DNA from: Bacteroidota bacterium
GTDB taxonomy: Bacteria; Bacteroidota; Bacteroidia; Cytophagales; Bernardetiaceae
Direction of reading: 5' to 3'
Assembly (NCBI GenBank): GCA_052033485.1
Contig: JBPOJO010000287.1
Coordinates: forward strand, 1-43,963
Length of the DNA: 43,963 bases
How positions within the stretch are numbered: position 1 is the first letter of the stretch; every line of letters begins with the position of its first letter. The position numbers and the translations under genes are program-made. Below the pieces are notes generated by a model. That model was not told the origin of the DNA. It was given only the letters and a program-made list of their open reading frames with translations, and did no database searches. Positions 1 through 43,963 of this stretch are shown here, in pieces.

Positions 1-127
1 GTGCTGTACCAGTTGTTTTCGCCGCAAATGCAATCCGGGAGCCTTAGCTTTGCTTGTTTCTTGTGATAGTCAGTTATTAGCATGATGTTCAAGTAAAAAA
101 ATAAGATTAGAAATAAAATTTGATTTA
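1..127. repeat. Terminal direct repeat copy 1 (identical to 43837..43963). Closure overlap of a circular or terminally redundant genome.
   Basis: Bases 1-127 (gtgctgtaccag...aaatttgattta) recur exactly as the last 127 bases of the window. This length is typical of an assembler k-mer overlap. Confidence 0.9.
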
Positions 128-394
128 TTGATTGTCTTGAATGTAGCGTTCAGCGTCGAATCCGCTATAATTTGCTACAAATTTGATTGCCTCACAGAAG
201 AATTGATCTTCACTGAATAATTCTTGTGCGAGAGATGGACACCACATATCATCTCCTAGGAATCCTGCCTCTTTGATTTTTGCGAAATCTTCATTTGACA
301 TAATGGTATAGCCATCTAAGTCTATCTTTTGAGTTTGTTCTTCGATCGTGACCTTGTATTGGTTGCCGCCAAGTTTTTGGATTGTTGCTGTCAT
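125..394 (-). CDS. Hypothetical acidic protein (89 aa), first gene of the leftward operon
   Basis: ORF track. It sits directly downstream of the candidate leftward promoter. The protein is rich in D/E. Confidence 0.7.
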   Translation of the reverse strand: MTATIQKLGGNQYKVTIEEQTQKIDLDGYTIMSNEDFAKIKEAGFLGDDMWCPSLAQELFSEDQFFCEAIKFVANYSGFDAERYIQDNQ

Positions 395-427
395 GTAGTA
401 GGTGGGTTAAGTGATGATGACGAGATA

Positions 428-456
428 ATATTAGCTCGAAGTGTATTACACCGCAA
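428..456 (-). promoter_or_regulatory. Candidate leftward sigma70-type promoter (minus strand TTGCGG - 17 nt - TAATAT) with an operator palindrome in the spacer
   Basis: The reverse complement of 428..456 reads ttgcgg tgtaatacacttcgagc taatat. It lies about 30 nt upstream of the ATG at 394. Confidence 0.5.
441..451. promoter_or_regulatory. Operator-like palindrome GTGTA-T-TACAC (O1)
   Basis: Perfect 5+1+5 palindrome. The extended 14-mer gaagtgta(t/a)tacac recurs at 494..507. Confidence 0.55.
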
Positions 457-496
457 GTCTATTTTTCGCTTACGCTTGAAATATAGTAAAAAAGAA

Positions 497-507
497 GTGT
501 AATACAC
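497..507. promoter_or_regulatory. Operator-like palindrome GTGTA-A-TACAC (O2)
   Basis: Second copy of the same palindrome, 56 bp from O1. It overlaps a possible rightward TTGAAA (476-481) - 18 nt - TAATAC (500-505). Confidence 0.5.
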
Positions 508-578
508 TAACCAAACTGCTGTAAATATAAAATTTACGCAGTACATAACCAACTTAGTCAGTTTTAATGAAAAAGCTA

Positions 579-626
579 TTGCAATCTATTGTGGCCTAAT
601 GTAATATAGTCAGTGATTTAACAAAA
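579..626 (+). promoter_or_regulatory. Early rightward promoter 1: TTGCAA - 17 nt - TAATAT followed by the conserved leader GATTTAACAAAA
   Basis: -35 at 579-584, -10 at 602-607, conserved 12-mer at 615-626. The same architecture occurs at 5722..5768 and 10918..10963. Confidence 0.6.
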
Positions 627-739
627 ACACCATGAGCAATCAGATAGATAAGGCCCACAACTCAATAAGGCTCGCCCTTGGCCTTCCTGAATACCATGCC
701 ACTTTGACCTTTCAGGAAAAGGTTATGGTGTTTTTGTTA
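619..739 (+). repeat. 15-bp perfect inverted repeat (arms 619..633 and 725..739) enclosing the start codon of ORF 632..784
   Basis: taacaaaaacaccat pairs with atggtgtttttgtta. Arm 1 contains the leader and the AT of the ATG at 632. Confidence 0.7.
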
Positions 740-784
740 CTCACCCTTTTTATCCTTTCTGCATTTAGCGGATTTTTAGACTAA
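632..784 (+). CDS. Small protein (50 aa) with a hydrophobic C-terminus
   Basis: Hand translation: MSNQIDKAHNSIRLALGLPEYHATLTFQEKVMVFLLLTLFILSAFSGFLD. It follows promoter 1 and its leader, and its stop lies 2 nt before the next ATG. Confidence 0.45.
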   Translation: MSNQIDKAHNSIRLALGLPEYHATLTFQEKVMVFLLLTLFILSAFSGFLD

Positions 785-786
785 TT

Positions 787-1029
787 ATGAATTATAAAGC
801 CGCAAATATAGCCACACATATTATTGATTTGATGAATTCTGTTTGGTTCAAAATCAGTTGTCCTGAAAGTGTGGAGAAAGAAAGAATTCAGAACTTGAAA
901 AAACAAATTGGGAATTTCAATAAATCAGATTTGCGAGATTTTGACGACATCCTTAGTCAACTCCCGGAAATTGAAGAGGTAAAGCAAATAAAAGCGTTCT
1001 TAGATGAAACGTTTGGTCCCAAAGAATAA
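787..1029 (+). CDS. Hypothetical protein (80 aa)
   Basis: ORF track, in the early rightward operon. Confidence 0.65.
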   Translation: MNYKAANIATHIIDLMNSVWFKISCPESVEKERIQNLKKQIGNFNKSDLRDFDDILSQLPEIEEVKQIKAFLDETFGPKE

Positions 1030-1036
1030 AAACTGA

Positions 1037-1064
1037 GGGCTGGGGTCGCTTTTCTACCCAGCCC
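1037..1064 (+). terminator. GC-rich hairpin (gggctggg / cccagccc) after ORF 787..1029, with no clear U-tract
   Basis: 8-bp perfect stem and 12-nt loop, read by eye. Confidence 0.35.
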
Positions 1065-1094
1065 GAGAATAAAACTATTTTTACTCCATTTCAA

Positions 1095-1271
1095 ATGAAA
1101 CTTAAAAAAATAACCAGGAAAAGGCGTGCAATTAGAAGAAAGAAGCGAAAAGAGTTTTTAAGAAAATATGTAGACAATAAATGGCGAGTCAATCAACATA
1201 TGCTTTACGGATACAGTCTTTTAGGTCCAGAACATGAAAAAAAATATTTGATTCAAAACATTACAATATGA
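1095..1271 (+). CDS. Small, highly basic protein (58 aa)
   Basis: Hand translation: MKLKKITRKRRAIRRKKRKEF.... Its stop overlaps the next start (ATGA at 1268-1271). Confidence 0.45.
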   Translation: MKLKKITRKRRAIRRKKRKEFLRKYVDNKWRVNQHMLYGYSLLGPEHEKKYLIQNITI

Positions 1272-1444
1272 GCAGGAAACCATTTACACCATCGCAAAAA
1301 CTTAGATTAGCTTTAATGCGTTTTCACGAAATTGGAGGCTACAAAATGCCTTTTGAGCAATTTTATGAGGAAAAAATCAAAGAGTACTGCGACAAAATCG
1401 AACAAGAAGTATTTGAAATTGAAAATTTTCAACCACCTTTTTAA
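1268..1444 (+). CDS. Small hypothetical protein (58 aa)
   Basis: Hand translation: MSRKPFTPSQKLRLALMRFHEIGGYK.... Joined to the upstream ORF by an ATGA overlap. Confidence 0.45.
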   Translation: MSRKPFTPSQKLRLALMRFHEIGGYKMPFEQFYEEKIKEYCDKIEQEVFEIENFQPPF

Positions 1445-1455
1445 CAAAAATTCCC

Positions 1456-1728
1456 ATGATTAAATGCACGCTTTGCGATGTTTCATGCCACGATTCAAAA
1501 GACCTTTATTTACATAGAGGTTCAAACATTCATGAAACGCTCGTGGCACTTAAAAACCTTGAGGAAGCAAAAGAGAATTTAAAAATTGTTTTACAGTTAG
1601 AGTTTTTAAAGCTTTTGATTTCAGGAATAAAAGAACTTAAAAATGCAGTTCGGTTTTTTGTTCCTAAATTGCCAACAATTACAGCTTTTCTGCTGGCATT
1701 TTTTATTCTTTTAAGCATTTTAAAATGA
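1456..1728 (+). CDS. Classical C2H2 zinc-finger protein with a C-terminal transmembrane helix (90 aa)
   Basis: C-x2-C-x12-H-x5-H (CTLCDVSCHDSKDLYLHRGSNIH). The tail is hydrophobic (LPTITAFLLAFFILLSIL). Confidence 0.7.
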   Translation: MIKCTLCDVSCHDSKDLYLHRGSNIHETLVALKNLEEAKENLKIVLQLEFLKLLISGIKELKNAVRFFVPKLPTITAFLLAFFILLSILK

Positions 1729-2147
1729 AGAAAAACAAGAAAAATTCATATAAAATTTGCCCTGACTCATTGCAAAAAGGAATTTATCCGGGCATTTCAA
1801 TGAAGTGCAAATCAAGATACACAAACTCCGGTGGAATTCTAAAGAGAGGAATTGTTATTTCAGCTTTAACTCCTCAAGAGCAACAAATACTTAAAATTTG
1901 GCCCAAAAACGCCCCTTTTCCGCATGATTTGTTTGAAAACGGTTCAGTCTACGTTCCGTATATTCTAGGGGCTATAAACGCAAGTAATGAGGCCGGGCAA
2001 AATGAAGGTTTCCAAAAAGGAATCAATTTAACCGAAAAACAAGAGTTTTGGGGAATTATTGAAAAAGCTTATAAAACTTTGCGTGGGGTAGACTCAAACG
2101 GTTTTATCGCTTACTTAAAGGCTAGGCTTAAAGATTCTAATTTATAA
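1725..2147 (+). CDS. Hypothetical protein (140 aa)
   Basis: ORF track. ATGA overlap with the upstream gene. Confidence 0.7.
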   Translation: MKKNKKNSYKICPDSLQKGIYPGISMKCKSRYTNSGGILKRGIVISALTPQEQQILKIWPKNAPFPHDLFENGSVYVPYILGAINASNEAGQNEGFQKGINLTEKQEFWGIIEKAYKTLRGVDSNGFIAYLKARLKDSNL

Positions 2148-2151
2148 TTTT

Positions 2152-2244
2152 ATGGAAAATTCTTACGAAAGATGCCCTGAATGTGGGCAAACTGCTCAAC
2201 AAGGCCACCTTACAAAATGTCCTTTAACCGAAACACTTTTATGA
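2152..2244 (+). CDS. Tiny zinc-ribbon-like protein (30 aa)
   Basis: Hand translation: MENSYERCPECGQTAQQGHLTKCPLTETLL. ATGA overlap with the next gene. Confidence 0.35.
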   Translation: MENSYERCPECGQTAQQGHLTKCPLTETLL

Positions 2245-2498
2245 ATGAAAATAATGATGGGAGCGAAGTTGAGGAAACTTATATATTAAAAAATTGGCAA
2301 CAAATGATAGAAGAGTCAGACTTTTTCAAAAATAATAGTTGTAAATTTCAATTTACACTTTTTGTCGGGCAAATAATAAAAGATCAAATTGAAAAAGATG
2401 CAAAGATTATAGGAAATAAATATTTGACTGATGGATGCAATTGCTTGGAATGTTTGAGAATAAAAGAAGCACAGCAAAAAATCCTTACCCAAAAATAA
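2241..2498 (+). CDS. Hypothetical protein (85 aa, start trimmed to MNENNDG)
   Basis: Internal ATG of track ORF 2181..2498, coupled to the upstream stop. Has a C-terminal CNCLEC motif. Confidence 0.6.
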   Translation: MNENNDGSEVEETYILKNWQQMIEESDFFKNNSCKFQFTLFVGQIIKDQIEKDAKIIGNKYLTDGCNCLECLRIKEAQQKILTQK

Positions 2499-2500
2499 CT

Positions 2501-2746
2501 ATGAACCTAAATGAAGAGCAAATCCTGAAAAAATTACAAGAAAAAGCCAAAGAATTACTGGATCAAACTCAGGATTCTTTAAGAAGACAAGACATAAAAA
2601 ATATTCAAAACGCCATTCATGAAGCACTTTCCGGTGAAGCTTCTGAAAAATTTATTCAAAAAGTCTGCGAACGTATGGCAAAACGAATTCAGCACCTCAT
2701 GGATAATCCTGACAGTGCAGGGGAGCATGAAAAATATAGAACTTAA
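2501..2746 (+). CDS. Hypothetical protein (81 aa, start trimmed to MNLNEEQ)
   Basis: Internal ATG of track ORF 2435..2746, 2 nt after the upstream stop. Confidence 0.6.
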   Translation: MNLNEEQILKKLQEKAKELLDQTQDSLRRQDIKNIQNAIHEALSGEASEKFIQKVCERMAKRIQHLMDNPDSAGEHEKYRT

Positions 2747-2763
2747 TTTTTTATTTTTATAAA

Positions 2764-3012
2764 ATGAACGAAATCCCAGAATCAATAAAAGAAGCCATTA
2801 AAAAGATACAAATAAAAAATACATTCATGGCGAAAACCATAGTACGTCATAAACTAACTAACGACCATTTATTGATTCTTGAAGCTATTCAAGATCAAGA
2901 GGTGCAACGACTTTCCGGTGTTTCATTTAGGAATTTTTCAGGGTTCTACTATGTTAGAACTCCTCAATATTCAATTGAAAGAGTTTATGAGTGGGAATTG
3001 GAATTTATTTAA
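2764..3012 (+). CDS. Hypothetical protein (82 aa)
   Basis: ORF track. Confidence 0.65.
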   Translation: MNEIPESIKEAIKKIQIKNTFMAKTIVRHKLTNDHLLILEAIQDQEVQRLSGVSFRNFSGFYYVRTPQYSIERVYEWELEFI

Positions 3013-3024
3013 TAACTCAAAACT

Positions 3025-3174
3025 ATGAATGAAGAACAGCGCACATGCGCACATGAAAATTTGAAACTTGGAGCACAATGCCGGTGCATGGCTGGCCATA
3101 AAATTTATGAGTGCCAAAGCTGCAAGGTTAAAGTGGAAATTCCTTACTCTTTATTCAACTCAAATGCTAACTGA
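3025..3174 (+). CDS. Small Cys-rich (zinc-ribbon-like) protein (49 aa)
   Basis: Hand translation: MNEEQRTCAHENLKLGAQCRCMAGHKIYECQSCKVKVEIPYSLFNSNAN. Confidence 0.4.
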   Translation: MNEEQRTCAHENLKLGAQCRCMAGHKIYECQSCKVKVEIPYSLFNSNAN

Positions 3175-3463
3175 AGAACAAAAACAACTGCTTGAAAGTT
3201 TCAAAAAACAAGCTCAAGAAGTAAAAGATGATCCTGATGATAATGAAGGTAAATATTTTGTAGAATACACTGAAAGACTAATCGAAGCCGCTAGAGCCAA
3301 AGAGAGGCAAGGGATGATCAATAAATATAAATCTATTTGCACGCTTAAATATAATGGCGATGTGAAATATTTTAAGCCTGATCTTATTGAAGATTTTGAA
3401 GTTTGGGAAGACGTGTTGCCTCAAAAAATTTTAGATGTACTCCTTAACGAAACTGAAAAATGA
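3164..3463 (+). CDS. Hypothetical protein (99 aa, start trimmed to MLTEEQK)
   Basis: Internal ATG of track ORF 3068..3463, overlapping the end of the upstream small ORF. Confidence 0.6.
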   Translation: MLTEEQKQLLESFKKQAQEVKDDPDDNEGKYFVEYTERLIEAARAKERQGMINKYKSICTLKYNGDVKYFKPDLIEDFEVWEDVLPQKILDVLLNETEK

Positions 3464-3819
3464 AACTTGAAAATCAAGTATGCAATCTTGAATACGCTAT
3501 AAGGATAAAAGAATTTGGCATAAGAAAAGAAAGTTTGTTTGCATATTATGGAAATGCGGGGAATTGGCACGACACTATCGTTGAAATGGCTTATTATAAA
3601 GATGCTGATCAGGAATTTATTGAATGTAAGTTATTACCAGCGTATACGGTGGCAGAGCTTGGTGAAATGCTAACAGGCTTTGATTTTCCTTATTTTAATT
3701 TTGGAACTGGGTGGCAAATTAAACAGATTGAACACTATCACCGTCCAAAAAATGAAGCGGATGCGCGCGCAATGTTGCTCATTTATTTAATCAAAAACAA
3801 ACTTTATTCTTTCAATTAA
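3460..3819 (+). CDS. Phage ABA-sandwich-domain-like protein (119 aa)
   Basis: LPAYTVAELGEML ... NEADARAMLLIYLIKNKL resembles the recalled signature of that family. ATGA overlap upstream. Confidence 0.6.
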   Translation: MKLENQVCNLEYAIRIKEFGIRKESLFAYYGNAGNWHDTIVEMAYYKDADQEFIECKLLPAYTVAELGEMLTGFDFPYFNFGTGWQIKQIEHYHRPKNEADARAMLLIYLIKNKLYSFN

Positions 3820-3825
3820 GTTGAA

Positions 3826-4257
3826 ATGATGCCACTTTTTGCAGCAAGTAATAGCAAATTTGAAGCCGTGCAAAATCCTGAAGAAATAGAAAAAATAGGT
3901 AACTGTCCTAGATGTTCTTCACGTCTTTGGGTTAAAAATCTTAACACAAATTCTCTACATTGTCAGATTTGCGATACCATTATCGGAATTTCGCAAGGCT
4001 GGGATTGGTCAAACAGCAAGCCAAAAGATACCGACATGGGGAATACCCATGCCGAAGCCGGCCACCATCTTACTGATACCGATAGAATGGTTAACATAAA
4101 AGAACTTAGGAAATGCACTGTTTGCGAAAAAACGATTGAGAAAAAATCCTGGCGTTCATGGGCTGAATATAATAAAAAAAAGTTTTGCAGCTCAAAATGC
4201 GGCGCTATAAGCAAAAGAAAATTGAGCGGATGCGTCTGTAAATGTTGCACACATTAA
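3826..4257 (+). CDS. Multi-zinc-finger protein (143 aa)
   Basis: CPRCSSRLW...CQICD and CTVCEK...FCSSKCG motifs. Confidence 0.7.
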   Translation: MMPLFAASNSKFEAVQNPEEIEKIGNCPRCSSRLWVKNLNTNSLHCQICDTIIGISQGWDWSNSKPKDTDMGNTHAEAGHHLTDTDRMVNIKELRKCTVCEKTIEKKSWRSWAEYNKKKFCSSKCGAISKRKLSGCVCKCCTH

Positions 4258-4284
4258 AAAATCTTATTTTTTATAAAAAATAAA

Positions 4285-4446
4285 ATGAAAAAGTTTTTTT
4301 CGATATACCATGACAGTGAGTTTGAAATTTGCTCATGCCGATATTGCAGAAATTATTTAGGCTACCATGATTTCAATCAAGAACCTGAATGGAATACCAC
4401 ATGTTCAAAATGTAAATTAGAGCAAACTCACAGCGAAAAAGTATGA
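4285..4446 (+). CDS. Small zinc-ribbon protein (53 aa)
   Basis: Hand translation: MKKFFSIYHDSEFEICSCRYCRNYLGYHDFNQEPEWNTTCSKCKLEQTHSEKV. ATGA overlap with the MTase start. Confidence 0.45.
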   Translation: MKKFFSIYHDSEFEICSCRYCRNYLGYHDFNQEPEWNTTCSKCKLEQTHSEKV

Positions 4447-5156
4447 GACATATTAGCTTATTTTCAGGTATTGGAGGGTTTGACTTGGCCGCTGAATGGG
4501 TCGGCTGGGAAAATGTTGCACAGGTTGAAATCGATCCTTTTTGTTTAAAAGTTTTAGAAAAAAATTTCCCTAATACTAAACGCTATCATGACATTAAAGA
4601 CTTTAAAACCGCAGAATATAGCGGAACAATTGATGTTATTTCAGGAGGATTCCCATGTCAACCTTTCTCCCTTGCAGGAAAAAGAGCTGGGAAAAAAGAT
4701 GACCGTCACCTCTGGCCAGAAATGTTTAGAGTTATCTCCGAAATACGTCCACAGTGGGTCGTTGCTGAGAATGTGCCTGGAATCCTTAGTATTGAATACG
4801 GCTTGGTATTCGAGCAAGTGTGCATTGATTTGGAAAGTATCGGCTACGAAATACAATCGGTTATTATACCAGCTGCGGCCAGAAATGCGCCACATCAACG
4901 CAAAAGGTTGTGGTTTATTGCCAACGCCAAGGGCAAGGGATTGGAAAGGAATGACTCAACGCGGACACCACAAACCAAAAGACGGGCTCCCCAACATGAT
5001 TTCACATCAGACTGGATTAAAGTTGCATCCGAACTTTGTCGAGTGGATGATGGGGTACCCAAAAGACTGGACAAAAGTAACCGATTAAAAGCACTTGGCA
5101 ATGCTATCGTTCCTCAAATAGCCTATGAAATTTTTAACGCAATAAACAATGTCTGA
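4443..5156 (+). CDS. DNA (cytosine-5)-methyltransferase, compact (237 aa)
   Basis: Motif I FSGIGG, motif IV GGFPCQPFS, motif VI AENVPG, motif VIII QRKRLWFIA, motif X GNAIVPQ. Confidence 0.9.
   Translation: MRHISLFSGIGGFDLAAEWVGWENVAQVEIDPFCLKVLEKNFPNTKRYHDIKDFKTAEYSGTIDVISGGFPCQPFSLAGKRAGKKDDRHLWPEMFRVISEIRPQWVVAENVPGILSIEYGLVFEQVCIDLESIGYEIQSVIIPAAARNAPHQRKRLWFIANAKGKGLERNDSTRTPQTKRRAPQHDFTSDWIKVASELCRVDDGVPKRLDKSNRLKALGNAIVPQIAYEIFNAINNV
4588..5088 (+). CDS. Embedded +1-frame ORF (166 codons) inside the C5-MTase gene. Its translation carries PTPxAxDWKG and NPxFVEWMMGYPxxWT-type blocks. Candidate overprinted gene or recoding frame.
   Basis: ORF track, with the frame verified codon by codon. 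Motif order is EDSHV.., MTVTSGQKC, GSLLRMCLES, LIWKVSATKYNRLLYQL, GLLPTPRARDWKG, LHPNFVEWMMGYPKDWT. Confidence 0.4.
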   Translation: MTLKTLKPQNIAEQLMLFQEDSHVNLSPLQEKELGKKMTVTSGQKCLELSPKYVHSGSLLRMCLESLVLNTAWYSSKCALIWKVSATKYNRLLYQLRPEMRHINAKGCGLLPTPRARDWKGMTQRGHHKPKDGLPNMISHQTGLKLHPNFVEWMMGYPKDWTKVTD

Positions 5157-5544
5157 AAGCGCCATACAAAAAGATTGCATTGAATATATTCGCGCCATAG
5201 GTGGTTATGCCGTGCGTGTGAACTCAGGGGCCATGCAAAAAAAATACACGCCGAAAAACGGCAAAAACGCGGGAATTGAAAAGAATTACTGGATTGCTTT
5301 AGCTCCCGAGGGCACTCCTGATATTTTATCTTGTATCAATGGCCGCTTTGTAGCCATTGAAGTAAAAAAAGATGAGGATGAGTATCAGAAATGGGTTGAA
5401 AGTGAAGAAACAGATCGGCGCTCGAATGCGCAACACCATCAGCAAGCTAACATCCAAAAAGCAAAAGGCATTACCCTAGTAGTTTGGTCTGTCGAGCAGC
5501 TTGAAAACGATATCAATGAACTTAAAAACAACCGCGAACTATGA
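5149..5544 (+). CDS. VRR-NUC domain nuclease (131 aa)
   Basis: GTPDILSCINGRFVAIEVKK (D...ExK core). The start overlaps the MTase stop. Confidence 0.8.
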   Translation: MSESAIQKDCIEYIRAIGGYAVRVNSGAMQKKYTPKNGKNAGIEKNYWIALAPEGTPDILSCINGRFVAIEVKKDEDEYQKWVESEETDRRSNAQHHQQANIQKAKGITLVVWSVEQLENDINELKNNREL

Positions 5545-5711
5545 ATAATTGTACAAACTGCAAAGAAGAAATCAACAAAGGAGAGGAGTTTTATAAGCTT
5601 AAACAAGAGTCATTGCACCCTTTTTGTAATGATTGCGTGGATAAATCAAAAAGTTTTTTCAGAAAAAGCGAGGCTTCAAACATATTGCTCAAGCCAAAAA
5701 GAAGAAAATAA
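5541..5711 (+). CDS. Small zinc-ribbon protein (56 aa)
   Basis: Hand translation: MNNCTNCKEEINKGEEFYKLKQESLHPFCNDCVDKS.... ATGA overlap upstream. Confidence 0.45.
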   Translation: MNNCTNCKEEINKGEEFYKLKQESLHPFCNDCVDKSKSFFRKSEASNILLKPKRRK

Positions 5712-5721
5712 TAAATAGGTA

Positions 5722-5768
5722 TTGCAATGTAATAATAGATAATGTAAGATAATGACGATTTAACAAAA
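5722..5768 (+). promoter_or_regulatory. Early promoter 2: TTGCAA - 17 nt - TAAGAT followed by the conserved leader GATTTAACAAAA
   Basis: -35 at 5722-5727, -10 at 5745-5750, 12-mer at 5757-5768. The ATG at 5777 follows. Confidence 0.55.
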
Positions 5769-5776
5769 ACCTTGCC

Positions 5777-6055
5777 ATGACAAATACAGCATTGGCTGCT
5801 CAAGCCATCAGAAAGGAATTAAAAGAAGTCTTTCCGTTTATTAAATTTAAAGTTCAAAGCCAGCGTTATGCTGGCGGTGATTCTGTTAGTATTTATTATT
5901 TTGACCAAAGAATAGATACTAAAAATATTTATAAAATTGTTGGGAAATATCAATATGGCCATTTTGATGGCATGACAGACTCTTACGAGTACAACAACCG
6001 CAGAAACGATATTCCTCAGGTTAGACATGTAATGGTACACAACCGAACTCATTAA
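5777..6055 (+). CDS. Small alpha/beta protein (92 aa), possibly LPD29-like (polyvalent-protein-associated domain)
   Basis: IRKELKEVFPFIKFKV...GKYQYGHFDGMTDSYEY resembles a recalled signature. The family assignment is unverified. Confidence 0.65.
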   Translation: MTNTALAAQAIRKELKEVFPFIKFKVQSQRYAGGDSVSIYYFDQRIDTKNIYKIVGKYQYGHFDGMTDSYEYNNRRNDIPQVRHVMVHNRTH

Positions 6056-6085
6056 ACCATTTTTATTTCTTTATCTTTTTTCCCT

Positions 6086-7039
6086 ATGAACATGGATAAA
6101 AACGACGATTCAAACGTCAAAAAAAATCACGATGATGACTTTCCGTTGGATGGTCCTCCAGCTCAAATGCCTATGGCTGATCACGCCACCGGAGAAATAA
6201 TTGATCCTCCTAAAAAACAGGAAGTCCAAAAAGTAGCAACTATACAGCCCGCGCAACAAACTGGGGGGCCACTTCAAACCTTTGCAAACGTTTTAAAGGG
6301 AAAACAAAACGCACTTAAAAACTTTTTGGGAAATGAAGATAATGCAATGAAATTCCAGTCAGCAGTAATTCAAGCCATAAATGGTAATTCTGCGCTATTA
6401 TCATGCAGCCCACAAAGTTTATTGGGGGCTTTTATGGAAATTGCTTCTCTCGGTCTTTATCCAGGAAACTACGCGGGTGACGCGTATGTTGTACCTTACG
6501 GAGGAAAAGCACAGTTTCAAATCGGATACAGAGGAGTAAAAACACTCGCTTATCGTTCTGGTGTGATTCGCATGGGCGCTGAGGTTGTTTATTCTAAGGA
6601 CCACTATGAGGAAGTTTTAGGAACTGATCCGTATATTAAACACATTAAGCCATCATTCGGCAAAGCACGCGGTGAACCGGTTGGTGCTTATGCGTGGGCT
6701 GAAGTTGCCAACGGAAAAGTAGTTTTCAAATCAATGTCAAAAGATGACATCATGAAGATAAAAAAGATGTCTAAAGCCTCAGGTTCTTCACATTCGCCAT
6801 GGAATTCAAACGACCCTATGCTCTGGATGTGGGCAAAAACAGCGTTTAAGCAGCTTGGCAAATTGCTTCCAACATCCAATGACCTCGATCGGGCGCTTTA
6901 TTTGGATAACGTTAGCGAACGCGGTGGCTATATTGAATCAGAGGGCAGTGTTATTGAAGTAGCTTTTGACGACAACGAAACAAAGATTGAAGGAATGAAA
7001 AGCAAAAAGCAAGAAATGAGAGGACGTAAAAGGAAATAG
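6086..7039 (+). CDS. recT: RecT-family single-strand annealing recombinase (317 aa)
   Basis: CSPQSLLGAFMEIASLGLYPG...AYVVPYGGKAQFQIGYRG...WAKTAFKQLGKLLP are typical RecT blocks. Confidence 0.9.
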   Translation: MNMDKNDDSNVKKNHDDDFPLDGPPAQMPMADHATGEIIDPPKKQEVQKVATIQPAQQTGGPLQTFANVLKGKQNALKNFLGNEDNAMKFQSAVIQAINGNSALLSCSPQSLLGAFMEIASLGLYPGNYAGDAYVVPYGGKAQFQIGYRGVKTLAYRSGVIRMGAEVVYSKDHYEEVLGTDPYIKHIKPSFGKARGEPVGAYAWAEVANGKVVFKSMSKDDIMKIKKMSKASGSSHSPWNSNDPMLWMWAKTAFKQLGKLLPTSNDLDRALYLDNVSERGGYIESEGSVIEVAFDDNETKIEGMKSKKQEMRGRKRK

Positions 7040-7051
7040 ATTTATCCATCC

Positions 7052-7072
7052 GGGCCGGTGAAAATCCGGCCC
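7052..7072 (+). terminator. GC hairpin (gggccgg / ccggccc) after recT, with no U-tract
   Basis: 7-bp stem read by eye. Confidence 0.3.
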
Positions 7073-7103
7073 AAATAGAAAGATTTTATCCAATATTTAT
7101 CCC

Positions 7104-9206
7104 ATGAATAAATACGAAAAACTTACAACTGAAGAAAAGCAAGAACACCTCTCTAATTTTTTAATTCCGCACTGGTCAGTTAGCGCGGTTTCATCTTTCA
7201 TAAACAATGAAAAGGGGTTTGAGAAACAATATATTTTTAAACAATATTCAAAGACAAGCAGCTTGCCATCGATTATCGGTGATGTTTACCATAAAGCTTT
7301 AATGCAATTTTGGCTTTATTATAAAGAATGCGGAATGAAAATGAGCTTTGATGCATTCGCAGAAATTGCACTCGCTGAACTTAACATGGTCGGTGCAAAT
7401 AAATACCGTTCGTATAAAGGTGTTACGCTTGCTGAAACAAAGCTCGATGCATTAAAGGCCGTGAACTCTTTGATCAAAAACTTTATTGCAGAATGTGATG
7501 TTTATTTTAACGAAATTCAGGAAATTATCGGAGTTGAAAATACAATTATTGAATTTATTCAAATAAATGAAATTGATATTCCGCTTCCAATTAAATGCAA
7601 AGCGGACCTGATTTTTATCGATAAAGATGGCTCTTTAGGAATACTTGACCACAAATCAAAAAAGGATTTTACAAAAACAGAAGATATAAACCTAAAATAT
7701 GGGAATCAAACGGTGGGGCTTATTCTTGCAATAAATGAATGGATAAAAAATCAAAAAGAGGTACTTAAAAAATATCCTAAAGCAATCGAGGGTGTTAAAA
7801 AGTTCTTTTATTATGAAAATAAGATCAGCAAAAACAAGGATGGCAGCCGACAAATTCGGCAAATTCCTATTGATATAAAACAAAGTCAACAACTCTTTGA
7901 GCAAATATTATTTGAGGGGGTGTGGCGTGTTATGGAAGCCGTGCAAAACCCTGATTATGTTTATTTAATGAATCCGAATGACCATTTTGAAGACTCTGAG
8001 GAGATTGTAGAATTTTGGGTAAAAACGCACATTGAAGGTTTAGAAGGTTTCCCGGATTTGGAACCACACCAGGTGAAATTATTAAAAAAGAAACGTTCTG
8101 CTATCCGTCAGGCTTCACTTGTAGGGATACCCAAAAACGTTATAAAAGCTTTCAGCAATCCAAAGGAATTTATTTCATTATCTACTGCACACATGGAAAA
8201 TTTGACTCCATCGCAGCGTATCGAACACCGCTTGGCTACTTTCAATTATCCGGTAAAAGTAGGAAAAGTGATTGAAGGATACTCCTGTGATACATATCTC
8301 ATTGAGGTTAATGCGGGCCTTAAAATTTCGAATATTTATCAATACCGAATGGACATTGCGAATGCGCTCGGGGTTGAGGATGTAAGAATTGCATCAAATT
8401 TGGTTAAATATGAGGGTTTTACCTATGTTGCGATTGAGGCAAATCGCGAAAAAGCAACGGCGCTTTATCTTTCGCAAGGAGACATCCCTGCAGGCTATAA
8501 ATTCCCTATCGGACGTGATAACTTTGGAAATACGATGTGCTGGGATATTGAGAATCCATCCACGGCCCACATGATGATCGCCGGTGCGACCGGGAGCGGG
8601 AAATCGGTGGCAATTCGGAATGTGATTGAAACTGCGTTAAAAAAGAACGTGCGCGTTTCAATTCTTGACCCTAAAAATGAGTTTAAGCAGTATCAGAATA
8701 AAAACGTTGAAGTTATTTCCGAACTTCAAGAGATTGAAGACTTTATGGAAATGACAGTAATGGAAATGGATGAGATTTTCAGGACAAATGGAGCTTATGG
8801 AAACGGTCAAAAGCGCCTTGTGGTATTTGATGAGGCTGCGGACTGTTTCGCGAGGCAATCAAAGCAAAGGGTAAACTTTACGGAAGGCCCCAGGGGTGGC
8901 ATGAAAAAAAATGTAGATGTTGAATTTAAAACGCTTGAACAAAATACTTTAATCTTAGCTCAAAAGGCACGTTCTGCAGGAATCCATTTAATTCTAGCGG
9001 CTCAAAGGTTTTCGGTTAAAGTTTTATCCGGCGATGCGAAAGCAAACTTTACAACTCGTGTTTGCTTGAAAGTAATGAGCGGTGTTGACTCCAAGGTTAT
9101 GCTCGATCAGGAAGGAGCAGAAAAATTGAGAGGTAAAGGTGATGGTTTATTGATTTCTCCTGACCATTCAGAACCGGTCAGGCTTCAATGTTTTATGAGC
9201 GTTTAA
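7104..9206 (+). CDS. Fusion protein (700 aa): N-terminal PD-(D/E)xK (RecB/Cas4-like) nuclease and C-terminal FtsK/SpoIIIE-type DNA translocase ATPase
   Basis: The N-terminal part has GDVYHKAL, KADLIFIDKDGSLGILDHKSKK (D..D/ExK). The C-terminal part has Walker A AGATGSGKS, Walker B LVVFDEAAD, and AQKARSAGIHLILAAQRFSVKVLSGDAKANFTTRVCLKV..DSKVMLDQEGAEKLRGKGDGLL. Confidence 0.85.
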   Translation: MNKYEKLTTEEKQEHLSNFLIPHWSVSAVSSFINNEKGFEKQYIFKQYSKTSSLPSIIGDVYHKALMQFWLYYKECGMKMSFDAFAEIALAELNMVGANKYRSYKGVTLAETKLDALKAVNSLIKNFIAECDVYFNEIQEIIGVENTIIEFIQINEIDIPLPIKCKADLIFIDKDGSLGILDHKSKKDFTKTEDINLKYGNQTVGLILAINEWIKNQKEVLKKYPKAIEGVKKFFYYENKISKNKDGSRQIRQIPIDIKQSQQLFEQILFEGVWRVMEAVQNPDYVYLMNPNDHFEDSEEIVEFWVKTHIEGLEGFPDLEPHQVKLLKKKRSAIRQASLVGIPKNVIKAFSNPKEFISLSTAHMENLTPSQRIEHRLATFNYPVKVGKVIEGYSCDTYLIEVNAGLKISNIYQYRMDIANALGVEDVRIASNLVKYEGFTYVAIEANREKATALYLSQGDIPAGYKFPIGRDNFGNTMCWDIENPSTAHMMIAGATGSGKSVAIRNVIETALKKNVRVSILDPKNEFKQYQNKNVEVISELQEIEDFMEMTVMEMDEIFRTNGAYGNGQKRLVVFDEAADCFARQSKQRVNFTEGPRGGMKKNVDVEFKTLEQNTLILAQKARSAGIHLILAAQRFSVKVLSGDAKANFTTRVCLKVMSGVDSKVMLDQEGAEKLRGKGDGLLISPDHSEPVRLQCFMSV

Positions 9207-9225
9207 ATTTTACTTAAAATGTTAT

Positions 9226-9239
9226 TTGCTGGCCAGCAA
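9226..9239. promoter_or_regulatory. 14-bp perfect palindrome TTGCTGGCCAGCAA downstream of the nuclease-FtsK gene
   Basis: Read by eye. It could be a protein-binding site or a weak terminator stem. Confidence 0.3.
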
Positions 9240-9278
9240 TAAACAGAAAACTTATTTTTTTAGCCGAAAGGCAAATAT

Positions 9279-9563
9279 ATGAAAAATCAAAAAAACTCAA
9301 AAATCGGTATGTTCTTTTTGGGCGCTATGCTCTTGGCAACTTTATCAGGATGCACAACGGAAAGCCCTGATGCAAAGTTAGAAAAATCCACAAAGGATTT
9401 AAAGAAAACTCTGAATCAAAACTTAGGTGGTACCAGCACAAACAAGAACTTTCAAGATGCCCTCGATGCAACCCAAAAAGCACAGAAACAGGAAATGGAA
9501 AAGCAAAAGGCTATGTTGAAAGATTTGAGCAAACCAACTGACAACATTAACATATTGTACTAG
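9279..9563 (+). CDS. Lipoprotein (94 aa)
   Basis: Signal peptide with a lipobox (LLATLSGC) followed by a hydrophilic mature part. Confidence 0.75.
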   Translation: MKNQKNSKIGMFFLGAMLLATLSGCTTESPDAKLEKSTKDLKKTLNQNLGGTSTNKNFQDALDATQKAQKQEMEKQKAMLKDLSKPTDNINILY

Positions 9564-9574
9564 CCAAAAATCCG

Positions 9575-9605
9575 GTGGGGATTGAAAAAGATTTTTGATC
9601 CCCAC
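9575..9605 (+). terminator. Hairpin after the lipoprotein gene (gtggggat...atccccac, with inner A5/T5 pairing)
   Basis: 8-bp outer stem plus inner AAAAA/TTTTT pairing, read by eye. Confidence 0.5.
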
Positions 9606-9628
9606 TGATATAAAATTTGATCTTTAAA

Positions 9629-9795
9629 AGCAGGAAACACTTTGAATACCCACCCCTTATGGACATGCGCAGGGCGTAAAGGATATACGGCGGCTCGGAT
9701 TATAGCCCTAACTGCACGGTATACCGTGATCTACCGTCACCATCCGGGAGAGTAATCTCAATCAGAGGTAGACGCATGTACAGCTGTTTCCTGCT
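9629..9795 (+). ncRNA. Candidate structured RNA of about 167 nt (class unknown), with six mutually nested helices including a GNRA-capped hairpin
   Basis: No ORF. Locally G+C-rich (34/60 in line 9661-9720). Helices: P1 9629-39/9785-95, P2 9663-69/9773-79, P3 9671-75/9705-09, P4 9715-19/9724-28, P5 9730-35/9767-72, P6 9748-51/9756-59 closing a GUAA loop. Confidence 0.45.
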
Positions 9796-9845
9796 CCGTA
9801 GATCAAATCAGTAAAACTTTACTACTACTTTTTTACTACTAAAAT

Positions 9846-10223
9846 ATGCCAAATTTACAACAAAAACCGATTATTAAAAGCCTTATCGGGATCGACATTG
9901 AGGAATATATCGAAAAATTGAAAGTTTGGCTTATTGAAAATCAATGTACATACTTTTCAGATCCGGAATATCACGCAGTTAGTTACTATGATTTTTCTGG
10001 AAATAAAACAATACAACTTGCAAAAAGGAACCTGTGTATGCCTGACGAATTAATGTTGATTGATAGAGGCGATAAAAACAACGTACATACGTACACAATT
10101 TGCTCAATAAACAAAAATAATAAATGCAAAGACCATTATTATGTTTTACCAATATCACAACTGAGTGGGGAGCATTGGAGAAACGGCTATTTCTTACTTC
10201 CTAACTTGCAACAATATGCATGA
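9846..10223 (+). CDS. Hypothetical protein (125 aa)
   Basis: ORF track. Confidence 0.65.
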   Translation: MPNLQQKPIIKSLIGIDIEEYIEKLKVWLIENQCTYFSDPEYHAVSYYDFSGNKTIQLAKRNLCMPDELMLIDRGDKNNVHTYTICSINKNNKCKDHYYVLPISQLSGEHWRNGYFLLPNLQQYA

Positions 10224-10518
10224 CCACAAAATATGCCCCGGGAAAATTTGCATTGACGATAAACACTTAGAAATTACTGGATGTTCGGAAGTGGTAGCGG
10301 ACTGTATGATACTTGGAATATTTGAGTTTATAAAAATGTTAAAAAATGGCACAAAATCTGCACAAGCTCATTCAACTTTTTACGCATTTATTATTTATCT
10401 TGAACACATTTCAAGCCAAGAAATAAAAAAGTTTACTAAAGAAGAAATGGACATGTTTCTTGACGTTAAAAATTCATTTTTTAAAGATAAAAAATATGAG
10501 CAGAGTGCAAACTATTAA
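10216..10518 (+). CDS. Hypothetical protein (100 aa, start trimmed to MHDHKICPG)
   Basis: Internal ATG of track ORF 10165..10518, overlapping the upstream stop (ATGCATGA). Confidence 0.6.
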   Translation: MHDHKICPGKICIDDKHLEITGCSEVVADCMILGIFEFIKMLKNGTKSAQAHSTFYAFIIYLEHISSQEIKKFTKEEMDMFLDVKNSFFKDKKYEQSANY

Positions 10519-10765
10519 ACAACTTTTAAAATTGGCAAACGAAAGGCAAAGTGTGGTTATAATAATTCGTTATTACAGCCAAACGCGAAAAAAGTTCATT
10601 ATACAGAGGAAATGGAGAACTCCTGCAGCATTTATTCAAAATTGGAGCTGTAGACAGGTGCAAAATTTAATTGATAGTAAATCTATATTTTTTAACTCTA
10701 CAAAAAATGCCAGAAATACCAACTCAGGAAAGGGAATGGTCAATACAGGAATTGAGCCGAAATAA
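10496..10765 (+). CDS. Possible small basic protein (89 aa)
   Basis: Internal ATG of track ORF 10460..10765. It overlaps both neighbours, so coding status is uncertain. Confidence 0.3.
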   Translation: MSRVQTIKQLLKLANERQSVVIIIRYYSQTRKKFIIQRKWRTPAAFIQNWSCRQVQNLIDSKSIFFNSTKNARNTNSGKGMVNTGIEPK

Positions 10766-10916
10766 AAGCTTTCCGTACAAAGAAAGCATGATAAGAACTT
10801 TCATAAAGGATGGTCGTTTAAAAGCAAAATTTTACAGCGCGCATAAAATTAGAATTCCACAATCAAGTATTGATACTTTTTTAAAAAAAATAGAATTACA
10901 AAATAATAAAAAATAG
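10707..10916 (+). CDS. Excisionase/MerR-type helix-turn-helix DNA-binding protein (69 aa)
   Basis: WSIQELSRNKSFPYKESMIRTFIKDGRLKAKFYSAHKIRIPQSSIDTFL fits the excisionase-family HTH pattern. Confidence 0.65.
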   Translation: MPEIPTQEREWSIQELSRNKSFPYKESMIRTFIKDGRLKAKFYSAHKIRIPQSSIDTFLKKIELQNNKK

Positions 10917-10917
10917 C

Positions 10918-10963
10918 TTGCTTGGGTCAAAAATACCTCTATAATCATTTCGATTTAACAAAA
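10918..10963 (+). promoter_or_regulatory. Early promoter 3: TTGCTT - 16 nt - TATAAT followed by the conserved leader GATTTAACAAAA
   Basis: -35 at 10918-10923, -10 at 10940-10945, 12-mer at 10952-10963. The ATG at 10968 follows. Confidence 0.55.
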
Positions 10964-10967
10964 TACC

Positions 10968-11081
10968 ATGACAAAGATATTAACAAATATCAGGCAAACA
11001 GCTGGAGTTCTCCGTTTTCAGCGTCATGGCGTTGTTAAATCACCGGATAACTCCGGCTTTTTGCTTGATACTTATGTCTAA
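10968..11081 (+). CDS. Possible 37-aa leader ORF overlapping the start of the replication gene
   Basis: Hand translation: MTKILTNIRQTAGVLRFQRHGVVKSPDNSGFLLDTYV. Its stop at 11079-11081 overlaps the ATG at 11074. Confidence 0.3.
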   Translation: MTKILTNIRQTAGVLRFQRHGVVKSPDNSGFLLDTYV

Positions 11082-11883
11082 ACAAAGACTGATAAAAACA
11101 TCATTTTGGGACGAGGATGAATGGGTACAAACCCTAAATTCTAACGAAACATTGCTTTATTTGTATCTTTTAACAGGACCGAAAACCTCGCTTTGTGGCA
11201 TTTTTAAGGTACTTATAAGCCACGTAAAACTTGCAACAAAACTTACGAGCGAACAAATAGAAAGTGCCCTTAAAAGATTTGAAAAAGAAGGAAAAATAAT
11301 TGTAAAAGATCATTGGATTATTCTGTTAAACAGATCAAAACACCAAAATCCATCACCTAAAATTTCGCGAGGCATTGAAAGGGAACTGCTTGAAATCCCG
11401 CATGAAGTAACGAAACTCATGTACCCTATCGATACTGTATCGATACAAAACGGCACCCCTAAGGTAAAGGTTAAGGTAGAGTCTAAGTCTAAGGTAAAGG
11501 TTAATAATATTAAAAAGGTGTTTGATCAACAATCTGATGAGTGGAAACTTTCGGACCTCCTTTTTAATTTAATTATAAAAAACAATCCATACCACAAGTT
11601 TAAAGATTATTCCGAACCTGAGAGGGAACTACAAAAGCAATCGTTTTCAACCGTGGCTGATTTAATGTTCCGTGTGGATAAAAGAGATGTGAAATTTAGT
11701 GAATTTTTGGTTGAGTGGTGCCAAAATAGCGATTTTTGGAGGGCAATTATTCTTTCAATGAATAATTTTAGGGATAAGTACGATCAACTGGCAGCACAAG
11801 CCAAAAGAGCGTATGAAGAGGAGAAAAAAGAAAAGAAACCTAAGTATTTATTTCCTGTAGAAGTTAACCAAACACAACCATGA
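11074..11883 (+). CDS. Replisome-organizer / replication-initiator-like protein (269 aa from MSKQRLIKTSFWDEDEW). It contains an internal iteron array.
   Basis: The N-terminal FWDEDEW...LLYLYLLTGPKTSLCGIF...LKRFEKEGKIIV pattern resembles DnaD/DUF4373-type phage replication proteins. The DNA repeats at 11422..11510 encode PKVKVKVESKSKVKV. An alternative start exists at 11026. Confidence 0.65.
   Translation: MSKQRLIKTSFWDEDEWVQTLNSNETLLYLYLLTGPKTSLCGIFKVLISHVKLATKLTSEQIESALKRFEKEGKIIVKDHWIILLNRSKHQNPSPKISRGIERELLEIPHEVTKLMYPIDTVSIQNGTPKVKVKVESKSKVKVNNIKKVFDQQSDEWKLSDLLFNLIIKNNPYHKFKDYSEPERELQKQSFSTVADLMFRVDKRDVKFSEFLVEWCQNSDFWRAIILSMNNFRDKYDQLAAQAKRAYEEEKKEKKPKYLFPVEVNQTQP
11422..11510. repeat. 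Iteron locus A: 2 x TATCGATAC at 11-bp phasing, AAAACGGCA, then an (AAGGTW)n hexamer tract. Candidate origin.
   Basis: TATCGATAC at 11427-35 and 11438-46, AAAACGGCA at 11447-55, hexamer tract at 11461-11503. A diverged copy lies at 23450..23555. Confidence 0.6.
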
Positions 11884-12248
11884 AATACATATTGTTATGT
11901 AAAAGCGGTTATTTCATTATTTCTGCACAAGAAAAAGAGCAGTTTAAAAAAATTTATAATGAAACTGCAGGAAATCTTTTGCCATGGCAAAACCAAGTTA
12001 TTGATCGCTTTGGAATTGAGATTTTAGAACTCCCATTTTATTTGAAAAATGAAAACCAGAAATTGAGAATTAGAGGGCTTTGCCGTTGTAGGTATTGCGG
12101 AATAATCAAAAACCTTATGGACAAATGCCAATGCGCAGACAAACCGGAATTGCGGGAAAATAACGAATTTTCATTAAAAGAAACCCATAATAATTTATTA
12201 ACCTCACAAAACAATGAACAACAAAGTAAGAAAATCGTTATTTCCTAG
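11880..12248 (+). CDS. Hypothetical Cys-rich protein (122 aa)
   Basis: ORF track. ATGA overlap upstream. Contains CRCRYCG...CQC. Confidence 0.65.
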   Translation: MKYILLCKSGYFIISAQEKEQFKKIYNETAGNLLPWQNQVIDRFGIEILELPFYLKNENQKLRIRGLCRCRYCGIIKNLMDKCQCADKPELRENNEFSLKETHNNLLTSQNNEQQSKKIVIS

Positions 12249-12732
12249 CGAAATAAACACAAAATTCGTTTTGAAAAAAATGATTTTGGAAAACAATTAT
12301 TGGAGTTTAATGCTTGAGCTTATAAGCTCTGAAATTAGAAAGCTTCATTTACACTACGATGCCGACTTTATTGCTGATGATTCAGGCTTTGATCGTATGA
12401 TTGAATCAGAGAGGCAATCGATGCGTGAAATTAAAATAGATCCACAGCAAGATATGTTTATTCAAGAGCGTACAGCACGACTTGAAAAGCATGAAAATAA
12501 CATCAAAGACATTGAAAAGAACCGTAAGGAGTTTTTAGAAAACAACCCGAATTTGAAGTTTAGGGTCGCAGTTGTCGAGTTTAAAAATAAAAATGACATG
12601 ATCGTCACTTTCCGTATTCCAGACAACATCGTGGAATTCATAAACAAGAAAAAATTCAACATTGCCGATAATTATATTTTAAAACTTTCAACTGAAGTTT
12701 CGGAAGAAATTGAAGTTGATGAGCAAGAGTAG
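12214..12732 (+). CDS. Hypothetical acidic protein (172 aa; alternative start at 12280)
   Basis: ORF track. Confidence 0.65.
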   Translation: MNNKVRKSLFPSEINTKFVLKKMILENNYWSLMLELISSEIRKLHLHYDADFIADDSGFDRMIESERQSMREIKIDPQQDMFIQERTARLEKHENNIKDIEKNRKEFLENNPNLKFRVAVVEFKNKNDMIVTFRIPDNIVEFINKKKFNIADNYILKLSTEVSEEIEVDEQE

Positions 12733-12786
12733 CGCTTTATAAGGTTTTGGTTTACATTTAAATGGAATTTCTTAACAAAAAATAAT

Positions 12787-12957
12787 ATGTCCACATTCAC
12801 GATAATTTTGCTCGCACTCAACGGAATTTTACTTTATGCGTTTGGAGTTGCATTTTTTGCACGCAAAGATCAAAGCGTAAAAATACCAGGGCTTATCTTT
12901 GGTGTTATTGCAATTTTAAACATCTTTTACATCCTTCATCAAAATAAAATCCTTTAA
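12787..12957 (+). CDS. Small two-helix membrane protein (56 aa)
   Basis: Hand translation: MSTFTIILLALNGILLYAFGVAFFARKDQSVKIPGLIFGVIAILNIFYILHQNKIL. Confidence 0.5.
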   Translation: MSTFTIILLALNGILLYAFGVAFFARKDQSVKIPGLIFGVIAILNIFYILHQNKIL

Positions 12958-12959
12958 TT

Positions 12960-14249
12960 ATGAACCGACCTAAAGTTAATTTTAAGGTAGAGAAATGGGT
13001 AAAGCTGGCGGACCTTAAGGAACATCCAAAAAATCCACGCAAAGATCTCCTGCAGAATCCAGAAAAGTTTGCATCGTTAAAACAGAGCATTTTAGAAGGA
13101 GTTTTTGAGGCGGTGAAGGTAAGCAGCCTCTCAGGGTTCTGTCTGGCCGGAAATCAAAGATTAAAGGCCTTTGCTGACCTAGGATTTGATGAGGTACCGG
13201 TACAGGTGAACGAATACGAAACGGAAAAAGAAGAGATCCGCGATATGATTAAAGACAATAACGAGTGGGGATCTTACGATTATCCGTTACTTTCAGAGTC
13301 TTTAAAGGGGTTGGAATTGGATATTGATGCGCTTGGTTTCAATGAAATTGATTTAAAGGCCATGCAGCGCATCGAGGATACAAAAGGCAATACCGATGAG
13401 GATTATATCCCAAACGTATCGGATAAAAGTAAAACGAAAATTGGCGATGTTTTCAAGCTTGGAGAACACCGGCTCATGTGTGGCGATGCCACAAATTTAG
13501 AGCATATCGATAAACTTATGGGCGGTATGCGTGCCGACATGGTTTTTACAGACCCGCCATATAACGTCAATTATCAGGGTAGCATCAACAAAACTTGGAG
13601 CAAAATCAATAATGATAACGTTTCCCGCGAAAACTTCCGCGCCTTTCTTGAAGCGGCATTTTTATGCTATCGCGATGCCGCGAAAACTTCCGCACCTTTC
13701 TACGTTTGCCATTCTTCAAAGTATCAAAGAGAGTTTGAAGATGCCATGGAAGCAGTGGGACTTCATGTACGAAACCAAATTATTTGGAATAAAAAGCTTG
13801 CTGTACTCGGCTGGGGTGATTATCGATGGAAACATGAGCCGATTTTTTACGCTGTTTTTGATAAATCTAAATCGCTTTTTTACGGTGATCGTTCCCAGTA
13901 TACCGTTTGGGATGAAAAGTGGGATGAGGCTAAACTTATTGAAAACATAAAAAATATTTGTGAAAAGCAAGAGAAGGGAGCATCCACCGTTTGGACTCTT
14001 GGAATAATATCCGGGGAATACGTACACCCCACGCAAAAACCTATTGAATTGATTGAAATTGCGTTGAAAAACTCATCGAAGGAGCAGGATCTTATCGTTG
14101 ACCTTTTCGGGGGTAGTGGCTCCACATTGATCGGAGCAGAAAAGACAAAGCGGGTTTGCTACACCATGGAATTAGAGCCAAAATACGTGGACGTTATACG
14201 CAAACGCTGGGAGGACTACACAGGCGAAAAAGCAGAACAATTAAATTAA
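12960..14249 (+). CDS. Fusion of a ParB-like nuclease domain with a DPPY-type (N6-adenine or N4-cytosine) DNA methyltransferase (429 aa)
   Basis: The N-terminus has LKEHPKNPRK...GNQRLKAF (ParB N-domain). It also has FTDPPYNV and HPTQKP...DLFGGSGSTLIGAE. Confidence 0.9.
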   Translation: MNRPKVNFKVEKWVKLADLKEHPKNPRKDLLQNPEKFASLKQSILEGVFEAVKVSSLSGFCLAGNQRLKAFADLGFDEVPVQVNEYETEKEEIRDMIKDNNEWGSYDYPLLSESLKGLELDIDALGFNEIDLKAMQRIEDTKGNTDEDYIPNVSDKSKTKIGDVFKLGEHRLMCGDATNLEHIDKLMGGMRADMVFTDPPYNVNYQGSINKTWSKINNDNVSRENFRAFLEAAFLCYRDAAKTSAPFYVCHSSKYQREFEDAMEAVGLHVRNQIIWNKKLAVLGWGDYRWKHEPIFYAVFDKSKSLFYGDRSQYTVWDEKWDEAKLIENIKNICEKQEKGASTVWTLGIISGEYVHPTQKPIELIEIALKNSSKEQDLIVDLFGGSGSTLIGAEKTKRVCYTMELEPKYVDVIRKRWEDYTGEKAEQLN

Positions 14250-14253
14250 TTTC

Positions 14254-14493
14254 ATGACTCATTACTTAAAAATTCAAATGCGGTGGTTAGCAGCCAGGGA
14301 AGCTCATCAAAAATTCTATGAATTGAGAATAAATGATCGTGATTTTCAAAGAGGAGACAGTATTATTTTTACGTTGGAAGGAAGTGACCAGACTTTGAAA
14401 GAAAAATACGAAATAACCCACGTTTTAACATCGGACGTTTGCGAAGGTTTAAAGAAAGGGTATTGCATTTTATCACTTACAAAACTCATTTAA
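14254..14493 (+). CDS. DUF3850 / ASCH-like (PUA-fold) protein (79 aa)
   Basis: HYLKIQ..W..AREAHQKFYELRINDRDFQRGDSIIF fits the recalled DUF3850 signature. Confidence 0.65.
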   Translation: MTHYLKIQMRWLAAREAHQKFYELRINDRDFQRGDSIIFTLEGSDQTLKEKYEITHVLTSDVCEGLKKGYCILSLTKLI

Positions 14494-14512
14494 TTTTTTA
14501 ATTTTTATTTTT

Positions 14513-15445
14513 ATGACAAAACAAGAAAAAATCGAAATGCTCATAGAACGTTTAATTTCAATGGCAATCCTTGGATGGAGAAAAGACATGTCTCCGACTG
14601 AAGTTATGGAACAAGCGCGTAAAAAAGCTGAAAATATTCATGATTTTTTTGAAAATTTCCCGGTTGCAAACAAAGATATTTGTCATGATGAAAGCCCTGA
14701 AAACCCAACTGAGTCACAAATGGTTCGGGATGATAGGCATTTTAAAAAAGGTTATGTTTATGGAAGGAGAGAGGGCTATACGGAAGCTCTTAAAAGGAAT
14801 CATGAGAAAAATCCAAACACTGCAGCTGTTTGCGATACTGATGAGGAGCAAAATAAATCACAAGAACCCGAAGTGATAAAGCTAAAATTTGATTCTAGTG
14901 AGCTTAATGACATGACCTCACTTATGGCTTTTGCTAACGGAACTGTTGCTAATATGAAGCGTAGTTTAGCTCAAATGGATAATAAAATTGAAGAAATTGG
15001 AAAGATAGATGATCAGTATAAAGAGGTTGTTTCTGAAAGATTTTTTTCAGCTTCACAGAGGATTGATAATTTAACAGAGGTTTTGCGTGATTTACAGCAA
15101 CACTTTGATAAATGTGTACATGAAATAAATTTTAAGATTAAATCTAATTTTGAAATTCAACAAAGCGATTGTAGGGTTACTGTTGAGCGAATACAGGAAT
15201 GCAAAAAAAATATTGAAGAAAAAGCTGAACGAGACAATTTGCAGAAAAATGATCCTTTTTCAAGCGATTATTTCAAGAAATTTAAGGCTGATCTTGAAAA
15301 GGGTTTGAAAGTTTTCGATGGTCGATTTATTCAATTGAGGGCATTAGTTATTGATAATACTAATAAAATTTCCGAACTTGAAGTAAAAATGAAAGGCAAG
15401 CCATCGAGGAAAAGCATCAGGAAAATGTTAGAAAAAAGCAAATAA
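14513..15445 (+). CDS. Hypothetical coiled-coil protein (310 aa)
   Basis: ORF track. The C-terminal half is heptad-like and charged. Confidence 0.75.
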   Translation: MTKQEKIEMLIERLISMAILGWRKDMSPTEVMEQARKKAENIHDFFENFPVANKDICHDESPENPTESQMVRDDRHFKKGYVYGRREGYTEALKRNHEKNPNTAAVCDTDEEQNKSQEPEVIKLKFDSSELNDMTSLMAFANGTVANMKRSLAQMDNKIEEIGKIDDQYKEVVSERFFSASQRIDNLTEVLRDLQQHFDKCVHEINFKIKSNFEIQQSDCRVTVERIQECKKNIEEKAERDNLQKNDPFSSDYFKKFKADLEKGLKVFDGRFIQLRALVIDNTNKISELEVKMKGKPSRKSIRKMLEKSK

Positions 15446-15484
15446 TTTAAATACAAAATAGTTTTTATTTCTTATCTTTTTTAC

Positions 15485-15613
15485 ATGTTGGAATCATTGT
15501 TTCTATGGTTACTTGGGCCAAGTTTGGTTATACCCGGATTTTTTATAATTTCTGCGGTATTCATTTTAGGTGGGATTTGCATTCTAGATTATTTTTTTTT
15601 AGACCCAAGCTAG
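15485..15613 (+). CDS. Possible small membrane peptide (42 aa)
   Basis: Hand translation: MLESLFLWLLGPSLVIPGFFIISAVFILGGICILDYFFLDPS. Confidence 0.35.
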   Translation: MLESLFLWLLGPSLVIPGFFIISAVFILGGICILDYFFLDPS

Positions 15614-15655
15614 GAAAAAGAGTTTTCTTTATTTTTTAAACACAAAAACCATTTT

Positions 15656-16411
15656 ATGGAATTACTATTTTTAGATACCGAAACGACCGGGCTCGAACAA
15701 CAGGATCGGCTCATCCAAATTGGTGCAAAGTTCCGAAACGCTGGCAAGAAAATGCTTTCAGACGAAGCCCCAGCAAAAACCGTTTCATATTTTTTTAAGC
15801 CGCCGGTGCCAATTAATTATGAGGCTATGTCGGTTCACCACATTACGCAAGAAATGGTTGCGAATGAAGAAACTTTCGAGCAATCAGTTTTGAAAAGCAA
15901 ACTGGAAGTTTTAGCAAAGGACGGCGTTGTTGTCGTTGCGCACAATGCTAAATTTGACCTTAAAATGCTCGAACGCGAAGGCGTTATTTTTTCGCTTTAT
16001 ATTGATACACAGCGCGTGGCTATGCATGTTTTGGATATGCCACGCTACAAGTTGCAATATTTGCGGTACGCACTCGATTTGCGAGTCGATGGCGTTGCAC
16101 ACAGTGCAGAGGGTGATGTCGATGTTTTAGTCGCCCTTTTCGACTTTCTTTTTCAGAAAATTAAAAGGGAAACCATGTTTAATGATTCCGATGAGAATAT
16201 TTTGAACCACATGATGTCACTTTCACGAAATCCGGTTCTTCTTAGACGTTTTACGTTTGGTAAACACAACGGCAAAACGTTTGAGGAAATTGCACAAAAC
16301 GACCGCGATTATTTGGTTTGGTTATGGAATTCGGAAATGAAAAATAACGAAGCTGATCGAAACGAAGACCTTTTGTACACGATAAAATTGTATTTAAACA
16401 ATAACGCTTAA
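15656..16411 (+). CDS. DnaQ-like DEDDh 3'-5' exonuclease with a C-terminal DUF3820-like tail (251 aa)
   Basis: ExoI FLDTETTG, ExoII VAHNAKFD, ExoIII HSAEGDVD. The C-terminus has FGKHNGKTFEEI..DYLVWL. Confidence 0.85.
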   Translation: MELLFLDTETTGLEQQDRLIQIGAKFRNAGKKMLSDEAPAKTVSYFFKPPVPINYEAMSVHHITQEMVANEETFEQSVLKSKLEVLAKDGVVVVAHNAKFDLKMLEREGVIFSLYIDTQRVAMHVLDMPRYKLQYLRYALDLRVDGVAHSAEGDVDVLVALFDFLFQKIKRETMFNDSDENILNHMMSLSRNPVLLRRFTFGKHNGKTFEEIAQNDRDYLVWLWNSEMKNNEADRNEDLLYTIKLYLNNNA

Positions 16412-16415
16412 ATTT

Positions 16416-17015
16416 ATGGTAGTTCGAGTGAGTCAAAAAAAATTAGACAAATTGAAAAAGCCTTACGAACGTATAACAGCTCGTGAGGCTGCAAAGGAAC
16501 GTATACGCATCGAAACGGAAATGAAGAGGCAACGGAATTGTCCAACTCCTGGATGTGAGAAAAAATTTACTTGGAGAAATACGAAGAACGGACAAATTCA
16601 TTGCAGCAATAATTGTGCTTTAAATGATCCAGATCGAGGAGGCGGACGGCCCACGATAATGAAAGACGATGTGCTGTTGAAATTAAAGTACGCATTTTCA
16701 GTTGACGCTACAAACGAGGAAGCTTGTCTTTATGCTGGCATCTCTATAAGCGCTTTGTACGTGTATGAGAAGCAAAACCCGGAGTTTAAAGAAGAAAAGA
16801 AGCAGTTAAAAACGAAGATGGTTTTAAATGCTCGTGTAAAGGTTTTTAACGACATTTCACAAAATGTTGAAACCGCAAAATGGTTGCTTGAAAGAAAACG
16901 TAAGAATGAGTTTGCAACAAAATCAATTCACACCGGCGAAGTATTCACTGGCGAAATGGATCCTGAGCACAAAAAACGTGCAAAAGAGATCCTTAGACAA
17001 ATGGATGAGGATTAA
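16416..17015 (+). CDS. Zinc-finger + HTH protein (199 aa), candidate small terminase subunit
   Basis: CPTPGCEK...HCSNNC. The segment ACLYAGISISALYVYEKQNPEF...AKWLLERK resembles TerS/HTH_Tnp-like N-domains. It is not adjacent to TerL. Confidence 0.45.
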   Translation: MVVRVSQKKLDKLKKPYERITAREAAKERIRIETEMKRQRNCPTPGCEKKFTWRNTKNGQIHCSNNCALNDPDRGGGRPTIMKDDVLLKLKYAFSVDATNEEACLYAGISISALYVYEKQNPEFKEEKKQLKTKMVLNARVKVFNDISQNVETAKWLLERKRKNEFATKSIHTGEVFTGEMDPEHKKRAKEILRQMDED

Positions 17016-17035
17016 ATCAATTTTAAGCTTATTTT

Positions 17036-17578
17036 ATGGAGCAAAATCAATCAGAAAAGATTTACGAAGCCGCAATTCAATTTAAAAAAGCCATTGAAAA
17101 AACAGGGCAAAAACCAACTCAATTTATTTCCTCAACCTCAATTTGCATGAGAATCTTTTATTTATTTCGTAAAGAAGATGAAACCGGCGTTTCGGGAACT
17201 GGTTTTGTTGCTGAAGGAGTTGTTTTTTCAACTGGGAAAATTGTTATGAATTGGCTGTCAAAGCTTACGTCTACATGTATTTATGAATCGATAGATGACA
17301 TTGTAAAGATTCATGGCCATAACAAAAAGACCGAAATACTATGGGAACACGAAGATTATATCAATGAAAAAGGGGAGCCGATTGTTTCCGATGGCAACTG
17401 GTATTATACAAATCTCATAACTAAGAAATACATCGGCTGGCTTTCTAATCTTGAAGGTTTATTGAAAATATCAGAATTTTTAAAGCAAAAGTTTGATGCT
17501 GAAAATGAAAAGAAAGCTTTGGATGAAATGGAAAAAGCAAAAAATGACCCCTTATATTTCTTAAAACACAATAAATAA
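17036..17578 (+). CDS. Hypothetical protein (180 aa)
   Basis: ORF track. Confidence 0.7.
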   Translation: MEQNQSEKIYEAAIQFKKAIEKTGQKPTQFISSTSICMRIFYLFRKEDETGVSGTGFVAEGVVFSTGKIVMNWLSKLTSTCIYESIDDIVKIHGHNKKTEILWEHEDYINEKGEPIVSDGNWYYTNLITKKYIGWLSNLEGLLKISEFLKQKFDAENEKKALDEMEKAKNDPLYFLKHNK

Positions 17579-18027
17579 TGCAAGTACTACCAACGCAATG
17601 TAAAAGGCCATCGAGGTCAGTAAAAATAACCGACATGGATCGAGTAGAAAAAGAAGCAAAAGAAATGATAGAACTTTCCAGAATGGCGCTGGGACGTTAC
17701 CCAAGAGCCTTGGCATTGGCTCATTGCCAAGTTGATCACGCTGACCCTTTGCGTTTTTTTGTTTTTAATAATGGACGGATTATTATAAATCCGCAAATCG
17801 ATGATTTCATGAAAGAAGAGGGTTTTGTGCGTGATACTGAGGGTTGTTTTTCGTACCCATTCAGGCCTGAGGTTTCGATTAAACGCTATAAAACTTTGAA
17901 GGTTTCTTATCAAGAAGTAAAAAAACGTGGTGGCGTTAAAAACAAGGTTGAAGTTGTGGACGGCATGCTTGCCCGCATTTTTCAACATGAATTAGATCAT
18001 TTTAATGGGAAAAGTATTTATGCTTAA
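17578..18027 (+). CDS. def: Peptide deformylase (149 aa; alternative start at 17635)
   Basis: Motif 2 EGCFS and motif 3 QHELDHFNG. Motif 1 is divergent (ALAHCQV). Confidence 0.8.
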   Translation: MQVLPTQCKRPSRSVKITDMDRVEKEAKEMIELSRMALGRYPRALALAHCQVDHADPLRFFVFNNGRIIINPQIDDFMKEEGFVRDTEGCFSYPFRPEVSIKRYKTLKVSYQEVKKRGGVKNKVEVVDGMLARIFQHELDHFNGKSIYA

Positions 18028-18193
18028 ATGTGAAAAACATCAATATCCAAACAAAAAAGCGGCTCAAACTGCTTGCAATAAACGAATGAGTAGACCACGG
18101 AAAGCGGACCGACTCAGGATTTATTTTTGCGAACGTTGCCAACGCTGGCATCTAACGTCTCTTTTTTGGCCTGAATTAAAGCGTTTAAGGTAA
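18020..18193 (+). CDS. Small zinc-binding protein (57 aa, start trimmed to MLKCEKH)
   Basis: RIYFCERCQRWHLTS motif. Overlaps the def stop. Confidence 0.55.
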   Translation: MLKCEKHQYPNKKAAQTACNKRMSRPRKADRLRIYFCERCQRWHLTSLFWPELKRLR

Positions 18194-18211
18194 CTTATTT
18201 GAAAAAGATTT

Positions 18212-18257
18212 AAAGGAAAGCTACAATCTGATTGTTTAGCTTTCCTTTATTTTTTTA
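18212..18257 (+). terminator. Strong rho-independent terminator
   Basis: 12-bp perfect stem aaaggaaagcta / tagctttccttt, 13-nt loop, then a T7 run. Confidence 0.8.
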
Positions 18258-18271
18258 AAAATCATAAAATT

Positions 18272-19444
18272 ATGACTCTAATTACTGACCGATCAAAAGA
18301 CTATCGTGGTGCATTACAGGCTGAAAAACTGGCCCAAATCCTTGAAGTTGGAATTGAGGAAACACCGGATACAACAACCGTAACTGTAAGCCGAAAGAAT
18401 GGAAATGGCAAAGTGCGTGAATGTGCTGGTGAAGATGTACCAGCGGATGATGAGACTGGTTATGTTAAAGGTTGTATTTTTACCGATACAAACGAAACCG
18501 ATGGCATCAATCCCAACTATATCAATGTCGGAGACGAAACAGGTTGTGAATTTGTGCGCGTTGTAGAATCCGTGGGGGTTGACGATGCGGGGGCTCCAAT
18601 GCGGAACATTTTACGTGTTGCAAGCGATGTTATTTCAGCTGAAACCGTAACGATCGGTGCAGACGTTTATGAAGTTGAAATTGTAAATACAGATTCAACC
18701 GATAATACTGCGAATGGAGATTTTAATAATACAACAAATCCACTTGCTGTTACCGGGGCTGTTGCACGCTACGCAAATTGCACACTTTCAGTTGGAAAAT
18801 TGATTAGAATTCAAAATGAAATATTGAGGGTAACAGCAAACAATGGCGCTGACGTTACCTTTGCTCGTGGGGCCTCTGGAACAACCGTGGCAACCCATGC
18901 TGATGCACAAGATATTTATGTTGGGAATGGGATTGCGGGAGGTTCTACGGTTGCTGTGGGTTTGGTTACTACTTTGACACCAACAGCATTTATGCCGGCT
19001 CTCGTTTGGGATATTAATCATGCAGGAACGCTTCACAGAAAAGCAACACAGATCACAGTCAACCACATGCTTTTAGAATCTGCTGACGCTGTAGGTGGCA
19101 CGGTTGCTGCAGACACAGTTGCAACCACATGTACTGAAACTTTAACCGGAACAAATAACGCATGGGCTGCATCGGCTATGTTCGATGGTAAAGCTGCAGG
19201 AGCTCGAAAATTATCGTTATTCACACACACAGTTTTACAGGTTGAGGTTGACCTCGATCTTTTGGTTATTCCTGTAGCATTCGTACCAGTTGGTTTTATT
19301 GCTCAAGTTTATAGTTCTGCGGGAGTCTTCAAAGGCACTCTTTCAGATGGAATCACTATCGTGAGCAATCGCATTCAATACGATTTTGCCGGCTCGACAA
19401 ACGTGGTGGCGACCGATAAAGTTGTCCTTGTTGCTTGGAACTAA
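18272..19444 (+). CDS. Hypothetical T/A/G/V-rich protein (390 aa), possibly virion- or surface-associated. It is an isolated transcription unit.
   Basis: ORF track. Bracketed by two strong terminators. Contains LIRIQNEILRVTANNGADVTFARGASGTTVATHADAQDIYV, a small-barrel motif seen in phage structural proteins (recalled). Confidence 0.75.
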   Translation: MTLITDRSKDYRGALQAEKLAQILEVGIEETPDTTTVTVSRKNGNGKVRECAGEDVPADDETGYVKGCIFTDTNETDGINPNYINVGDETGCEFVRVVESVGVDDAGAPMRNILRVASDVISAETVTIGADVYEVEIVNTDSTDNTANGDFNNTTNPLAVTGAVARYANCTLSVGKLIRIQNEILRVTANNGADVTFARGASGTTVATHADAQDIYVGNGIAGGSTVAVGLVTTLTPTAFMPALVWDINHAGTLHRKATQITVNHMLLESADAVGGTVAADTVATTCTETLTGTNNAWAASAMFDGKAAGARKLSLFTHTVLQVEVDLDLLVIPVAFVPVGFIAQVYSSAGVFKGTLSDGITIVSNRIQYDFAGSTNVVATDKVVLVAWN

Positions 19445-19494
19445 AAAACGGCCCTAGAAAGCATCAGTGTCGCGCGGACGGTAAACGCACTCTA

Positions 19495-19534
19495 AGCCTC
19501 AAACCTTATCTTGTAAGGTTTGAGGCTTTTGTTT
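19495..19534 (+). terminator. Strong rho-independent terminator
   Basis: 15-bp perfect stem aagcctcaaacctta / taaggtttgaggctt, 5-nt loop, T-rich tail. Confidence 0.8.
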
Positions 19535-19545
19535 AATATCTTTCC

Positions 19546-21156
19546 ATGAGCGATATTACCGACAAAGATCTTGACTCACCGGAAATTAGACGATCGATGG
19601 GAGCAGAAAGTGTTTTCGGCTTTGCACTTTGTTATTTCCCTGAACTTTTTAAATTTGACGTGCCGAAATTCCATAAAAAATGGTATAGGCTTTTAAGTTT
19701 CTTTGATAAAAATACAGGAACTTTTTTTAATTATCTTATTCTTTTAGCGTTTAGGGATTCAGCAAAAACGACCTTAGCAAAAATTAAAGTTGTGCGTGAT
19801 ATTTGCTATAAACGGAAACGTTTAATTGCCTATGTTTGTTATGAAAAAGACAGGTCAGGTGAAGCGCTTTTTGATATTGCAACCTGGCTTCAAACAAACG
19901 CATTGATCATTCATGATTTTGGAAATCTTTTTGAATCCGCAAGTTCTGATGATAAAAAACCAGAAAAAAAGACCATAAATAACTTTGTAGCCAGCGGCGT
20001 GAGAGTTACTGCATTTTCAATTCGGCAATCTGTGCGTGGGCGTATTTTTGGATTTGAACGGCCTGATTGCTATGTAATTGATGACTTTGAAAATAACGTA
20101 ACAAAGAAATCCGCTTTAATGACGCGAAAGGTTATTGACTTCCTGAAGGAGTTAATGACTGGACTCGCGGCTGGTGCGGAAGTCATTTTGTTATGTAACC
20201 GGATTTCCGATGTTGGATCCGTTCAATGGTTGTTAGACACGGCCCACAAAAATCCAGAGTTTAGAGTCAGTGAGGTGGCAGTGATTGAGGCAGGACGATC
20301 AACGTGGCCCTCTAAGTTTGCGTTAACAGACGGTGAAGCAGCTGAAGCAAATAAAGCCAAGAAAGACCCTTCAAAGTTCGTTAAATCGCTTGAATCGCTC
20401 AAACGAACCATGAATGCGGACCGAACAAAAACGTTTGAGCAAGAAATGTTAAATGAAGCGTTGACTGTTGGAGATCGATTTTTTGATACTGAAAAGATCG
20501 ATTTGCGAATCAAAGTTTTACAGGATATTGAGTGGCAAGACAAAGATCCGTCCCTTCCAAATTATCGTAAAAAAGAAGGTGACTGGATTCGATGGGGAGT
20601 TTTGAATAAAAATCACATCAACGTTGTCGGTTCCGATATTGCTGAAGGATATGGAAATGACAGCTCAGTTATTGAGGATTTCGATATTACTATAGGCAAA
20701 CAAATGGCTGAATATGAAAGTAATTTGTGCCCTCCGGAAATACTCGGGAAATATATGATTGAAGAGGGAAAAGCCGGCGGTTATTGTCTGCTTATACCAG
20801 AAAGAAATAATGTGGGAGTTGGAACAATCCAATACATAAAAACAGAAAAATATTTAAATCTTTATCGCGAAAAAACTGTCGACAAAATAAGCAATCAGCC
20901 TGTGAAAAAATATGGATACCACACCAATGGCCACACAAAACCCATTATGCTTTTTGATTTTAAAAGAGATTTTGAAGCTGGTCTGATTGAAATAATGTCC
21001 ATTTCTCTTTTAAGGGAAATGAGAGCGTTTACAAATTCAGATGTTGTTTATGCAAATTTTGATCCGGAAGCTTCAAACCATTTTGACCGGGTAATGGCTG
21101 CCTGTATCACTTGGCAGGGTCGAAATGTGAAGCAAATAAAAGGTTTCATTGTATAA
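19546..21156 (+). CDS. terL: Terminase large subunit (536 aa)
   Basis: FHKKWY..., LAFRDSAKTT (P-loop-like), RPDCYVIDDFEN (Walker B), and a C-terminal nuclease-like segment. Its position before the portal gene is consistent. Confidence 0.85.
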   Translation: MSDITDKDLDSPEIRRSMGAESVFGFALCYFPELFKFDVPKFHKKWYRLLSFFDKNTGTFFNYLILLAFRDSAKTTLAKIKVVRDICYKRKRLIAYVCYEKDRSGEALFDIATWLQTNALIIHDFGNLFESASSDDKKPEKKTINNFVASGVRVTAFSIRQSVRGRIFGFERPDCYVIDDFENNVTKKSALMTRKVIDFLKELMTGLAAGAEVILLCNRISDVGSVQWLLDTAHKNPEFRVSEVAVIEAGRSTWPSKFALTDGEAAEANKAKKDPSKFVKSLESLKRTMNADRTKTFEQEMLNEALTVGDRFFDTEKIDLRIKVLQDIEWQDKDPSLPNYRKKEGDWIRWGVLNKNHINVVGSDIAEGYGNDSSVIEDFDITIGKQMAEYESNLCPPEILGKYMIEEGKAGGYCLLIPERNNVGVGTIQYIKTEKYLNLYREKTVDKISNQPVKKYGYHTNGHTKPIMLFDFKRDFEAGLIEIMSISLLREMRAFTNSDVVYANFDPEASNHFDRVMAACITWQGRNVKQIKGFIV

Positions 21157-21213
21157 ACCATTGTGTAAAAAACAACAAAAAGTTAATATTCATGCGTTTA
21201 ATAAAACACTCCA

Positions 21214-22539
21214 ATGATCAAAATTATTAACCGTTCTGAGGGAAAACATTTATATGATTTAGATAGATTTCACGCAAGACTTTCTGATGAATATTTATCG
21301 GATAAAGAAGATCCACAAACGAAATTTGTACAAGAACAATTTTTAAAAGACACCACTGAAAAAGGGCTTGAACGTTTGAAATTATTAAACATTTCATATT
21401 CAATCCCATCACTTATTACAGAAAAGTTTTCGGATTATATCGGACAACCGATCACAACACTAAATGTAGATTTGGATGATTATGTTTCGGCTTTTATTTG
21501 GGGTGGTTTGTGTGTTTTTAGACCTAAAGTTATAGATGGAAAATTTGTTATAAATTATGCCGCTCCGGATGAATACGTTATTTATGATGACGGCACAGAA
21601 AAATTGTTTACTTACTATGAGGTTTTCGATGAAAACGACAACATGAAAACCTACATTTTAGAGGAAGCTTACAGCAAAAACATTGTAACAAGAAAGCTTT
21701 TTGAAGTTTCAAAACTTCAAACAAACAAAGATTATTCAGTGCAAGGGACTCAAGTCCAATTAAACAGCATTGTTTCAACAAAAGATTTAAAGGAAACTGA
21801 AACATTACCGAAAATCCTAACAAGCCCTCTGGTCGTTGTTCACAACCGGAAATTACGTGGTGTTAAATATGGAACCTCTGAAATTAAAAAGATTCAAAGC
21901 CTCATTTCATCAATTGAAATTCAAGCAGTAAATATTCAAGACCAGTTTTTAAAACATTTACAGGCAAAATTGGCATTACCGATAAGTGCAATGAAAGTTG
22001 ACGGTGAAGGCAAAGCCAACGTTAGAGATCTTGAAGCTTACGGAATGGAAACAGGCGATATTTTGCCATCATACATAACGAATTCAAACCCTCTGATTGA
22101 TAAAGCTTTCGATCAGATTGAGGATTTTTTGAGGCAAATTTGTGCGATTGCAACATTGCCAACAGAATTTATGGGGTTGAAGGATGGTGGCACCGCAGAA
22201 AGCGCTGATACAAAAAGAATTCGCCTTGTTTCATTCATAAAAAAAATAGAGAAAATTCGCTCTAAGTTTGAGGCCGGTTTTAAAAAACTTGAAGAAATAA
22301 GGAAAGCGTGGGTGCCAGGTGAAGCAGACCAGGAATTTAAAATAATATGGCCCTCTATTTTTCCTGACGATCCTCAAGTTTTGGCAAACGAATTGATGAC
22401 AGCACAAGATGCTAAATTGATTTCAAACCTTAAAGCCATCATGAAGTTCCAGGGGCTTAATGAAGAGGAAGCCCTTGCAGAACAAAAAATCATCAATGCC
22501 GAACAAGCAACCATTGATACAAACGCAATTCCGAACTAA
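21214..22539 (+). CDS. Portal protein (441 aa)
   Basis: Size and position between TerL and the Mu-F-like gene. No motif was verified. Confidence 0.7.
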   Translation: MIKIINRSEGKHLYDLDRFHARLSDEYLSDKEDPQTKFVQEQFLKDTTEKGLERLKLLNISYSIPSLITEKFSDYIGQPITTLNVDLDDYVSAFIWGGLCVFRPKVIDGKFVINYAAPDEYVIYDDGTEKLFTYYEVFDENDNMKTYILEEAYSKNIVTRKLFEVSKLQTNKDYSVQGTQVQLNSIVSTKDLKETETLPKILTSPLVVVHNRKLRGVKYGTSEIKKIQSLISSIEIQAVNIQDQFLKHLQAKLALPISAMKVDGEGKANVRDLEAYGMETGDILPSYITNSNPLIDKAFDQIEDFLRQICAIATLPTEFMGLKDGGTAESADTKRIRLVSFIKKIEKIRSKFEAGFKKLEEIRKAWVPGEADQEFKIIWPSIFPDDPQVLANELMTAQDAKLISNLKAIMKFQGLNEEEALAEQKIINAEQATIDTNAIPN

Positions 22540-22544
22540 TTATT

Positions 22545-23336
22545 ATGGATTTAATAACCGATAAAGAAAAACTTGCGGATGTAAATGACCCTTCAAAAGA
22601 AGCTGCGCATGTTTATGATGATTTAATTGCCACTTTTATTTTAATTTCAACATCGGAAAAAAGCAGAAAAGAAAAGTTTGTTTTGATTGAAAAGTGGCGA
22701 AATAAAATAAGAACTTACAACACAAAATTTGCTGAAGAAAAAACGAGGCAAATTTATTTAAAATATTCAGGGGATGCTTTTAATGAAGCAAAATCTTTTA
22801 TTGATGAGATTGATGTAAAAAAAAAATTATTGATCGGCCAAAAAGAAGAACTGGAAAACTTAGCACAGCAATTAGAAATTGGCTTAAACAAACGTTTGGA
22901 CGCTTTAACAGAACAAGCAAAACAACTTGCACTCAGGCAGGATTTAACGAAAATTCAGGAAAAAAAACTGGGATATAAAGACGCTACTGACCGAACACAA
23001 ATAACACCTAAAAAAGCGGTTAAGAATCTTCTTTTTACGAATAAAGAAGGGAAAATTGTTTCAATGCAATCGGTCATGAAATTTACCGTTGGTGACCAAC
23101 TTTGGTCAAATATTACCACCGCACAAAGAACACAATGGCTGCTTTTGGGGTTCATTTACGGCACGCATATTTCAGTTATGGATGACAAAACAACCATTAT
23201 TTGCCGTTCATTAAATTTAACACGCCGCGATTTAAGAAAAGATAAATTGCCACCCATGCACAACGGTTGTCGATCAAAAATAAAACTTTCAAAAGAAGGA
23301 TGGGATGAAAGTGTCTTTTTAAAAAACTTTAAATAA
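22545..23336 (+). CDS. Head morphogenesis protein, Mu gpF / SPP1 gp7-like (263 aa)
   Basis: C-terminal DDKTTIICRSLN...LPPMHNGCRSKI resembles the D..tC..C...pP.HpnCRC signature. Confidence 0.7.
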   Translation: MDLITDKEKLADVNDPSKEAAHVYDDLIATFILISTSEKSRKEKFVLIEKWRNKIRTYNTKFAEEKTRQIYLKYSGDAFNEAKSFIDEIDVKKKLLIGQKEELENLAQQLEIGLNKRLDALTEQAKQLALRQDLTKIQEKKLGYKDATDRTQITPKKAVKNLLFTNKEGKIVSMQSVMKFTVGDQLWSNITTAQRTQWLLLGFIYGTHISVMDDKTTIICRSLNLTRRDLRKDKLPPMHNGCRSKIKLSKEGWDESVFLKNFK

Positions 23337-23338
23337 AT

Positions 23339-23391
23339 ACGTCAATGGCGCCGCCCGCCCCGGGAAAATTTGAAATTTCATTTTTTGACGT
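23339..23391. promoter_or_regulatory. 7-bp inverted repeat (acgtcaa / ttgacgt) enclosing an 18-nt pure G+C block, ggcgccgcccgccccggg
   Basis: Read by eye immediately after the stop at 23336. The function is unknown: terminator, cos/pac site or binding site. Confidence 0.35.
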
Positions 23392-23449
23392 GCGTGGTTT
23401 TTATTTTCTAAAATGAATTGTCATTTTTCGATGGCTTTAAATACACAAA

Positions 23450-23555
23450 TTCCGATACCGTATCAATACCCTATCGATACTAAACGGCAAAAACGGCATC
23501 TCTAAGGTAAAGTTACAGTTAAAGGTAAAGGTAAAGTTTAAGGTTAAGTTATATT
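23450..23555. repeat. Iteron locus B (diverged copy of 11422..11510): 3 x (T)ATC(G/A)ATAC at about 11-bp phasing, 2 x AAACGGCA, then a hexamer tract
   Basis: tccgatac at 23451-58, tatcaatac at 23461-69, tatcgatac at 23472-80, aaacggca at 23482-89 and 23491-98, hexamer tract at 23503-23550. A 15-nt identity (taccctatcgatact) is shared with locus A. Confidence 0.6.
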
Positions 23556-23625
23556 AAAATAATAGGTGTGCCATTTCTTTTTTTTTAAAAGTAAATTATG
23601 ATTCCGCTGATTTAATTCAATCCAT

Positions 23626-23802
23626 ATGGCTCAAAGATGCGAAAAAATAACTTTTTCAAGTATTAAAAAAAGCATAACAGAAAGCGAAAGAATGAAATTC
23701 GCCATCCGAACATTTCATTATTTGCCAGCGTTTTTAATTTACGGATTGTCGTTAATTTTCATGCTCAAAATCTCGCAAATTATACTGCAATGGCATTTTT
23801 AA
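23626..23802 (+). CDS. Possible small membrane protein (58 aa)
   Basis: Hand translation: MAQRCEKITFSSIKKSITESERMKFAIRTFHYLPAFLIYGLSLIFMLKISQIILQWHF. Confidence 0.35.
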   Translation: MAQRCEKITFSSIKKSITESERMKFAIRTFHYLPAFLIYGLSLIFMLKISQIILQWHF

Positions 23803-23899
23803 TTTGTGCAAGTTTTTTTGAAATGATAAAGTACTGACGCTATCACAACACCTGCGTGCATGGGAAGCACGTTAAATTATTTTTTAAAACCCTACGCTT

Positions 23900-24514
23900 A
23901 TGGCTGGCGAATCAGTCGAAAAAACCGGTGAACAAGTTACAGAGGAGGCTAAAAAAGCCGCTGAGGCAACCAAAGCAGCCGATGACGCTGCAAAAGCTGC
24001 TGCAGAGGCAGAAAAACAGAAAACCGTACCTCATCAAGCCTTTCATGAAGAAAGGGAAAAACGGAAAGAGGCTGAAGCAAAACTGAAAAAAATGGAAGAT
24101 GACAGAATTGCTGCAGAAAAAAAAGCCCAGGAAGAAAAAGGGGAATTCAAAACTCTTTACGAAAAAGAACAAGCTCGTGCGAAGCAACTTGAAGAGGACC
24201 TTACTGGAACCAAAACACGGTTAACTGATTTTGAAAAACAGGCTACTGAGCGAATCAAAAAAGGACTTGAAACAATCAAAGTTCCTGAAGATAAAACAAT
24301 GGTTGAAACTCTCCTGCAAGGCAGGTCTCTTGCAGAACAAGAAATAATTTTGCCAAAACTTTTAGATAAATTTGGCACCCCTCAAAACATAAACGCTGGT
24401 GGGAATGGCGGGGGCAAAGGAGCACAAGCAGACGATCAGGCCACAAAAGCAGCTGAAGCTGCGAAAAATGGTGATATTTTTGGCCTCATTGCTAACGCTC
24501 CGGCGGCAAGCTAA
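23900..24514 (+). CDS. Scaffolding protein (204 aa)
   Basis: A/E/K-rich coiled coil immediately upstream of the major capsid gene. Confidence 0.7.
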   Translation: MAGESVEKTGEQVTEEAKKAAEATKAADDAAKAAAEAEKQKTVPHQAFHEEREKRKEAEAKLKKMEDDRIAAEKKAQEEKGEFKTLYEKEQARAKQLEEDLTGTKTRLTDFEKQATERIKKGLETIKVPEDKTMVETLLQGRSLAEQEIILPKLLDKFGTPQNINAGGNGGGKGAQADDQATKAAEAAKNGDIFGLIANAPAAS

Positions 24515-24545
24515 TCAGCATTAATCCTTTAAAAAATATTAATCT

Positions 24546-25718
24546 ATGGCAAAAGAAGCATCCTACGATTACGTTAATGTGGTCCGTGATTTATCCGGAG
24601 CATTTACCGAAATTGTAAAAAAAATTCCAGTACTTGCTGCTTTAGTCGGCGCGCCCCTTATGGGACTTGACGGTAAAGCATTGAAAGCAACCTCGACAAA
24701 GCATGAATGGCTTGAAGATGTTATGTCGCCTTTGGGTTGGACTGTAAACGGAATAAGAAACACATCCGGTGGTACTCTTGTGCTTACGAGCACAACAGGG
24801 GTAAAAGCTGGCATGATTCTCGGTTTTGAGTCTGCACTTGGAGCATCAAAAAGTGTTCAGTTGGTTGTTACTGCAGTAACAAACACAACAGATCTTGCTG
24901 TGTCAGTTTACGGTGGTTCAACGGACGTTCAGCTGGTAGCAACAGACGTTGTAAAACTGATTTCTCAACCAAAAGGTGAATCAAGCGAAGCAGATCCATC
25001 AGACGGTTATGAACCAACAGTTGAGTATAACTATACGCAAATTTTCGACCGTACAGCAAAGGTTTCTTTGACTGCTGAAATTGTAAAAAAATACGGAATT
25101 GAAAGTGCGCTCAATTACCAGGTTCAAAAAAAGTTGCGTGAGCTTGCTTACGAACTTGAAAATGCGATTATTTATGGTCGACGTGTTCAAAGGACCGGCG
25201 ATACAGGATTAACTCGCGGAACATTCGGTGGTCTTCTTTATTTCCTTGAAGCAGCATCTGGAAATGAAATTGACGCATCAAGCAATCCTATCACAGCGGG
25301 CATCCTCAATGATGCTTTTGAGTTAGGTTATGCGAACGGTGCAGACAACCTTAAAACGTTGGTTTGTAACACAAACCAGGCGCGAAAGGTTTCTGGATTC
25401 AATACCAGTGGAAATAATCCAGTAATTATGCGTGACGAAAAAACAGCTGGCAGTTACGTTATGCAGTTTGTTGGAGATCTTCCAGTCGGTCAAAATGGTA
25501 TGGTTTCTCAGATCGTTGTTGATCAAGCTTTCCCAAAAGACAAGATTGCAATTATCGATAGTTCAAAGGTTGGCATCGTTCCTCTCCGTGGTTTTACGGA
25601 TAAAGATGCTACCCCAAACGGTGCAGATTATGTTGCACGCCGTGTGCTTGGAGAGTTAACACTCCAACTCAAAAATGCTGCAAATAGTCATGTTTTGATC
25701 AGCGGATTGTCCCTTTAA
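24546..25718 (+). CDS. Major capsid protein, HK97-fold (SU10/DUF5309-like; 390 aa)
   Basis: Its position fits. STKHEWLED, NYTQIFDRTAKVS and QVQKKLRELAYELENAIIYG blocks resemble that family (recalled). Confidence 0.8.
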   Translation: MAKEASYDYVNVVRDLSGAFTEIVKKIPVLAALVGAPLMGLDGKALKATSTKHEWLEDVMSPLGWTVNGIRNTSGGTLVLTSTTGVKAGMILGFESALGASKSVQLVVTAVTNTTDLAVSVYGGSTDVQLVATDVVKLISQPKGESSEADPSDGYEPTVEYNYTQIFDRTAKVSLTAEIVKKYGIESALNYQVQKKLRELAYELENAIIYGRRVQRTGDTGLTRGTFGGLLYFLEAASGNEIDASSNPITAGILNDAFELGYANGADNLKTLVCNTNQARKVSGFNTSGNNPVIMRDEKTAGSYVMQFVGDLPVGQNGMVSQIVVDQAFPKDKIAIIDSSKVGIVPLRGFTDKDATPNGADYVARRVLGELTLQLKNAANSHVLISGLSL

Positions 25719-25741
25719 TCAGCCATCAAACAGTAACATTG

Positions 25742-25774
25742 AAAAGAGGCTTTATTCAAGCCTCTTTTCTTTTG
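25742..25774 (+). terminator. Rho-independent terminator after the capsid gene
   Basis: 11-bp stem aaaagaggctt / aagcctctttt, 5-nt loop, T-rich tail. Confidence 0.8.
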
Positions 25775-25826
25775 GATTTTTTTATAATAAAATTATAATT
25801 GTTTTATTCGTATAAAAAACTTAATT

Positions 25827-26219
25827 ATGGCAGTTAAATATTTTCAGAGCAAAATCGGAAATGTTGTGAGTAATGGAAAAACAAAGGTGAAATTTCCAAT
25901 TGCTGTTATTGCAATTTCTGATGAGAAACAGATCGAACTTTTAAAAACATCTGCAAATGTGAAAGAAATTACTGCAGAGGAAGCACAGGAACTTTATCCA
26001 ACTGTTTTTGTTGATATTGATGGGGATTCAACAGAAACAACCGGTGATGATGGCGAAGGAACAAAGGCCGTTTTAGTAGATGAGGCCATTGATCTTGGCA
26101 TTACACAAAAAGAACTGAAACAAGCAAAAAATCGTGCACAGCTTATTGAACTCGTAAAAAAAGCTAGACAGGCAAAAGCTGAAGAAGAAAAAATCAAAAC
26201 AGGAAATACACAGGAATAA
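25827..26219 (+). CDS. Hypothetical protein (130 aa), possible head accessory
   Basis: ORF track and position. Confidence 0.7.
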   Translation: MAVKYFQSKIGNVVSNGKTKVKFPIAVIAISDEKQIELLKTSANVKEITAEEAQELYPTVFVDIDGDSTETTGDDGEGTKAVLVDEAIDLGITQKELKQAKNRAQLIELVKKARQAKAEEEKIKTGNTQE

Positions 26220-26222
26220 AAT

Positions 26223-26250
26223 TACTAAATTTTAATAATTTAGTAGTTTT
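26223..26250 (+). terminator. AT-rich hairpin (tactaaatt / aatttagta) followed by a T-run
   Basis: 9-bp stem and 5-nt loop, read by eye. Confidence 0.4.
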
Positions 26251-26277
26251 TAGTAATATTCATTAACTTACAACAAA

Positions 26278-26919
26278 ATGTCAGACCCACGAAAATCTAA
26301 GGATAAAGAACAATATATTAAAAATCAAAGCGTGGCTGCGGTTGCTGTTTACCCTGCAGCAATTACTATTCCTGCAGGTGGTGCGGGAGTTGTAGTTAAT
26401 TTTTCACTTCCTAAACATCCAATTTCAAACGCCGGCGGTACTGATGTCGGCACCGGGAGCGATACGTCATTGGAAATTACTGCTGGTGATGTTTTTACAA
26501 CACAAGTTCCGTTCAAGTACGATGCTGAGTTGGCAAATGGAGAATATTATGTTGATCATTTAACTGGCATGGGGCGTGGGAAAAAAGCCACTTCAAACGT
26601 AACAATGACATGGAGCTACAAAATTTTTGAATTAAACGTAAATTTACAACCCATTGATCACCCAAAGAAACAGTCCGCCATTACTCCGAGTGACGACACA
26701 GATTTAACCGGAATTGTTACTAAGGGAATCATGATTTTTGGTTTAGTAAGTGGACTCACGGCAACCTTGAACATTCAACTTGAAAACGATAGTGAAGCTC
26801 AAGCATTACCATTTTTAAGCAATGGACAACCTTATATTTTTTATCCTGGAAAATTTAAGAAAATCACAGCAACAGGAACAAGTGTAAATGGCGCTACAAT
26901 CTACGGTTTAGGTGACTAA
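26278..26919 (+). CDS. Hypothetical structural protein (213 aa)
   Basis: ORF track and position. Confidence 0.7.
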   Translation: MSDPRKSKDKEQYIKNQSVAAVAVYPAAITIPAGGAGVVVNFSLPKHPISNAGGTDVGTGSDTSLEITAGDVFTTQVPFKYDAELANGEYYVDHLTGMGRGKKATSNVTMTWSYKIFELNVNLQPIDHPKKQSAITPSDDTDLTGIVTKGIMIFGLVSGLTATLNIQLENDSEAQALPFLSNGQPYIFYPGKFKKITATGTSVNGATIYGLGD

Positions 26920-26940
26920 TTATTTTACCCTTTCCAGTTT

Positions 26941-28089
26941 ATGTTTGCACCCTGGGTTGATCGATTACTTTTATACGAAACGAATGAATCATCAAAAATA
27001 TACGACTTCTCCTCTCTGTCAGTCGGCGCCTTTGCGAGCCCTCTCGGATTCACCCTAGAGCGCGCTTCAGTAGCTGGATACGAGAATGGCAATAACGCTT
27101 TTATAGTTGACGGTGCAGCCATAAATCAAGCTCGTATCGCGCAAATTGGGAGCCATAGAGGTCTTCGAATGGAAGGTCCGACAACGAACATGATCACCTC
27201 CAATCCTCGTGCTCCGCAGTCATGGGCGCTCGGCCCGGCGAGTGGAACGACTACAGGGAACGCTGCGGCGGGTCCTGATGGATTAACTCTCGCGGCTCTT
27301 CATGCGATTAACTCGGGAGGATATTCTAAGTATTTCGGCGGGTTAACCCTCTTGGCAGCTCGGTACACAGCCTCTGCATGGCTAAAGAAGAACTCATTAG
27401 ACTCATTCCAGATAAATCCATTCTCTACCGGAAACCACGGATTTGGGGGAACACTTGCCGCGGCATGGTTACGATATTCGAACGAATACATAGCAGCGGC
27501 CACCATATCAGGGGGATTCATAGCAGCTGATGGTCGAAGCAGTGGTGTGGCGGCTGGTGCGCGTAACTACTATTCAGACCTCCACCAACTCGAAAAAGGG
27601 CCACTCTCATCTTATACGAATTCTTCACGAGCGGGGGAACGTGCGTACATACTCGGCGCTCCGCATGTGGCAAACGGTAAGTTACGACCTACCACTGAAT
27701 GGTATCCGACTATCTCGGCTGCGGGAGCACAGACGTGGGGAATGGGGAATCTTAGACCGTGGACTTTAGACGCTTCAAACTATGTTGAGATCATCATAGG
27801 TGGAACGTGGCATAGATATGTGAAGGTGTGTGTAGGAGGTACGTCTGAACTTCTAAGCACGCCACTTCCTGACTGGTCGGTTATGGACTCTTTGAAGTTC
27901 TATGTGTCTGCTGGTAACGGAGTACCGACTGGCTGGTACGAGCACAACGGCGGTGCACGGACTTCACTCGGTACAGGTACTACAGACATGGATCCTCTTC
28001 TTGTTGGGGAGTCGACCATCGACTTCTTTTGCAATGGAACATCAAATCAACTTCAAGGACTCATTAAGTCAATCTCCTTCGCGCTATGA
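26941..28089 (+). CDS. Putative carbohydrate-binding / receptor-recognition protein (382 aa), first gene of the G+C-rich cassette
   Basis: EGPTTNMITSNPRAPQSWALG...NAAAGPDGLTLAALH resembles the E.a.TNl...s....W...APDG..tA block of phage fibre jelly-roll domains (recalled). G+C content is markedly higher. Confidence 0.7.
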   Translation: MFAPWVDRLLLYETNESSKIYDFSSLSVGAFASPLGFTLERASVAGYENGNNAFIVDGAAINQARIAQIGSHRGLRMEGPTTNMITSNPRAPQSWALGPASGTTTGNAAAGPDGLTLAALHAINSGGYSKYFGGLTLLAARYTASAWLKKNSLDSFQINPFSTGNHGFGGTLAAAWLRYSNEYIAAATISGGFIAADGRSSGVAAGARNYYSDLHQLEKGPLSSYTNSSRAGERAYILGAPHVANGKLRPTTEWYPTISAAGAQTWGMGNLRPWTLDASNYVEIIIGGTWHRYVKVCVGGTSELLSTPLPDWSVMDSLKFYVSAGNGVPTGWYEHNGGARTSLGTGTTDMDPLLVGESTIDFFCNGTSNQLQGLIKSISFAL

Positions 28090-30128
28090 AGCACATACCC
28101 ACATCATTCATCTACGTAAGCCCTACAGGCGGCGCAAGTGCCACTGGGACGAAGAACGACCCGGCGTCCTTCGCACGGGCAAAACAACTTGTCGTTGCAG
28201 GTGGCGCTATGCCTCTCGTTTGGCTTCTTGGTGGGGTTTATACGATGTCGGAATTTTTAGAGTGGACAGACACGGAATCATCCGTGAATGCGGGGAGATA
28301 TGTGAAGATTTCAAATTACCCCGGGGAAGTTGTGAGTGTATCAGGTGGCATACCTATTACTGGTCCATGGACTGGGCCAGACGCTAATGGCGTATATTCT
28401 AAGTCATTTACCGGAACAACGCGTAACTTGTGGGTGAACGGGTTACGGTGTCCCCGAGCAAAAAAGATCTATGGAACTGACCCACCAGGTCCAAATTATT
28501 CACCAGGCTGGATTGAAACTGCGGTAGGCTTCGACTCATACACTCTCGCCACTGGCGTGACGTGCACAATCTCGAACGGAACACCGGGAGTTGTGACACT
28601 TAATGGCCACGGATTAACGACGGGGTCAGTGGTCCACTTCACGACTACCGGGGCGCTTCCGACAGGGCTTACGGCCTATGTCCAAGGAAATACAAACCGT
28701 GTGGTCTATTACGTGAATGTGATCAACGCGAACACGTTCAGCCTAGCGCTCACGAAGGCCGATGCAATCGCGGGGACTGTTATAGCGACCACTTCCGCAG
28801 GTAGCGGAACACATACATGCGTACGGTACACACCTGACACCTCTATAGCATCCACGGCACGGCCAACAGACGTTGAGATTTTTGCTTCCGAGATGGGACT
28901 ATGGAAGGTATGGAGGCTTCGAGTAGCCAGCGTGAATGGCCACGAAATCACGATTCGGGAGATAGACTGGACTAACGCTCATAGTCACGGCGCTCCGTTC
29001 GTGGTGACGCACAGATCAATTATCCATATCGAAAACGCAAAAGAATGGGTGCAACTGGGTCAAGGATATTGGTATCACGACCGTGTCGCGAATATTATCT
29101 ATTATAAGCCAAGAACTGGCGAAGTGATGGGTACAGTGAGCGTCGTGGCGGGGAATCTTGAGACCTCCATGAAGTTCAACGGGACACCGGATAATAAGGT
29201 GCACATGAGAGTAGCCGGCATTATCTTCGAGTATTCTACATGGCTTCTTCCTGACACCATGGGATATAACACCGTTCAGTCAGGCGTCCATGGATATCAT
29301 ACTGGCGTGGCTGGGGAGACCTTCCTACAGATGCCAGGAATGATCGAACTGGAACATGCTGACGTTGATTTTCCGGGGTGTTTTGTAAGAAGGACAGGCA
29401 ACGCGGGGATAAGATTCAAAGATGGATGTGTAGAAGACCGAATTAACGACACGACTATAACCGATATCGGAGGCAATGGAGTGACGAATGGAACGGTACA
29501 GAGCCTTACCGATTACACGTCTCCCGCTGAAAATACAAAAAATAAGAATCTTAAAGTTCTTAACTGTACCATTACGTGGTGTGGCATGGATTTCTGGGAT
29601 GGGTGCGGCGTGTTCGAGACGGTGGCCGGGTCAACAGAAGTGGCACAATGCGACATTAATAATATCGCCTATTCGGCTGGCTCTTTCGGGTGGTATTGGG
29701 GGCTTTCGGATATCAGCATGGATGCAGCCAGTATGGATTTTCATCATAATAAAGTTATCCGAAGCAATCAGAAGTGTGGTGACGGTGGTCCGATATACAC
29801 ACTGGGTCATCATCCAGGCGGACGCGTTCATGATAACTACTTTGAACGTGAACAGTGGGGCCACATGCAGCCTATTTACCACGATAATGGAAGCCGAGGA
29901 TTCACCACTACAAATAACGCAGTGAAGACGAACGGTGACGCTTCAACTAAATGGCTCTACATTAACGCTTCTATGCCAGCTCAAGCTGTCTACAACATAG
30001 TCACTGGGAACTACTACGATGTCGGTACAGCGGGCTCTTATTCACCTACTAATACAGTATCAGGAAACATTGTTGGGCCTTTTGGTCCTGAAGCTTTGGC
30101 GATTATCGCTAATGCTGGAAGAAGGTAA
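28086..30128 (+). CDS. Right-handed parallel beta-helix protein (680 aa), putative polysaccharide depolymerase / tailspike-like enzyme
   Basis: The N-terminus has YVSPTGGASATGTKNDPASFARA. Repetitive beta-helix rungs are present (GNAGIRFKDG.., ITDIGGNGVTNG, NCTITWCG, HHNKVIRSN). ATGA overlap upstream. Confidence 0.75.
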   Translation: MKHIPTSFIYVSPTGGASATGTKNDPASFARAKQLVVAGGAMPLVWLLGGVYTMSEFLEWTDTESSVNAGRYVKISNYPGEVVSVSGGIPITGPWTGPDANGVYSKSFTGTTRNLWVNGLRCPRAKKIYGTDPPGPNYSPGWIETAVGFDSYTLATGVTCTISNGTPGVVTLNGHGLTTGSVVHFTTTGALPTGLTAYVQGNTNRVVYYVNVINANTFSLALTKADAIAGTVIATTSAGSGTHTCVRYTPDTSIASTARPTDVEIFASEMGLWKVWRLRVASVNGHEITIREIDWTNAHSHGAPFVVTHRSIIHIENAKEWVQLGQGYWYHDRVANIIYYKPRTGEVMGTVSVVAGNLETSMKFNGTPDNKVHMRVAGIIFEYSTWLLPDTMGYNTVQSGVHGYHTGVAGETFLQMPGMIELEHADVDFPGCFVRRTGNAGIRFKDGCVEDRINDTTITDIGGNGVTNGTVQSLTDYTSPAENTKNKNLKVLNCTITWCGMDFWDGCGVFETVAGSTEVAQCDINNIAYSAGSFGWYWGLSDISMDAASMDFHHNKVIRSNQKCGDGGPIYTLGHHPGGRVHDNYFEREQWGHMQPIYHDNGSRGFTTTNNAVKTNGDASTKWLYINASMPAQAVYNIVTGNYYDVGTAGSYSPTNTVSGNIVGPFGPEALAIIANAGRR

Positions 30129-30151
30129 TTTTTATTTTTTATTAAAACAAA

Positions 30152-30349
30152 ATGCCAACATCGGAAATTGCACAACTTGGAAGCTATGGATTAATCGGAG
30201 TAATGCTCGGATTGATTTTACTGGTTGCGGGAGTTGTTTTGCTCCTTTATAAGATCGTATCAAAACATATTCATCATAGTACTCAAGCGGCACTAAAAAG
30301 CATTCAGGTCATGGAAAGGCTTGCGGTTATGATTGAAGCAAAACTTTAA
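30152..30349 (+). CDS. Small single-pass membrane protein (65 aa), holin-like
   Basis: One strong TM segment (LIGVMLGLILLVAGVVLLLY) followed by a charged C-terminus. Confidence 0.55.
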   Translation: MPTSEIAQLGSYGLIGVMLGLILLVAGVVLLLYKIVSKHIHHSTQAALKSIQVMERLAVMIEAKL

Positions 30350-30371
30350 ATCTTTAAAAGAGTATTTTTTT

Positions 30372-30656
30372 ATGAAAAAATTTACAACAAAAATTAAAAT
30401 GGTTCTTTCAAAAATTTGGGAATATTTACGAAAAACATTTTTTAATTTAAAGGAGTTAGAGAGCATAATGCAAACCTTTTTGACAAATTTAATTGTTGAT
30501 GAGTCGATAGCACACGCTATGAATGTTATAATCAACGGTGATTTCTCAAGAATGACATTGCTGGCTTTTGTTACCGCGATTGGAAGGACATTTTTAAAAG
30601 CAATTTGGCAGGTTGTAAAGGTCCAAATCTTAACGCTAAAAAACACTAAAAACTAA
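30372..30656 (+). CDS. Hypothetical protein (94 aa, start trimmed to MKKFTTK)
   Basis: Internal ATG of track ORF 30333..30656. Confidence 0.55.
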   Translation: MKKFTTKIKMVLSKIWEYLRKTFFNLKELESIMQTFLTNLIVDESIAHAMNVIINGDFSRMTLLAFVTAIGRTFLKAIWQVVKVQILTLKNTKN

Positions 30657-30661
30657 TTATT

Positions 30662-31120
30662 ATGGCACTAAATACCGAACCTACATATAGCACATGGGAT
30701 CAATTTAAAAGATATACCCCTGTTTCAACTCAAACAACAATACTTGAAGCAGTATGGAAACCGTTTGCTTTACGTGCTGAAAAAATACTGGATTCTCATG
30801 TTACGGTTCCAACTTGCCAAAGATATTTATCGACTCAAAATTTAAAATTCCCAATAAAAGATGTCAACGGAGCAAGCATTATTCCTGACGACATAACACT
30901 TGCGGTTATTGAAATAACAAGTGATTTGATTTTAAAGGGAGATCCAACGGCATCAAGCGGGCTCATTGATACTTCCGAAAACTGGGACGGTGGTGGTTAT
31001 TCAGTAACAAAACAGAAAAAAGCAGTGTCCTCCTCTGAAGATATTAAAATTGAAATGCCGCCTTTGGCAAAAAGACTTTTAAGGCCTTGGACAAATAAAG
31101 TGGCTTCATTAACATACTAA
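30662..31120 (+). CDS. Head-tail connector (gp6-like) protein (152 aa)
   Basis: Assigned on position and size only. Confidence 0.55.
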   Translation: MALNTEPTYSTWDQFKRYTPVSTQTTILEAVWKPFALRAEKILDSHVTVPTCQRYLSTQNLKFPIKDVNGASIIPDDITLAVIEITSDLILKGDPTASSGLIDTSENWDGGGYSVTKQKKAVSSSEDIKIEMPPLAKRLLRPWTNKVASLTY

Positions 31121-31122
31121 AA

Positions 31123-31482
31123 ATGGCCTTCCTAGATGCACTTCAAGATACAGTGACGATTTCATCAGTAACAACCGGTTTTAAATCCGGTGATACTATC
31201 GGACAAGAAGTAAAAACCTTAACGACACTTTACAGCAATGTGCCCTGCAGAATGAACGTTGTTTCAACTTCTGGTGGATTTAAACTTCAAGAGCAACAGG
31301 GGAAACAAGAAAATTTTAAATATCTCCGGGTACTTCAAATGAAACCTGAGCACAACGGTGCTAATCGAGGAGACAAGGCTACTGTGAATGGAATTGAATA
31401 TACCATTATGCAAAAAATAGAGGTTCGCGGAAGGACATCGGCAATCCATCATGTTATTTATTACTTAGAAGAACTCAAATAA
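31123..31482 (+). CDS. Head closure / head-tail joining protein (119 aa)
   Basis: Position and size in the connector gene series. Confidence 0.55.
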   Translation: MAFLDALQDTVTISSVTTGFKSGDTIGQEVKTLTTLYSNVPCRMNVVSTSGGFKLQEQQGKQENFKYLRVLQMKPEHNGANRGDKATVNGIEYTIMQKIEVRGRTSAIHHVIYYLEELK

Positions 31483-31483
31483 T

Positions 31484-31858
31484 ATGGGCATAGTTCTTAC
31501 GGAACAATACAGACGTTTTAGGAGAAGTCTCATGCAAAAACTTGCAGAGGCTGCCTTTATTTTAGAAGGAGAAATGCACAGAATAGTCGCCATTGATACC
31601 GGGGATTTAAATCGATCTATTATGTCCGGAAATGTTATTGATCGAGGAAATCTTTTTTCTGTAGACGTTGGTACTGAAGGGATTTTTTACGCTGATTATG
31701 TTGAGCTTGGAGTGGGAGCGGTTTATAACTATCATCGACGTGAAGGTGGGAATCGTCCTGTCGTTTGGGTTGGAAATGGACAACATTTTATTGAAAGAAG
31801 TTTACAAGCAAAATACGGTGAAATTATGGCAAAAATACGTGAAGCCAGGATAAGCTAA
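31484..31858 (+). CDS. HK97 gp10-family tail component (124 aa)
   Basis: IVAIDTGDLNRSI...FYADYVELG fits the gp10-family pattern. Confidence 0.7.
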   Translation: MGIVLTEQYRRFRRSLMQKLAEAAFILEGEMHRIVAIDTGDLNRSIMSGNVIDRGNLFSVDVGTEGIFYADYVELGVGAVYNYHRREGGNRPVVWVGNGQHFIERSLQAKYGEIMAKIREARIS

Positions 31859-31869
31859 CAATTTTTTAT

Positions 31870-32238
31870 ATGATCGAAACAGATTTAAGAACCGAACTTT
31901 TAAGCAATGCTGCAGTAACAGCTATTATTGGAACGCGGATGTTTCTAAAAGCTCCAGTTCATACCCAAACACAATCATACGTCACTTTTCACAGGCAATA
32001 TAAGCTTAGAGACATGGTTAGTGAAAAAAACGTTTTTAAGGTTGTTGCATTTTCGCAAGACATGTTAGAGCTTGAAAATCTATGTGCGGCAATTATTAAT
32101 GCCCTCGATACAAAAACCGCTTTGAATACAAATCAATATTATTCAAATAGCCTTGTTTCACAAATTGACGGCCCGCAAAAACTGGATGATGGTTTTTTTT
32201 GGAGCATGATGACTTTTGAATTTAAGCATTCAATTTAA
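31870..32238 (+). CDS. Tail terminator / completion protein, DUF3168-like (122 aa)
   Basis: The N-terminal LRTELLSNAAVTAIIGTRMF pattern, and position. Confidence 0.6.
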   Translation: MIETDLRTELLSNAAVTAIIGTRMFLKAPVHTQTQSYVTFHRQYKLRDMVSEKNVFKVVAFSQDMLELENLCAAIINALDTKTALNTNQYYSNSLVSQIDGPQKLDDGFFWSMMTFEFKHSI

Positions 32239-32273
32239 TTGTGCTTTAAAAATGATTCTGTTAATCTTTTGGC

Positions 32274-32546
32274 ATGAGCACCAAAAAGAATAAAAAAACG
32301 TCTAAAATCGAAAGAAAAGGACTCTCAAAGAATTTAGAGCGCACGTTTTATGATAATGGGGTGGCTCCTTTAAACATTGATAGCAACGCCTCACGCGAGG
32401 GCGTAAAATATTGCGTTTCCTTTCTTGCAGATCAACTTTTCAGAGGGCAATTCTACAAGACGGGTCAACAAATAGTGCTCTCTGAAAACGACGCGAAAGC
32501 GTACTCCAAACGGTCCAGTCTCAAGATTGAACCTATGGAAAAATAA
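32274..32546 (+). CDS. Hypothetical protein (90 aa)
   Basis: ORF track. Confidence 0.6.
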   Translation: MSTKKNKKTSKIERKGLSKNLERTFYDNGVAPLNIDSNASREGVKYCVSFLADQLFRGQFYKTGQQIVLSENDAKAYSKRSSLKIEPMEK

Positions 32547-32566
32547 ATCCTTAACCAATTTTTACG

Positions 32567-33346
32567 ATGGGCGCAATAAACGAAAATGCACTGAGTAAAT
32601 TTATCGGGATTCTTGAGGTGGCACCATACGCTACACCTTCATCTCTCGTTAGAATTGCATCAGTACGCGGCCTCGTTGCTAACTACGACAACGAATCAAA
32701 AAAGGTCGAAGTTAAAGCTGACGATACCGGAACGGTCTTTAAAGGCTTTCAGCCTGAGGCGAAAATCGAAGGATCATTTCTTGAAAATGTAAATCGAGAT
32801 TTGATGAGCTTGTTGCTTGGAGGCAATCCATCCGACACTGCAGGATCTATTGTAAACAACCATTCGCAAGTAATTGCTGCTGGTTGGGCTTACAATAAAT
32901 TTATTCCTTTCGATAAAGCGAATGGAAATGGAACTGTTCCAACTATCGATTCTGTAACTGGATCAGTAGATGGTGCCTTGGTTTCTGAAACCGATTATTT
33001 CTTGGGTAGAAATGACAGTGGCGACTGGGGAATTTTTGTAAAAGATTCCTCAACCGTTACAACTCTTGCGCAAACTATTACGGTGCAATTTGATTACACA
33101 CCAAACGCAAGTGAAAACATCACTTTCCCTTTAACCTTTACGGAATCTCCTCGTCTGTACGTTAAAATCACAGCCGAAGATGAGACTGGCAAAGAAAGAG
33201 TTATCATCCTGGATGATGCAACTTTTGAAGGAACTTATGGCATTGAGTTTCTTGACATTGGTGAAGCTGGTGACCTTAAGGGAACAACTTTTGTTTTCAT
33301 GGGGAACAAAGGCTCAAACCTCATCATGCAAAACGAAATACTTTAA
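32567..33346 (+). CDS. Major tail protein (259 aa)
   Basis: It precedes the chaperone and tape measure genes and is followed by a terminator. Confidence 0.7.
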   Translation: MGAINENALSKFIGILEVAPYATPSSLVRIASVRGLVANYDNESKKVEVKADDTGTVFKGFQPEAKIEGSFLENVNRDLMSLLLGGNPSDTAGSIVNNHSQVIAAGWAYNKFIPFDKANGNGTVPTIDSVTGSVDGALVSETDYFLGRNDSGDWGIFVKDSSTVTTLAQTITVQFDYTPNASENITFPLTFTESPRLYVKITAEDETGKERVIILDDATFEGTYGIEFLDIGEAGDLKGTTFVFMGNKGSNLIMQNEIL

Positions 33347-33365
33347 GCCTCAAAACTTATAGTAG

Positions 33366-33398
33366 AAAAAGAGTCGGCATTGTCCGGCTCTTTTTTTT
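33366..33398 (+). terminator. Rho-independent terminator / attenuator after the major tail gene
   Basis: Stem aaaaagagtcgg / ccggctcttttt (one G-U pair), 6-nt loop, T8 run. Confidence 0.75.
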
Positions 33399-33414
33399 AA
33401 AGTAAAATCAATGC

Positions 33415-33993
33415 ATGGAAGAACTTTTGAGAAAAAAATTTAAGCTAGAAATCGAATTTTTCGGACGGTTCCGAAAACCAAAAGTAATGCAGTTTGAATT
33501 TTATCAGGGGACTTTGCGGGAACTTTTAGAAATGAAAAGTAAAATATCTGATCCGAAAGAGCTGGACAACTGGCTTGCTGATTTTTTAATGTCAAAAGTA
33601 AAGGGGCGTGATAAACTCACGATGAATCTTTATTGGCAACTCACCACACGCAGAAAAAACGACATTATTCAATTTTTGGTTAAAACTTTTGGAAAAAACT
33701 TTTTCGTAAAATCTGAATCGCAAGATAGATCTCCCGCAAGCGCAATGATATGTTTTGTTCTCGAATTCACGAATGAAACGATTGAGTCGCTCCTAGAAAT
33801 GACATGGGAGCAAATAGAATTCATTATTGAGGGGGTTGTTTGGAACATAAATGCCAAAGATCCAAAAGGACGTGAAAAAAATGATCGAATGATGAGAATG
33901 AGGGAGCTGAAAGAGAAATTTACTGATACGGATACCGATGAAAAGCTGGCACGGATTGAAGAAAAAATGAAAAGTAAAAAACTTAAAAAATAA
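33415..33993 (+). CDS. Tail assembly chaperone (192 aa)
   Basis: It lies immediately upstream of the tape measure gene. Confidence 0.6.
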   Translation: MEELLRKKFKLEIEFFGRFRKPKVMQFEFYQGTLRELLEMKSKISDPKELDNWLADFLMSKVKGRDKLTMNLYWQLTTRRKNDIIQFLVKTFGKNFFVKSESQDRSPASAMICFVLEFTNETIESLLEMTWEQIEFIIEGVVWNINAKDPKGREKNDRMMRMRELKEKFTDTDTDEKLARIEEKMKSKKLKK

Positions 33994-33996
33994 TTT

Positions 33997-36900
33997 ATGG
34001 GTGATTTTGCAGAGGAAATGAAAGTGTCAATTATCGGCGATGCGCGCGATATTGACAGGAAAGTCCAGGAAACTAGCGCAAAATTGAAAACATTTCAAAC
34101 ACAAGCTAATCAGCAAGGACAGGTCAGGTTACGTGTAACCATTGCTGAACTTGAAAGCAAAATTGCTGAAGCAAGAAAAAGGCTTACGCAATTTAAAAAA
34201 GATGGTGACACCGCTGGCGAAATAAAGGCCCGGCTTGAAATAACCGGCTTACAACAAAACAAGAACAATGCCACAAAGATTTTAAGGGATTTATCAAAAG
34301 ATGCCACTGAGACAGGAACATCGTTTTTTAGCCTCAATAAAATTGTTGTGGATGCTATAAAGGCTTTTGGAGCTTTCACGCTAATTAGGAAGGTTGGGGA
34401 CGCTCTCCGTGACTCTTTCGATGCTGCTGTGAGTTTTGAAAGTGCTTTTGCCGGCATTAAAAAAACAGTCGATGCAACGCCAGCTGAATTTACAGCAATG
34501 GAAAATTCAATAAAAAGTTTAGCAACGCAAATTCCGGTTACTGTTGAAGAACTATCGAAAATAGGTGAAAGCGCCGGGCAGCTGGGCGTTAAAAAAAAGG
34601 ACATTATTGAATTTACAAAAACAATCGCTGCTATCGCAGCATCAACAAACTTAACAAGTGATGCGGCTGCAACTTCTTTTGCTAGGATTGCAAATATTTT
34701 TCAGCAACCCATTTCAAAGGTTGAAAATTTAGCATCGGCGGTTGTTGAATTGGGAAACAATTTTGCAACAACGGAAAGTGAGATCGTGAATTTTACAACA
34801 AATATTGCTGGTGCCGGTAAAGTAGCAGGATTAAGCACAGCTGATCTTGCCGGGATTGCAACTGCATTCACATCGGTCGGTATTGAATCAGAGGCGGGAG
34901 GTACAGCAATTTCTAAGGCCCTTCAATCAATCGCTGATGCGGTTCATGAAGGAGGAAAAGACCTGGGGAATTTTGCCAACGTTGCGGGAGTATCAGCAAA
35001 CGATTTTGCAAAACTTTGGCGGTCAAATCCCGCAAAAGCTTTTGATCTTTTTGTGCAAGGCCTTGGAAAATCTGGTGAAGATGCTGCTGCAGTACTTGAG
35101 GGTTTAGTCGGTGGTGACGTTCGTTTAAAAAAAGCTTTCCTTTCGGTTGCTGGAGCCGGTGATTTACTTACTCGGGCAATAGACACATCAAATCGGGCCT
35201 TTACAGAAAACACAGCTTTAACCACTGAAGCAAATAAAAGATATGAAACCACCGAAAGCAAATTAAAAATGCTTGATGGACGTTGGAATAATTTGAAAAT
35301 TGCAGTTGGGAATTTTTTGAAAACTGCGGCGGTTCCTGTACTTGAATTTTTGGTTACACTTGCTGAAGCTTTGGGTGGCGCTAAAAATGAACTTTCAACC
35401 TTAGCCGACATTATAAAAACAGCTGGGATTGTACTTTCAACGTATTTCTCACTTACGATCCTGAGCAAAATTGCATCCGGATTAAAACTTTTAGACGTTG
35501 CCCTGGGTGGGGTTTCAAAAGCTTTTACAACTGCGGCTACCACCGGTGGCACGATGGCGGGCGTTTTGAATTCATTAAAAGTTGCGTTTGCAGCCCTTCT
35601 TTCAGGTCCTGCTTTACTGGTTGGGGCGTTGAGTGTTTTGACTTTTGGTTTAATTGCAACTTTAAACAAAGAGGAGGAGCTAAGAGTCGCCACTGAAAAT
35701 TTGAAACAAACATTGAATGATAATTTTAAAGTTCCTAGCCTCGATGGTGTAAATCAAAAATTCCAAAGTCTTTTGGACACCGCACATCAAGTCAATCAAG
35801 AAATTTTAAAAATTCAAGCGGGTGGTGGTGATTCAGGGATTTTAGCCGCTGGGCCAACACAAGCAAATGGAATAACTGCATCAAACGACATTACAGCCTC
35901 AACGGACATCACTGCAGGATTAAATGATGCGCAGGGGCCATCCTTATTTGGTGGGGCGGTGACTGATAGCGGATTTGCGGAAACCGTAAGAAAATCAGCG
36001 GAAAACGTTGCACTTTTGAGACAGGAAACTGATACCTTACTTTCGAGTGTTGGTTTAACAAAAGCAGAAATTAAAGATTTCACATCGCAACTCGGTCTTT
36101 TCAGTGGAGCAACAGAGCTGAGCGCCGCTGATCAAGATCTTATCCGAACAAAAATTGCTGAGGTCAGCCCGCAACTTGAAGTCGCAGCTGAAGATTTCGG
36201 AACTGCGGTTGAAGAAATAAGGGGAAAAAGTGGAGATTGGACATCGGCAATAAATAAAGTTGTTGAAAAGAACAAAAAAGAATACGAAAAAAATGGGCAA
36301 AATGCAGAGGAAATGGTCAAAACCATAGAGGAAAAATATGTTGCAAACGTTGCTAAATCCGGTGACCTTGGAGAAGCCGCTGCAATTGCTTACGGATCAG
36401 GATTTGACACCAATCGAACAATAGCCGCAATGCAGGCGGGCGTGGGAGCAGTAACTGACGAAATGCTTTTGAAAGAGTTGGTTGCTGCAGAAAGATCCGG
36501 TGACCATGGAAAGGCGGCGGGATTATTACTTGCTTTGGGAATTGGAAGCCCCGCAAATTTAGCAGCTGTTGCAAATAACAGCAACAACTTAAATAAATCA
36601 ATTATTAATGCTTTTGAGGCTTCAAAGGGTGCAATTTCGGCAACCGGTAAATCGTCAGGTGCCACCCTGATAAGTGGTATTATTGCGGGAATCAATCAAT
36701 ATATTCCTAGCTTAAGTTCACTCTTAAATAATATTGCTAAAAGCCTTGGTGGCCTTGCTTCATTTGCGGGCGTTTTCGGGAGTGCCGCCACTGCAATTAT
36801 TGGTCCGGAAAAAGTTGCTGCAGCACAATCATTTTTCGCACAAATTGGAAACAAAGCTGCATCGCTTCAATCACAATTCAATAATCTTAAAGCGGCTCCG

Positions 36901-38208
36901 GTTGCTTCTGGTGGCGGTGGTGTTCCTTCTTATAAAGGCGGCGGTGGCGGCGGAGGTGGTAAAAAAGGTGGTGGCGGTGGCGGTGGAGCGGATAAAGCGG
37001 AAGCAGAGGCGAAAAAACAAGCACAGGAAGCCGAAAAAGCTGTTGACGATTATACGAAAGCAATCGAAACAAATAATAAGGCTGCTAAAAAATTACGTGA
37101 TGATACGGTCGATTTTTATCGTGATATTGTTAATTCTATTGAGGAGGCAAAGGAAAAACAAACCGATCTTACAAATGAACTTACGAAATTTAAAACTGAG
37201 CAACAAACGGATTTTGCGGTTGAGTCTGCAAAAAGAAACATTGATCTAACTGAAAGAAAACTTGAGCTCGAAAAAGATTTAAAAGATGCAAAAGATGATT
37301 TAGCAAGCATAGATGCCACCGAAAATCCTGCTGACGCTCAGCAAAAACAACAAGATGCACAAGATAAAATCTTAGAAATTCAAAAGAAAATAAATGCTGT
37401 AACTGATGAACAAGCAAAAATTCAAACTTATTTATCGAGCTTAACGACCGATACAACTGCTGCACAAAAGGCATACGATGATGCCGTTGCAACTGGAAAT
37501 GCAGAGCAAATAAAAGCTGCAAAAATTGCCCTGGATAAAGCTACTATTGATAAACAGATTTTTGCTGAATATACAGAGGCTCAAAGAAGATCTACTCTTT
37601 CAGAATTTGAGCAAAATCAGTTAAAACTACAAGACAAAATCAAGGAAAAAGAAGATGAGATCAATGCGGAGATTGCAAAACAACAGAAAATTATTGATAT
37701 TCAAAATCAATTTTTACAGCTTCAAAATGCCACCTCTGAGGAGGACATGGCGAAAAAACAAGCACTCATTGATCTTGCTACCGGTGATGAAATTTTAAGC
37801 CAGGAGCAAAGGCAAGCAAAGCTGAAAGAGCTTGGATTTAATGATTTAACGATTGATCAGCAACTTGACCTAATTAAACAAGTTCAAAAAGCAAACGCCC
37901 TTGCAGTTGAAACGAAACAGGTTGAAGATCAACAACTTGAATTGTTGAATACAAAAAATAAATATCAGGATATGGCTGAGCAATATCACGGCGAAAGTGT
38001 GGATAAAATGAAAGCAAAAACAGAGGAGTTAATCGCACTCATTCAGAATGCTCAACAGGAACAAATAAAATTAAATGCACTCCGTGGGGCCGCTACTGCA
38101 GCACAAAATGCCACCACGAACACCACGAATTTAAACGTCAACAATAACATAAATGGACAAGTCGACCTAGAGGGCGCTATGAATTCAGCCCTTAACAAAG
38201 TAAAATAA
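33997..38208 (+). CDS. Tail tape measure protein (1403 aa), TP901-type core
   Basis: FESAFAGIKKTVDATPAEF...IPVTVEELSKIGESAGQLGV...TSDAAATSFARI. Also has TM segments, a Gly-run, and a long coiled-coil C-terminal half. Confidence 0.9.
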   Translation: MGDFAEEMKVSIIGDARDIDRKVQETSAKLKTFQTQANQQGQVRLRVTIAELESKIAEARKRLTQFKKDGDTAGEIKARLEITGLQQNKNNATKILRDLSKDATETGTSFFSLNKIVVDAIKAFGAFTLIRKVGDALRDSFDAAVSFESAFAGIKKTVDATPAEFTAMENSIKSLATQIPVTVEELSKIGESAGQLGVKKKDIIEFTKTIAAIAASTNLTSDAAATSFARIANIFQQPISKVENLASAVVELGNNFATTESEIVNFTTNIAGAGKVAGLSTADLAGIATAFTSVGIESEAGGTAISKALQSIADAVHEGGKDLGNFANVAGVSANDFAKLWRSNPAKAFDLFVQGLGKSGEDAAAVLEGLVGGDVRLKKAFLSVAGAGDLLTRAIDTSNRAFTENTALTTEANKRYETTESKLKMLDGRWNNLKIAVGNFLKTAAVPVLEFLVTLAEALGGAKNELSTLADIIKTAGIVLSTYFSLTILSKIASGLKLLDVALGGVSKAFTTAATTGGTMAGVLNSLKVAFAALLSGPALLVGALSVLTFGLIATLNKEEELRVATENLKQTLNDNFKVPSLDGVNQKFQSLLDTAHQVNQEILKIQAGGGDSGILAAGPTQANGITASNDITASTDITAGLNDAQGPSLFGGAVTDSGFAETVRKSAENVALLRQETDTLLSSVGLTKAEIKDFTSQLGLFSGATELSAADQDLIRTKIAEVSPQLEVAAEDFGTAVEEIRGKSGDWTSAINKVVEKNKKEYEKNGQNAEEMVKTIEEKYVANVAKSGDLGEAAAIAYGSGFDTNRTIAAMQAGVGAVTDEMLLKELVAAERSGDHGKAAGLLLALGIGSPANLAAVANNSNNLNKSIINAFEASKGAISATGKSSGATLISGIIAGINQYIPSLSSLLNNIAKSLGGLASFAGVFGSAATAIIGPEKVAAAQSFFAQIGNKAASLQSQFNNLKAAPVASGGGGVPSYKGGGGGGGGKKGGGGGGGADKAEAEAKKQAQEAEKAVDDYTKAIETNNKAAKKLRDDTVDFYRDIVNSIEEAKEKQTDLTNELTKFKTEQQTDFAVESAKRNIDLTERKLELEKDLKDAKDDLASIDATENPADAQQKQQDAQDKILEIQKKINAVTDEQAKIQTYLSSLTTDTTAAQKAYDDAVATGNAEQIKAAKIALDKATIDKQIFAEYTEAQRRSTLSEFEQNQLKLQDKIKEKEDEINAEIAKQQKIIDIQNQFLQLQNATSEEDMAKKQALIDLATGDEILSQEQRQAKLKELGFNDLTIDQQLDLIKQVQKANALAVETKQVEDQQLELLNTKNKYQDMAEQYHGESVDKMKAKTEELIALIQNAQQEQIKLNALRGAATAAQNATTNTTNLNVNNNINGQVDLEGAMNSALNKVK

Positions 38209-38212
38209 ATTT

Positions 38213-39082
38213 ATGATAGGAAAAAACTTTATTTTTGATGGCGTTGCAATTCCATATACTACTGCTGAAGGAGTAGCAGCGGGATGGTATGCAGACGTAA
38301 AATGGCCAGGGGTTTCAACCAGAAATTTCATTACATCTCGTCAAGATTTTCATGGAACAATTTCAAATCCTACTTTTGCTGAAGGGAAAATGATTGAAGT
38401 TCGAGGGGAAATATTTTCAGCGGCTAAAACCACACGCGGGAGCGTTAAAAATATTATCGCAAACCTTTTTAAGATTGAGGATTTTCCTGCAGAGGATAAT
38501 GAACTGAAAAAATTAGAATTTACCGATGATGACAATACCGACTGGTTTATTTGGTGTAAGGTTTATTCTATGCCTGAATACGACCATGAAAGAGGCGAGC
38601 CGATTATAACTTTTTACTGCCAGCTTTACGCTCCTGATCCGCTTCTTTTATCAACAGATCTGCAAACAGCAAGCGGCATCTATGGCTTATGGGGTGGGCT
38701 TACTTTGCCTGTTGAACTTCCTGAACAACTCAGCGGAGCTATAAACCCTGTTACTTGCGTGAACAATGGGAATTTTGCTGCAAAGGCAGTAATAACAATC
38801 ACCGGGGCCGTTGAAAATCCAAAGATTTTTAATCTTACAACCGGGCGATTTTTCCAAATAAACACATCGATGGTTGACGGCGATATTTTGATTGTTGACA
38901 CTGAAGAGGCAACGGCAACCCTCAACGGCGTTAACGTTTTAGGGGCGCGAGGCGATGGCTCAAACTGGCTTTTTGTGAATTCAGGTACAAACTATTTCCT
39001 TTTAGCTGGGGATAATTTTGATTTTGATGATCAGGGTAAAGCAACAATCGAAATCGAGTGGTACCATACTAAGATAGTTTAA
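38213..39082 (+). CDS. Distal tail protein (Dit-like; 289 aa)
   Basis: Position directly after the TMP, and size. Confidence 0.65.
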   Translation: MIGKNFIFDGVAIPYTTAEGVAAGWYADVKWPGVSTRNFITSRQDFHGTISNPTFAEGKMIEVRGEIFSAAKTTRGSVKNIIANLFKIEDFPAEDNELKKLEFTDDDNTDWFIWCKVYSMPEYDHERGEPIITFYCQLYAPDPLLLSTDLQTASGIYGLWGGLTLPVELPEQLSGAINPVTCVNNGNFAAKAVITITGAVENPKIFNLTTGRFFQINTSMVDGDILIVDTEEATATLNGVNVLGARGDGSNWLFVNSGTNYFLLAGDNFDFDDQGKATIEIEWYHTKIV

Positions 39083-39093
39083 CCGCTAAAAAT

Positions 39094-40179
39094 ATGGATA
39101 TTGTTTTGAAGGTTTCAACAGATTACACACGCGAAAACACAAAAGCTCAATTTATCAATCCATCAGGATTGAGTTTTGTGCAGGAACTCGTCAATACAGG
39201 CAGTTTAACATTTAGAATCCCTTTATCTGATCCGCAAATAAACGAAATTATAGAGTACCGGAAAGTGGCGCTTTATATTATTGATGGCGGTGAAGACCAG
39301 CTTCTTTGGACTGGATATATTGAAGATCCGGACAATGATTTTTCGTATGCCATAATAAAATGTTCCGATGAGAAAGATTTTTTAAGATCAAAAATGATTT
39401 TTGGGGATAAGGACTGGGAGCTTGTAACCGTCAATGTGGCTCTAAATATTTTGGTTACGGAGGCAAATTTACGAAAAGGAGTAAATGAACCATCGTTGTC
39501 ATTTAGTACGGATTTAGGTGATGTTGTCATCGGGAAAAAATTCACGATGGGAACATCTTATTTTGATATTCTAACCGCGATCACTCAGGTTGTAGATGGG
39601 CAGTTAAAAGTTGAAATGAATCAAATCATTCTAAAAGCAATGATCGGAACCGATCGCACTACGATCGGTGATGATTATCTTGAATTTATTTGGAATAATG
39701 AAAGTCCAAACGAAAATAACATTACAAAGTTTTTTAATCGCAGAAAGGGTGCCGAAATTGCAACACGCGTTATTGGAAAACCTAAAACCGGTTCAGTTGC
39801 TGACATAACTGGCGATACTTCTATTTTTGGGTCCATTGAAAGGTCTGTTGCTATGGAGGATGGCAATGCCACGCTACAAACTCAAGAATTTGTGAACAAA
39901 CATGAAGTTTCACAGATTGAGCGGGGCTGTGAAGTCGACATTTCTGTTGAAAAATTCAGGATGGTAAATGTCGGGGATCTGGTTAAAATAAAAATTGCTC
40001 ATAATAGCGTCTTGGCTAACACTAATACCAGCTTAAAAGTTATTCAAAAAACGGCTAAATTTGAAAATAAACGACCGATCACAAGTATCAAACTTTCGAG
40101 TGAAACAAAACAAGTGGCCAGTATGAATAACTTTTTGTCTGAACTTAGTCGGCGCGTGAAACGCCTGGAATTGTATTAA
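39094..40179 (+). CDS. Tail-associated / baseplate hub protein (Tal-like; 361 aa)
   Basis: Position after Dit, and size. Confidence 0.6.
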   Translation: MDIVLKVSTDYTRENTKAQFINPSGLSFVQELVNTGSLTFRIPLSDPQINEIIEYRKVALYIIDGGEDQLLWTGYIEDPDNDFSYAIIKCSDEKDFLRSKMIFGDKDWELVTVNVALNILVTEANLRKGVNEPSLSFSTDLGDVVIGKKFTMGTSYFDILTAITQVVDGQLKVEMNQIILKAMIGTDRTTIGDDYLEFIWNNESPNENNITKFFNRRKGAEIATRVIGKPKTGSVADITGDTSIFGSIERSVAMEDGNATLQTQEFVNKHEVSQIERGCEVDISVEKFRMVNVGDLVKIKIAHNSVLANTNTSLKVIQKTAKFENKRPITSIKLSSETKQVASMNNFLSELSRRVKRLELY

Positions 40180-40205
40180 AATTTATTATTTGTTAATATT
40201 CGATC

Positions 40206-40382
40206 ATGGAAATTCTTGCTTGCGAAATTAATGGGGTTCAAGGTTGGAAGTGCGGTGAAAACGGCACTTGTTATATTGGAATCGAAGCAAAACAACGTGC
40301 TTTCCGCGAGCAAAAACATTTAAAAGCTGAAGAGTTCAAAGTAAATCCGGCACCTCTTCCTGAAGAAACAGAACCGGAATAA
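40206..40382 (+). CDS. Small hypothetical protein (58 aa)
   Basis: Hand translation: MEILACEINGVQGWKCGENGTCYIGIEAKQRAFREQKHLKAEEFKVNPAPLPEETEPE. Confidence 0.4.
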   Translation: MEILACEINGVQGWKCGENGTCYIGIEAKQRAFREQKHLKAEEFKVNPAPLPEETEPE

Positions 40383-40416
40383 GAAAATTTATAAAAACTT
40401 TTAAAACGAATTAAAT

Positions 40417-42147
40417 ATGGCAGTTATCGTGCAACTCCTGAACGGAACAAATCAATGCCGCGATGCCGGTTTTCAAGCTGAAAAAAGCGCCCTTTTAAAT
40501 GAAGGGGTACGAAAAAATTATACAAACGAACTTGCGGTCACCACAAATCAGGTGGCGACTGGAATGTGTTTTGTTGAAGTTACTCGCGATGTTGTGACTC
40601 CAAACGAAACTTTTTTAATTCCAATTTGGGTTACGGCACCGGTAACCGTCAGCACCTCAGGCGATGGATGGATTATTGTCCGGATTGATCAGGATTCTGT
40701 AAATGATGGCTCAGGGAATGCAGCCGATGGAAGCGGAATCGCAACTGTCGAAAAGGTTGCATCTCTGCCATCGACTGACTCGTATTTAATTTTAGCAACG
40801 CTAGCAAGCGGAGCAATAACCGATGCGCGCATATGGGCTCAGATTTCCGAAAGCGTTGTGGATGAGCCGATCTATTATGATGAGGATGCGGTCGGTACAG
40901 ATTCTTATGCTATTTCAATCAGCGGAGTAAAAAAATATATTGATGGTAAAGATTATGCATTTAAAGCTTTAACAACAAACGTTGGAGCCGCTACCTTAAA
41001 TATTAATGCCCTTGGAGCAAAATCAATTCGTAAAAATTTCAATATTGCCCTGGATGATGGTGACATTGCTGCAGGCCAAATCATTATTTGTCGATATGAT
41101 GCGGACAATGACATTATGCAAATGCAAAGCCCCTTAGGGACTACTCCTACTACAATAACCAAAGCAAGCCAAGCAGAAGCTGAGGGTGGCACCGAAAATA
41201 CAAAATATTTAAGTGCATTAAGGACAACGCAGCATTTTGCAAAACACGTTCTTTCTGGTGGTACTGGCGCTGACGGCCCTTTGAGCGTTTCAAGTGGAAT
41301 AACCACAATTGACCTTGCAGGCGCTGCATTTTTAATAAAAAACTATAGTTCAATTGATATTACAGGAACTGGAAAAGTTGTTTTTATAAATCCACACGCA
41401 AACGGAACCTTTGTTATTTTTAGATCGGTTGGAGATGTAACTTTGACCTCAAATCAGGTGCCAATGATTGATGCCTCAGGTCTTGGAGCTGCAGGCGGTT
41501 CTGGAGTAGTGAGCACTGCAAACCTTGCGGGAAATGCCGGGAATTCAAGTAATGCTTATACACACATTAAAAATACAGGTGGCATTGGTGGATTTATTTC
41601 GGGAACTCCAACATCTCCTGGTGATAGAACTGTTGGTGAAGTTGGATCAATTTTTAAACATATTTTTGCACGTTATCCACTTGCGATCCCGGGATCGGGT
41701 GGTGGCTCTGGTGGTATTATTCATTCAAGCGGAGGCGTAAGCATTACATCAGGGGATGGTGGTAGAGGCGGCGGTGCATTTGTTATTGAATGCGGCGGTG
41801 TATGGACTTTTACAACACCTGGCGGAATTTCAGTTGCTGGAAAAGTAGGAACTGCTGCGACTCCTTCAACCGGTTCAGGAAGTTCGACCGGCGGCGGTGG
41901 TGGCGGCGGCGGCGGCGGATTCTTTGGAGGCGTTTATAACAGTTTAGGGTCAAATACTGGAACTGTTAATGTTTCCGGTGGTAGCTTTATTGGGAATACA
42001 CATATAAATGGAGACACTCAAAATCCTTCAGGTGGCGCTGGGCATTCATCTGTTGCACTTGCGACCATTAATGGTTTACCGGCGGGTTACACCATGACGG
42101 CGGCTGACGGTTTAGCAATAATTGGCTCATACACTGATTTCTTTTAA
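40417..42147 (+). CDS. Tail fibre / receptor-binding protein with a glycine-rich C-terminal domain (576 aa)
   Basis: YAISISGVKKYIDGKDYAFKALTTNVGAATLNINALGAKSIRK and ASQAEAEGGTENTKYLSALR are typical fibre blocks (recalled). The C-terminal segments are poly-Gly. Confidence 0.8.
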   Translation: MAVIVQLLNGTNQCRDAGFQAEKSALLNEGVRKNYTNELAVTTNQVATGMCFVEVTRDVVTPNETFLIPIWVTAPVTVSTSGDGWIIVRIDQDSVNDGSGNAADGSGIATVEKVASLPSTDSYLILATLASGAITDARIWAQISESVVDEPIYYDEDAVGTDSYAISISGVKKYIDGKDYAFKALTTNVGAATLNINALGAKSIRKNFNIALDDGDIAAGQIIICRYDADNDIMQMQSPLGTTPTTITKASQAEAEGGTENTKYLSALRTTQHFAKHVLSGGTGADGPLSVSSGITTIDLAGAAFLIKNYSSIDITGTGKVVFINPHANGTFVIFRSVGDVTLTSNQVPMIDASGLGAAGGSGVVSTANLAGNAGNSSNAYTHIKNTGGIGGFISGTPTSPGDRTVGEVGSIFKHIFARYPLAIPGSGGGSGGIIHSSGGVSITSGDGGRGGGAFVIECGGVWTFTTPGGISVAGKVGTAATPSTGSGSSTGGGGGGGGGGFFGGVYNSLGSNTGTVNVSGGSFIGNTHINGDTQNPSGGAGHSSVALATINGLPAGYTMTAADGLAIIGSYTDFF

Positions 42148-42154
42148 TTCTTTT

Positions 42155-42346
42155 ATGGAAAACATAGAGGAAAGAGGAAAAATTGTAATAAAAAAAGAAG
42201 GGAGTATTATAACGGCGGTTCATCCAGAACACGCCCGCTTCAAAATGCAACGCGTGATTCCTAAAAAACTTTTGGATCATGAAATTGATGAAAGAATTGA
42301 GGCAATGAAAGATGAATTACTCAAATTCATAGACTGTATTGTCTAA
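42155..42346 (+). CDS. Hypothetical protein (63 aa, start trimmed to MENIEERG)
   Basis: Internal ATG of track ORF 42122..42346, just after the fibre stop. Confidence 0.5.
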   Translation: MENIEERGKIVIKKEGSIITAVHPEHARFKMQRVIPKKLLDHEIDERIEAMKDELLKFIDCIV

Positions 42347-42369
42347 TTTTATTTTTTAATTTCTTCTTT

Positions 42370-43227
42370 ATGTTAGATGAAGTGAAAGACTTCAAAGGGG
42401 CTTACGATCAGCCGAGCCCAAACGATTTCAAAGCTCAGCACATTTTGGGTGCGCCGTTGGTTTTGGTCCAAAATTTGCCGAAAAAAGTAAACATGAATGA
42501 CCTAGTACCATCGGACAATCAAGGGGCTTCTCTTCACTGTACAGCGTATGGATTGATTCATATTCATAGAATTTTAAATTCAATTGAATTTGCATTGCAA
42601 ATTTCTATGAATCCTGAAGAGCAATGGGAAAATCAATGTAAAATTAGAGGAATTCCGGTTAATTCTTACGTTGGTGACTCACTTCAGAATGCGTTAAATG
42701 CACTTTCAAAATTTGGAGCAAAAAATACTCAAAACGCAAAAGGTCCGAAAGTTTTTGAAATTACCGGCTTTGCGGACATTTCACACGACATAACGACCGC
42801 AAAACAATGGCTTGCCTCAAAAATGCCAATCTACACAGGATGGAAAGACCACTGTTTTGCTTTAGTCGGCTATGATGATGAAAAACAGATTTTCATTGCA
42901 AAAAATTCTTACGGTCCAAAATGGGGTAAAAATGGAGATGGAACTTTCGATGTTTCGTATTCAGATCTGGCAAAATTATTCACGTTCTATATTATTTATG
43001 ATAAATCCGATTTACCTATGATTTTTAAAGACGTTTCCGAAAATTCAGCAATGGCTGCACAAATAAAAAGAATCCGCGACCTTGGACTCATGAAAGGGTA
43101 TGGAGAGAGTGAAAACCCTGAAGAAAGATTTTTCCGTCCGGAACAACAAATTACACGTGCCGAGCAAGCTGTTTTGACATCAAATTTGTTAGATTTACTT
43201 GAAAAGAAATTTGGGGTAAAATTTTAA
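42370..43227 (+). CDS. Papain-like (C1-type) cysteine peptidase with a C-terminal SLH domain (285 aa), putative endolysin
   Basis: Candidate nucleophile region NQGASLHCTAYG. His region HCFALVGYDD and AKNSYGPKWGKNGDG. The C-terminal FKDVSENSAMAAQIKRIRDLGLMKGYG...FRPEQQITRAEQAV fits the S-layer-homology consensus. Confidence 0.7.
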   Translation: MLDEVKDFKGAYDQPSPNDFKAQHILGAPLVLVQNLPKKVNMNDLVPSDNQGASLHCTAYGLIHIHRILNSIEFALQISMNPEEQWENQCKIRGIPVNSYVGDSLQNALNALSKFGAKNTQNAKGPKVFEITGFADISHDITTAKQWLASKMPIYTGWKDHCFALVGYDDEKQIFIAKNSYGPKWGKNGDGTFDVSYSDLAKLFTFYIIYDKSDLPMIFKDVSENSAMAAQIKRIRDLGLMKGYGESENPEERFFRPEQQITRAEQAVLTSNLLDLLEKKFGVKF

Positions 43228-43245
43228 AGCCAGGTTTTACTGACT

Positions 43246-43278
43246 AAAAACGAGACTCCTTATTTGGAGTCTCTTTTT
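43246..43278. terminator. Bidirectional terminator between the convergent lysin and RHH genes
   Basis: 8-bp stem gagactcc / ggagtctc, flanked by an A5 run upstream and a T5 run downstream. Confidence 0.7.
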
Positions 43279-43397
43279 AGTTTTTGCAATGCCGCATCGA
43301 GTAACCACTGTGCCAAAGATTCATTTTCTTTTAAGGATTTTTCAGCAACTTCACGGATTTTTGGAGGAAACCGAAATGAAAATATAGGGCTATTCAT
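43260..43397 (-). CDS. Ribbon-helix-helix (Arc/CopG-like) DNA-binding protein (45 aa), candidate repressor
   Basis: MNSPIFSFRFPPKIREVAEKSLKENESLAQWLLDAALQKLKRDSK has a beta-strand then two helices. The start is trimmed from track ORF 43260..43448. Confidence 0.6.
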   Translation of the reverse strand: MNSPIFSFRFPPKIREVAEKSLKENESLAQWLLDAALQKLKRDSK

Positions 43398-43525
43398 TGA
43401 GATAAAGAGAAAAGGGATAATATTGCTAAAATGAGAAACGCAAACCATATAAGGCCACTACCTGAATCCATCGAGGATATTTTTTGAGTCTGTTTAATTT
43501 CCATAAAAGCATAGAAAGTTAAAAA

Positions 43526-43738
43526 TTAAATTTTTTGATGTTCATGTTTTCCCGCAAATTCGGGGTAATCCTCCATATCAGTAATCCTTTTTTCCAGTTC
43601 TTTGATTGATTCTTCACTGACAAGAGGGGTTTGTTTTTGCGTATAAACGATTGCTAAAAGGTTTCTAAGTTCGGCAAGCCTCATGTTGGCATTATTGATC
43701 ATTCTAACCGTGCGCAATTCAAGTTGTGGTATTCCCAT
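43526..43738 (-). CDS. Hypothetical protein (70 aa)
   Basis: ORF track, in the leftward operon. Confidence 0.6.
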   Translation of the reverse strand: MGIPQLELRTVRMINNANMRLAELRNLLAIVYTQKQTPLVSEESIKELEKRITDMEDYPEFAGKHEHQKI

Positions 43739-43763
43739 ATAATACGGAAAATTAAAGAGTTGT

Positions 43764-43919
43764 TTATTTTTGAGATTCTTCTTTGTGATACTGTTTTGCG
43801 TCTTTAAGGCTTCCTGAACAATTTATGCATATCTTTGTGCTGTACCAGTTGTTTTCGCCGCAAATGCAATCCGGGAGCCTTAGCTTTGCTTGTTTCTTGT
43901 GATAGTCAGTTATTAGCAT
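43764..43919 (-). CDS. Small zinc-ribbon protein (51 aa) spanning the closure repeat
   Basis: Hand translation: MLITDYHKKQAKLRLPDCICGENNWYSTKICINCSGSLKDAKQYHKEESQK. Its first 83 nt are duplicated at 1..83. Confidence 0.45.
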   Translation of the reverse strand: MLITDYHKKQAKLRLPDCICGENNWYSTKICINCSGSLKDAKQYHKEESQK

Positions 43920-43963
43920 GATGTTCAAGTAAAAAAATAAGATTAGAAATAAAATTTGATTTA
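43837..43963. repeat. Terminal direct repeat copy 2 (identical to 1..127)
   Basis: Exact 127-nt identity read by eye. Confidence 0.9.

Follow-up and report, generated by a model that had tools for sequence, protein, structure and literature searches.

What does a phage gain from placing, directly behind its recT gene, a single gene that joins a nuclease to an FtsK-type DNA motor? The window, that is, the whole stretch of DNA analyzed (43,963 nucleotides), holds the host element of this gene, a complete tailed phage of about 43.8 kb with its own terminase. The gene (7104..9206, + strand) begins with ATG, lies in the early module of the phage, and encodes 700 aa arranged as nuclease, linker, FtsK alpha domain, and FtsK beta domain. 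Upstream of its start, co-oriented and across a gap of 64 nt, ends recT (6086..7039, + strand), which encodes a single-strand annealing protein of 317 aa (PF03837, E 4.4e-34; phrog_148, E 1.6e-59), the presumed functional partner of the fusion protein. From anatomy and synteny we infer, with moderate confidence, that the fusion is an ATP-driven hexameric end-resection partner of the phage annealing protein.

The single-polypeptide architecture, which the earlier note had read from the sequence, proved to be real: both halves score above curated Pfam cut-offs, and the fusion is free of joints in independent metagenomes. A contig from run X1 spans positions 6697-9600 without any difference; a second one, from soil sampled in an unrelated study, covers 7468-8226, thereby crosses the domain junction, and differs by substitutions alone. 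Across 4 runs the fusion showed neither indels nor joints, and the substitutions listed inside the ORF were all at third codon positions (19/19). Junction-spanning metagenome contigs and full-length relatives consequently exclude an assembly chimera or a frameshift. The start codon is correct, since the N-terminus MNKY..L is kept in full-length relatives of 36-81% identity. The motifs quoted in the earlier note are all present in the translation: GDVYHKAL (aa 59-66), KADLIFIDKDGSLGILDHKSKK (aa 165-186), AGATGSGKS (aa 493-501), LVVFDEAAD (aa 572-580), ARSAGIHLILAAQRFSV...KANFTTR (aa 622-652), and DSKVMLDQEGAEKLRGKGDGLL (aa 662-683).

Phages and prophages of Bacteroidota carry more than 100 full-length relatives, IMG/VR has 318, and many of the carriers are temperate prophages with integrase and repressor. 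The contig search retrieved mainly cellular FtsK because its patterns came from the motor half, and its sole full-length fusion was L081 (Melioribacteraceae); the N-terminal half gave no match in 50,697 GenBank phage genomes. We found no paper describing a nuclease-FtsK fusion; Iyer et al. 2004 may contain an earlier mention. The architecture is common in metagenomes and is therefore uncharacterized rather than rare.

The N-terminal half (aa ~1-300; 7104..8003, + strand) is a complete RecB/Cas4-fold PD-(D/E)xK nuclease, predicted to be active. PDDEXK_1 (PF12705) matches aa 23-283 at 31.2 bits, above its cut-off of 22 (E 2.7e-7), and the fusion protein matches the phrog_1218 'exonuclease' family at 5.4e-13. 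The AlphaFold model of the domain (pLDDT 88.7) retrieved ACE1 of the Cas4 family (7e-8) and the AdnA nuclease domain (7e-7) in Foldseek; both of these, together with 3l0a, Dna2, and SSO0001, reached a Foldseek probability of 1.00, and RecB and Exo5 were also matched. The same fold is matched by 119 models of stand-alone phage 'RecB/Cas4/RecE-like exonucleases'. Model and fold search thus bear out the RecB/Cas4-like identity proposed from the motifs. The domain terminates in a conserved motif, NPDYVYLMNP.D...FW, and an equivalent motif closes the stand-alone homologues; we set the nuclease boundary at about aa 300 because these homologues stop there.

Conservation and the model place the catalytic core at 7605..7655 (+ strand), comprising D168 (7605-7607), D182 (7647-7649), H183, and K184 (7653-7655), with H63 (7290-7292) and Q202 (7707-7709) lying outside this span on the same strand. 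D168, D182, K184, and Q202 are invariant in two alignments of relatives, A1 (40 sequences) and A4 (30 sequences), in which H63, H183, and E145 are conserved at 90% or more. The identity of the first half as a nuclease depended on its catalytic residues, and D168, D182, and K184 hold across these 30-40 relatives, which are 36-81% identical. In the model D168 sits just ahead of strand 169-173, the DHK triplet within strand 178-186, and Q202 within helix 192-214. A search of PDB sequences with the N-domain profile gave no match, and the correspondence of residues to those of solved enzymes is therefore judged from the fold and from where the motifs lie. The QxxxY motif of RecB appears in relatives as the consensus QAIxY with Q202 invariant; at the Tyr position the window protein and the relative nearest to it have Leu, and another relative (P0004) has Ala. 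A four-cysteine Fe-S cluster, the mark of the subgroup of Cas4 sensu stricto, AddB, Dna2, and Exo5, was sought; no N-domain column that is invariant or 90% conserved is a cysteine, and the domain therefore is a RecB-like, Fe-S-less nuclease.

A helical linker (aa ~301-360; 8004..8183, + strand) with a basic stretch, KLLKKKRSAIRQ, connects the two halves. AlphaFold predicts helices at 298-310, 321-337, and 344-351 with pLDDT of about 80, falling below 50 past residue 353, and the linker is missing from the stand-alone nuclease homologues.

That the C-terminal half is an FtsK motor, as the earlier note had aligned it by eye, is upheld by alpha and beta domains that both exceed curated cut-offs. 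The alpha domain (aa ~365-440; 8196..8423, + strand) is matched by FtsK_alpha (PF17854) at aa 368-433 with 33.7 bits against 22.9, and alignment to Pseudomonas aeruginosa FtsK starts from residue 365. The beta domain, a RecA-like ATPase (aa ~465-700; 8496..9206, + strand), is matched by FtsK_SpoIIIE (PF01580; 56.9 bits, cut-off 24) and phrog_1358 (E 1e-46), and aa 365-695 align to P. aeruginosa FtsK in the PDB (2iuu) with E 1.4e-30. HerA-related models (DUF87, HerA_C) score weaker and cover the P-loop region only. Walker A (G494-S501; 8583-8606, + strand), Walker B (D576-E577; 8829-8834, + strand), and the pair Q634-R635 (9003-9008, + strand) mark the ATPase site; G494, G497-K500, D576, E577, Q634, and R635 are invariant in relatives, and S501 is conserved at 90% or more. 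R635 aligns with the R of the FtsK ATQRP motif and is a putative equivalent of the arginine finger, which in FtsK is R620 (PMC7321959). In one relative (P0123) an intein interrupts Walker A between GATG and SGKS. Judged by catalytic motifs that are kept in relatives down to 36% identity, by this intein, and by population variants confined to third codon positions, both halves look active.

The fusion proteins carry the database name 'DNA translocase FtsK'. The protein shares with FtsK/SpoIIIE the alpha and beta domains, Walker A, Walker B, and the QR pair, but the gamma (KOPS/XerD) domain and the membrane anchor of those proteins are absent. A Pfam search found no match to Ftsk_gamma, since the protein and all aligned relatives stop 5-15 residues past the beta domain; an N-terminal membrane or septum anchor is not present either, the N-terminus being a soluble nuclease fold. 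The score against the NCBIfam FtsK equivalog (108 bits) is far below its 1566-bit cut-off, so the protein is not an FtsK orthologue. The lack of gamma and anchor and this score exclude a cellular-type role in dimer resolution, and a role as packaging motor is excluded by the TerS (16416-17015), TerL (19546-21156), and portal genes of the phage itself. Among phage proteins the motor half is closest to stand-alone FtsK-like translocases (phrog_1358) of Omega-like mycobacteriophages and Bacillus phages, with about 32% identity over aa 361-699 of the fusion; unlike the fusion, these translocases have no nuclease domain.

The motor half might be no motor at all. It could form an oligomerization and DNA-end-clamping scaffold, a ring like the lambda Exo trimer or the RecE tetramer, spending ATP for loading or release only and leaving processivity to the nuclease. 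Lambda Exo and RecE, known exonuclease partners of annealing proteins, are indeed toroidal oligomers, and the stand-alone homologues of the nuclease domain evidently work motor-free. However, invariance extends over Walker A, Walker B, and the pair QR, which aligns with the arginine-finger motif of FtsK, and the P-loop is an intein homing site; at the level of sequence this argues for a working ATPase cycle, and we consider a scaffold very improbable.

Gene order carries the second line of evidence. Among 81 full-length loci the gene immediately upstream on the same strand almost always encodes 230-320 aa, and in 67 of the 81 pairs it overlaps the fusion gene by 4 nt. A tblastn search with RecT accounted for 7 of the 81 loci; the other partners emerged once these upstream genes were clustered and annotated. 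Partners identified in relatives are RecT, the RecT-like phrog_561, Sak4-like AAA_24, and ERF, and three further families (C1, C32, and C91) are unannotated. Partner families are swapped even between fusions that are at least 70% identical. The commonest partner is C1 (phrog_3657), present at 50 of the 81 loci and in thousands of copies in gut Bacteroides prophages.

The nuclease domain also occurs without the motor. Stand-alone homologues of 278 aa with PDDEXK_1 only (e.g., P0188) lie directly after RecT genes, with a 4-nt overlap and no motor. One close stand-alone form (P0142) was considered as a split gene and excluded, as no FtsK gene lies downstream. The contig of another close form (P0125) ends soon after the gene. 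The occurrence of stand-alone homologues in the same slot after RecT indicates that the fusion is an exonuclease partner that gained a motor. The earlier note had placed the gene in the slot of the exonuclease partner of RecT, and the neighborhood survey bears this out and extends it: recT 64 nt upstream in the window, annealing-protein genes of varying family overlapping the fusion in relatives, and nuclease homologues sharing the slot. In addition, no second exonuclease of RecB, lambda-Exo, or RecE type was found within the window.

This linkage bears on the alternative raised in the earlier note, that the protein pumps and degrades the DNA of the host or of a competitor. The gain could then be scavenged nucleotides, host shut-off, or the exclusion of superinfecting phages. 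A fast duplex pump with up to six nucleases would make an efficient degrader, and the combination of an FtsK-HerA superfamily ATPase with a PD-(D/E)xK nuclease has a precedent in conflict systems, DUF4297-HerA (PMC11291478). The ATPase half of the fusion gives domain-level PADLOC matches to the mad8, SspH, and HerA defense models, with one weak Cas4-like match besides, and the N-terminal half alone gives none. These matches stop at the domain level, with none to a whole system, and identity as a defense system was rejected. For a destructive device, moreover, tight and translationally coupled linkage to annealing-protein genes of at least four families would be unexpected, indiscriminate degradation of host DNA would be costly to the many temperate carriers, and the fusion gene has no regular neighbor for immunity or self-protection. 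The alternative is disfavored as quite unlikely.

The setting in a replication and recombination module leaves room for another reading, in which the FtsK ring, like RuvAB or RecG, is a motor that migrates branches or remodels forks and the nuclease cuts a branched intermediate. The task would then be recombination-dependent replication or the resolution of concatemers instead of end resection. Mechanically, a duplex ring translocase would suit branch migration. NinG, RusA, or VRR-NUC genes are often found near the fusion in relatives, and the window itself has an endonuclease-like gene (5149-5544) and a DnaD-like initiator (11026-11883). However, the separate resolvase candidates that these genomes already carry also count against such a role, the fold matches exonuclease-type RecB, Cas4, Dna2, Exo5, and phage exonucleases and not the Hjc, RecU, or RusA resolvases, and the stand-alone homologues fill the classical exonuclease slot after RecT. 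We regard junction or fork processing as unlikely.

End resection, the reading we prefer, can be laid out as a sequence of steps. FtsK pumps DNA from beta to alpha. The FtsK part of the fusion would assemble into a hexameric ring, slip over a free end of duplex DNA, and drive the duplex from its beta face to its alpha face as FtsK does. Candidates for such an end are the terminus of the phage genome, a break, and a rolling-circle tail. The nuclease is N-terminal to FtsK alpha; its domains would therefore lie on the alpha, or exit, face, where the emerging duplex would run into them. Of its two strands one, presumably the 5' strand, would be degraded processively, and the other would leave as a single-stranded 3' tail. 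The annealing protein (RecT in the window; Sak4, ERF, and others in relatives) would then coat this tail and pair it with a complementary strand, and resection with annealing would serve genome circularization, recombination-dependent replication, and repair.

Several points weigh against this scheme. FtsK moves duplex DNA without unwinding it and RecB-family nucleases act on single strands, so that coupling a duplex pump to a single-strand nuclease leaves strand separation to be accounted for, and six tethered nucleases could destroy both strands. Loading and the choice of direction are a further difficulty for a ring that has no gamma domain. The commonest partner, C1, shows no annealing-protein signal: hhalign against RecT gave a probability of 1%, its profile found nothing in PDB or NCBIfam, and its AlphaFold model (pLDDT 57, poor because the alignment is shallow) had no Foldseek match better than E 0.1. 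The window recT lies 64 nt apart from the fusion gene and is without the C-terminal tail carried by most partners in relatives, and the Tyr of the QxxxY motif is replaced by Leu in the window protein. Finally, stand-alone phage FtsK-like genes only sometimes have recombination-related neighborhoods; that of phage Bobby is near a Ku-like gene, and that of phage Pony is near SbcC-like and RecT-like genes.

The earlier note had likened such a motor-plus-nuclease enzyme to RecBCD and AddAB; position and motifs support end resection, but for that comparison HerA-NurA is the better analogue. In HerA-NurA, which archaea and bacteria possess, a hexameric ATPase of the FtsK-HerA superfamily drives duplex DNA into an attached nuclease and yields 3' tails for recombination (PMC5715905). 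It is closest to the fusion in working principle, as a functional analogue of which the fusion is not a member: its ATPase is of the HerA and not of the FtsK alpha-beta clade, the fold of NurA is RNase-H-like instead of PD-(D/E)xK, its two proteins in a 6:2 ratio replace one polypeptide, and it works with Mre11-Rad50 and RadA/RecA, whereas the fusion would work with a phage annealing protein. RecBCD, AddAB, AdnAB, and Dna2 likewise couple a motor to a RecB-family nuclease for end resection, and the AdnA nuclease domain and Dna2 rank with the best Foldseek matches of the N-domain. Their motors, however, are SF1 helicases acting on single strands, and the fusion has no UvrD/SF1 domain; Dna2 also carries an Fe-S cluster, in contrast to an N-domain without conserved cysteines. 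In DUF4297-HerA and Sir2-HerA an FtsK-HerA superfamily ring ATPase acts together with an effector, which in DUF4297-HerA is a PD-(D/E)xK nuclease, but these are two-protein host defenses against phages with a HerA-clade ATPase, whereas the fusion is phage-encoded and lies in a recombination module.

In gene order, orientation, and frequent overlap of start and stop codons, the fusion locus resembles the two-gene modules of lambda Exo-Beta, RecE-RecT, and RecT with a PDDEXK_1 exonuclease, the last of which has a stand-alone 'RecB/Cas4-family' partner homologous to the nuclease domain of the fusion. The exonucleases of these phage modules have no ATPase and owe their processivity to a passive toroid; the fusion adds an FtsK motor of about 340 residues and a linker. 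A bolder proposal, possible though doubtful, makes the fusion a universal 'plug-in' resection motor, a hexameric duplex pump with six nucleases that serves at least six unrelated partner families and, in one large clade, recruits its partners by a docking peptide common to their C-termini (...[L/M][P/L]-COOH); C1, C32, and C91 would then be new families of single-strand annealing proteins.

If the end-resection reading is true, the fusion would be a third design for this task, an FtsK-type duplex pump covalently tied to a RecB-type nuclease, beside the SF1 helicase-nuclease machines (RecBCD, AddAB, AdnAB, and Dna2) and the two-protein HerA-NurA. Phages would then use a motor-nuclease together with simple annealing proteins, and many phage 'FtsK-like' genes would receive a first testable function. 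The label 'DNA translocase FtsK' is misleading for the fusion proteins. The module is abundant in Bacteroides prophages, and the pair of annealing protein and cognate motor-exonuclease is an obvious candidate for double-stranded DNA recombineering in Bacteroidota, where tools are scarce. The constant fusion gene could, moreover, flag unrecognized recombinase families by the logic of a constant neighbor applied by Lopes et al. 2010 (PMC2896510).

The open reading frame at 7104-9206 (+ strand) encodes a 700-aa protein in which a nuclease, a linker, and the alpha and beta domains of an FtsK motor follow one another in that order. Such a nuclease-FtsK fusion had been proposed in the earlier note, and all the motifs quoted there were found in the translation. 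Pfam placed PDDEXK_1 on residues 23-283 (31.2 bits against a curated cut-off of 22) and FtsK_alpha on residues 368-433, the latter and FtsK_SpoIIIE both scoring above their curated cut-offs. PHROGs divides the protein in the same manner (phrog_1218, 'exonuclease', residues 22-226; phrog_1358, 'FtsK/SpoIIIE-like', residues 374-697), and residues 365-695 aligned with P. aeruginosa FtsK (E 1.4e-30). No model in NCBIfam, PHROG or PADLOC spans the entire protein. Since it ends just past the beta domain, the fusion lacks a gamma domain, which excludes a role in FtsK-type dimer resolution. Contigs of independent runs span the domain junction and differ by substitutions only, with 19 of the 19 listed substitutions inside the frame occurring at third codon positions. 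Consequently, the fusion frame is real and both halves are under purifying selection.

The window derives from a wastewater metagenome, and related sequence was present in further wastewater and soil studies. Its ends carry a perfect 127-nt direct repeat (1-127 identical to 43837-43963), an assembly overlap that marks circular closure; the genome of ~43.8 kb is hence complete, and either circular or circularly permuted. The large genes all lie on the + strand, and genes for TerS, TerL, portal, major head protein, tape measure and Dit define a tailed phage. With its own TerS, TerL and portal, the phage leaves no packaging motor role for the fusion. A peptide-deformylase-like gene (17578-18027) is located after the gene of the small terminase subunit and before that of the large one. 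A search for tRNA genes in the window was negative, and no integrase was found among the scanned ORFs. The fusion belongs to an early DNA-metabolism block, together with a short C5-cytosine methyltransferase (4443-5156; 237 aa, matching just positions 1-182 of a 324-position profile), endonuclease-like, LPD29 and RecT genes, a DnaD-like initiator, a 429-aa protein joining a ParB N domain to a DNA methyltransferase (12960-14249; phrog_498), and a DnaQ-like exonuclease.

The earlier note had made its nuclease assignment depend on the catalytic D/E/K residues of the N-terminal half, and these are retained. The invariant columns in an alignment of 40 relatives include D168, D182, K184 and Q202 in that half and G494, G497-K500, D576, E577, Q634 and R635 in the motor, while H63, E145, H183 and S501 reach 90% conservation or more; conservation of the N-domain residues was also seen in a second alignment. 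Judged from these alignments, both halves look catalytically competent. It is very improbable that the FtsK half serves as a passive ring scaffold, an explanation that the invariant ATPase motifs contradict. In a 967-aa relative (P0123), the Walker A loop of the FtsK domain is interrupted by an intein that includes an HNH endonuclease domain; the insertion point (GATG|SGKS) corresponds to window 8592/8593, between G497 and S498. This loop, an indispensable motif, is a typical intein homing site. In the ATPase domain, the stretch that leads from Walker B to the KTLEEN helix (window 8835-8930, residues ~578-609, alignment columns ~630-700) is hypervariable in length, from 0 to ~70 residues, and in some relatives is long, charged and helix-like.

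The structure model of the N-domain was confident (pLDDT 88.7, pTM 0.83) and placed D168 ahead of one strand, DHK within the next, and Q202 in the helix that follows. Its best structural matches were Cas4-family ACE1, the AdnA nuclease domain, the putative exonuclease 3l0a, Dna2, Cas4 SSO0001, Exo5 and RecB, and it also resembled 119 phage 'RecB/Cas4/RecE-like exonuclease' models. Because no cysteines are conserved across the aligned relatives, the domain belongs to the RecB-like branch without an Fe-S cluster. Processing of junctions or forks by the fusion would be compatible with the gene module, but the nuclease has an exonuclease-type fold and other genes are candidates for a resolvase, which makes that function unlikely.

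The adjacency to RecT claimed from sequence inspection was confirmed: a PF03837 gene (6086-7039; E 4.4e-34) ends 64 nt before the fusion. When searched by tblastn, this RecT was found near the fusion in just 7 of 81 loci encoding full-length relatives. Once the neighbour genes were clustered and annotated, position -1 on the same strand proved to be nearly always occupied by a single gene of 230-320 aa. The gene-neighbourhood comparison suggested in the earlier note showed that this slot holds RecT (cluster C14, 8 loci including the window), RecT-like phrog_561 (C16, 7 loci), AAA_24/Sak4-like (C12, 9 loci), ERF or unannotated families (C32, 2 loci; C91, 1 locus), the most frequent partner being C1 (phrog_3657, 50 of the 81 loci). 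ERF was an additional partner recovered from precomputed annotations, in a Paraflavitalea prophage with integrase and repressor; annotations of other contigs also revealed RecT and AAA_24 partners. One locus (L004) has RecT at position -2. Dereplication at 70% identity gave 26 fusion clusters, and the partner differs even within one cluster. In 67 of 81 pairs the partner gene runs 4 nt into the start of the fusion gene. The hardware would suit a destroyer of host or competitor DNA, yet such translational coupling to annealing proteins does not fit, many carriers are temperate and a defence-system match is lacking, so that we consider this role quite unlikely. In two related prophage or phage contigs the early block that holds the fusion also includes, a few kb further downstream, a reverse-transcriptase gene (RVT_1; L161:20026-21054 and L164:7347-8399).

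C1 proteins (~280 aa; P0266-P0385, e.g., L019:4161-4997) are the partners in the largest fusion clade, where they fill the slot of the annealing protein. Their 5,853 homologues, all 'hypothetical', are abundant in prophages of Bacteroides ovatus and B. thetaiotaomicron. There is no Pfam or NCBIfam model for C1, and sequence and structure comparisons established no annealing-protein identity; C1 is a candidate new recombinase family. Comparison of partners directly upstream of the fusion (L001-L081 and L161-L164) revealed a C-terminal peptide, ...[L/M/I/V][P/L]-COOH (e.g., KEDMP, KVELP, APVMP, AELL), shared by six unrelated families: C1, C32, C91, ERF, RecT-like phrog_561 and Sak4-like. It also occurs on 2 of 7 listed RecT partners, and is absent from the window RecT (ending GRKRK), its closest relatives, and a RecT paired with a stand-alone nuclease. 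The peptide is kept where partner and fusion genes do not overlap, and with more than one kind of stop codon, so the ATGA overlap does not account for it; it may allow the partner to dock onto the fusion protein.

A profile search with the nuclease domain matched 402 cluster representatives, the top 150 of which included 59 of fusion size and 39 of stand-alone size. One stand-alone homologue (P0188; 278 aa, PDDEXK_1 only) directly follows RecT with a 4-nt overlap, and an FtsK gene is absent. Stand-alone nucleases terminate at (F/Y)LPNP...W, a motif that corresponds to NPDYVYLMNP.D...FW in the fusion. Most simply, the fusion can be read as the usual exonuclease that accompanies phage annealing proteins, extended by a linker and an FtsK motor. 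One stand-alone phage FtsK-like gene comes two positions after the gene for a Ku-like protein that binds dsDNA breaks (mycobacteriophage Bobby, 3821-6326), and another is in one module with SbcC-like and RecT-like genes (Bacillus phage Pony, 3351-7882); that of phage Grass has no DNA-end context. These contexts lend weak support to a recombination role.

We consider it probable that the fusion feeds duplex DNA into its nucleases, resecting one strand for RecT. Being N-terminal to alpha, the nuclease domains should crown the exit face of the ring, so that duplex would pass into them once the ring had been loaded onto a DNA end; the nuclease would then degrade one strand processively, and a 3' tail would be left for RecT.

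A large protein database yielded 346 matches to the fusion, the best 120 being almost all full-length (660-740 aa; 36-81% identity), many with PF12705, PF17854 and PF01580. Three more distant, long relatives (P0162, P0173 and P0184) share its three domains. Named sources are Bacteroidota (Paraflavitalea, Coprobacter, Puia, Bacteroidales), the sole database name is 'DNA translocase FtsK', and IMG/VR holds 318 fusion loci. Among the 50,697 deposited phage genomes searched, the N-terminal half was absent and no match covered more than 50% of the protein. The earlier note knew of no characterised protein of this architecture, and full-text searches on architecture and context found nothing relevant, although a passing mention in a 2004 FtsK-HerA comparative-genomics paper is possible; FtsK does not appear in the classic survey of phage recombinases. 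We regard the fusion as the exonuclease partner of phages equipped with a motor, common in nature and, as far as we found, uncharacterised.

Follow-up and report, generated by a model that had tools for sequence, protein, structure and literature searches.

A probable small-RNA cassette that stands in the place of a tRNA gene in a cluster of closely related phages

What fills the space between a 94-aa lipoprotein gene (9279-9563) and the next open reading frame, starting at 9846, in the Bacteroidota phage DNA analysed here (the window, a stretch of 43,963 nucleotides in which all genes lie on the plus strand)? The first-pass annotation had described 9629-9795 as a G+C-rich segment free of ORFs, folded into nested helices, and had proposed a structured non-coding RNA. 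The composition is as it said, with 34 of the 60 positions in 9661-9720 being G or C and a G+C fraction of 0.51 over 9629-9795, compared with 0.386 window-wide. A frame of 37 aa that starts with TTG (9642-9755) and one of 39 aa on the minus strand can be called mechanically within the element, so it is not literally free of ORFs, but the 37-aa frame is interrupted by a stop and a 1-nt insertion in the variant from public run X4, and there is therefore no conserved coding sequence; in the sense of coding potential the description stands.

The same site in sister phages is filled differently. Soil relatives have, instead of 9609-9811, a stretch of 83 nt, of which a tRNA gene takes up about 74. 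This allele was read from both ends, with 30 letters per loose end: X8 and X10 read CCCCACTGA followed by AAATAT and GCGAAGGTAGCGGAATGGTAACGC, the 5' end of the tRNA lying after 9608, and X7 reads TTGCAGGTTCAACTCCTGCCTTTCGCA and CTA followed by TAAAAC, the 3' end of the tRNA lying before 9812. The two ends pair as a 7-bp acceptor stem; the 3' end was unmatched in IMG/VR and GTDB. Over 20-40 kb, the phages of X8 and X4 mostly share 95-99% identity with the window, and the structural genes of the soil relatives are likewise about 95-99% identical. Because a tRNA gene exactly replaces the segment, the site is a slot for small-RNA genes, and because the tRNA allele begins just 6 nt past the shared sequence, it has no room for a promoter of its own. 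On the left, the slot is bounded by a hairpin common to all of its alleles and kept in runs X4, X5, X8, X10 and X12. The hairpin had been annotated as the terminator of the lipoprotein gene; the hairpin itself is there, but a simple terminator scan of 9200-10000 came back empty and, since it has no T-run, it is probably not a full terminator. On the right, the slot is bounded by an AT-rich leader, which is kept even in alleles whose downstream gene differs. On balance, we consider it probable that 9609-9811 is a cassette for a small, stable, trans-acting RNA, which would be cut from an early-operon transcript by way of its terminal stem (P0/P1 below). The features of the slot and of the predicted RNA are as follows.

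9575-9605, plus strand: hairpin 3' of the lipoprotein gene (arms 9575-88 and 9592-9605; inverted repeat I3), left boundary of the slot
9609-9811, plus strand: allelic cassette; in X8 position 9608 is joined to 9812 with 83 letters between
9615-9623, plus strand: P0 5' arm (ATTTGATCT), pairing with 9800-9808 (inverted repeat I8, perfect 9 bp) in the minimum-energy fold and the centroid
9629-9641, plus strand: P1 5' arm, with 11 perfect pairs to 9785-95 and two more to 9782-83 over a 1-nt bulge; invariant
9642-9662, plus strand: 5' internal loop, largely unpaired, forming most of the 23-nt stretch 9640-9662 (CUUUGAAUACCCACCCCUUAUGG)
9663-9669, plus strand: P2 5' arm, pairing with 9773-9779
9673-9691, plus strand: hairpin Ha (CGUA, 7-nt loop AAGGAUA, UACG, with an outer G-C pair added); invariant
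9692-9707, plus strand: hairpin H3 (GGCU, 8-nt loop, AGCC), competing with P3
9715-9728, plus strand: hairpin P4 (CACGG UAUA CCGUG), a variable arm
9730-9772, plus strand: P5/P6 arm (P5 9730-35/9767-72 plus 9737-38/9765-66; P6 9748-51/9756-59)
9773-9779, plus strand: P2 3' arm, pairing with 9663-9669
9782-9795, plus strand: P1 3' arm (TGTTTCCTGCT, plus AG), pairing with 9629-9641
9796-9799, plus strand: internal loop between P0 and P1, 3' side; the window has CCGU, X4 has CCAU
9800-9808, plus strand: P0 3' arm (AGATCAAAT), pairing with 9615-9623
9812-9845, plus strand: right boundary of the slot, an AT-rich leader with the direct repeat TTTACTACTA twice, seen in every allele

Most of the hand-drawn helices of the first-pass annotation reappeared in the computed folds, i.e., P1, P2, P4, P5 and P6, the last with its GUAA tetraloop at 9752-55, all belong both to the minimum-energy fold and to the centroid. 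The exception was P3 (9671-75/9705-09), whose strands are complementary, yet which conflicts with the local hairpins Ha (9673-78/9686-91) and H3 (9692-95/9704-07); a fold forced to contain P3 is less stable by 2.2 kcal/mol for the window variant and by 7.2 kcal/mol for that of X4. As Ha and H3 are preferred, the core is a four-arm junction closed by P2, and not the three-way junction that had been drawn. The perfect outer helix P0 had been overlooked; P0 to P6 are nested in the fold of the whole unit, and the P0 5' arm is unchanged in both of the sequences that cover it. The 5' internal loop is identical in all variants covering it, and the 23-nt stretch is a candidate recognition surface. Pseudoknots involving the 23-nt loop, and a GNRA receptor (UAUGG/CCUAAC), were set aside on inspection, as they clash with P2 and H3 or differ between variants.

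How much the fold exceeds that of shuffled sequence depends on whether P0 is included. The 167-nt core by itself is marginal (z -1.90, 10 of 200 shuffles folding equally well), whereas the whole unit, from 9609-11 to 9811, folds at -63.4 kcal/mol with a z of -4.03 (1 of 200 shuffles), and a second set of shuffles gave z values of -3.5 to -4.0 (0 of 200). The X4 variant adopts the same architecture at -63.2 kcal/mol (z -4.37, 0 of 200). This energy is strong, yet it is not unique: a coarse scan of the genome, in 200-nt windows with 30 shuffles each, found about seven windows at z -3.5 or below. On the plus strand the minimum-energy fold is close to the centroid, while on the minus strand the centroid falls short of the minimum-energy fold by 20 kcal/mol.

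Evidence that the helices themselves have been maintained came from natural variants. The comparison set comprises the window, X6, X11 and X4, i.e., four sequences of three types from public runs and from one narrow phage cluster, the variants having been rebuilt from the difference tables of Logan contigs; the further runs X14-X16, from the same samples or studies, supplied no extra variants. Across the four sequences 97.9% of cells are paired, compared with 30-41% when the partners are slid. Compensatory change had been proposed as a check on the fold, and clean double changes were found at three pairs: 9663/9779 (A-U to G-C) and 9669/9773 (G-C to A-U), both in P2, and 9693/9706 (G-C to A-U) in H3. 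No one-sided break of P2 or H3 occurs in the set, and among the three types there is no helix-breaking change outside the replaced P4 hairpin. X11 carries the changes at 9663/9779 and 9693/9706 and lacks that at 9669/9773, and there were therefore at least two separate events. X4 has 19 changes, every one of them at or after 9663 and 17 of them within 9663-9779, and is identical to the window over 9563-9662. Variation is concentrated in two arms: in X4 and X11 the loop of H3 changes from CGGAUUAU to UGAAAAAU, and P4 is substituted by a different sequence that is 1 nt longer. Beside these arms, which are about 15% diverged, stand the 45 invariant nucleotides of 9728-9772 (P5/P6), the same in all four sequences. 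P0, P1, Ha, P5 and P6 show no variation in the set and are thus uninformative on pairing.

An RNA library contributed one of these variants. Run X11, from wastewater and described as "METAGENOMIC RNA-Seq cDNA", holds a 157-nt contig with a depth of 3.8 that covers 9642-9796 and is the sole genuine match in that run to window positions 1-40,000; the run is tagged "RNA?" and may contain DNA, and its contig is strandless. Several reads stacked within 157 nt and without extension are a better fit to a discrete small RNA than to random DNA fragments or a long mRNA. The contig begins 13 nt within the P1 5' arm, and an RNA that truly began at 9642 would be unable to form P1. The element was absent from three sparse metatranscriptomes of the window's source study, in which a few exact phage contigs did occur. 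The plus strand would be the coding strand: the GUAA loop is of the GNRA type on the plus strand only, and the helix that replaces P4 in X4 (CCUAACU/AGUUGGG) includes a U-G pair, whose counterpart on the opposite strand would be mismatched. Together, three independent lines, i.e., the compensatory changes, the RNA-library contig and the exact replacement by a tRNA gene, lend weight to the original proposal of a structured non-coding RNA.

The element appears to be confined to these phages and, judged from its sequence, to be a structured RNA unlike any described family. Searches of the whole window against 4227 Rfam families (cmscan) gave no match at the gathering threshold, those of 9500-9900 at E up to 10 returned only snoRNA, miRNA and U1 noise, and six related loci gave no match, in agreement with the earlier failure to place the element in a known riboswitch or ribozyme class, c-di-GMP-I and ykkC included. 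BLASTN in distant mode with 9400-10000 against 50,697 phage records found no match, and exact or degenerate patterns of the invariant blocks found no copy of the element in IMG/VR, JGI metagenomes or GTDB genomes. The patterns did return one unrelated locus three times (L001, L002, L003) and also L004, which, in an intergenic region rich in G+C, has CCATCCGGGAGAG..CAATCAGAGG and CCACCCCTT in common with the element; its local structure differs and the covariance model built for the element (R1) is silent there at E up to 10, and that resemblance was put down to chance. R1 detects the element once in the window and in none of 15 other loci retrieved (all but L001-L003). Among the neighbouring proteins, the lipoprotein has no homologues, it and the 125-aa protein are found in the source contig only, and an FtsK-like protein has 135 homologues. 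The element is absent from eleven related loci at 60-81% protein identity, as is any tRNA gene.

How, then, would such an RNA be made and used? Since neither a sigma-70-type promoter nor a terminator was found flanking the element, and matches to the Bacteroidota-type promoter motif (TTTG..TAnnTTTG) were no more frequent than by chance, none of them lying upstream of it, we infer processing from a read-through transcript. Strand, co-transcription, processing route and trans action are all part of what we infer, as follows. The plus strand would be transcribed within the rightward early/replication operon, most likely by reading through the lipoprotein 3' hairpin, and the RNA would be excised at its own terminal duplex, in which P0 (9 bp) and P1 (11-13 bp), with a small internal loop between them, would form a near-continuous stem. 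A double-strand-specific RNase, such as RNase III, would cleave that stem; alternatively, P1 with the U-C-C-(A/G) that comes after it could be cut in an RNase P-like way. Once processed, the RNA would probably measure about 155-170 nt (roughly 9629-9798) and would consist of a stalk, P1/P2, interrupted by the invariant asymmetric loop of 23 nt and bearing Ha, H3, P4 and the GNRA-capped P5/P6, with H3 and P4 as its fast-evolving arms. It would most likely act in trans, its invariant unpaired stretches and its P5/P6 arm providing the surfaces that bind a protein or an RNA. When antisense targets for the invariant loop were sought at all start sites of the window, they were no better than those of shuffled loops. 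That the slot holds a tRNA gene in near-identical phages suggests that the RNA is accessory, exchangeable cargo, perhaps of a host-takeover or counter-defence type, and does not serve to control the neighbouring genes.

The alternative that survives best, although it has been weakened and is unlikely, is that the fold matters in single-stranded or cruciform DNA, where it would serve for priming or as a single-strand origin, as a site of recombination, or as the terminal inverted repeats of a non-autonomous small mobile element that had inserted in the slot. The swapped segment has perfect inverted repeats, P0 and P1, at its very ends, the fold scores z -5.78 with DNA parameters and the minus strand folds too (z -3.2), the conserved helices show neither a G-U pair nor a strand-specific change by which the strand could be told, and the element sits in a replication/recombination module, about 1.2 kb 5' of a DnaD-like replisome organiser. 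Small mobile elements of the MITE type share such terminal inverted repeats, but the boundaries here (ACTGA/TATAAA and CAG/TAAAAC) have no target-site duplication, no direct repeat flanks 9609-9811, there are no dispersed copies in the window or the 15 loci, and the sister phages hold a tRNA gene where an empty site would be expected. Likeness to a retron msr-msd extends to size (about 150-200 nt), internal hairpins and perfect inverted repeats that close the ends as a1/a2 do (11 bp in P1, 9 bp in P0), a resemblance only; there was no Rfam retron or RT-motif match, and Pfam or PHROGs scans of 40 window ORFs, which include all the neighbours and all but a few structural-module ORFs, showed no RVT domain and no transposase, integrase or reverse transcriptase. 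Moreover, the compensatory changes lie in interior helices, outside the terminal repeats, and the RNA-derived contig is confined to the element in a run without other phage DNA.

A quite unlikely extension of the preferred cassette reading is that the RNA is a functional stand-in for the phage tRNA gene, a compact decoy or mimic that would engage a host factor acting on tRNA. That factor might be a defence nuclease or modifier that targets tRNA, RNase P or the CCA-adding enzyme, or an immune system that senses tRNA, and it would be engaged by the P5/P6 arm, the 23-nt loop and the acceptor-like P1-UCC(A) end; within one phage species, a replacement tRNA and a decoy would then be alternative counter-measures at one locus, and the fast-changing H3 and P4 arms would track host variation. 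The element sits in a tRNA gene's place, like a tRNA or tRNA-like mimic (tmRNA, YrlA), and its 10-11 bp terminal stem followed by U-C-C-A (X4) or U-C-C-G (window) is reminiscent of an acceptor/T-arm stack with an NCCA tail. Among the differences, the CCA is not conserved between X4 and the window, relaxed ARAGORN searches found no cloverleaf, T-loop or tmRNA features, and the Rfam tRNA, tmRNA and Yrl models were silent. ARAGORN calls no tRNA gene in the window and no tmRNA (-m), even at a 70% threshold; at 60% its one call, on the minus strand with a 119-nt "intron", was junk. As outlined in a preprint, a tRNA-Tyr gene of phage T5 serves as counter-defence against a retron (bioRxiv 10.1101/2023.03.15.532788), and such tRNA cargo and the element would have in common an exchangeable small-RNA gene in an accessory slot, the link being one of position only. 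If the RNA does act on host tRNA biology or defence, it would be an RNA-only counter-measure in phages of the Bacteroidota, where there is little experimental RNA biology.

A cis-acting leader, i.e., a riboswitch-like sensor or an attenuator in the 5' UTR of the gene at 9846, would account for the element's position directly 5' of that gene and for a multi-arm junction with invariant unpaired nucleotides, like those of ligand-binding aptamers, and in X4 and X6 the element and the leader of about 50 nt up to the ATG are kept together. In those same two runs, however, the gene that follows is a different one, the sequence after 9849 reading ATGACCATAAAATATGCCCC, and the 125-aa gene of the window follows, with the same leader, a tRNA gene in X7, X8 and X9. 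A cassette-free relative (81% identity in the FtsK-like protein) has a homologous gene without such a leader, no terminator or other evident expression platform is present, no Rfam riboswitch matched even at E up to 10, and the X11 contig ends at 9796, short of the gene. A role as leader is accordingly very improbable.

Little probability also attaches to the idea that the element is a 3' UTR structure or processing module lacking an independent function. Such a module would protect or end the lipoprotein transcript or insulate it from the downstream gene, and would be an ordinary feature. The element does follow the lipoprotein gene, whose hairpin has no T-run, and the two are jointly absent from L008, the nearest relative without the cassette (81% identity, FtsK-like protein); but the lipoprotein gene is also paired with the tRNA allele (X8, X10) and is thus untied from the element, and a simple stabiliser needs neither about 45 invariant P5/P6 nucleotides, nor a 23-nt invariant loop, nor compensated interior pairs. 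Chance or decaying sequence without function, e.g., the remnant of a former gene, would suit the very narrow distribution, the z of just -1.9 for the core and the several other 200-nt windows of the genome that score equally, but is extremely improbable given three compensated pairs, P2 and H3 without an uncompensated change, z values of about -4 with P0 in both variants, and 45 invariant nucleotides beside arms differing by about 15%.

Studied accessory cassettes of phages are almost all proteins or tRNAs, and the closest precedents for the preferred reading, an exchangeable small-RNA cassette, are stable phage RNAs. Bacteriophage T4 encodes two of them, the "species 1" and "species 2" RNAs (rnaC/rnaD), among its tRNA genes. 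Like the element, these are phage-encoded non-coding stable RNAs of about 120-170 nt, seated where tRNA genes sit, with maturation from a longer precursor presumed. A relationship in sequence or structure is not expected. The T4 RNAs lie in a tRNA cluster, whereas the element is allelic with a single tRNA gene and its window holds no tRNA gene at all, and the host phylum differs, being Bacteroidota here by the names of protein homologues. The presence of an RNA, a tRNA or other fillers at one locus in phages about 95-99% identical makes for a natural allelic comparison, which is rare among orphan phage ncRNAs. GOLLD and ROOL are structured ncRNAs of unknown function that often occur in prophages near tRNA genes (PMC5737381). 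The Rfam models of GOLLD, ROOL and raiA were unmatched here, even at E up to 10, and GOLLD and ROOL are much larger, ROOL averaging 581 nt (PMC5737381) compared with about 170-200 nt for the element, although multi-junction folds are common to these two and the element; a member of this ornate group would be expected to exceed 200-500 nt.

The feature at 9609-9811 is real, and it is very probably an RNA. It lies in the early region of a tailed-phage genome (43,963 bp, every gene on the + strand) with structural genes for, among others, both terminase subunits (small and large), the portal and the major head protein. The early-region order is RecT, an FtsK-like fusion, a lipoprotein, the element, small ORFs (the first a 125-aa gene), an HTH protein, a DnaD-like organiser and a ParB-methylase:

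6086-7039, + strand, RecT
7104-9206, + strand, PD-(D/E)XK + FtsK/HerA fusion
9279-9563, + strand, lipoprotein of 94 aa, directly before the element
11026-11883, + strand, DnaD-like replisome organiser

Those homologues of the FtsK-like protein that have a source name belong to Bacteroidota (Paraflavitalea, Coprobacter, Puia, Bacteroidales), and the phage host is therefore, on this sequence relationship, most likely a member of that phylum.

The first-pass annotation had drawn six nested helices, P1 to P6, in a 167-nt core (9629-9795), and its position, base composition and complementarities were all confirmed, with P1, P2, P4, P5 and P6, including the GUAA loop of the latter, recovered in both the minimum-energy (MFE) and centroid folds. 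The strands of P3 are complementary, yet the fold prefers two local hairpins in its place, and enforcing P3 makes the structure less stable, by 2.2 kcal/mol for the window variant and by 7.2 kcal/mol for that of X4 (X4 and the other X numbers are SRA runs with Logan contigs resembling the window):

9673-78/9686-91, + strand, hairpin Ha, minimum-energy fold, replaces P3
9692-95/9704-07, + strand, hairpin H3, minimum-energy fold, replaces P3

Against shuffles the energy of the core as first drawn was marginal (z -1.90, 10/200 shuffles), and it stood out only once P0, a perfect 9-bp outer helix (9615-23/9800-08) that had been overlooked, was included: 9609-9811 folds at -63.4 kcal/mol with z -4.03 (1/200 shuffles), and an independent shuffle gave z -3.5 to -4.0 (0/200). 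The folding energy is strong and by itself no proof, since about seven windows reach z <= -3.5 in a coarse genome scan (200-nt windows, 30 shuffles each). Good folds also come from the minus strand (z -3.2) and with DNA parameters (z -5.8). The ensemble is far sharper for the + strand, where centroid and MFE lie close together; on the minus strand the centroid falls 20 kcal/mol short of the MFE.

The element was absent from the public phage records, IMG/VR contigs, JGI metagenome contigs and GTDB genomes searched, and was recovered solely in Logan assemblies of SRA runs from wastewater, freshwater and one coded host-associated sample; it is a new family of narrow distribution. Variants were reconstructed from Logan contig difference tables and then aligned with the window (four sequences, three types):

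9563-9849, X4 variant (wastewater), 19 differences and one insertion relative to the window
9642-9796, X11 variant (157-nt contig), 15 differences (14 listed) and one insertion
9665-9849, X6 variant, 2 differences

The changes are clustered and uneven, falling mostly in P2, H3 and P4; positions 9563-9662 of X4 are identical to the window, and 9728-9772 is unchanged in all variants. Among these four sequences of three types, P2 and H3 carry double changes and zero one-sided breaks, the compensatory pattern of a maintained fold: the P2 pair 9663/9779 goes from A-U to G-C in X4 and X11, 9669/9773 from G-C to A-U in X4 only, and the H3 pair 9693/9706 from G-C to A-U in X4 and X11. Paired cells make up 97.9%, compared to 30-41% with partners slid by 1-3 columns, and RNAalifold concurs; P0, P1, Ha, P5 and P6 are invariant, so covariation neither supports nor contradicts them. 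P4 is wholly replaced in X4 and X11; in X4 its substitute pairs with the junction that comes before it (CCUAACU/AGUUGGG, one U-G pair), and the overall architecture is kept (z -4.37). The only + strand ORF of the element has a stop and a frameshift in X4.

The X11 run is described as 'METAGENOMIC RNA-Seq cDNA', and in a comparison with window positions 1-40,000 (80-85% likeness) its sole genuine match was the 157-nt contig, the other pieces being fragments of 58 nt or less from unrelated contigs. This contig, with a word depth of 3.8, a length of about one read or less and both ends within the element (the left one 13 nt inside P1), is what would be expected from a discrete small RNA, because a contig from random genomic DNA or from a long mRNA ought to run further, with the provisos that the contig is strandless and the library may contain DNA. 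The element was not among the three exact phage contigs in three small metatranscriptomes of the window's own study.

The greatest interest of the element, and its best prospect for testing, lies in what else occupies the same position: a natural allelism between an RNA and a tRNA gene. In X8, from soil, a single contig joins 9608 to 9812 through 83 other letters. After 9608, X8 and X10 continue as AAATAT GCGAAGGTAGCGGAATGGTAACGC, where the 5' strand of an acceptor stem and then a D arm can be made out; X7 arrives at 9812 through TTGCAGGTTCAACTCCTGCCTTTCGCA CTA, in which a T arm with a GTTCAAC loop, the 3' strand of the acceptor and a discriminator base can be read. Because GCGAAGG and CTTTCGC form a 7-bp acceptor stem, including one G-U pair, the contigs imply a putative tRNA gene of ~74 nt with CCA not encoded. 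In X8, and likewise in X4, contigs cover 20-40 kb of the window with an identity that is mostly 95-99%, and the phages are strains of a single species that differ in the cassette. In X4 and X6 the element and its AT-rich leader precede a different downstream gene. An 81% relative (L008) is without both the lipoprotein gene and the element, its FtsK-like gene being followed by a 165-nt spacer and a homologue of the 125-aa gene, and element and tRNA are both absent from distant relatives (60-71% identity; up to 5-10 kb fetched each side). The swapped unit, 9609-9811, nearly coincides with the P0-bounded fold (9615-9808). The leader at 9812-9845, AT-rich and with a direct repeat TTTACTACTA at 9818-27 and 9832-41, is kept in every slot allele, whichever of two downstream genes follows it; it forms the cassette's right-hand boundary for recombination and may be a promoter or operator. 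A further allele is seen in X12 (a coded 'organism B' run, depth 27.6), which shares window 9534-9610 and then continues past the hairpin as AAATTTAATGATTAAACGGGGGTGAGGGAA, neither element nor tRNA. The outer part of P1 (9629-9634/9790-9794, GCAGG...CCTGC) matches the X7 tRNA's T-stem (GCAGG TTCAACT CCTGC) letter for letter, an agreement that could be coincidental or left over from recombination between cassettes.

The inverted repeats at the ends and the strand-neutral energetics would suit a DNA-level site or small mobile element. That reading is nevertheless unlikely: the element lacks a target-site duplication and occurs as one copy, its compensatory changes lie in the interior, and it has a contig in an RNA library. 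We think it quite improbable that the element is a cis-acting leader, since it has no expression platform, the downstream gene differs in X4 and X6, and the same downstream gene is also preceded by the tRNA allele. A passive 3'-UTR structure would leave the long invariant blocks unexplained, and the lipoprotein gene accompanies the tRNA allele as well, which makes this reading just as improbable. Chance sequence is hardly credible in light of the covariation and a z of about -4 in two variants.

As the first-pass annotation had found no known class, so the element matched no Rfam family. Tests rejected it as a tRNA or tmRNA, and a retron ncRNA was ruled out because the ORFs scanned hold no reverse transcriptase. 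T4 encodes small stable RNAs among its tRNA genes, and the element is alike in kind. It is also similar, at a smaller scale, to GOLLD and ROOL, which are frequently found near tRNAs and in prophages (PMC5737381). We class the element as a new member of this loose kind: a structured phage RNA that is an orphan and sits in a slot of the tRNA type.

The tRNA allele starts 6 nt past the shared hairpin and must therefore be transcribed from upstream, and the lipoprotein 3' hairpin (9575-9605) has no T-run, with no terminator called there. From these two observations we infer that transcription reads through from the lipoprotein gene or early operon, and that the small RNA is excised from a precursor. 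The processing signal would likely be the extended duplex at the ends (9-bp P0 and 11-13-bp P1 with a small internal loop between them), which resembles an RNase III-type stem; alternatively, P1 followed by U-C-C-G (window) or U-C-C-A (X4) could be an RNase P-type substrate. Once mature, the RNA would have a stalk of P1 and P2, with a 23-nt loop that never varies, and on that stalk four arms (P5/P6, Ha, H3 and P4). P5/P6 is invariant across 45 nt, as is Ha, and H3 and P4 evolve fast, a pattern that suggests fixed recognition surfaces and variable arms. No antisense target of the invariant loop was found at the start sites of the phage itself, and binding of a host or phage factor is therefore favoured. 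Its being a positional alternative to a tRNA gene hints at a possible accessory host-takeover or counter-defence cargo, phage tRNAs being known counter-defence cargo (e.g., bioRxiv 10.1101/2023.03.15.532788).

Elsewhere in the window, at 620-740, a 16-bp inverted repeat (AACAAAAACACCATGA / TTATGGTGTTTTTGTT) flanks the start codon and roughly codons 33-38 of an ORF (632-784; 50 aa, hydrophobic C-terminus) in the otherwise ORF-poor first 1.4 kb, and may serve to control translation or belong to a second small RNA; folding of the 200-nt window 601-800 scores z -4.6, and the 8-mer UGAAUACC is common to this region and the invariant loop of the element. A long imperfect hairpin at 10988-11070 lies across the start of the DnaD-like organiser gene, within the genome's best folding score (z -5.1, 200-nt window 10901-11100), and is a candidate replication origin or regulatory site. 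In L014, a 61% relative, gene-free stretches at 7316-8497 and 14374-15521 (about 1.1-1.2 kb each) gave no match by R1 (the covariance model of the element), ARAGORN or Rfam. In L004, a marine metagenome contig, a GC-rich region between genes (1482-1828, minus strand) has CCATCCGGGAGAG..CAATCAGAGG and CCACCCCTT in common with the element, along with a long-range stem of its own, GCCACCCCUU/AAGGGGUGGC; the region was undetected by R1 and by Rfam, and its resemblance is provisionally treated as chance.

The FtsK-like fusion, 700 aa and immediately 3' of RecT, has 135 homologues, the few with source names all being from Bacteroidota, and the pair recurs in all fetched related contigs (L006, L008-L017) that show the upstream gene; the fusion may be RecT's nuclease partner joined to a DNA translocase. 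A peptide deformylase gene lies at 17578-18027 (Pfam PF01327, E 3.4e-18), and another is present in the relative L012.
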